A stretch of 45,802 nt of DNA from Dicyema japonicum. Lineage: Eukaryota; Animalia; Dicyemida. Position 1 is the stretch's first letter; every line of letters begins with the position of its first letter. Position numbers and translations under genes: made by a program. The stretch lies in NCBI GenBank assembly GCA_011109175.1, contig RDEW01000008.1:971558-1017359 (forward strand), read 5' to 3'. Of the stretch, positions 1 through 45,802 are shown one piece after another. Below the pieces are notes generated by a model that was given only the letters and a program-made list of their open reading frames with translations, searched no databases and was not told the origin of the DNA.

Positions 1-2284
1 TATCACACACGTGGATTCATCTCCTGTTCTTTGTGATAACTTGAATTTTCTTCAAGGGATGCAAAAATTTACAAACTTGACAGTTTCGAAGGCCTTTTCT
101 GATAATGTCATTCTTAACAGTAAAATGTCGTTGTCGACATTCATATTCGATTTTTATGACTCCTCCACGTGAACATTCGTGAAGGGTTTTGGTATATTTC
201 CCAAGGCGTTAAAATTTCATATTCCGAACTATCATTCACACAACTTTTGTAAAAAGCAACTAAAAAATGTAGCACGCTGGAAATCACGCAAGAATTTAGG
301 GTTGCCACCATAAAAATTGAATTCTGATAACCAAAGAAAGACGATATATGCCACTTCAAGGTCAAACCGTTTACGCGTAACCAGTTTCCCATGTGACATA
401 CACCTGAATGATCTCTGGGAGCTGCCGCTCTTGGATGTGACCTTCTCGTTAGCCACAAGTTTCTTTCACTCCAAAGGACCGAGGGTATTAAAATTTTAAG
501 GTAAGTGAGGTACTTAACGAAGTGGACTATTAAGATAAGGGAATAATTTTTAGGATTACAGGAGGAGATAGTGACTAATCAGGGTCAGCGACACTACCAA
601 GTCGATTCCCGGACGAGAGTGAAGTTCTTCCAGAACCTGCAGAAGGAAGTTAATAGTTAGCATCCAATTAAATGAGTTCGGTTCCCAAGGTCTCAGAAGC
701 AGAGACTTCCCATATTACACACAAGTCCATTCAGAACCAGCCCTTGCAGTTATATCACTCTACATATTAAATAGGAGAGACTTTTTCGTGCCACCCTATC
801 AATAGGCACAACCTAAGACAGGTGGGTCAAATGACAAAGCTCTAATAGAGCGAGGAAAGATAAGGAACGGAAGAAGGGAAAAAACTGACTATGTAACCAG
901 CGGGTGAGTCGAACTTAAAATCATCCGTCCATTTAGCTGTCTGTTCACGAAGTAAAATTGACAGGAAGATTTAAAATTGACAAAACCATTATTTCAGATT
1001 CCCAGCTCCTCTTCAGTAGAGTTTGTGGTAGATGGTAGAGCAGGAAATGCCGTTCTTCCTCACGATCTCCAAGGAATATCTGACGCTTTGATACAATTCA
1101 GATAAATGATAACAACCAACCTACAATTTCCTGTAATTTGTCTCATAAACCATCAATTCTTTCCTATTAGTGGTTTTCACCTTTAGAAGGAATCCTCTAC
1201 AACTTTTACTGGGATAACAAACGTCCTGGCGAATGGTTGTGACTATGAATCTTCTAAATTCTTCAGACTATCTTGGCTAGGAGCCGAGGTATGCAATAAA
1301 ATACGTTTAATGGCCATCGCGTAGTCCAGGCTCGATCTGTCAGAGACTTGATGTTGTACGGGCAACAATACTGTCCTCAACTGCTGATCATCAAACCTGT
1401 TTCCTTGTATATTTACCTTATTTTTATGTTTCAAGAGTGATTTTCGAGAATCATTAAAGTCGTAGATTTAGGATTGTCTAATAGAGAGCATAGTATCCTC
1501 AAAATAATTCATTATGACTTCCACGTAGTTTAAGACTCAAAACACTTCCACGTAGTTTGTCTTAAAATTCAACAAGAAAACTCTTGACTTTTTAATTTCA
1601 CTAGGGATTTATGGGATTGGCTTATCGCTTGTGAATGAGTGTCCAATGGGAAAGGATAGAGTGTCCTTATGCTGTTATGTAATAAATAAGTCCATTCCCC
1701 CACGAATGTAACTGGGCGCTTGAAGACCGCCAGCCTTTACTGGTTATTGAGGCTGGGGGTAATTAACGTACCTCAATTTCCTCAAAATTCCACATAGTTT
1801 CATGATGGATGAAAGCCATGTCTTCCTATTCGCGAGCATGGAAGAGGTTACTAATGCAGGAGACTTTGGAGATCCAAAATATGAACACAAAAGTATCGGA
1901 TTGAACCATCTGGTGGAGCTGACGACTCGATTATTCTGAAAGAGGAAAGATCAAAGATGAAGTGGATAGTCGGTAACTCTTAAAAGAAAAGAGTCTTAGA
2001 GTAGACAGAGAATTAAGGATCTATTCTCTTGGTACCTAACCTCGAATTTACTTCCGTGATCTCATTTTAATATTAATAAAAAATCAATTTTCCTTTCTTC
2101 TATCAAAGACCGCTACATGTGACCTCTAATATTCGCACTTTCCGAGGAGCCATATCAGTCATTGCTCCCCTCAGGCAGAACACACACTTAATTTTAAGCA
2201 AAGAACAATTATAATATCTACTCGAGGGAGGATCAGCGAATGCTCTTCACTTCTTTATTTTTTTTTCTAGGGTGTATGTCCTTA

Positions 2285-2452
2285 GCCGGGTGGCGCAGTG
2301 TGAAGGTTGCCGGGCAAGAGGCCTGAAGGTCGCTAGTTTGAATCCCGAAACTGCACATTATCGGTTGAAGTTCGACGCATCTATTTTATTTGGCTTGACG
2401 AGTGACGCCGTCATCAGTAAACTTCACTAAGGAACCGGATTGTCTATAAAGG
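2285..2452 (+). mobile_element. tRNA-derived SINE-like element
   Basis: GCCGGGTGGCGCAGTG (A-box-like) and GGTCGCTAGTTTGAATCCCG (B-box-like) without a complete cloverleaf. The tail GGCTTGACGAGTGACGCC...GGAACCGGATT recurs at about 10416-10452. A 16-bp direct repeat ACATGTGACCTCTAAT lies at 2115-2130 and 2453-2468. Confidence 0.5.
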
Positions 2453-2710
2453 ACATGTGACCTCTAATGGATTTATATCATAAAAATTGTTTTTACCTTA
2501 TTTTAGCTTCTATTTGTAAAACTTCCTTTTCTAAAAAATCGAATGCGAGGAGTGAAACTTACTATTTTATAATTTATTTTCCTTATTAACAACCCATTTT
2601 ATTTAAATAATAAATAATAATAATAAATAAATATTTTTTTATTTGTGATATTCAAAAGTTAACTTCTTGGATACTACAAAGGCTGTTTCTACTCGACATT
2701 GAGCCTCCCT

Positions 2711-3093
2711 TATACTAAATATATAAAACCGACAATCGGCTACTGCTGTGCGGCATGGGCACAAACCTATCCAATACGAACCTAGAGAAAATCAACGTCT
2801 TACAAGAAACAGTCACGAGGACCCTACAAAGGTTCTCCTTTTCATCACTAATGCCAACTCCCTTCGAGGAGCTTGTTAGGAGAACGGGAGTCCGACTGCC
2901 ATCTCCGAAATCCTGTAAAATGTCTCGTACGTACAGGAAGTTTCACATTGAACAGTCACGAGGACCCTACAAAGGTTCTCCTTTTCATCACTAATGTCAA
3001 CTCCGTTCGAGGAGCTTGTTAGGAGAACGGGAGTCCGACTGCCATCTCCGAAATCCTGTAAAATGTCTCGTACGTACAGGAAGTTTCACATTG
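2711..3093 (+). mobile_element. Decayed LINE (APE-type) fragment, region C-terminal to the RT core
   Basis: Translates as YTKYIKPTIGYCCAAW, then after a frameshift TNLSNTNLEKINVLQETVTR, matching the LY...RP.LEY...W.P.....+EK+Q pattern. 2808-2950 is duplicated at 2951-3093. Confidence 0.6.
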
Positions 3094-4710
3094 AAAGAAA
3101 CTTTCATCCAATCTTGAATGGCTTCAGGTATAGTACTTTTGAGAGAAGTATCTAATTTTGATCGGCATTTATAAATTGGAGTACTAAGGAGACACAATTT
3201 TTCACGACTATACTTGAATCTGGGTACTTGATGAAACCAACTTACCTTACATTTTCCATTCTTACGGGAAGAACTAAGATAAAGCTTTCATCCAAAGTGA
3301 AGTGGATATTCGGCGATAGTAGTACGTCACAACCTCACCTGCTTACCAATTAACCTAATTGGCCGTTAAAATAATAAACAAAAAACATTTTGCTTCAGAT
3401 GCTGAACAGTATATGTGCTTTTGAGAGAACGGGTTGATTTTGAAATCCAAGTCTCATTTTGATCGGTTTATGAATGCTAAATAATACTACATAAGAGGGG
3501 TGCAAGTGTGCCGCGTATAGAAACTACAAAGAATAAGTTGAAATCAATTATTCTTTGATCGAACTTGAGAGAACGGGTTGATTTTGAAATCCAAGTCTCA
3601 TTTTGATCGGTTTATGAATGCTAAATAATACTACATAAGAGGGGTGCAAGTGTGCCGCGTATAGAAAATACAAAGAATAAGTTGAAATCAATTATTCTTT
3701 GATCGAACTCCTCGGTTTCAACGCTGGGATAAGAAAAGATCCGACAAGATGACTATTTTTTAATTTTTTCCATGAAAAATATGATGTCTCGACTCATTCA
3801 CTGCTACTTCAAAATATCTACTGTGCTGAACAGGGGTAACTAAAGATTACACGTCGTCCAATCGGCCGAGAATCTCGGAGCTGTTGTGAAAATAGGTAAA
3901 CGGGTTGGCAAAGAAATTAGCAATTGCGTNNNNNNNNNNNNNNNNNNNNNNNNNNNNNNNNNNNNNNAATTTTTTCCATGAAAGATCCATCGCGTCGAAT
4001 ATGATGTCTCGACTCATTCACTGCTACTTCAAAATATCTACTGTGCTGAACAGGGGTAACTAAAGATTACACGTCGTCCAATCGGCCGAGAATCTCGGAG
4101 CTGTTGTGAAAATAGGTAAACGGGTTGGCAAAGAAATTAGCAATTGCGTAACGACTTATGATTTACATGGGGTGTCGTTACTTAACTTTGACAAAATGAA
4201 AATCAATTTATTTAAAAAATATTTTATTTAACAATAAAATATTATTTATTAACTATGGGGGAGAACGGCTGCTGACATTGCGGAGTAAGCGTTTCCGCAG
4301 ACAACTGCGAACCAAATTCGTTGGCTCGGCCAGACTGCTTCCCGCAGGTAGAGACATACAGTAGACACTACAACCCAAGGTGACTCATCCTAATTCTTGT
4401 GATCAGTCAATTGATAAATAAATTTTAATCTGAAAGTCCTTAAAGCTGCAGACAACTGCGATCCAAATTCGTTGGCTCGGCCAGACTGCTTCCCGCAGGT
4501 AGAAACATACAGTAGACACTACAACCCAAGGTGACTCATCCTAATTCTTGTGATCAGTCAATTGATAAATAAATTTTAATCTGAAAGTCCTTAAAGCGCA
4601 AATAAATTACGAAACTCCCATTTCGACTCATAATCTCACTTTGATCGAATCTGCTAACACTATGATCAAATTTTCCACAAAACAAAGGGAAATTTATTTC
4701 AATAAAAACA

Positions 4711-6981
4711 TTAATTGTTAATAAGCTTAACAGCATTCATCAGACAATTCAAGTACTCTATCAACTCCAACATCTCCTTTCTACTGTCCGTCGCCATAAG
4801 ACACCTCTTTACTTCACTCCCTTCCTTCAATTCCACTTCCATGCTAAATGACCGCCCACAATCATCACACTCTCTCGCTCTCCCACACAGCGCCGTCACC
4901 AGATCTACTCGCTTCAGGGGCACCTAAGCTCACTCATGTGACATACCCGCCCTTCCCTCTCCTCCTCCGGGTACTTCCACGCCTTCAGCACTCCTCCACT
5001 GAACAGACACCACCGTCGCTGCCAACAATCCTCACGGAAAGTCTAACATAATCACCACTGAATACCAGAAAACACCTAATCACAATATGGGAGTCAATTC
5101 TACAACACAAGTTCATTCGAACGAATCCACTGAGAACACACGAGTTCGGGACACCCACCAGATTAATTCCCTTTTTCCCATTGTCGCGTGCACACAACAC
5201 TTCAGAGGTCAAAGAAACGAAAGACTTGCCTACAACCGTAGATTTTCCCTTCGATCTCTCTAAAATCAACAAATCTCCTACTCAGCAATTTCCTGGGTGT
5301 GTTAGCCAACTTTAGAAGGAATTTTCCGACTCCTTGGTGGTTGATGGGCAAAGGTAAGTAATGAACTTGCAGGAATACAGAAAAATCTGTTGGTAGACCA
5401 GAAAGTTCAAAGCCCTCAGGGAAATCCACCCACCCATGGCCCATAAAATCCACCAAAGACCTCAGTTCAGTGGTCAGTACTTTGGTTCCGCACTGTAGGG
5501 TCACCACAAAATAATGACATTCGTCTGAAATGTTACCACAAGAAAACCAGCGTAATTTTCGTATAAAAAAGGCCGCTTTAAATTCAGACGCAAGTCAGTG
5601 AGTTTCAAAGAAAAGGTTATAGACTTATTCGAATTTGAGCCACAACATGGGTCAGTCATATGAAAGTTCTGGTAGAGTGAGGACACTCTATTGCGAAAAA
5701 GACCTATCTTTCGTTGATTTATCATAGATTTCCCTCCTAATCGGTCCAACTCTGTCAAAATAACAGTTCTTCTCATTTCTAGAATAAAAATGTGCTCAAA
5801 CTGGAAATAAGCAGGAGTTTGTGGCACTCAGCATTAAGTTGCGATTGAAGGAAATCTTGTGAGTCCGAATACGTTTCCATGACTTTGCAGACCTGCTGAA
5901 TTACAGTCTCTGCTTCTATAAGGGACTGTCTGAGATCAGATTCAGTCGGATCTACGTCCTGGAGTAGGCACTGAGAGCTGCATTGTTGTAAATCTGGGTT
6001 TTAGCGCGTGTTACCTCTGATTAAGTCTATCGAAGTTGGGAACAAAGGATGCAAGGTAGAATTGATGGCAGTAGACATCCGGGGGAGATCTGTCATGTTG
6101 AATTGCACCAAATCAGGGGAGATTGATACTGTTGTAGGAATCAGTGACTTTGATTTGACTTTTTTTTGTTGATTAGGAGTCTTGTCACTTGGGAGAGTGT
6201 CCGCCTCAAATTTTGGGTCGCTTTGGTTAAAATCATCCTTTTGGGGGGTTTTAAATATTTTAGTAAGCTGTCTACCAAATTTAAATTTGAGCGAGCTTTT
6301 TTGATCGTTTTTGTCATCCATCGTATTTGTATTTTCGTATATATTTGACTGTTGTCTATGAAATTCAAATTTAGGCGGGCTTTTTCGGTCAAATTCGGTC
6401 TCTTGTGGAACGATTTCTTCTAAACCAGACATTTCCCCATAACAGTACACATCTGACTCAATCATAACACTATCATGTTCAATTTCACAAGTTCCAAGCT
6501 CACTGATCTCAGTATTGACAACTTCTGACCCTCGTAGTTCTTCATCTCTACTGTGTATCGAACAATTATCCCCGTCTGTCCCATGTTTGTAACTATTATT
6601 CAATACAGTGACTCTATATTCAAGTTTATTCGGAGTGACATTTTGAGATGCTCTCTGTTCTATTTTCTTAACCAAATCTGCCACATGCCCTTTCTGAGGT
6701 GGAAGGTCATCGCTGCATGGGGACTTGAAAGTAACGGTCTCGAGTGTGGCAGGCTCTTTCAATAACTGAGGTCTTCTTTGAGGTACGGTTACAAACTTAT
6801 GACAATCTGGTGTTGGAATGGGAGATTTCTTTATCACTTTTTTGTTATCTTCTTGGCATTGTCCATTTCGGAATGATTCTTCCTCAAACATCTTTATTGT
6901 GTCAGATAGGCACTTCAGTCTCTCTTTTCTCTTGGAAATAATTTCTTTATATTTGTTTATCTCGACGTTGGAATCGCCCAT
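4711..6981 (-). CDS. ANLN: Anillin-like protein (low-complexity N-terminus, anillin-homology RBD/C2 region, C-terminal PH domain), about 711 aa
   Basis: Six GT-AG introns (5994-6014, 5779-5801, 5525-5547, 5260-5281, 5043-5065, 4924-4946; 21-23 nt) join the track ORFs into 2136 nt in frame. Motifs: LLISKMRRTVILTELDRL, ECHYFVVTLQCG, FELSGLPTDFSVFLQV, FLTFREDCWQRRWCLFSGGVLKAWKYPEEE, LMATDSRKEMLELIEYLN. A rhotekin-type paralog is not formally excluded. Confidence 0.85.
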
Positions 6982-7182
6982 ACACAAGAACAACTTTAAT
7001 CCGCGCAATTTATTAGATTTCTTATTTTTTTAAATTATTTTTTATTAAATTATTTGAGTCAATATTATTTAAATAATGATTTTTTATAATATGACTTTTG
7101 GGTCTGACTTTCGATACGCACATGAACTTTTCGAGACATGTCTGAAATGCCTAACAGGTCTATGGAAAATTGGACATCACCC

Positions 7183-7300
7183 TATACTTAAAACGCTCTA
7201 CTCACAGTACATCGAACCATGCATTTCATATGTTTGTACTTCATGGGGACCACTGGCCTCTTATACAAACATTCAGAAAATCTCCCAACCCAAAAAAGGG
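7183..7300 (+). mobile_element. Decayed LINE fragment (post-RT region)
   Basis: ILKTLYSQYIEPCISYVCTSWGP, the same motif class as the 2711 and 37923 fragments. Confidence 0.55.
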
Positions 7301-7607
7301 CCTTCAAGCTAACGGAGAGATGGTACACAGGGGAAAATATTAAATCACCGACGCCCGTGGAGAAACTAATCGAAAAAAACAAGAATGGACACCAATGCCA
7401 AAAAGAAAGTGCTCGTCCACAACGTACTTGTGTAGGCTCAAGGAATCAACACCGAGAAAAGATGAGAGCCTTGATCTAATTCGTCGGGATCACTTAGTTT
7501 AGTATTTTTCGGTTTAACAGTGGTCTTTGGAATTGAATTAATTAATTAATGCTGAAGCATCAGTCCAACATGAGGTAGAAATCAGCCTTCATAGTGACAT
7601 TATTACA

Positions 7608-9010
7608 ATGAAAACACATCAACGAATACTGGGAGTGATCCTGGACCTCTTGCTCTCTTTATCCCAACAAGTGAAGGACGGCATTCAGAAACTTAACGTC
7701 ATCAAAACATTTCTGCACTACAAGACCCAGCCGTCACAAGAATGCGTTGCCGTCTTGTACTACCAGCTTTTAAAGCCGACGCTGGAGTGCCAATTCTCTG
7801 CTCAACTATTCNNNNNNNNNNNNNNNNNNNNNNNNNNNNNNNNNNNNNNNNNNNNNNNNNNNNNNNNNNNNNNNNNNNNNNNNNNNNNNNNNNNNNNNNN
7901 NNNNNNNNNNNNNNNNNNNNNNNNNNNNNNNNNNNNNNNNNNNNNNNNNNNNNNNNNNNNNNNNNNNNNNNNNNNNNNNNNNNNNNNNNNNNNNNNNNNN
8001 NNNNNNNNNNNNNNNNNNNNNNNNNNNNNNNNNNNNNNNNNNNNNNNNNNNNNNNNNNNNNNNNNNNNNNNNNNNNNNNNNNNNNNNNNNNNNNNNNNNN
8101 NNNNNNNNNNNNNNNNNNNNNNNNNNNNNNNNNNNNNNNNNNNNNNNNNNNNNNNNNNNNNNNNNNNNNNNNNNNNNNNNNNNNNNNNNNNNNNNNNNNN
8201 NNNNNNNNNNNNNNNNNNNNNNNNNNNNNNNNNNNNNNNNNNNNNNNNNNNNNNNNNNNNNNNNNNNNNNNNNNNNNNNNNNNNNNNNNNNNNNNNNNNN
8301 NNNNNNNNNNNNNNNNNNNNNNNNNNNNNNNNNNNNNNNNNNNNNNNNNNNNNNNNNNNNNNNNNNNNNNNNNNNNNNNNNNNNNNNNNNNNNNNNNNNN
8401 NNNNNNNNNNNNNNNNNNNNNNNNNNNNNNNNNNNNNNNNNNNNNNNNNNNNNNNNNNNNNNNNNNNNNNNNNNNNNNNNNNNNNNNNNNNNNNNNNNNN
8501 NNNNNNNNNNNNNNNNNNNNNNNNNNNNNNNNNNNNNNNNNNNNNNNNNNNNNNNNNNNNNNNNNNNNNNNNNNNNNNNNNNNNNNNNNNNNNNNNNNNN
8601 NNNNNNNNNNNNNNNNNNNNNNNNNNNNNNNNNNNNNNNNNNNNNNNNNNNNNNNNNNNNNNNNNNNNNNNNNNNNNNNNNNNNNNNNNNNNNNNNNNNN
8701 NNNNNNNNNNNNNNNNNNNNNNNNNNNNNNNNNNNNNNNNNNNNNNNNNNNNNNNNNNNNNNNNNNNNNNNNNNNNNTACAATGAAAACACATCAACGAA
8801 TACTGGGAGTGATCCTGGACCTCTTGCTCTCTTTATCCCAACACGTGAAGGACGGCATTCAGAAACTTAACGTCATCAAAACATTTCTGCACTACAAGAC
8901 CCAGCCGTCACAAGAATGCGTTGCCGTCTTGTACTACCAGCTTTTAAAGCCGACGCTGGAGTGCCAATTCTCTGCTCAACTATTCTCCCTTTACTCTAAA
9001 ACGCTACAAT
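7608..9010 (+). mobile_element. Decayed LINE RT C-terminal fragment, duplicated across an N gap
   Basis: ILGVILDLLLSLSQHVKDGIQKLNVIK...LYYQLLKPTLE matches the LGV.LD..L.F..H...LY...+P.LE pattern. 7605-7811 is repeated from 8778 after the gap at 7812-8777. Confidence 0.6.
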
Positions 9011-9754
9011 CCGGAACAATCGTTCTCTGCACTTCGGTATTCAATCGCTTCTATCAATCAGCGATACAAGCCACCGATACACGTAAATTGGAAATTCTCA
9101 TAAAAGAGGAACGTTGTAGATTCAGAATAGTTGTGGATATTAGAGGAGCATAGCAGAAAGCAATCGATCCTGTTGAAGTCTACCGGGATGACTCAATCAG
9201 ATGATTTAACTCTTTTTTCTTGGTGTTCCTTTTATTGGGGTCATATAATAATATGAGGTCTCTGTAGGAGCATGTCTGGATCACGTGAGTATTAGATTAA
9301 CTCGTACGCAACCAAAAGAAAAATAGAAGTGGAAAAAAGTCTCAATGCTTAGACCCACTTCATTAGTTAGCATCTCCTAAATTAAAAGTGTGCGTCCTTC
9401 CCATGTGGACGCTAGTAGCAACCATCACTGCACCCATAAGGGTTTTGATCAATGTTAAACTACCAAAGAATACGCCATACATTATGATATTAAATGGAGA
9501 TACTAATCCACCAATTATAACATAATCCTATTTTATTACTTTTTTGAAATTCAATCCTCGATAAAATATAACTGTGTCTCCATGGGCAAGATTCTTGTGG
9601 GCTCACTTCGCTATCATTCCGCTATTATTTTAATTCACACGGTAAAGACTTTCTTCTAAGATAAATTTAAAAAGTCTTCTGGATCCCATAACTCCCAGCT
9701 ATGCCACGTATTGAGTGACCAACGTGAATTCTAAATTTTATAACAGAAATAGAT

Positions 9755-10345
9755 TTGTACTATCAATAACCTTTTTTGCTTAGACTTCTAAGGGGTCGAG
9801 TCCCCAGTTCTAGTCATTAGTTTCTAGGGAGAACAAAACCACATCCTAGTGATAGCTGTGTATTACCGATTACCCTCTTTGCTAAAATATCTCGTAAGAG
9901 TGTAGCTAGCTTGATCCACCACTTATGGAAGGGGATNTTGTACCATCAATAACCTTTTTTGCTTAGACTTCTAAGGGGTCAGTCCCCAGTTCTAGTCATT
10001 AGTTTCTGGGGAGAACAAAACCACATCCTAGTGATAGCTGTGTACTACCGATTACCCTCTTTGCTAAAATATCTCGTAAGAGTCAAGTAGCTAGCTCGAT
10101 CCACCACTTATGGAAGGGGATGAAACCACATACCAGCGTTAGCCCTAAAATTACTATCTTTGGACTTCTAAGAGAATCAAGTTGCCAGCTTAACTCACCA
10201 GCTTCCGAGAACGATGAAACCTCATTCTAGTGGTAACTGTGTACTACCAATAGCCCTCTTTGTCTAGACACCTTAAAGGTGAATAAAGTCGTAGGCCAAC
10301 CTATCAGCTTCTGGCAGGATAAAACCACATCATAGTGGTTTTATC
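9755..10345. repeat. Degenerate tandem repeat of about 100 bp (about 4 unique units plus an allelic duplicate across the N at 9937)
   Basis: Recurrent core AAACCACAT(C)(C/A)TAGTG(A/G)TA(G/A)CTGTGTACTACC..T..CCCTCTTTG at about 9837, 10018, 10124, 10217 and 10322. Confidence 0.6.
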
Positions 10346-11078
10346 AGTGGCAGATACTTCCCGGTTAGAATCTCGCTGGTGCTCATTCCAGTGCCACACA
10401 GTTGCAATGCCTTTCGGCTGACGAGTGACGCCTCAAAACGGAACCGGATTATCTAGGGGGTTTATACACACCAAGAGAGGAAAAAGTAAACTTTTAGTTA
10501 GCATAAGTGTTCTTTACTCAAAAAATAATGTTTGCCCTTCACATACGGAGCTATAAGTATCTTCCCGTGAAAGTTATTGAATCCTCACATAAATGACCTT
10601 GACAAACTCAAGAGTAACTTCAAATTCTCTAATATCCCTTATTCGGCGAAAATGTGGCACGCACGTGCATGCTGAGACTTCTGCTTATTCACTATAACTA
10701 TGAGAGTATAATCTTAAATGCTTCGCTTAACTACCACAAACCTCTCCTACCTTTTCTATTTTACGACTTTGTCAACCCAAGATATTGATTCCATAATAAA
10801 CGGCAGTAGCAGCTAAAAGAAACTGAAATTGCTGTAAAAAGCTGACAGTATTGACATTACCCAAGATACAAGGAGACCAAGATCATTACAGTAACTTTGC
10901 TAACATGAACGTTGTTTAAAGATTACGTGGTAAATTCTATTAATTCACTAAACAGACACAGGCAGTGAAAGTACCACTACCAATGAGATGATCCCGATTT
11001 TAATAAGCCATATAACTTTTCCGTGTGTGCGAGCCACATGAAGCTCTTTCTTAAATTATAAAATTAAATTAAAATTAT

Positions 11079-11210
11079 TTCCAAAGACCAAGGGTAACCA
11101 AACTAAATAAATCCTCGATCCTGACTCGTTTCAGCATTCTAGAACTTGTCATCAGGTAACGACGTTGTCTCCGGGGAAGAATTGTTGGATCCTCTTGATG
11201 CCGGCCATGC
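11079..11210 (+). repeat. Dispersed repeat family X, copy
   Basis: Shares TTCCAAAGACCAAG, GATCCTGACTC and TTGTCTCCGGGGAAGAA..TTGGATCCTCTTGATGCCGGC with 31925-32055. Confidence 0.7.
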
Positions 11211-11345
11211 ATTGTTGTGATTTTGAAAATTAGATTCTCACAGAAGACAAGGAATCTGGGATTAATTATATAAAATTTATATTTCTAATAATAATAATTA
11301 AAATTTAAAATATTAAACTTAGATCGTTCTTTTTTGTGGGAGGTG

Positions 11346-11766
11346 ATGATGTTTGTTATGTGACTAATTTTCGTTTAGTGACAAATCAATTCCGTTGAGA
11401 GATAGGCCAAGGTCGATGCTGACTGAGGAGGAGATAGCTGAACTGGAGAAGGAAGAATTTGAAGTCGGTCCTCTGAGTCTTCTTACTCAGGCAGTCCGCC
11501 AGAACAAACAAGTCTTAATAAGCTGCCGAAACAACAAGAAACTGTTAGCCAGAGTGAAGGCATTTGACAGGTTAGCCATTCTTTGGTCATTCAGGCACTG
11601 TAATATGGTTTTGGAGAACGTGAGGGAAATGTGGACTGAAATGCCTAAAACAGTTGCGAAAGGACAGAAAGCGAAGCCGACAAATAAGGACAGATACATT
11701 TCTAAGATGTTTCTGAGGGGCGATAACGTCATTGTGGTTCTCAGCAATCCTGCTGCTTCTTTGTGA
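11346..11766 (+). CDS. SNRPD2: Small nuclear ribonucleoprotein Sm-D2, about 122 aa
   Basis: [15 protein letters not shown]...[16 protein letters not shown]|[15 protein letters not shown]...[18 protein letters not shown] is canonical SmD2. The 24-nt intron 11571-11594 removes the LAILWSFR insert. The start at 11346 with a 28-nt intron (11351-11378) is less certain. Confidence 0.93.
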
Positions 11767-13683
11767 TTTTCTTAGTTATTAATTTTTCTTGTTTTTTAGA
11801 TTTTACTTTATTTGTTAAGTAGTCGCGAATACTTAGTTAATTAAGGCCACGTGTCTCTGTTATTTCAAGTTTATTATGAATGGTAGTTGCTTGAATAAAG
11901 ATTGACTGGTTGTTGCGTAAAGGATTTAAAAATACCTTGTATGGGATTCGAATTCGGGACCTATTTTGCTTTTATTCATTAAATTTTAACTTAGTTAAGT
12001 TATCACGGCCTAGCGAACAAGTAGGAGACCTCAGCTATTATGTGGTGGTCGCTTCTATAAATCGGTCACTTTAGGAATGGTAGATAAGTCAGAGTGACCT
12101 GGGAACGACAAACGAAAGGATGAGGACGATGGGCATTATGTATTACCTCTTTCATTAAGTATGCTGTCACATCGTATTTTTAGCAGGTTTCAATGTATTT
12201 AAGTTGTATGTTATGCTACTGTATCTCCCCTATTGAAACGTAGGAAGAGAAATCCTGATAATTCTTGTGGAACTCTAATCTTCGCTTTTCATTACTCAGA
12301 TCCACAGCCGGTTTAACTCGAAAAAAAATTCAATAGCTATTCTACACAATTTTATCAAATCGATATGATCTTATCCTTCCTCATTTTTGTAGATGATTAA
12401 AGGGAGGATTATCTTTGGGAAAATAGATAGCATAGATTCACTTCCAGTCCCGACTTGGGGAGATTTCACGAAACTTGATAGACTTTTTTCCCCAACATCT
12501 CCTTTGAAATCTATTTTATATCCAATCAGTAGTACTTAGTAATGTAAGAGATTGTCGTTGTTAATTGGGTGAAGGCAACTTGATGGGGGTACTTCATGAT
12601 ATTAGTAAAGCACACATCGTTTTTTTAAGGTAGACTAATTTAGATCTTCCATTTATACATTTTTTTCAATACAGCTCATTCACTCTAAAAATCCTTCATT
12701 TCGAAGGATTTCGTTTCTTTGATATGTTTGAATTGAAATCACCATCATTAGTAAGCAGATCTCATTCTTTCTTAATATTTGTATTAAATGGCCTTCGTCT
12801 GCTATCCCTCGTCTTCTGTGTCTCCCTTCTTTTTGATAGGAAAGAATGCGATTACATTCCTAGAAACCAGAGTCTTTTCCTCTGACGGGGTTGAAAACAA
12901 ATTATCTACCAGATGTTGTTTAGTTTAGAAACTCGGTTGTCGTTGAAGTCAATCCTGGGAAAGTTGGAGTAATCTTAAGGTTCCACCCTGTAAAATGCAA
13001 AGAGTTCGCATTCAAGCGAGTTCTTCCACAAATTCTTCTGCTATTTAGAAAATGAAATATAACTCACATCAACTTTCTAAATTTTAAATTATTTGTTTGA
13101 CATAGCCCAATTGTATATTGTAATTAAATCAGGAGACGTTACATATTACTATAGAGAAATTTATACGGTAATGGATATTGTCAATTAAGAAAATCATGAA
13201 TTTACTCATCATAGTCTTGATGAAATATGTAATCTAAACAATTTCAGAAATAAAGTGGGTCTTACCAAAAGCAAAGTGGTTCTTACAAAAAGCAAAGTGG
13301 AAAGAAAATATTTTTGTGTTATAGGGTGAAGAAATGGATATTGTCAATTAAGAAAATCATGAATTCACTCATCATAGTCTTGATGAAATATGTAATCTAA
13401 ACAATTTCAGAAATAAAGTGGGTCTTACCAAAAGCAAAGTGGTTCTTACAAAAAGCAAAGTGGAAAGAAAATATTTTTGTGTTATAGGGTGAAGAATAAT
13501 TGCAATAGTAGGTTCATAATTTCTGGCTTATCAAAAGACAAAAGAGCAAACTTTATATTAGAAAAAATAGAATTTCATTAATCTGAATATCATTTGCAAA
13601 AAATTCGTTTCAAAAATATAGTTTTTATAAAATAAAAAAAAAATTCAGTAAATGAGTAAAAATGATTCTTGTGAGAAAAATAC

Positions 13684-13756
13684 GGCCCCGTGGCCTAGAG
13701 GATAAGGCGTCTGGCTTCTATCCAGTTGATCGTGGGTTCGAGTCCCACCGGGGTCG
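13684..13756 (+). tRNA. tRNA-Arg, anticodon TCT, intronless
   Basis: 73 nt. Acceptor stem GGCCCCG/CGGGGTC, D stem GCCT/AGGC, anticodon loop CTTCTAT, T loop GTTCGAGT, G discriminator. Confidence 0.85.
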
Positions 13757-16700
13757 TCTTAATTTATTTTTTACACTAAAGTAAATTGCTAAGCCATATC
13801 TATTTAATTAATTCAATTGTAATCTTAATAAATTCTATTCATTTTACTAATTATTGTGAGATTTTCTATTAAACCTTTTTAAGTAAGATTAGAACAGTTT
13901 AATGGTCTTAAACTTTTTGTAGTTAGTTGAGGTGTTGACGACGCCTCTATTGCACTATGTCATATATGTATTCGTTACAGACTTCTCCGTTCACTCTGGG
14001 ATCTTTAAAATACCAACTAGTAACCGTCTAGGATCTGTAGTCCATCAAGATTTGTTTCACTATGTTACAAGAGTATGGGCATCATCTGACATTATAATAG
14101 AAATGACGGACGATTTGGACTACCTAAAAGAACTAGCGCGCAACGGAAGATCATGGCCGAAGCTGAAGGAGNCTATTGCACTATGTCATATTTGTATTCG
14201 TTACAGACTTCTCCGTTCACTCTGGGATCTTTTAAAACACCAACTGGTAACCGTCTAGGATCTGTAAAGATCTGTTTCACTGTGTTACAAGAGTATGGGC
14301 ATCATCTGACATTATAATGGAAATGACGGACGATTTGGACTACCTAAGAGAACTAGCGCGCAACGGANCGCCTCTATTGCACTATGTCATATATGTATTC
14401 CTTATAGACTTCTCCGTTCACTCTGGGATCTTTAAAACACCAACTGGTAACCGTCTAGGATCTGTAGTCCATCAAGATCTGTTTCACTGTGTTACAAGAG
14501 TATGGGCATCATCTGACATTATAATAGAAATGACGGACGATTTTGACTACCTAAGAGAACTAGCGCGCAACGGAAGATCATGGCCGAAGCTGAATGGGAA
14601 GATGATTCGGAATACGGCACAAGGAAAACTTAACTAATTTTATGTTTTTCCGGCAGTGTTTTTTAATAATAATAAGGCCACTTTAATATGTCTACTTCTA
14701 TGTGCTTGTGTCTGTTTTTATTAAAATTTAAATTTTTCTATACCTTATTTTGCTGCCCTAGCATTATGTGGAATTTGCGAACTTGAGTAAACTAACACTA
14801 GCAATAACGTAGTTTTACTTATGTACTTACAGTTTATGCAAGATAAAATTGTATCTCAACCTGACTTTATAATGGTCCTTCACAACCTCAAACCTTTTGC
14901 CAATTAACTTCTCTCTCAAACCTTTTTTTTACCCCAAGATCACCGACAATCAAGATTTTATATTAAACCTTTTTAAGTAAGATTAGAACACTTTAATGGT
15001 TTTAAGTTTTTTGTAGTTAGTTGAGGTGGTGACGACGCCTCTATTGCACTATGTCATATTTGTATTCGTTACAGACTTCTCCGTTCACTCTGGGATCTTT
15101 TAAAACACCAACTGGTAACCGTCTAGGATTTGTAGTCCATCAAGACCTGTTTCACTGTGTTACAAGAGTATGGGCATCATCTGACATTTAATGGAAATGA
15201 CGGACGATTTGGACTACCTAAAAGAACTAGCGCGCAACGGAAGATCATGGCCGAAGCTGAAGGGGAGGATGATTCGGAATACGACACAAGGGAAACTTAA
15301 CTAATTTTATGTTTTTCCGGCAGTGTTTTTTAATAATAATAAGGCCACTTTAATATGTCTACTGCTATGTGCTTGTGTCTGTTTTTATTAAAATTTAAAT
15401 TTTTCTATACCTCATTTTGCTGCCCTAGCATTATGTGGAATTTGCGAACTTGAGTAAACTAACACTAGCAATAACTTAGTTTCACTCATGTACTTACTGT
15501 TTATGTAAGATAAAATTGTATCTCAACCTGACTTTATAATGGTCCTTCACAACCTCAAACCTTTTGCCAATTAACTTATCTCAAACCTGTTTTTTTACCC
15601 CAAGATCACCGACAATCAAACATTTTGCTAATATGGTGAATAAAACTTTTAGCTTTTGATAATCCAGTTTAATTTTTTTTTTAATTATTTTAAAGTCATA
15701 TTTTTCAAAAGCTAACACGTGCGCAGTCTGAACTTAAGTAAGCACAAGTAATTAATGCACAATCACATTATACGAATTTTTGATAATTGTAAGCGGAAAA
15801 TAAGTTTATTAGAATTANTGGTGAATAAAACTCCTAGCTTTTGATACTCCAGTTTAATTTTTTTTTTAATTATTTTAAAGTCATATTTTTCAAAAGCTAA
15901 CACGTGCGCAGTTTGAACTTAAGTAAGCACAAGTAATTAATGCATAATCACATTATAACGCAATTTTGATATTTGTAAGCGGAAAATCAGTTTATTAGAA
16001 TTAAAGTCTTAGCAACCTAGACATTCATATTTAAAGTCCCAGTAGAGGAATGCAGAGATCTATAAAGGTTATTTAACAAAAGACTGAGAATTTAATGTCT
16101 GGTGTAATTTCCTCTGTCTCAAGACACGTTTATAGGCGAAATAAATAATCGTAAAAATGATCACGGAGATGAGAATGGTGACCAAAGCATACACTACATT
16201 ATCTGCCTCAATATATAATTTTACTGTANATTAAAGTCCTAGCAACCTAGACTTTCATATTTAAAGTCCCAGTAGAGGAATGCAGAGATCTATAAAAGTT
16301 ATTTAACAAAAGACTGAGAATTTAAGGTCTGGCATAATTTCCTCTGTCTCAAGACACGTTTATAAGCGAAATAAATAATCGTAAAAATGATCACGGAGAT
16401 GAGAATGGAGACCAAAGCATACACTACATTATCTGCCTCAATATATAATTTTACTGTAATTTCGTGATTTTCTGATCTCCCCTGAATCTAGTGAAGTTAT
16501 AATTTTTCATAATATACCTGGCTTCTTAGGCTCCTGGGAACCATCCTAAATTAATTACATACGCGATTTTACTTCGGAATTTCCTATATAATCCAATCCT
16601 ATATCTACACATTACAACAAACACGGTAACTAGATTTTATTATGGAGAATNACACTACATTATCTGCCTCAATATATGATTTTACTGTAATTTCGTGATT

Positions 16701-17946
16701 TTCTGATCTCCCCTGAATCTAGTGAAGTTATAATTTTTCATAATATACCTGGCTTCTTAGGCTCCTGGGAACCATCCTAAAATTATTACATACGCGATTT
16801 TACTTCGGAATTTCCTATATAATCCAATCCTATATCTACACATTACAACAAACACGGTAACTAGATTTTATTATGGAGAATAAAAGGCTAGTGAGAAGTA
16901 TCATCTCGTATTAACGATGTAATTCGCTTATAAATCTTCATCGATTACTTTGTGCAGGACACGTGTTCTGTTATGAGTTTATATGTCTTCTTTATGCTCA
17001 GTTATCAAAATATTGACGACCTAGCTGCCAATTCACTAGTAGTTAAGAGAATGCACGAACCTTTGTATGATGCTAATAGAACTGACAAAGTGCATAAGAA
17101 TCAATATTTCACCACAAGAAATTAAAAATCAAATAATTAAAAAAATTAAAAAATGTCAATTAATTTTTTTATTTAATAATAAGGTTGAACTCGGGGTCAT
17201 AAATGTATGATGCTAATAGAACTGACAAAGTGCACAAGAATCATTATTTCACCACAAGAAATTAAAAATCGAATAATTAAAAAAATTAAAAAATGTCAAT
17301 TAATTTTTTTATTTAATAATAAGGTTGAACTCGAGGTCATAAATCTTTCCTGGTAGAGCAGATTCACGTGGCCCTCAGTGGAAGTATAGTGTCTATAAAA
17401 ACAGTAAGGAAGGGAAAGATTTTAGTGGCCGGAAGAGTGAGGATTCTATCAGGCGGGGGTAAAAGAGATATCAAAGACGACCATCCAGGATAGATGTATG
17501 CAATTTAAGCTTATATGATTCTGCGTGTCATCCATAATAATGAATACAGCCAATTTATAATCGTACACATGTCCGGGAGCACTAGAAAAAGGATAAGAGT
17601 TATTGTTTAACCAAGTGATCTCGGTGACCATGCCTAGCTTCCTCCTACAGTTTGTCTCGAATCCTGGGTTAATCTAAATAAAGTCGAAGGTTTCTCCTCA
17701 AAATATTATCTTGTTGAGACAACTATAAAGACTGTGACTCCCACTAGAATTGATTAAAAACAAGTCTATTTGTGAACAACATTGTATTTGTTCTTCTCTT
17801 CATACAACAGTGAGAGAAAATGACCCTGGATTTGTTCTCTGGCTGATTGCTTTTGAGAGAAGGAGGGGTTTGTTTAAAAACAACAATGGTTTCAGGTTAA
17901 ACTAATGCCTCTACGTTACTGATTCATTTAATTAATATAATTTAAT

Positions 17947-18150
17947 AACCCCAAATACACCGAGAATGTGGAAACCCCTCCAGTGGAGTGGGGAAGAGCA
18001 AGTGATCCTTTTTCGTGTCGGCCTGGCACTGGGCATCACCCAGACAGGTGGATCACATGACGCCACTCTATTTGAAAGAGAGGAAGAACAGACAAGCAAG
18101 CAGAAAAATTCAACCAATTAACCACGCAGCACCACATGGCGCCACGTGGC
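17947..18150 (+). repeat. Dispersed repeat family X, copy
   Basis: GGGGAAGAGCAAGTGATCCTTTT..GTCGGCCTGGCACTGGGCATCACCCAGACAGGTGGATCACATGACGCCACT. Closely matches the reverse complement of 28820-29130. Confidence 0.75.
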
Positions 18151-18699
18151 TATAAACTCCGGAAACGCTTACTCACAAGCACCCATTTTTTAATCCCTTC
18201 GTGGTAGATATTTCACATAGACGATTATAAATAACACGTGTCGATTATTGACAGCCAGCAAATCCACTTATTGAAAATTTTTAACCTTAACTATATGTCG
18301 CTGAAATATCTTCCATATTGGTTTCGCTAAAAAATCCTCCTTTCTCGCTTCTTGTGCGACACGGTTAAAGAATTGGCCGACAGAGTGGTTCTTTTGTGAT
18401 GAAAATCCGTTCAAAGCTAGTCAGTATCGTTCGCGAAGTTCTCCTGANCAGCAAATCCACTTATTGAAAATTTTTAACCTTAACTATATGTCGCTGAAAT
18501 ATCTTCCATATTGGTTTCGCTAAAAAATCCTCCTTTCTCGCGACACGGTTAAAGAATTGGCCGACAGAGTGGTTCTTTTGTAATGAAAATCCGTTCAAAG
18601 CTAGTCAGTATCGTTCGCGAAGTTCTCCTGACCGTGGTGAGATTAGGTTTCCGAGTTTTTTGAAGTAATCATAGGAAAAGTGTCCTAAGGCACCAATGG

Positions 18700-19180
18700 T
18701 TTGTGTTACATTACCAAAGGAGCAAGTGCCACATTACCGTGAAGTAAGTGTACTCCCAGGGCTTCAATGTCTTTGCTTTCCACCTGAAGAACTTCAAACA
18801 ACAAGAGAAACCAGCAGCATCAATCCCGTCAAACAACATCATCAGGAGCTTGTGCTTGTGCTTAGGCACCCTTTTATGTTCCTTCATGCAACCGAGTGGT
18901 GCCTAAAACCATTGATCTGTTCACTGCATCTTCACCGGTATGAAACGCAGATTTTCAAAGGGAGATGCCAATTCGGATTAAATCTTCGTCGAGAAAAGTT
19001 CCCAAACTCCATTTGGAATATTGTTGAACCATGTCCCACTTTCGAGAGATGTTCTGGAAAACAGACATGCACGCTTGTGTTTGTTTGAGTATTCCATAAG
19101 CCTATCGAAAGCTTTCTGGCATAGGACATCATCCAGAATCCATTTGATCGTAGGAAGGAGGGAGTGATAAATAGTCACAA
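18700..19180 (-). mobile_element. Decayed CRE-like non-LTR retrotransposon, post-RT/CCHC region
   Basis: QKAFDRLMEYSNKHKRACLFSRTSLESGTWFNNIP, then with frameshifts LGTFLDEDLIRIGISL and CSEQINGFRHHSVAC, resembling the ESGAWL..+P...G..L...RI...C.CG...D..G.H...C pattern. Confidence 0.55.
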
Positions 19181-19399
19181 GACCTAATCTCCTTTAGATG
19201 GCCAACGTCCGAATGAGTTGAAAACCTGGAAAAGTGTATAGAATTTTCCTGGCCATGGAATACGCATATTAACTTTCCGTATATAAATATGTCTAGGTTA
19301 ACATAGGGACAAAATCAATTTTAACTTTTAGATCTGTCACGTGTCATAAAATAGATCATAGATCACTTTACGTGTAATTACTTTAATTATTTCTCACAT

Positions 19400-19720
19400 T
19401 TGAATTCAAGTGTTGCAATCAATAACGATTAAGGGAATAATGGGGGATACTGCAACAAGTTTCTCAATAATTGAAGCCACAAGAATTTGTTTGCATCATT
19501 TAGCCAACTTTTTTTGAAGAGAGATTTCCAGAGTGTTCTTTAATGGTCTAATGATCATACGGATGTGCCTGCGGTTAGTGGAGTTGAGTAATGGGAGTGT
19601 TAGATCTTTAAGGTCGTGATCATAAGAGATACTATGAAGCAATAACACCCACCTGAATCTATACTATTAAGAGAATTTTTGGGCGTTAGAGATTCAATAA
19701 TCTTAATAATTGTAGTTCCA
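19400..19720 (-). mobile_element. Possible pogo/Tigger DDE transposase relic
   Basis: WVLLLHSISYDHDLKDLTLPLLNSTN...IIRPLKN loosely matches VLLL+DN..AH..L.N+.+.FLPPNTT...GII+.LK. Heavily decayed. Confidence 0.3.
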
Positions 19721-20624
19721 CTTCAACTTAATAATCGTGGTTCCACTTCAAAATAGACGATTACAGTTCAGGTTCCCATTATGACGAAATTCTAACCTGG
19801 ATACGTCATGTATCTGCCACTTCCTTTTCACAATTTTGGGGTTAGATGTCCTCGTCAGTCATTTTGACGTCTATTAAGCATCCGATTCTTCTCTAGTGGT
19901 CTACAGTGATCTACCACTTTTCTGTAGTGTCATGTTCACTAAAAAAAGTCCTTCATTTTATTTTACTAAGACCGATACTAATAGGATGCGAATGATTATT
20001 AAAAGCAATTGTAGAGCTCGAAATTCCAATTTTGTGAAANCCACTTTTCTGTAGTGTCATGTTCACTAAAAAAAGTCCTTCATTTTATTTTACTAAGACC
20101 GATACTAATAGGATGCGAATGATTATTAAAAGCAATTGTAGAGCTCGAAATTCCAATTTTGTGAAATATCTATATCAGTGGTTCTTAACATTTTTTAAGT
20201 CAGCACCCCTTCTTGATACAATTTTGAAGCTTCAAAATTTTAGCGCCCCCTTTAGATTTAATTTATTTTTTTAAATTGCGGATTTATTTGGCCATTTTTT
20301 TAATTGTACGTCGAAACTTTTTTTCCATCAGCCGAGTGCGATGCTAACCGACCAAATTTTAATATTATCAAATATTACTAATTATTTTTAATTGAAGTTC
20401 ATCCTAAGAATATGACCACAAAGTTTCCATTTCGATTTCATAATTTCCACTGAAATCCTTCATGTTCAAAACTGATTATAGAGCGGGAAATGTATTGAAA
20501 GCGGTAAGAGAGACTGTTGAGGAGAGATGATATCATTCCGTAAGAATGCTAGTGGCCTGTCTTCATATGCTCAGTTTACTGTGAATAAACCAGTGAAAAT
20601 TCTAGGCCCCTTCAAGTAAACAAA

Positions 20625-20850
20625 ACTAACAAATTTCTTGACACTGACGTGTTCCAACAGGACTCTCAACTAAGATTATTGATCCAGAGGGCTTTGTCCA
20701 GAGAGCTGAGGTCGATTCCAGAACTCGTCGCTATGGATCGAAATTGAAGAATCATTTTGAATGCCGGTCAGGCAATGAGAGTCTTCTGAGTAAAATAGAT
20801 CCAATGACGCTACTAGATTGAAGGAATAGAAGCCTTCTATCAGGTAGCAA
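20625..20850 (+). repeat. Dispersed repeat family X, copy
   Basis: GATCCAGAGGGCTTTGTCCAGAGAGCTGAGGTCGATTCCAGAACTCGTCG...TTTTGAATGCCGGTCAGGCA...GATCCAATGACGCTACT. Confidence 0.75.
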
Positions 20851-23245
20851 AACATATTTTCCTGAGTAAATAAAAAAAATTGAAGATCGTACTTAAAACT
20901 AAAATTTTTATTAAGACTAAATTTATATTATTTATCAAATAATTATTATAAATATTTAAATACATGCACTTACATGCTTAGTTGTTTGTGCGGTTTATGC
21001 GCAGTATGTATTTTATACTGTTCCTGAGAATCGCTACATAATTTTCAATTTATTACCAAAATTGACACATTATGTTCATAAAAAATCTCTATTCTAATTT
21101 TGTTGGATAATGTGCTATTAAGAGTTAGACGTTAAGCTTGGATAACATTCCTTATTAAGCGAATATAGGAGATTTAAATTTACCAATCGGCGAATATATG
21201 TTTCAAAACACATCTCGAATTGTTTGTTTATATATTTAGTTTTTTCAAGCGAAAAAAATTGGTGGATTACGGTGAAGTAATAACCGAAGGCCATAGATGG
21301 CAGACGGAGCGTCATATAGAGGTTGGGACAATTGTTGATTAAAAGTGAAGTTATTCAGTTGAAGAGGATCTATGACAGCCAGTAATCGGTCTTAAAAGGA
21401 GTTTGAGTGCCGTTTTCACATGAAGGATCTCCTCGGGAAGAATACTGCATAGCAGACAACAGATACGACTTTTCTCCCTTACTAAGCAACTACCAAATTG
21501 TTCGCTGGTAGTGACTACGGGACGAGTACCAAAGTTATTAAATCATTGAAATCGCCCTTCTCTTAGAAATGTTAATCTATATTTCACCTTTGCTAACTCT
21601 CNNNNNNNNNNNNNNNNNNNNNNNNNNNNNNNNNNNNNNNNNNNNNNNNNNNNNNNNNNNNNNNNNNNNNNNNNTACTAAGCAACTACCAAATTGTTCGC
21701 TGGTAGTGACTACGGGACGAGTACCAAAGTTATTAAATCATTGAAATCGCCCTTCTTCTCTTAGAAATGTTAATCTACATTTCACCCTAACTAACTCTCT
21801 CAACATAATCAGCCGTCTCTGCTCTTCCTACATCCGATTTGATGTCTTCACAAGCACCACATGCCGGTTCAACAAGTTGGTTATTGATTATCTGAAATAC
21901 TTTGGTGGTTTCTATAGTAACCACTAATATATGCCTATCTCAGTCTAGAAAGTGATAGGAAAATAAGGGAGACATCTCTAAGCAAGCCAATCTCATTAGT
22001 TTTTGCTTTCGTCAATAGTTTTGGGTACCAAAAGATCATCTAAGGAATTTCTCAGAAGAGGTTCAATACCTGAGAATATATCGCCCCCAAATGAGGGGTT
22101 CTGGTTTTGATTTTAGCTTCCCAGACAATATATTCTGGAGCACAGTGCCTGGATAAAGTCTCTACTGGAACGCTTTAGGATTACGGAATTAGTTTGGTTC
22201 ACCGTTAGTCTTTGGAATAATTACACTTCATGTAAAGTGGTCTTTGAAGCGTAAATTGCCATATTCGTAATCTTTGTTAATTTCTATGCTGTACTTAAAA
22301 TAGTATTAATTTGTTTATAAATTGGGTTTTTGAGTGCATTTTGAATAAGACTTCCCACTGATCAGTAGCCGACTGGTTAATTAGTGCAAGTTTTAGCCGG
22401 AAAACAAACTATGAAATTGATCTAGTACACTTAATGGCTCTATTTTCTCAAGAAGACTATAACCACTCATTTTCTTAGTGAACTCAGGAGAAATCTGAAA
22501 TCCCAAGTTTTTAAATAAGCAACCATCGGATGCACTATTGCCTGGGTTCGAACCCCGTCTGCCGAATTGGTGTATTCGGGTGAATCATGATCTGATCATC
22601 TTCTGCTACCTATCTTATTCACTTACATTCTACATTCATGCCTGATTGGGATTTTGACTTTGTAAGTATAACTGCCATCGAATAGCAGATCAGCAACTGT
22701 TTGAATATTCCAAAATTAATCAATTAAAATAAATAAAATCTAAAATATTAAGATAATTGATAAATTACTTGAAATATTTAACGAACTACACTTTATTTCA
22801 CTATCACTTAAACTATTGATTGTAGCCGATCTATGGGAGCGACCAGTATTTGCTGCGTCTTACTTAATAGCCCTGATCTCCTACAAGATAGTAAGGCAGG
22901 AGTTACTTAACTAACTAATCGATTGTAGCCACCAGAATAGGTAGTCTGGTGGGTAAGCTGTCTTAGTACAGCAATTGTTCATGAGTACCCATTCTCCCAC
23001 TGATTACTAAGTCGAAGATCTTTTTTCCTTTTTTCAGTTGAATAAGACTAGAGAATTTTATCTTCTCTCATTCTAATAAAGTGACTGTAATCCGTTTGAC
23101 TCAGGTGACCCCCAGTGTCGACTTCGAATAAAAAAGGATTATTAGTACTCCCCCATTCCTTTGAAGAGAGTCCCAATATCGATTTGTAGTCATTAGGAAT
23201 TCGCGGGAAATTATTAGTGAAATAAAAATTCAGTCAAATTAGTAT

Positions 23246-24609
23246 TTAAGAATTGCCGAGAAGACATTCTCTCTCGATATTAACGGGCAAGACGTCGAAG
23301 AGGAGTTCTTCGAACCTATCCAAATCACAGAGTCTTCCACAGCCTAAATAAGGAATAAAAAACACCTGGAATTTGTAAAAAATTGATCTTCTTGTTGTTT
23401 AGCCTGTAGACAATCCGGACGTACCACGTGTCTTGAATTTCGTGGAGTTCATAAAAAAGACAAGAAGCGAACTCCGGGAAGGTTCCATTGAAGACTCCCA
23501 TCGCTCCCAAAAGGGACATAATGGTGAAATCGTGCTGAAATAAGATTAACCTTAACTCCAGAATAGATCACTGCTTTTCCTGGAATGCCTGACTTGTTCG
23601 CTCGTCTCCCCTTCATAGAATCAATGATCTTTTTCAAAATCGGCCCTTTTAAGTAAACTGGGACTTTAACCTCCACGTAGTCGTTTCAGTTTTTTGTTGT
23701 TGTTGAATAACACGTGCTTCAAGGAAGCTATCTCCTTCATTTTCTTAACAGTTGATTCATCCAGCCATTCGGGCATCGATAAATCCTCCGCCTCCTTAAA
23801 ATCACACAAAAAGAGACATCGCACAAAATGTTACTCCAAATTCTGAGAAAGCCGTTCAAGGATCTGTTAGAAAATCCAGCGAGCTTTGAGATTTTCGATA
23901 TGAAGTCCTTCCTAGTGAAATCAGGGGATCTACTTTGTTTTCTTCTTCGATTCTTTTCACGACTGGATTTAGCTTGTCCGCGAGACGAAAATATTGGGGA
24001 CACGGATATCTCATATCAATAATCTGGATGATTCAATCGATTTACCTGATCTTCATTTTTTGGAATTGTGTGAACTGGAATGGGTCTCCAGGTGAGATTC
24101 GAATTCCGGACACGGATATCTCATATCAATAATCTGGATGATTCAATCGATTAACCTGATCTTCATTTTTTGGAATTGTGTGAACTGGAATCGGTCTCCA
24201 GGTGAGATTCGAATTCCACATTTGATCTCCTGATGGGGGATACAACCCGGCCAGATTTGCCAAAGCGCTCATTATCGTCCGTTCTTTATCGGAGGACAGC
24301 ACTTTCACCTCCGACAAATTGTAGGGATTTAAAAACGGGTAAGTTTTTCTGATATATCGTCCCAGCCGGTATTGCATTAAAATTCCATTCTAACGGTTAA
24401 TGCAGTGAAAACGTTTGTTAGCTGCTTAAATCCCTGTTTCCAGTGTTCGAAATGCTTATTTGACGGGAAAAGGTGGGAAGGGCTTCTTGCTCCATGTCGG
24501 TAAATCTAAAGTCCGTGCAACCACATACGATGTTTAGATATTTTAGAGTTTTCGAATTTTGGCAATTTGTGGCAGCAAATGCTAGGGAAATGAGGTATAA
24601 GGCTATCAT
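23246..24609 (-). CDS. Secreted histidine acid phosphatase (lysosomal/prostatic type), about 355 aa
   Basis: Signal peptide MIALYLISLAFAATNC. Catalytic IYRHGARSP and YSG|HDFTI motifs appear only after removing 8 introns: 24506-24528, 24390-24412, 24134-24155, 23908-23933, 23795-23817, 23646-23670, 23535-23556, 23344-23365 (22-26 nt). After also removing the 110-bp duplicate the CDS is 1068 nt in frame. Confidence 0.9.
23998..24217. repeat. 110-bp tandem duplicate inside the phosphatase CDS (likely assembly artefact)
   Basis: 23998-24107 and 24108-24217 differ at 2 positions, with no N between them. The duplicate would frameshift an otherwise intact gene. Confidence 0.8.
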
Positions 24610-25099
24610 CGTAAGGTTAATCAGTGATTAGAACGATATCAGAATATTTAATAAGTTATCAGGACTTGATTACGGCCTGGGTGGGGCTCAATCTCTATGA
24701 ACACAAAATGTGGAACTAGTAGACCCCAGTTGATTTACTTATACTTAACTTCACACAGTTTATATGTTTTTGACTTTTATTGCCTCCAACAGAAATCTCT
24801 GTTGTCATATTTCTCTTCCTCGTCATTGGATCCACACTAATNTTTAGAGTTTTCGAATTTTGGCAATTTGTGGCAGCAAATGCTAGGGAAATGAGGTATA
24901 AGGCTATCATTGTAAGGTTAATCAGTGATTAGAACGATATCAGAATATTTAATAAGTTATCAGGACTTGATTACGGCCTGGGTGGGGCTCAATCTCTATG
25001 AACACAAAATGTGGAACTGGTAGACCCCAGTTGATTTACCTTTATTTAACTTCACACAGTTTATATGTTTTTGACTTTTATTGTCTCCAACAGAAATCT

Positions 25100-25310
25100 C
25101 TGTGTTGTCATATTTCTCTTTCTCGTCATTGGATTCACACTAATCAGGAGATGCACAATATCTGGATTGCATTCAAAAGGATCCATCTCTTTATTCCCCG
25201 GGAGACTATTTCGCTCCCTAACGACGAGTTCTGGTTTCGACTTCAGCTTCCCAAGACAATGTCCTCTGGATCATTGAAAGTTCTACAGGAAAGCATAGGA
25301 TCACGGGAAG
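25100..25310 (-). repeat. Dispersed repeat family X, copy
   Basis: Reverse complement reads GATCCAGAGGACATTGTC..GGAAGCTGAAGTCGAAACCAGAACTCGTCG...GTCTCCCGGGGAATAAAGAGATGGATCCTTTTGAATGC...AATCCAATGACG. A short plus-strand partial copy follows at 25415-25490. Confidence 0.7.
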
Positions 25311-25861
25311 TCAGATAGAAGAAACTGATAAAAAAAATATTAAAGAATACGTCAGTCTTTGCAATTTGTGAAAACCCTTCAAATGGATTGAGAAAGTGTA
25401 ATGATCTCTTTCATACCATCGTGGCACTGGGCGTCACCTTAGATAGGTAAACCACTCCAAATCAAATGAAGCCACTCTAGTAGAATGGAAGATAAAATTG
25501 CGAACAATAAAAAAGAGGATAAACTTTTGACCAACAGCCAGTTGAGTAATTGAAATCAGTACTTATTGACACAACCACTAAACTATCTGTTAAATTCTGA
25601 GAAACAGTGCATATTTAAAACGGAATGGTCTGAGAAATAATTTTCTGAATGGAGCGAAAAGAAATTCTAAAATGTAGAAAGCGCTTGCATTCCTTGACAT
25701 TTATTAGATATGCCTTTTATCAGGTGATTTCAATAAGAGTCATCAAAGTTTTGGATTTCTGAGTCATTAGGGTGATTTTTGTCAATAAAGTCAAAAATTC
25801 AAATTTTCTTTAAAATTATTTAAAATTTATAAAAATGTAATTTTTAATCAAAAAATAGTAC

Positions 25862-26135
25862 AAACTCGACATTTTCGTATATGATAAGATAAAAAATACG
25901 ATTACTCTTGTAGAAATTGGGATCACCTCGCAAAACTGCCTTAAGCAGGTCGAAGTAGAAAGTTCCACAAGTATGAGTTGCTGGCAAACGAACTTGAGAT
26001 TATCCATCGCGCAAAAGTGAAAATAATCCCTGTTGTCATCACCTGGGATGGAATTGTCTCCAGATTCTTCAAAGGCCACCTGGATGCCATCAAGATGAAG
26101 GAGAGGGCCGAAGCTTATATACAGACGCTAGTCTT
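25862..26135 (+). mobile_element. R2/NeSL-like non-LTR retrotransposon 3' fragment with restriction-like (REL) endonuclease
   Basis: KLDIFVYDKIKNTITLVEIGITSQNCLKQVEVE, then after a frameshift KYELLANELEIIHRAKVKIIPVVITWDGIVS...AEAYIQTLV. This is the PD-(D/E)-type REL layout followed by an AT-rich tail. Confidence 0.7.
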
Positions 26136-26659
26136 TGGAGAGTATGGACGCTGAGGAGAGGCATGGAGTATCGATGCCTGTTGATGAGGAAGACGGCATG
26201 GAATGTCAACCTGAAGTAGTCTCTGAATGTGGAGTATGCAGGCAATAGGGGTCGGCACCAAGAAAAGAAGATTGAGTTAGACGGGGGTTATGAAAGAATT
26301 ACTTTTACTTATTGTTTGATTAATAAAATTAAAAGTTATAAAGTTAAGAAAATTCAAAATTTAATTTTTAAGTCATCAAAGTCAACTTTTTTATCGATTT
26401 TGATTTTTTAATTTTTAGAGTTTTTGAACAAAGTACTAACGCATCATGCCGTCTGTTATGTCGCACGTTCAATCAAAGGTTATTGAGAATGTTAAGACTG
26501 CTATAAGAAAATATCTGGCGGGAGTTGAAGTGTCTAAGCGTAAAACACGTCCAGATAAGTGTTTTGCAAATCTCTTTGAGAATTATCTCTGATGCCAAAA
26601 AGACTTATTGCTTCAAAAGTAACACTTATTTGACGAGAATTGACTTTTACTGAAGAGGC

Positions 26660-26725
26660 TATCATTCGGACTCGAACCCACGACTATCAGATCCGATTTC
26701 ATCCGATTTTACGTTTAGCCAAGAA
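26660..26725 (-). other. Degenerate tRNA-like or SINE head
   Basis: Reverse complement contains GTCGTGGGTTCGAGTCC (T arm/B box) but no intact D arm or acceptor stem. Confidence 0.3.
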
Positions 26726-27846
26726 AGAATAATAAACAAATTAATGTGAAGTATTAAGCAATAAAATGAATAATATTGAAAAAATAGGACGGAAAAATTG
26801 TCACATATGAGATTCCTGTATTGTTCCTTTTCGAACGTGGCCATTGAAGATCTCGAGAGCGATTTGACTTAGCGTCGCCATTTTAAAAGTAGACAGCTTT
26901 CTGCATGTTTAATACTCTGTTTGATAATTTTTGTTGACGTGTTAAGTATTTTCGTAATCAGAGATTCAAAAGTTAATTTTGTTGTAAAGCTACCTCACTC
27001 TCAGTATATCAGGACCATCTCAAACTACGGGAACCCCTTCTGGTTCTCATCCCTCGCAGCCTGCAACATCCGAAGACTTCAGTTCCGATAAAACCTATTC
27101 AAAGACAATACATGGCCATATCTAACCATATCTACACCAAAGCAATNAAAAGTTAATTTTGTTGTAAAGCTACTTCACTCTCAGTATATCAGGACCATCT
27201 CAAACTACGGGAACCCCTTCTGGCTCTCATCCCTCGCAGCCTGCAACATCCGAAAACTTCAGTTCCGATAAAACCTATTCAAAGACAATACATGGCCATA
27301 TCTAACCATATCTACACCAAAGCAATCCGTAGACTGGTTTGGAGCGATTCAGGGAACGAAATTATCTCTTGGTGTATATTCGCAATTTCGTCCACATTAT
27401 CTTCGAACAACGGGGAGTTTGAAATACTTGAATGGAGAAGGTGTCGGTGCATGCCCAATCCAAAATCAAGAATTTCACCCGGTGGTAGGGGAAGACAGTG
27501 ATCCAGTCTAGGAGCTTTTCATCAGCACAATCTAGGCCCACCGGTTCCAGAAAAGCCTCAAGGCAGCCTGTCACTACCACGTTAATGGCGGCATGCCTTG
27601 GGAACAGCCATTACTGTATCAGTAAGAGAGTGTGAAGCTCTTTGCACCCCACAACAGATCCACAACAGCACAGTTGAAGCTGGCACAGGTCGACCCCGAG
27701 ACGAACGGAAAGACCAATTTGAAGGGCATCCTATCCAGAAAAAAACTAATAAAAGATAATGGAAATAATTATTTATAAAAATTAAATTTATAATTATTTA
27801 CTGAAACCATAAAAATAAATAAATTTCAGATCGAATTTGCTTATTC

Positions 27847-28167
27847 ATGAAGCCAGTGCTTAAAAACGTGATATCTAAATATAACTTTTAGGTGGAGATT
27901 TTTGTTCAACAAACTAAGGAATTTGTTGAAAAAATAAGAACGGGAGAAATTAAGATACCTGAGGGAATGAGTCCTGAATCGCTATTCTACAAGGAATACG
28001 GAATTTCACTTTTCGACATTAAGAAAATAATAGACGATAATTTTAGAATTATACGCAAGAGACTACATGACTTGGCCAGAGAAATTATTCAAGATGAGGA
28101 ATACATGAAGCAGATACCTGAAATAACTAGACGAAGGCTCATATCAAATGTAATTTCGTTTTTTTAG
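27847..28167 (+). CDS. Hypothetical protein of about 98 aa, possibly the 3' part of a longer gene
   Basis: ATG at 27847; 24-nt GT-AG intron 27868-27891 ending in an in-frame TAG; then an open frame VEIFVQQTKEFVEKIRTGEIKIPEGMSPESLFYKEYG...; natural amino-acid composition; no family recognised. Confidence 0.45.
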
Positions 28168-28819
28168 TTCAAAGATTCAAAATATGATTAATTAAAGACT
28201 AACCTTAATTTAATTAAACTAACTTAGTGTCTCAATGAATTTATTCTATAATGATTGTATTTCAGTGATGACTTGCTTGTCCGAGTTTATGTAGGCTCTA
28301 TTGTTAGAGTGAACGTTTAGAGTCTTTGAGTCGGATCAGACCCATAAACTTTCTCGGAACTAGGCGTAATCACTGAGTCTAGTGCTCAAGCTTCTTAGTC
28401 CATAAATCCTAATACGAAAGTTGTTAATACACTACTATGTCACAGTTGAGATCAAAAATTTGAATGACCACGTGGGCAATGTAATATTCCCAAATGAAAT
28501 TTTTTCTTGAACAGCTTTCTATAACGAGCTTTGAGTCTTCGGATAACTGGAATTTTTCAAAGTATTTGATGAGACTGTCGTATACAGGAACGTATTAAAA
28601 AATATTGAATTTAGGCATTAAAATTGTCATGAAAAATAATGACCCGCTTCTTTTATGTGCGAACCATTATTCAGTAGCTCAGCATCAGTCTCAGGCAGCC
28701 GACTAACCGTTAAGCTAGTTAGCCAATTAAGCTCTCAATATTATAAGCAAGTATTGATTAATGATAATTTATTTTAATGTATTAAATACAATTAAATAAA
28801 ACCAATTCATTAATGTAAA

Positions 28820-29150
28820 ATAATAGCTGTGTGGCGCCCTTCGTGGCTAATTGGTTGAAGTTTCTGTTTGTTCGTCTGTTCCTCCTCCTTCTTCCTATTA
28901 GAGTGCCGTTATGTAATTCACCTGTCTGGGTGACGCCCAGTGCCAGGCCGGCACGAAAAAGCATCATTTGCTCCCCCCACTCCACTGGAGAAGTTTCCAC
29001 AACTGCAACTAAGGACGTCTTTTACCTTTTATGTTGATTCCGGATGGACTCTGTTTTTGTAAAAGTGGAAACTGGATACACTTATTAGTTTTTTACTTCA
29101 ACTTCTTTCTCGGTGTATCTGGGGTTAATAAATAAATAAAAACAAGTCTT
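28820..29150 (-). repeat. Dispersed repeat family X, copy
   Basis: Forward strand reads CACCTGTCTGGGTGACGCCCAGTGCCAGGCCGGCACGAAAAAGCATCATTTGCTCCCCCCACTCCACTGGAG, the reverse complement of the 17990-18050 core. Confidence 0.75.
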
Positions 29151-29901
29151 AAAATATTAAAGAATTCTTAAATTCGTGATGACATGTGGTGCCATGAAAT
29201 TAAATTAAAAATTGTGACTATTTAAAATTTGGCAAATTACTAAAGAGAATAGGATTTTTTTCTTGGAAAAATTTTCAAAATGTGGTCGATTTGCGAGAGT
29301 CGAGTGTAATTTTAAATTGTTGGATTCAAACGTTCTCGATGATTTTTAGCACTTGAGACTGCAAAATGTCCTAGTTAATGGCCCACTCATTAAAAAATTC
29401 TCCGATTTGATCATTAGGTTTAAACATAGGAAATAGATTAAGTTTTGAGACTTCTAAGACTTCAAATGGTGGGAGGTGTTAGAAAACTTTAAAGAAATGA
29501 GTTGAAGTTCAAATATCTTACAGGTGACAAAAATTCATGTTCATGCAATGGAAGTGATGCCTTTGTGCCACTCATTAATTAAAAAATTGTCCAAAAGAGA
29601 ATGAAAATATTTTAACTCTGATAAAACTTGTCTTTTCTCAAGAAAACTCCAAAAATTCATTTTCCAAAGAAACGATAATCACCTGGCTGTAAGCAGAGTT
29701 AAAAAAATTCTTTTTTTTGTTCTGCAACTATGTTTCTAATTTTAATTCACGGTTATGTAGAATTAATGAAAAATAAAAACTCAAAAAATCCTTAAATTCT
29801 CGGAGAATGCTACATGTCATGTAAAACAAATTCATTCAAACATCGATATACTCTTCCTGCCTCGACAAAGAAGATTTTTTCGAATCTATTAAATTAATTT
29901 G

Positions 29902-30060
29902 TTAGGTAATCGGATCGTTAAACGAACAGGAGACCCTCGTGAGCGTTGCTGGTTATTTGAGAGAATCTCGCTCGCTATCCTGAGAGGAAATAGCCACGCA
30001 GTCAGGGCAGCCGCTATATAACCGTTTACTCTCTTTTCTTTTTTTAATAAAAACAAAAAA
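29902..30060 (+). mobile_element. 3' end of a CRE-like non-LTR retrotransposon
   Basis: LGNRIVKRTGDPRERCWLFERISLAILRGNSHAVRAAAI* matches the TGD.RE..WL.QR+S+AI.RGNA terminus; followed by a T-rich then A-rich tail. Confidence 0.7.
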
Positions 30061-30359
30061 AATTACGACACTGATTTTAATATCCGAGGCGTAGAAAAAT
30101 ATACATCATGAATCAGTTATAAAAGTCGGAACAGTGTATATTTAAAACAATCTGAATCATCAAAGCGATAAAAAAAGTGTTAGATATTATAGAAGAAATA
30201 TTACATGAGGAAGAAAACTATGATGAAATATGATGGTGAATCTAGAGAAAATGACACAATAAAAAAAACCTTAAAAATTAATTTTAATTTATTTTTAATG
30301 ATTTAAAAGAATCCATTTTAGACATCGCTTCGGATTCTCTGAGTTTTACTCGTTTAAGA

Positions 30360-30630
30360 AAAAAACCTACAGAACTTAATTCCTTGATCCTGACTCCAAC
30401 AGAACCCTCACCCACTTACAGCGATCTAGAGAGCGTCGTCTGGAGAGCTGAAGTCTAATCCAGAGTTTACAGAATTCGTGCCAGAAAGAAATATTTTCTC
30501 CCAGTAGAATAAATCGATCGATTCTTTCGAATGCAGGCCAGGCACTGTAAGTTTCCTAAGTATGTGGATCCAATGACGCCACTAAAAGAAAATAAGAGAA
30601 ATCTTCAATCAGGTAGCCTCATGGCATCAC
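30360..30630 (+). repeat. Dispersed repeat family X, copy
   Basis: CCTTGATCCTGACTC, GATCTAGAGAGCGTCGTCTGGAGAGCTGAAGTC, GGCCAGGCACT and GTGGATCCAATGACGCCACT. Confidence 0.7.
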
Positions 30631-31029
30631 GCGGCCAATATTAAAGTTAATTTCTCTTAATGCATTTGTATCATTTTCTAAATTTATAGAAATTTATATT
30701 TAACCTAAATAAAATATATTTAATATTTAAAGAAACAGTCCATTTTGTTTGGCCACAATTTTTCACATTAAAAATGTATTTCACGGAGCTCGGAGATGCA
30801 AAAGTCAAGGATCACATTTCATTTTATAAAATTCGACATTCTATTTCTACGACTTCTTTCATCTTTAAATAAAATCTCGTTAAGTCGTATATTGAGGGCT
30901 ATCTAGATTCCAACTCTCTTCAACTTTCCAGTAGCTCCTATATGATTCCCTACAATGAAAATCTATACATAAAGAATCCATTCCGATTAAAATTTGAAAA
31001 ATAGAGATTTCCTATTTTAAAGTAGTCAG

Positions 31030-31402
31030 GGAATGGGGACAAACAGTATTGTTAAAGACTATGTGCAGCCTGATTATACTGAGAGATATCGAGGCCAAGT
31101 GAGCGTTCCCACTAAGAACTTGTCTGAACTGAAGTAATCTGATAACAGGTGAACTTATATTCTTACTTTAGGTGATTTGGATGAGTAATGAACGCTTCCT
31201 CATCCCAGAAATACTCTTTCATTTATCGATCGCTTGGTTCAATCAAATTGGCGTCGCTGAGGCCATTTTTGAGAGTATCAACAGATGTCTTCCTGGTTTG
31301 TTCCCTTTTTGCTCACTCCCAGAATTCCACGAAGAACTCTATAGAGATGTCGTCTTGACTTGTGAGTGCGTTAAATTTCCTAATTTCGCTGAGAGAATGT
31401 AA
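31030..31402 (+). pseudogene. ACTR6: ARP6 (actin-related protein 6) pseudogene fragment with introns
   Basis: TNSIVKDYVQPDY...SNERFLIPEILFH...GVAEAIFESI...LYRDVVLT.ECVKFPNFAER matches ARP6. In-frame TAA at 31135, a frameshift at intron 31149-31171, and TGG changed to TCE. A second 27-nt intron is likely after RCLP. Confidence 0.72.
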
Positions 31403-31789
31403 ATTTTTAAGTTTCCAGCATCGTTAGTTCTGGATCCAAAAGTTTTTTTAGTTAGCTTACTGTTGTGCTCATAAAGTCCATAAAATAGTTTAAATTATCT
31501 ATTGTTGGTGGAGAGATACGATTAGTGTGTATTGAAACCTAGGAGCTTCTCCGGAGTTAATCTCTAAGTCGGTAAGCACTTACCGACTTTATTTAATCAT
31601 TAATTTTATTAATTGATTCCGGAAGACCTCAACAGAATAAAGAGATTTTTGACGTGTTCCTCCTTCTTTCTTGGTGTTCCATTTTTCGGGGTTAGACAAT
31701 AATTTTATTAATCTCGGTCATCTGTTAAATAGTTGGTAGGAATAGTTTGCACAGTCAATGTCCGGAACAAGCCTTTCAAAGTACAGCCA

Positions 31790-32110
31790 GAATAAGAGAA
31801 AATGAAACGTTATTTTTGCAGTTGTGGGAAGCCTACCAAGATGTGGGGAAGAGAAAATCATCATTTGGTCTCATTCTAGAACTGGGCACCCATAATGAGG
31901 ATCTCATCTAGGAAACATTAATTGTTCCAAAGACCAAGTGTAAAACCAAACTAGCTAATACCTTGATCCTGACTCTTTCCAGCATTCCAGAATTTTCTTA
32001 AGATAACGACATTGTCCCCTGGGGAAAAATAGTTGGATCCTCTTGATGCCGGCTAGGATTGGGCGTCTCCTCAGTGAGGTGGATCCAATGACGCCAACGG
32101 AATGAAAATA
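31790..32110 (+). repeat. Dispersed repeat family X, two nested or adjacent partial copies
   Basis: GCAGTTGTGGGAAG...GTGGGGAAGAG (like 28960-29010 reversed), then TTCCAAAGACCAAG...GATCCTGACTC...GATGCCGGCTAGGATTGGGCGTC...GGATCCAATGACGCCA. Confidence 0.7.
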
Positions 32111-32263
32111 ATTTATGACTAACTAGCCACATAGCACAATTTCTATTTCCGGTGACTAAGGAAAACTCAAAAAAAGTGGTGACTCTGCCAACAACAATTT
32201 TATTTATTTTTTATTTTATTTTTTTAAAAATTATTTAAATATTTATTAATCACGTATTTTTAG

Positions 32264-32463
32264 GATTCACACTGTTGAGAAAAATCGTGGAACAAAATTA
32301 TACGAGTTGACTGAGATTGGGCCGAAATTTGAAATGAATTGTGTGTTATTTATTAATTTTACTCTACAAACTTGTTATGGAAACTTTAGAGACGACTCAG
32401 TCTGCTCAGGTAGACTGGGTTCTAAGACTTTACATAAATACTGCGAAAAACGTTTATTTATTA
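32264..32463 (+). pseudogene. IMP4: IMP4 (U3 snoRNP, Brix family) C-terminal pseudogene fragment
   Basis: HTVEK...YELTEIGPKFEM, a decayed intron-like spacer of about 24 nt, then YKLVMETLE...QVDWVLRLYINTAK. Matches EL.E+GPRFE+...LGTL...VEW.L.PY.NTAKKR with substitutions, a lost acceptor AG and a 1-nt deletion. Confidence 0.68.
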
Positions 32464-35400
32464 CGTGATTTGCAATTTTTTAACATAAAATTATTGATTT
32501 TTAGTTGTGAATAGTCAGCATTAAAACCAAAAGCATTGATCCCCCAATAAACAAGTGAACCAAAGCAGTCCAGAACAATTCGTAAGTGACCGGTCTAAAA
32601 ATACATTTCTACCCAAAATACGACACAACCACCTCAGAAAATTTGCAAACCAAAAATGTGACGCCAAAAGCAAACATTGAAGATCAACTAAGGGCATCCT
32701 TCTTACGAAAACTAGAATTTTCACAGAAGGAACAAATATAAGCGACACTTAAATTAATCCAACAGCACCTGAAAGCAAACCGAACAAGAATGGTTACCGA
32801 ATTGACGATTATTAAAGCAGAAGAATCTGAAAGTGACCAAGTAATAACGAAAACGAAGAACACGTGTAGGAAAAACAAATTATAAGGAGAATGCCGTTCC
32901 TAATAGATCCCCACACCAACCTTTTGATCTTAGAGACAGAAACTGTGGAGAGAAAGAAGGACTCCATGATTCTGTTGACATCTAGAAATAGGACATAAAC
33001 GGAACGCCAGAATTACACGTGCATAGACGAACACTATGAGCCCAATTTCCAAGCGAAAGTATAAAATCAGGAAGGACGAAAAGGAGTAACTTAAATAAGA
33101 GAGAGCATCTACGGAAACCTAAGTCTTCCAAAGCAGTACTTTGAGGTTGCTCAGCCAGTACATATTGGCAATAATAACGTACGAGTAAGTCAAAGAGTTG
33201 GAAATATAAAAATTATCCAAAATACAGCACTTTTATAATCCCTCTTCCAATTGGTAGAGTCGGTCTCGATGAAAAAAAGACACAGAACGGCTACAATAGA
33301 GGCAATGATAAATGACAAAGGAGTGCTTCAGTAAGGTCAAATTAGGCATAAAAAGACCAAATTGTGTTAGTGAAACTGAGTGTCTTCGTGATGCTGATCC
33401 CACAGCACGTTTTGAGAATCGGATCCAAACATAGATTCTTGATTGATCCGTGGAGTTGTAAAAGTCTCTGTCATGAACATTTTTTACCTTTCACGTGTTC
33501 CAATTCAGAGAATTGAGATGAATCTCAGCGTGATTGCGTTTAGAACTGAAGAAATCACTCCACCGACTATCTAAGGATTTAATGCACACATGACTCTTAT
33601 GGGAACATCATAGAAGCCTGATTAATGCTTTTGATTCATCCTCACTTCATTATTATAAGTAAATTTAAATTTCAAATTTATTAATTTAATTTTTTTTATG
33701 GGAACATCATAGAAGCCTGATTAATGCTTTTGATTCATCCTCACTTCATTATTATAAGTAAATTTAAATTTAAAATTTATTAATTTAATTTTTTTTAATT
33801 TAATTAAGTAAAGAATTTTGTATAAAAAATTTTTTTCTATAAGCAAAAACTGGGAGCACCTAGCTGCATTACAACGTGAGAACCTAGGCTTGTTGTTAGA
33901 TTCTTGTGGAGGAAGATTATCTTGTTGTTAATTTCTTAGGTTGCACGATGTCTATTAAATTTATTTTAGATTATTGTTTTTTCGAGATACTCGATCCCAC
34001 GTGAACACAAATTACTTTTTTCCCGGTTCCTTTAAATGAAGAAAAGTATTATCCAACAGAGCGATCTACATGTTTACTGCGCACAAAAAGTCCTATTAAT
34101 CCTTCTCAATGACTATTTTATCTTCCCATACTTAATGGGTCATCTATGGGATTTTCACAATTGTTACCTACTGGACGTCTTTAAAAATAGATTTAAACTG
34201 GTTCTTTAAGTACTTGTCTCCTAAGTTAGTTCCAAAAGTCATTCATATCAAAATTTCTGTTAGTGGATGGTTTTTCAACAGTTCGAGAAAGACGCGTTTT
34301 ACGTTACTATTAATAGTGCAGTTATTCCTAGAGTTGATCTCGTAAAGAACATAATGCCGAAACCCTTGGAGATTCTAATCGAATGAATATCGGAGGAGGC
34401 CAGATCCAACTTGATCATCCGGATTTAACCGAGAGGAGAGCCTGGATTGAATTTGTCAGTGTCACAGTTTGCTTTTCGGTTTAACCTGATCCAACTTGAT
34501 CATCCTGACCCAAACAAGATAAGAGCCTGGATTGAATTTGTCAGTGTCACAGTTTGCTTTTCGGTTTAACGGTTGTCTTGGAATAAAGATTTGATTAATA
34601 TTAAGCCAACAAAAAATTTAATTCATCAACCCCGAAGAGTATACTCTCACGAGGAAGATTATAATAGTTCTAGTCTAATTAACTGATCTCGGTGTCCATA
34701 CCAGTACTTTTCCTGCGGCTAGTTTTGGAATCCTGAATTAATCTCTTCAACGGGAAAGGTTTCTTTTTGTGTCTCAAACCATTCAGCACAGGCGTACTCG
34801 ATACTCGGTAAAACAGATTGTTTGTATAGTAACTCAAGGAAATAGAATTAATATATTATTATTTATTTATTTATAATGAATAAATAAATTAAATAGAATA
34901 AATTTGAATAAATAATATTATTAATTTAAAATATTCAATAAAATATGCAGGAACCTACACAAGATTAGGAGACGCTTAAGATAAATAGAGGATCTAGATG
35001 GAGTACGTCAGTTCGCCTATGACAGAGGCAAGTGGAAAAAGATGACCTAATTACTAGATTCTCGAGTTCCGCATGTTTAGCCATAAAGGCGAGAGTGCTT
35101 AATAATGACAAATACTATCTTTAAACTAAATCCATTATTCCTCAATGATGTTGTCCTTAATTAATTATCAGCACTTTCCAAGCACATTGTTTGAGGTTTC
35201 TTATAGGACTACAGTCTGAAATGACACTAATAATTACCCGTAGGATTTGCTGATACGTTCCCTGTCCTGATGACATTAATATAAAACAACTACAATTTAC
35301 CAGATATGTCCATATAAATAAATTCCACTTCATAATTTCATACGCTTGTGGGTCGTTCATCAATACACAAAACACGAACACCAATTTAACATTGAAATTA

Positions 35401-36049
35401 CCCATAAAACTTAACAAATCCAGAAGCTATATAATAAATGATTGTATTATTGATGAAGAGGGAAATTTACTAATAATAAACTTACATATATTGAAGACTT
35501 GTCAATGATGTAGCGAAATCAATGTCTTTGTGCTATAGTACGCGACATCCCGAGAGAAATCTGTCGATTTCAAAAATACAATACTTCGATAGTGACCAAT
35601 CGCTTTATGACTGTGATCATTTATGCAGTGACTGTAAGTGAATAAAACAGTAATACAAAATTCGTACATTGGTCCGACAGAATGAAAAAGTCTCTCTACG
35701 GGGGATAGTAATGTTTCCCACATAAAGGTGCTTTATCGGTGAATTGTATTTTGTTTCATAATTAGTCTCATATAGACAGTCAAAAGACTCTCTGTGATAT
35801 GAAAATAAGCAATAATTGTATGATCGATGATCAGATTGGTAATGCCTTTTAGGTTGTATTTCGGTATAGCAATAAACTATTTTTCCATCAACCATTGTAC
35901 AAAAATTGAGTTTCCATTAATCTTGAATCAATTCTCCGTTCACCGTTCAAACACCGTTTTAGCTCCAGAAGAAGCGTGTGACATTGACGAACACGATTTA
36001 CAAATAAATGTAAAAAATAACAAAATGATTTTTGTGTCTTTCGAGGGCC

Positions 36050-36200
36050 GAATGTTTGACACCCTTGATCTATCTCGTTATTCCACCGAGAGATATTTCG
36101 GTCCCTGGTGAGTTCTGGCTTCGACCTCACCTTCCCGGCATTATCCTCTCGATCAACTGTGCCTAGACGAGGATTCTACTAGAACGAGTAAGAAAAGTTG
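36050..36200 (-). repeat. Dispersed repeat family X, diverged copy
   Basis: Reverse complement GATCGAGAGGATAATGCCGGGAAGGTGAGGTCGAAGCCAGAACTC...CCGAAATATCTCTCGGTGGAAT aligns to the family core. Confidence 0.55.
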
Positions 36201-37922
36201 CATAAAAAAACTGGTAGATAAAGTTCTCATATGTTATTTTCCATCATAACCCCGGGAAATCGATAAGTTTTTGCGTATTTCCATTGCGCAAAATGACTAC
36301 TTCGTTTCATGACAGGTGAAGGCCCTTGTCATCGATCCCCTTGTGAAAGTCTACGGCGGAACGGACTATACCGTGACATCAAGTGTGTCCAAGTGGCAGA
36401 AGGACTATTACCCTCACGGGTGGGGTCTGGTTGACATGAGCTGCTATTTACTAACCGAGCCCTGAGAAGGTCCAATACAGAACTTGCTTTTTATGAATAT
36501 ATTCGTTTTACCGTCTAATTTGTTCATCTTTGCAAATTCTGATTCAAGACCGAGGATTACGACTTCGTGCTATATAAAAAGTCAACACTGAGCTTTGTGA
36601 TCGACGTAGCATGTACGTCCTCAGCTTGGTCGCAAAGTTGGTTAGCGATATGCGATATTGTTGAAAATATTGACTTTATTTATAACAACGTCAATTTGGC
36701 ATAATTTACGGATATGTTGTATAAATCTATAATTTCACGTGCTACATCGGCCATTCCATCATCTTGGCCCTAATGCTCTTTCATCGATCCTACAAATGCA
36801 CGCATCGGTCGAGTGATCGGACCTTCGCATCACGACGGCGCGTTCCATAGTTCATTCGTATCAAAGCTTCAAGTGGGAATGGTGGCTGGAACTCTCCAGA
36901 AATCGTGCGTTCTGTGATTACGGAGGCTCTCATAAGCATCTAGCTACNNNNNNNNNNNNNNNNNNNNNNNNNNNNNNNNNNNNNNNNNNNNNNNNNNNNN
37001 NNNNNNNNNNNNNNNNNNNNNNNNNNNNNNNNNNNNNNNNNNNNNNNNNNNNNNNNNNNNNNNNNNNNNNNNNNNNNNNNNNNNNNNNNNNNNNNNNNNN
37101 NNNNNNNNNNNNNNNNNNNNNNNNNNNNNNNNNNNNNNNNNNNNNNNNNNNNNNNNNNNNNNNNNNNNNNNNNNNNNNNNNNNNNNNNNNNNNNNNNNNN
37201 NNNNNNNNNNNNNNNNNNNNNNNNNNNNNNNNNNNNNNNNNNNNNNNNNNNNNNNNNNNNNNNNNNNNNNNNNNNNNNNNNNNNNNNNNNNNNNNNNNNN
37301 NNNNNNNNNNNNNNNNNNNNNNNNNNNNNNNNNNNNNNNNNNNNNNNNNNNNNNNNNNNNNNNNNNNNNNNNNNNNNNNNNNNNNNNNNNNNNNNNNNNN
37401 NNAGGATACTCCATCCCGCATCAAAATATCCATGACGGCGAATCAACGAAAGTGATCTAAAGTCTTGGATTCAAAAGATTCTAGAGAGTTCTTTACCGAA
37501 TTAAAAAATCAACGATTTCGTATAATTTTAAAAATCGTAAAACCTGTTTTTGCAATTATCTCTGCAACTTTGTATGAATAAAATAATCCAGAAACATTTT
37601 TAAATATATTTTTATTAAAACTAGAAATTAAAGTGTTTTTATTTTAATAATTCTTTTTTAATTCAAAAAAATTCTGATTTTTTTTCTAATTGTAATTCTG
37701 ATTTTCTAAATGTTCGATTGAGCGCGATGGCTTCATCGCCTCATTGGAAAATATTGTACCACATTGCAAACAAAGCGGTTTATAAAGAACCTGAGGATTT
37801 TTAATAAATTAAAAAAAAGATATTCCTCTTTATTGGTTCAAACTTTTTTTAAACAAAACTCATCACGAAGTATTAGAAATCACGCTAATAATTTTAAATG
37901 AATTATTATTATTATTGAATCA

Positions 37923-38045
37923 GGACTGGATGCCATATACAAACTGTTCATAGAGTCTACAATAGGATACGCATGTAATGTCTGGGGATCTAACCTTGCA
38001 GAAACGAATTTGGACAAGATCTGCAACATTCAAGTAAAGCCAGCA
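37923..38045 (+). mobile_element. Decayed LINE fragment (post-RT region)
   Basis: LDAIYKLFIESTIGYACNVWGSNLAETNLDKICNIQ, homologous to the 2711 fragment. Confidence 0.6.
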
Positions 38046-38146
38046 GTTGAGGAGGTCGGGATTACCTTAATTTGTTTAATTTGGATATGCTGTGGTTTTC
38101 TGTGTCAATAATAATAATAAAAGAAATATAATATAATGTTATATAT

Positions 38147-38240
38147 CTGCTGTTTATTTGAGCGAATCTCGATAGCTATCCTCAGAGGGTATAGCCACTA
38201 AGTCAGGGCAGCCGTTATATAGTCGTTTACTCTTTTGTAT
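38147..38240 (+). mobile_element. Second 3' end of the CRE-like element
   Basis: Similar to 29945-30035: TTATTTGAG(A/C)GAATCTCG...GCTATCCT.AGAGG...TAGCCAC...GTCAGGGCAGCCG.TATAT. Confidence 0.65.
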
Positions 38241-38329
38241 TTCGTTTTATCAAATGAAGATGATTAGTATAAGACTCGATTATTTATCTGTCTTTAATTT
38301 TTCATATAACAATGAGCTCCTCGTTGAGA

Positions 38330-39330
38330 CCACTGCTATACGACATGGTAAATCGTTTAGGAATATATTGAATAGCGCTGGAGAAATGGGCGATCCTTGA
38401 GGGACGCCATTTGGTAGAAGACGGGACCTCGATCTAGCATAGCCTACACAAACACGTCCTTTTCATCTGTAAAAAATTGGCTATCCATCTTTTCAATCCA
38501 GTTGAATAGTGGTGTCAAAAGCCTTTTTTTGTGAGTAATATTCTCGGGACAGAATCGAACGCCTTCTGGATGTCCAGAGAAACCAATCTTGTCCTTAGCG
38601 TTTCGGTTCGTTGAATCCTTCTGATATAAATTGAGACAATGAAGTCAAATGTGTCGTAGTTGAACGCACACTTTTGTATCAATGTTAAAGTGGCAGTCGG
38701 GAAAATGGGGTTTGATTTTACGGAGTACGAGTTTCTTCATTAAGCGCGATAATGCGCACGTCAATGAAATTGGACAGTAGGAAGAAGGTTAGGTTTCCAG
38801 TTTTCCTGGTTTTTAAAAGGGGTATTATAAGTGAGTTCTTCCATTTGCATGGGATGACGTTCTGTTAGAAGACAAATTAAAAATTGACGTAGTCGAATTG
38901 ATTGCAACATGGTCGAATTGACAGCAAAAGGTGTTTAAGCAAAATTCTCGAAGTACCGTCAGGACCAGACGTATAAGATCTCTTAGGACAGAATCCCTGC
39001 GGTGGAATTTAAATGTTGATTAGAATAAGATGTTCTGACCCATTAATAAGATCAATAGAAATTTGTTCCGCGATCCTGTCGTGTAGAATAAAATCATCCA
39101 CTTGCGAGCTCACATAGTGGAAGGATAAACCGTTTATAATAATGGTAAGTAATCCGCCACCACGTCCAATACGGTCTTTTCTGATAGAGATGTATTCAGG
39201 AAAAAGTGGGGTTGATTTCTTTGTAAAAAGTTTAGACTCCTAGATAAGGCAAATGTGAATATTATGCTTCGATAATAGACATCGTAACTCCAAAATCTTT
39301 GTTTTTATTCCGTTAGCATTGATATGCATA
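38330..39330 (-). mobile_element. Internally deleted, decayed LINE ORF2 (APE endonuclease plus RT)
   Basis: HINANGIKTKILEL...IHICLI*ESKL...RKDRIGRGGGLLTII (APE domain); TSGPDG, IPCKWK, WIANFL and PNGVPQGSPISPALFNIFLNDLP (RT domain); multiple stops and frameshifts. Confidence 0.85.
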
Positions 39331-39850
39331 ATAACAAGGGGTTTTGGTCCATTGTATGTTCAATATCTCCAGAAAGCAATATAATCCACGGGAACAAACA
39401 ACATTTCGAGTTTCCAGTTGAGGTAAACCATCCAGACATGAAGATTAGGAAGAGAAAATAATTCTTTTTGATTTTATTAGACACAGCGCCACCATAAAGG
39501 TGAACCACATGACGCCACACTAACATTATTCCAAAATGAAGATCTAATCATAAATTAGGTTATATGGATCAACGAGAAGGGTTATGGCTAAGACAAAAGA
39601 TCGGAATAGCCATACTCCGAGGGAACTCGTTAGCAATCCACGCAGCAGGCTTCCTCAACTGACATTTGTTTAATTGTTATAAAAAATTTTGTTAATAGAA
39701 AAAAAAAATTAGGTTAATTAATTCATAAGTTACATATTAAACTTTTTTTAATAACTTAATTTATTTTTATAAAATAATTATTAGATAAATTAATTTTATT
39801 ATAATAATTTTTTATAATTAATTATTCATGAATAATTAATAATTTAACTA

Positions 39851-42800
39851 ATGATCTTTATGATTGGAGGTTTGTTTGAATTTAATAATTTTGTAGAAAT
39901 TGTGTTGTTTTTCGGTTTAATTCAACTTGAAATCACTACTGAACTGTTATTAAATCAAGTTCCAAAGTGGATCATTCGCGTACATAACAAATTTTCTATA
40001 TTTGTTTCTGGGGAAATTTACGTATCGATTAAAAATAATGAATTAGTAAGTGAATATCATAGTAGTAGAATCGAGTTATTAATTTCAACAAGGCAGAAGT
40101 CAATTTTGTGAAACGAAGAAAAAAAGAGTTCTACATCAAACTTGAATTTGAAAATACAATTGTTGGATTTGAAATCAATGTGGATTCTAATTTTATTAAT
40201 CTAAAACAGATTTATGTTAATGTTTTCGGTATGTGATATTTTAGATACTAGATTTTGGTGATTTTGATGCATTAGTTAATCAAACTTTTTTGATTAAGAA
40301 ATATTATTTTTGTCATATTTTTCAATTGGACTATATTGGAATTATTGTTTACATATTCAATTTACAACTACAAGTATCTCAAACATCTGGAATTACATCA
40401 TTTTCTGGAACCGGTTATATTTATAATAATTTTAAGCTGATTTTTGCAATAAAAATCTGTTGCGTAATGAACCTATTGAACAAATATTCGGTACTGTAAG
40501 TTGTTTTATTAATATTTATTTTCTTTTATTTTTATAATATTTTTAGAACACCCAACAACTAGATCCACGACTAAAACTGAAGGTAAATATTTTAATTTCA
40601 TATTTCAAAATTCATGCAATAATATAATATTCTTATTCATAGAATTGGACAATATACATACTCCGACAAGTACAACTGAAGGTACAATATCTTCAATAAA
40701 TGATTAATCAATTCATAAAATTAAATGTTAGATTTAACTACAGAATTGGGCACTACACCAGCTCCGACAAAAACAACTCTAAGTACAATATCTTCAATTA
40801 ATGATTAATAAATTCATAACTTAAATGTTAGGGTTATTTTCATTTTTTGCCATTACACGAACTCCCACAAGAACAACTGAAGGTAAATATCTTCAAATTA
40901 TGATTAATCAATTCATATAATTAAATGTTAGATTCATCCACAGAATTGGCCACTACACCTACTCCCACAAATACAACTGAAGGTACAAAATCTTCAAATT
41001 ATGATTAATCAATCATATAATTAAATGTTAGATTCATCCACAGAATTGTCCACTACACCAACTCCCACAAAAACAACTGAAGGTACAATATCTTCAATTA
41101 ATGATTTATCAAATCATAAACTTAAATGTTAGATTCATCAATAGAATTAGCCATTACACCTACTCCGGCAAGTACTACTGAAGGTACAATATCTTCAATT
41201 AATGATTAATCAATTTATATAATTAAATGTTAGATTCATCAATAGAATTTGCCATTACACCTACTCCTGCAAGTACTACTGAAGGTACAAAATCTTCAAA
41301 TTATGATTAATCAATCATATAATTAAATGTTAGATTCATCCACAGAATTGTCCACTACACCAACTCCCACAAATACAACTGAAGGTACAAAATCTTCAAA
41401 TTATGATTAATCAATCATATAATTAAATGTTAGATTCATCCACAGAATTGGCCACTACACCAACTCCCACAAATACAACTGAAGGTACAAAATCTTCAAA
41501 TTATGATTAATCAATCATATAATTAAATGTTAGATTCATCTACAGAATTGGCCACTACACCAACTCCCACAAGTACAACTGAAGGTACAATATCTTTATT
41601 AATGATTAATCAAATCATATACTTAAATGTTAGATTCATCCATAGAATTGGCCACTACACCTACTCCCACAAGTACAACTGAAGGTAAAATATCTTCAAT
41701 TAATGATTAATCAATTCATATACTTAAATGTTAGATTCATCCACAGAATTGGCTACTACACCTACTCCCACAAGTACAACTGAAGGTAAAATATCTTCAA
41801 TTAATGATTAATCAATCATATAATTAAATGTTAGATTCATCCACAGAATTGGCTACTACACCTACTCCCACAAGTACAACTGAAGGTAAAATATCTTCAA
41901 TTAATGATTAATCAATTCATATACTTAAATGTTAGATTCATCCACAGAATTGGCCACTACACCTACTCCCACAAATACAACTGAAGGTACAAATGTTAGA
42001 TTCATCAATAGAATTGGCCATTACACCTACTCCCACAAGTACAACTGAAGGTAAAATATCTTCAATTAATGATTAATCAATTCATATAATTAAATGTTAG
42101 ATTCATCCACAGAATTGGCTACTACACCTACTCCCACAAGTACAACTGAAGGTAAAATATCTTCAATTAATGATTAATCAATCATATAATTAAATGTTAG
42201 ATTCATCCACAGAATTGGCCACTACACCAACTCCCACAAATACAACTGAAGGTACAATATCTTCAATTAATGATTAATCAATTCATATACTTAAATGTTA
42301 GATTCATCAATAGAATTAGCCATTACACCTACTCCGACAAGTACAACTGAAGGTAAAATATCTTCAATTAATGATTAATCAATTCATATACTTAAATGTT
42401 AGATTCATCCACAGAATTGGCTACTACACCTACTCCCACAAGTACAACTGAAGGTAAAATATCTTCAATTAATGATTAATCAATTCATACACTTAAATGT
42501 TAGATTCATCCACAGAATTGGCCACTACACCAACTCCCACAAATACAACTGAAGGTACAAAATCTTCAAATTATGATTAATCAATCATATAATTAAATGT
42601 TAGATTCATCCACAGAATTGGCCACTACACCAACTCCCACAAATACAACTGAAGGTACAAAATCTTCAAATTATGATTAATCAATTTATATAATTAAATG
42701 TTAGATTCATCTACAGAATTGTCCACTACACCTACTCCCACAAATACAACTGAAGGTACAAAATCTTCAAATTATGATTAATCAATCATATAATTAAATG

Positions 42801-43349
42801 TTAGATTCATCCACAGAATTGGCCACTAAACCAACTCCCACAAATACAACTGAAGGTACAATATCTTCAATTAATGATTAATCAATCATATGATTAAATG
42901 TTAGATTCATCCACAGAATTGGCCACTACACCTACTCCCACAGATACAACTGAAGGTAAAATATCTTCAATTAATAATTAATCAATTCATATACTTAAAT
43001 GTTAGATTCATCAATAGAATTAGCCATTACACCTTTTCCGGCAAGTACTGCTGAAGGTACAATATCTTCAATTAATGATTAATCAATTCATATAATTAAA
43101 TGTTAGATTCACCCACAGAATTAGCCACTACACCTACTTCCACTACTACATTTGAAGGTAAATGTTTTAATCCAACATATAATCATTTTATTATCTTTAT
43201 TTGAAGATCCGAGCATAACAAGTTCAACAATTAACACTAATTTGATAGTAAGCATGCATGCACGAAAATTCAGTACTTCATCCGTTTCTCGTCCAGTGGA
43301 AGTAACATTCCTCCTACTTGGATGGATTTTAGTTAACATACTAATTTAA
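39851..43349 (+). CDS. Putative GPI-anchored mucin-like surface protein, about 678 aa, 33 exons
   Basis: Introns 39870-39896, 40046-40068, 40229-40251, 40414-40436, 40491-40546, 40583-40642, then repeat introns. Signal-like N-terminus MIFMIGEIVLFFGLIQ; globular region of about 160 aa; 25 exons of 51 nt (consensus DSSTELATTPTPTSTTE); last exon 43207-43349 ending in hydrophobic VTFLLLGWILVNILI*. Summed exons are 2037 nt, in frame with no internal stop. Confidence 0.82.
40682..43157 (+). repeat. Tandem array of about 100-101 bp intron+exon units (25 units)
   Basis: Each unit is a 49-50 nt intron GTA(A/C)AA(T/A)ATCTTCAA...TTAAATGTTAG plus a 51-nt exon ATTCATCCACAGAATTGGCCACTACACC(T/A)ACTCCCACAA(G/A)TACAACTGAAG. 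One unit has a 13-nt intron (41987-41999). Confidence 0.95.
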
Positions 43350-44289
43350 CTTAAACTAACAGATATCTTGGTTAAATTATTTTCGGAGACTAATTTATTA
43401 ATTATTTAACCCAGGACACACAAAGAAAAAAGTATGTAATTAATAATCAATTATGTTTTTCCAACGATTAAGTTGTAGTCGGAGAGATAGACATTCTCCT
43501 AGAGATTATCTGTTGTTATATTTAAACACATAATTCGTTCCAAAACCACAGTGATAGACATTCTCCTAAAGATTATCTGTTGTCATATGAGAAATATGAT
43601 CTATTTGATGTTTTCCTGAAATTGGACTTATTGTTAACGAAGAATTGAATTGAAAAAAGAAATGAGTATAATAAATTGAAAGCTTGATAAGTTGTTATTA
43701 TGATGATCTTATACTGAATAATATTACTTTTCAAAGATTTTTGTTATTTCTTAAGCTACCCCGTTAGAACTTTTGATCATATGACTTAATTTGTTTGTTT
43801 TGGAAATGAATTATCTCATTTCTATGAAATATTTCAAAGTAATTATGTTAATTTAATTAATGCAAACTAAATAATTCCTAAAATATTTAAATTACCCGTT
43901 TGAATCAAGATATCATTAAATCAATCAAATGTCATGTGGCTCGCCGACGACGTGGTGTCATTTAGTAGAAAAAAACACTTTGCCCTATCTTCACGGGTGG
44001 ACTAATAGATAAATCAATCTCACCTATTTTTAGCATTTATTTTAGGCTAGTTGTGACGGTAGAACTACGACTTTGATTACGGCTCATAAAAAAAGACCGT
44101 TTTTATTTTCCATGAGAATTTAAAACAATTCACCTTTTTATTATTATTTACTACAAAATTTAATTTATTTGTTGATTGACTATTACATCTTTGCAGTAGT
44201 GTCTTTTTTACTTTTCCTTTTTGAAGAGCGAGCTTAGAAACACTCACTGTCCAGGTAAGATACTTAAAAAGAACTTCTTTGTCTATGTC

Positions 44290-44460
44290 TTCGTGAACGA
44301 ATTAAAAAAGTGGATTGTAAATTTCCTATGTGGAAAAAGAGGAGAAGTATTTCACGTTCTACAAAATCGTCATAAGTTTTGCCTAACGGGCTCCCATTAG
44401 GATCTCTTCTGTCACTTATCTTGTTCAAATCTTTCCTGAACGATATTCTACCATATATTT
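44290..44460 (+). mobile_element. Decayed LINE RT core fragment
   Basis: KKWIVNFL, then in another frame LPNGLPLGSLLSLILFKSFLNDI, a degenerate GVPQGS.LSP.LF..FLND motif. Confidence 0.6.
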
Positions 44461-44764
44461 TACGATACACTGAATGATATAATCATCAGAAGACCTATGT
44501 GGTTATATAAATGCTGATCGATTAGATAATTTATTAGACATTTTGAACAGTTTGCTTATGAAAAACCTATTATACATCAAAACTATCAAACTTTGTAAAC
44601 CCTTATGCCTCAGATGTAAATTAATTCATACATTTCTATTAACTTATTTAGATTAACATCTGACCACTTTATGAAAAAAACTAAAAAATATAAACCTTTA
44701 TAATTTTTTATTTAAATACAAAGGGTCAAATCAATTTAATTAATTCCTTTATCCCATTAATTCT

Positions 44765-44915
44765 AGAAAAACCCTCACTCATTCACAGTGATCCAAAAAG
44801 CTTTGTCCGAGGAGATAAGGTCTACTCCAGAGATTCCAGAACTCGTCGACAAGGAACAAAATTGTCTCCCGGTAGAATAAATTGATCGATCCTTTCGAAT
44901 CCAGAACAGGCATTA
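44765..44915 (+). repeat. Dispersed repeat family X, copy
   Basis: AACCCTCACTCATTCACAGTGATCC...GATTCCAGAACTCGTCGACAAGGAACAAAATTGTCTCCCGG...GATCGATCCTTTCGAAT. Confidence 0.7.
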
Positions 44916-45254
44916 TTAGTGACGTTTCATGGAAGTCATACTTCCTTTTCTCTCCAGTTCCACAGTATACAAGCGGTCTTGAGACGTAATGACATCTTCT
45001 ATGATAAGAACTAGGCCAGACTCCTTATCGTGTACCACAATATCAAATTCATTGTGCTTGACTAGCATCGAGTGGTATAGTGAGTGGCATAACGCTATCA
45101 CATTTAATAACCCACCATCATCAACACCATACTTAGCAGACAAAAAAGGTTTGATAGTGCCTAGGTGAGTTGGCCTTGTTTTCTCGCTCGTTGTTATGGC
45201 GTGCTTCCTAGCAGACACACTTGACCCAGCTATCAGGGTCTCATTCATTTGCAT
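44916..45254 (-). mobile_element. R2/NeSL-like REL endonuclease fragment (same class as 25862-26135)
   Basis: HL...FLSAKYGV...KHNEFDIVVHDKESGLVLIIEDVITSQDRLYTVELERK, a degenerate N.PDI+V.DK...+IEV.ITSQD.L..VE.EK pattern. Confidence 0.6.
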
Positions 45255-45802
45255 AAGAATACGCTCACTTTGTTGGACTACTCCACACTGTCCACGTCGA
45301 ATTTATCACGGAATAAATTTTGTCTCTCTTTATTGGCTGCCAGCATATGAACATGGTTTTCGATTTATCACGGGGTAAATTTCTTTCTCCTAATTAGCTG
45401 TCAGCACATGGACATGGTACTCCACGAATCAAAAATACATCATATAGTACTCTTTTGGCTCTAACTCCACAACACCTATGTAGTAGTTTAGCAGCAGAAA
45501 AGAAGTAGGGTAATTCAGAAAAGGATGGGAAAGGAGGCAATTTCAGAAGAGGAGAATAAAAAGACCCACGTCCGTATAGAAAATGTGTGGGGTCACGGAC
45601 GGAGCATCGAGAAAAGATTATTGAGAGATGCCGCGATCAGTTGAATATTAGTTAGTGGTTAAGACGGTGATTCTTTTGGCTTAAATAATAATAATTATTA
45701 TATCGATTCTGAAAATCTTCAGAGAAATCCTCAGTATGACAAAACACAGAAAATCTTTGTGTAATCTACTACCAATGTCTTAAATTCTTCTCCCACGTAA
45801 AC

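Follow-up and report, generated by a model that had tools for sequence, protein, structure and literature searches.

The forward strand between positions 39851 and 43349 is most likely occupied by a protein-coding gene of 32 exons and 687 amino acids, in which a long stalk is encoded by a 100–101-bp minisatellite whose units each comprise one exon and one intron. This model was derived from the nucleotide sequence of the window, a 45,802-nt stretch of Dicyema japonicum DNA, and on the same grounds the locus is probably a real gene. The features of the model are summarized in Table 1.

Table 1. Features of the gene model and its surroundings (positions refer to the window).
Feature	Position	Strand	Remarks
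AT-rich stretch (7.6% GC), putative promoter or 5' UTR	39680–39850	+	In-frame stop directly 5' of the ATG
Exon 1, 195 nt, phase 0-0	39851–40045	+	Begins with ATG; hydrophobic N-terminus
Intron 1, 23 nt, GTAAGT...TAG	40046–40068	+	Two weaker alternative solutions
Exon 2, 160 nt, phase 0-1	40069–40228	+	Within unrecognised N-terminal region
Intron 2, 23 nt, GTATGT...CTAG	40229–40251	+	Two alternative solutions
Exon 3, 162 nt, phase 1-1	40252–40413	+	N-terminal region
Intron 3, 23 nt, GTTATA...TTAAG	40414–40436	+	Sole intron at this junction in 9/9 open paths
Exon 4, 54 nt, phase 1-1	40437–40490	+	Followed by a 56-nt intron
Exon 5, diverged repeat unit, 36 nt, EHPTTRSTTKTE	40547–40582	+	In-frame 15-nt gap relative to the 51-nt unit; followed by a 60-nt intron
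Exon 6, diverged repeat unit, 39 nt, ELDNIHTPTSTTE	40643–40681	+	Start corresponds by homology to the AG inside the 51-nt exons
25 exons, 51 nt, phase 1-1	40732–43157	+	24 introns between them: 23 of 49 or 50 nt, one of 13 nt
Anomalous 13-nt "intron" GTACAAATGTTAG	41987–41999	+	Internal deletion of ~37 nt
Last intron, 49 nt	43158–43206	+	Interior diverged from array introns; GTA and AG kept
Last exon, 143 nt, phase 1 in	43207–43349	+	Stop TAA at 43347–43349
Possible alternative 26-nt intron GTAAGC...TTCAG inside the last exon	43248–43273	+	Direct reading
15 hydrophobic C-terminal residues VTFLLLGWILVNILI	43302–43346	+	Preceded by S-T-S and the 7-residue spacer SVSRPVE

Organization of the tandem array

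A 100/101-bp tandem array is delineated by TRF at 40641–43162, and a pattern scan for AG + 51 nt + GT returns exactly 25 units on the forward strand between 40732 and 43157 (starts 40732, 40832, 40932 ... 43107). The original prediction of 25 GT...AG units with 51-nt exons of phase 1-1 is thereby reproduced: GT and AG are kept in 25/25 units, and neither an exon indel nor a phase-1 stop is found. Phase 1 is the only forward-strand frame that is open in all 25 units, with the consensus DSSTELATTPTPTNTTE. As coding frames, the phase-0 frame (IHPQNWPL...) and the remaining forward frame were rejected, with 12 and 25 stops over the units, respectively. A further stop-free frame exists in the reverse complement of the concatenated exons; on the reverse strand, however, GT-AG does not mark the unit boundaries, and this candidate was discarded as well. 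In the unspliced array the longest stop-free stretch does not exceed 51 amino acids in any of the six frames, so that a protein encoded by the array requires splicing.

The array contains 18 distinct exon and 17 distinct intron sequences, with exon variants linked to intron variants. GC content amounts to 41% in the exons and 18% in the introns. Among the 21 canonical introns, the positions that never vary are the first 3 and the last 11 (P=0.0065, for a pattern chosen post hoc), and GTA and AG are also invariant in the aligned diverged units. Reduced GTa/AG splice motifs have been reported for both Dicyema japonicum and myxozoans (PMC13644364), and the invariant ends seen here agree with them. 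In the DNA reads, a variant contig displays a 51-nt intron, with the exon still open at 51 nt. Hairpins that would cut the effective length of the 49–50-nt introns to the 23 nt of the genome were considered and rejected (z-scores from -1.1 to +0.9).

An intron length of 49 or 50 nt, as predicted originally, holds for 23 of the 24 introns within the array and fails for the 13-nt segment at 41987–41999. Retention of this segment breaks the frame, with the first stop at residue 456. By direct reading, the donor at 41987 could alternatively be joined to the AG at 42010–42011, so that the intron would measure 25 nt and be followed by a 39-nt exon (42012–42050) in frame.

Copy number and assembly

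As the draft assembly of the window is gapped (N runs), neither the copy number nor the 13-nt junction is secure. It is possible, though doubtful, that array size and odd junction are products of the assembly, in which case the true unit number would be different and the 13-nt intron nonexistent. Such an origin is suggested by 16 tandem duplications of exactly two copies in the window, by an N gap that carries the same ORF start on both flanks, and by TRF, which also reports a duplication at 41826–42158 (two copies of 165 bp) with the 13-nt junction at its centre; polymorphism among the read pieces, most of which are 95–99% alike, points in the same direction. The summed word depth of the canonical units is, however, roughly 15–29x that of the unique exons (a rough measure from one run) and thus comparable in magnitude to the number of canonical units in the assembly (23). 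Moreover, an assembly product would touch only the copy number and leave the exon-intron design unaffected.

The four read runs covering 39650–41100 represent genomic DNA, as seen from Nextera adapters, from the lack of spliced joints and from contigs that run colinearly through introns and intergenic DNA. Due to this origin the reads are neutral on splicing, speaking neither for nor against it.

Divergence within the array

Divergence per site is 6.1% in the array exons and 5.4% in the array introns. The 26 distinct exon variants comprise 9 synonymous and 17 non-synonymous changes and no stop. Given that the possible single changes in the exon are distributed 42:103:5 (synonymous:non-synonymous:stop), ~0.9 stops are expected. 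The claim that exon variants never introduce a stop or indel is therefore correct as an observation, but the pattern does not go beyond chance. Signs of purifying selection are missing from the array: its exons have diverged as much as its introns, the non-synonymous/synonymous ratio is near neutral (~0.8), and the lack of stops is no more than chance would produce. Because exons and introns diverged equally, the intact frame inside the array mostly reflects recent duplication, and because the units were homogenised too recently, a selection test within the array is uninformative. Read-derived variants of exons 1–4 (4 synonymous, 9 non-synonymous, 0 stop) are likewise uninformative on selection.

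Equal divergence of both parts and neutral-looking variants would also be in keeping with a dead gene or with a minisatellite that does not code for protein, the repeat only descending from, or by chance resembling, one exon-intron pair and giving rise to a protein no longer, or at no time. The 13-nt "intron", which would shift the frame, the transposon remnants and high-copy repeat around the locus, and an N-terminal region without homologues in exon-by-exon searches fit such an explanation as well. It is nevertheless unlikely in view of how the array is embedded in its flanks.

Connection to the unique flanks

Three 23-nt GT-AG introns connect the ATG at 39851 in phase to the array. Nine open 5' paths exist when at most three introns of 20–30 nt each are permitted, and not one of 1000 dinucleotide shuffles contains any open 5' path, even if four introns of 15–60 nt are allowed. 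At the opposite end, phase 1 is the only frame of the last exon that stays open past 8 codons. Both unique flanks thus connect in phase to the one frame that is open throughout the array, and the complete model runs through 687 codons without a stop. Start codon, exon 40437–40490 and stop codon of the original prediction coincide with those of the rebuilt model. The GC content of exons 1–4 is only 26%, which weighs against the coding model.

The diverged end units of the array are 15 and 12 nt shorter than the 51-nt exon, both multiples of 3, and the introns of the diverged end units measure 56, 60, 50 and 49 nt. Among these old units, indels in multiples of 3 are confined to the exon parts. 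Ordinary introns of the genome are ~23–24 nt long; within the same window, the SmD2 gene contains a 24-nt intron (11571–11594), indicating that ultra-short introns are real here. Introns of the ~23–24-nt class likewise occur in myxobolid myxozoans (PMC13644364).

The shuffling result, the phase of both flanks, the indel pattern of the diverged units and the 687 uninterrupted codons all argue against a non-coding or dead array, as do the invariant splice dinucleotides and 3' intron end. In addition, the frame of the 13-nt unit could be rescued by the 25-nt intron. Taken with these observations, a protein-coding gene with one exon per repeat is the preferred reading.

Predicted protein

The predicted protein consists of a non-repetitive N-terminal part of 190 residues, a stalk of 451 residues (27 units of 12–17 residues) and 46 residues following the repeats. 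Residues 1–26 are hydrophobic and resemble a signal peptide or a signal anchor, with a 15-residue Kyte-Doolittle maximum of 2.05 at residues 14–28. The segment corresponds to the signal-like peptide proposed originally, but it is atypical: two Glu residues lie inside, and a basic n-region and a clear -3/-1 cleavage site are absent.

That the N-terminal region belongs to no recognised domain was borne out by searches carried out exon by exon. Exons 1–3 and the last exon, each searched singly, have no relatives in Pfam at E up to 10. The exon-1 ORF had no match in a word-index search of 5.8 billion proteins, and exon 2 matched neither the 1.84 billion representatives searched by full HMMER nor any PDB sequence. 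For exon 3, the best score against the Atlas was 0.77, which corresponds to noise. Paralogues of the gene were not detected within the window by tblastn or blastn.

Mucin-type glycoproteins are characterized by tandem repeats rich in Pro, Thr and Ser. Such repeats make up the stalk, which contains 50.6% Ser+Thr and 11.3% Pro, is acidic (pI 4.05) and lacks Cys. GPI signals display small residues at the attachment site and at position +2, a polar spacer of ~5–10 residues and 15–20 hydrophobic residues extending to the very end of the chain. By inspection, the C-terminus follows this pattern, with S-T-S, SVSRPVE and 15 hydrophobic residues up to the stop codon, in line with the GPI-type tail that had been assigned to the last exon.

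A real gene could, in principle, give rise to a different product, namely a secreted, non-anchored mucin if 43248–43273 is spliced (the protein then ends ...YFIRFSSSGSNIPPTWMDFS and the hydrophobic tail is lost), a stalk of 13-residue units encoded by 39-nt exons separated by 61–62-nt introns, or a protein held by an uncleaved N-terminal signal anchor. The 26-nt segment has a genome-typical length and a good donor, an AG is present at exon nt 11–12 in every unit except the diverged unit 40832, the 39-nt exon 6 begins exactly at this site, and the hydrophobic N-terminal stretch shows no clear cleavage motif. Products of this kind are decidedly unlikely, however, as the acceptor of the 51-nt exons is the first AG after the invariant TTAAATGTTAG, the 12 nt concerned have exon-like GC content and synonymous variants, unit 40832 without its internal AG needs the upstream acceptor, and GT-AG pairs 21–28 nt apart are frequent by chance in AT-rich sequence.

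Proposed mechanism

The preferred model, a gene with 51-nt repeat exons and an anchored product, suggests the following route from DNA to cell surface. Since ordinary introns measure ~23–24 nt in this genome, exon and intron together are short enough for copying and homogenising in the manner of a minisatellite. Whole exon-intron units may be copied and homogenised by unequal crossing-over or gene conversion. The locus would then be transcribed and spliced, and splicing would take out the AT-rich half of each unit, thereby restoring the 17-residue repeat. The predicted product would enter the secretory pathway, its stalk would be heavily O-glycosylated, and the C-terminal GPI-type signal would mediate attachment to the surface. 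In this arrangement, the ~165-residue N-terminal region would sit at the tip of an extended stalk, a layout typical of stalked surface adhesins and coat proteins.

Every repeat exon is of phase 1-1, and any subset can formally be skipped or recombined in frame, as anticipated in the original prediction. Isoforms or length variants of the stalk may exist, and the protein may act as a surface antigen, as was also suggested originally. In-frame alternative sites are located 12 nt inside the exons, an AG at nt 11–12 in nearly all units and GTACAA at nt 40–45 in Ser-type units. A more far-reaching reading, which we regard as unlikely, is that the exon-intron pair acts as a 100-bp "spliceable minisatellite" in an animal with ~23-nt introns and GTa...AG signals. 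Ordinary minisatellite dynamics would then shift the number of units, and at the host interface individuals or cells would differ in the stalk length, unit length (13 or 17 residues) and N-glycan sequons (NTT versus STT units) of their surface mucin.

If the model is true, the locus would offer a natural test bed for a minimal-signal spliceosome, which has to pair 25 near-identical donors and acceptors 50 nt apart without skipping. Should transcripts confirm it, no exon-per-repeat mucin known to us would be more compact, exon and intron being of equal length and the pair acting as a 100-bp minisatellite.

Fungal GPI-anchored adhesins (Flo, Als) combine a signal, an N-terminal domain, Ser/Thr-rich repeats of unstable copy number and a GPI signal, and their repeats lie in a single exon. 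The layout predicted here matches that of Flo/Als and other stalked GPI proteins without implying homology; there, in contrast to the present array, the repeats are confined to one exon.

Comparison with known repeat genes

The exon-per-repeat design is already known from the schistosome genes SmPoMuc, MEG-4.1 and MEG-14, and what differs here is compaction, lineage and domain order. The original proposal of an undescribed system consequently has to be given up, tandem micro-exon mucin-like genes being documented in Schistosoma (SmPoMuc, PMC2576457; MEG-4.1; MEG-14). In the polymorphic mucins of Schistosoma mansoni (SmPoMuc), a 27-bp exon 2 encoding 9 amino acids is repeated up to ~20 times within units of ~1 kb, and polymorphism is generated by recombination together with splicing variants (PMC2576457). 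Both systems share a mucin-like protein of a parasite, one symmetric micro-exon per repeat within a tandem genomic repeat, and an intronic part that is highly conserved from unit to unit (PMC2576457). In contrast, the unit described here spans only 100–101 bp (a 51-nt exon for 17 amino acids and a 49–50-nt intron), the repeats stand between a unique N-terminal region and a short hydrophobic tail, and the host lineage is dicyemid. The 27-bp exon 2 in a ~1-kb repeat and the conserved C-terminal region that characterize SmPoMuc are absent, limiting the likeness to architecture.

Micro-exon genes (MEGs) contain symmetric micro-exons of 3–81 bp, which make up most of the coding sequence and are situated between ordinary end exons; their introns are long (0.1–5 kb), their proteins are small with few repeats, and the family is described as Schistosomatidae-specific (PMC3723592; bioRxiv 10.1101/2023.06.21.545858). 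MEG-4.1 (Sm10.3) has Thr/Pro-rich repeats with experimentally shown O-glycosylation, and in MEG-14 a signal peptide is combined with O-glycosylated repeats and with a membrane anchor at the C-terminus (PMC3723592; bioRxiv 10.1101/2023.06.21.545858). For the MEG-4.1 gene, the title of Davis et al. 1988 names tandemly repeated exons encoding 81-base repeats (cited in bioRxiv 10.1101/2023.06.21.545858, PMC3723592). The present gene resembles the MEGs in its hydrophilic centre, which is flanked by a hydrophobic N- and C-terminus, and in its exons, 28/32 of which are 36–54 nt long and of phase 1-1 (1404/2064 coding nt). It departs from them in its introns of 13–60 nt, its 25–27 repeats and its large N-terminal non-repeat region of 190 residues. 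Exon-sized pieces, the queries that bear on membership in the Schistosomatidae family, yielded 0 matches in Pfam, PDB sequences and large protein collections.

Iterated exon-intron pairs are also present in the silk genes Flag of Nephila and MaSp2 of Argiope, where successive introns are nearly identical and modules are homogenised by intragenic recombination (summarised in PMC1885213). Here, too, exon variants go along with intron variants, and both parts have diverged to the same degree. Unlike the present units, the silk modules are far larger, and they encode a structural fibre protein, whereas the product predicted here is a PTS-rich glycoprotein.

Affinities of dicyemids to flatworms have been reported (PMC6736024). 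If the model holds, the dicyemid parasite lineage would, like the schistosomes, use micro-exons to build variable glycosylated proteins, surface-bound or secreted, a route that would have arisen there either independently or by deep inheritance. Exon-per-repeat genes are easily masked as satellites, and in the annotation of D. japonicum repeats occurring >30 times were masked (PMC6736024); host-interface proteins may therefore be systematically absent from the gene sets of such genomes.

The locus is surrounded by transposon remnants and a high-copy repeat. A GC content of 34%, N gaps, LINE remnants, 23–24-nt introns, Nextera adapters and read runs dating from 2019 are features that agree with Dicyema japonicum (PMC6736024, PMC13644364).

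Organization of the repeat array

The DNA between 40641 and 43162 forms a 100/101-bp tandem array (13.5 + 11.6 copies with ~90% matches, Tandem Repeats Finder), an exon-intron minisatellite that is probably part of a real gene, its product being a stalked glycoprotein of mucin-like type at the cell surface or secreted. As in the original prediction of 25 exon units of 51 nt bounded by GT...AG, a scan for AG, 51 nt and GT detected the unit 25 times and no more, with starts at 40732, 40832, 40932 and so on to 43107. All repeat exons are of phase 1-1, and phase-1 translation of the consensus array exon yields DSSTELATTPTPTNTTE. In the spliced exon concatenate the phase-1 frame is free of stops, while the other two frames contain 12 and 25. 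Without splicing, no stretch longer than 51 codons is open in any frame of either strand; the AT-rich halves must therefore be spliced out, if a protein is made here. These halves (18% GC versus 41% in the exon halves) invariably start with GTA and end with AG, with no further AG inside. The predicted intron length of 49 or 50 nt holds for 23 of the 24 introns between 51-nt exons, but the remaining one comprises only 13 nt. RNA structure was considered for the introns of the array and discarded, as none of significance was found.

Positions of the 5' exons and of the shortest intron in the gene model
Feature	Position	Strand	Remark
Exon 1	39851-40045	+	from ATG 39851
Exon 2	40069-40228	+	open path with ultra-short introns allowed
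Exon 3	40252-40413	+	open path with ultra-short introns allowed
Exon 4	40437-40490	+	open path with ultra-short introns allowed
13-nt intron	41987-41999	+	GTACAAATGTTAG; internal deletion of ~37 nt

The 13-nt intron may be an assembly error. If it is retained in the transcript, the frame shifts and meets its first stop at residue 456. Splicing from the 41987 donor to the AG at 42010-11, however, gives an intron of 25 nt, a usual size in this genome, and an in-frame 39-nt exon starting with AATTGG, and exon 6, a diverged repeat unit at 40643-40681, begins in exactly the same way. The anomaly thus need not kill the gene.

Nearly all array exons contain an in-frame AG 12 nt into the exon (exon nt 11-12; CACAG or AATAG). 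Ser-type exons, marked by an AGT codon, carry GTACAA, a perfect match to the true donor hexamer, in frame at exon nt 40-45, 12 nt from the exon end. The A/G difference of this codon also decides whether an NTT N-glycosylation sequon is present.

Coding evidence

Taken by itself, the array makes a weak coding case. Both halves of the unit have diverged to an equal degree, at 6.1% per site in exon halves and 5.4% in intron halves. The absence of stops and indels from the exons, emphasized in the original prediction, was observed: the only three indel events lie within introns, and the 26 distinct exon variants (9 synonymous, 17 non-synonymous) include no stop. However, possible changes of 42:103:5 (synonymous:non-synonymous:stop) lead one to expect only ~0.9 stops among 26 variants in any case. 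Moreover, particular intron variants co-occur with particular exon variants, indicating that whole units were copied recently and that the intact frame is largely a result of this. Within the introns, the first 3 and last 11 positions are invariant (GTA ... TTAAATGTTAG), whereas 13 of the 36 others vary (P = 0.0065, for a window chosen post hoc). These invariant ends agree with the reduced "GTa" and "AG" splice signals and the A-stretch upstream of AG described for D. japonicum and myxozoans (PMC13644364).

Exons 1-4 are joined by three introns of exactly 23 nt each. Exon 4 is linked to the array by a 56-nt intron and then a pair of diverged repeat exons (36 and 39 nt). The exon parts of these diverged units fall 15 and 12 nt off 51 nt and their introns measure 56, 60, 50 and 49 nt; the exon lengths add slightly to the case for frame selection. 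The last exon, 43207-43349, is open in phase 1 only. As a control, 39851-40490 was shuffled 1000 times with dinucleotides preserved, allowing up to four introns of 15-60 nt, and a stop-free path to the required phase was found in 0/1000 shuffles. The real sequence offers nine open paths with ≤3 introns of 20-30 nt, all nine with an identical third intron. The 5' flank thus has the clear character of an ORF and reads into the array in the matching phase.

An LSM/SmD2 ORF at 11395-11766 (+; PF01423, E 3.7e-13) is interrupted by an in-frame 24-nt GT...AG insert (11571-11594) between ...AFDR and HCNMVLENV..., within a conserved stretch of this SmD2-type protein. This predicted intron is a homology-supported case of the ultra-short introns in the genome, a feature common to D. 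japonicum and myxobolids (PMC6736024; PMC13644364).

Predicted protein

The predicted product of 687 aa starts with a region of 190 aa, which contains 2 Cys and is encoded by very AT-rich codons (26% GC). The signal-like peptide assigned to its N-terminus is present as a hydrophobic segment, yet is atypical as a signal. The stalk (451 aa, pI 4.05) consists of 50.6% Ser+Thr and 11% Pro and displays nine NTT sequons, located in Asn-type and not in Ser-type units. Within the C-terminal end of 46 aa, the final 15 residues are hydrophobic and preceded by S-T-S and a 7-residue spacer. By inspection this is the layout of a textbook GPI signal, in line with the GPI-type tail proposed for the last exon; a putative GPI anchor is plausible. 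Use of a candidate 26-nt intron in this exon (GTAAGC...TTCAG, 43248-43273) would replace the tail by a hydrophilic end. Variability by exon skipping or recombination would likewise be plausible.

With single exons as queries, no relatives of the N-terminal region were found, and the window contains no paralogues of the gene.

Comparison with known systems

PTS repeats were said to be encoded usually in one large exon, which applies to most mucins but not to SmPoMuc and the MEGs of parasitic flatworms. Likewise, the system can not be called undescribed, since tandem micro-exon mucin-like genes are already known from these flatworms (PMC2576457, PMC3723592). In SmPoMuc, a 27-bp exon 2 lies within a ~1 kb genomic repeat of up to ~20 copies, with intronic parts >94% identical, and both recombination and variation in splicing are abundant (PMC2576457). 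MEG-4.1, the gene of Davis et al. 1988 (cited in PMC3723592), has Thr/Pro-rich repeats with experimentally confirmed O-glycosylation, and MEG-14 combines a signal peptide with a repeat region that is O-glycosylated and a membrane anchor at the C-terminus (PMC3723592). MEGs generally possess symmetric exons of 3-81 bp and long introns (bioRxiv 10.1101/2023.06.21.545858). Homogenised exon-intron iterations are described for spider Flag and MaSp2 genes (PMC1885213).

The present gene has the principle in common with these systems and differs in scale (100-bp module, introns of 13-60 nt), number of units, domain order (unique N-terminal region, stalk, tail) and lineage. As it has neither the long introns of MEGs nor the specifics of SmPoMuc, it is filed as an analogue rather than a member. 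It is an unusually compact version of a known parasite design and not a new kind of system. A literature search returned no report linking Dicyema with a mucin gene of the exon-per-repeat kind.

Assembly, polymorphism and surroundings

The sequence has a GC content of 34% and includes gaps, LINE remnants and 23-24-nt introns; together with the Nextera adapters and the year 2019 of the reads, this would fit D. japonicum (PMC6736024; PMC13644364). Between 2808 and 34570 in the window, stretches with a period of 85-301 bp are duplicated in tandem 16 times, always in exactly 2.0 copies with 90-99% identity, at about one per 3 kb (e.g. 2808-3095, 3421-3709, 4297-4597, 13170-13496, 24540-25144). Their appearance is that of haplotypes or contig ends left unmerged in a draft assembly, so that the number of array units and the 13-nt junction are provisional; alternatively, the duplications could be a real genome feature. 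N runs mark scaffold gaps at ~7800-8780 and ~36950-37420; the same ORF start, MKTHQRILGVILDLL..., stands on both sides of the first (7608, 8782), where sequence is duplicated across the gap.

The four runs covering the locus (one sample, 2019) are genomic DNA, as seen from Nextera adapter tails, from contigs that run unbroken along introns and intergenic sequence, and from a lack of spliced joints; they speak neither for nor against transcription. A further search limited to RNA libraries yielded no run. In run X1 the summed word depth of canonical units is ~15-29x that of unique exons, in the same range as the number of copies in the assembly, though this is a poor measure. The reads are polymorphic at the locus. 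A variant contig (depth 680 in run X2, 43 in run X4) has 37 letters in place of 40819-40953 (135 nt), resulting in a 51-nt intron and an open 51-nt hybrid exon, KLFSFFSITPTPTNTTE. The variant represents either the loss of one unit or gene conversion of unit 40832 in an allele; the contig stops before the sequence that would tell these apart.

In all four runs, a low-depth contig form (~5% of local depth) runs through 39855-39934 and continues from 39934 into 40480 on the opposite strand; it lacks 1 nt at 39884 and differs by three substitutions. This form is a partial copy of the 5' exons, either rearranged or paralogous, from elsewhere in the sample.

Just 5' of the gene, a very high-copy repeat, probably of a SINE- or LINE-tail family, ends at ~39698; its summed word depth is 70,000-686,000, versus a few hundred to ~12,000 (run-dependent) in adjoining bins. 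Upstream lie a weak reverse-transcriptase remnant at 38515-38682 (-; RVT_1, E 0.036, motif LDIQKAFDSVP), a histidine phosphatase exon fragment at 24126-24377 (-; His_Phos_2, E 1e-13) and a tRNA gene at 13684-13756 (+; Rfam RF00005, 63 bits).
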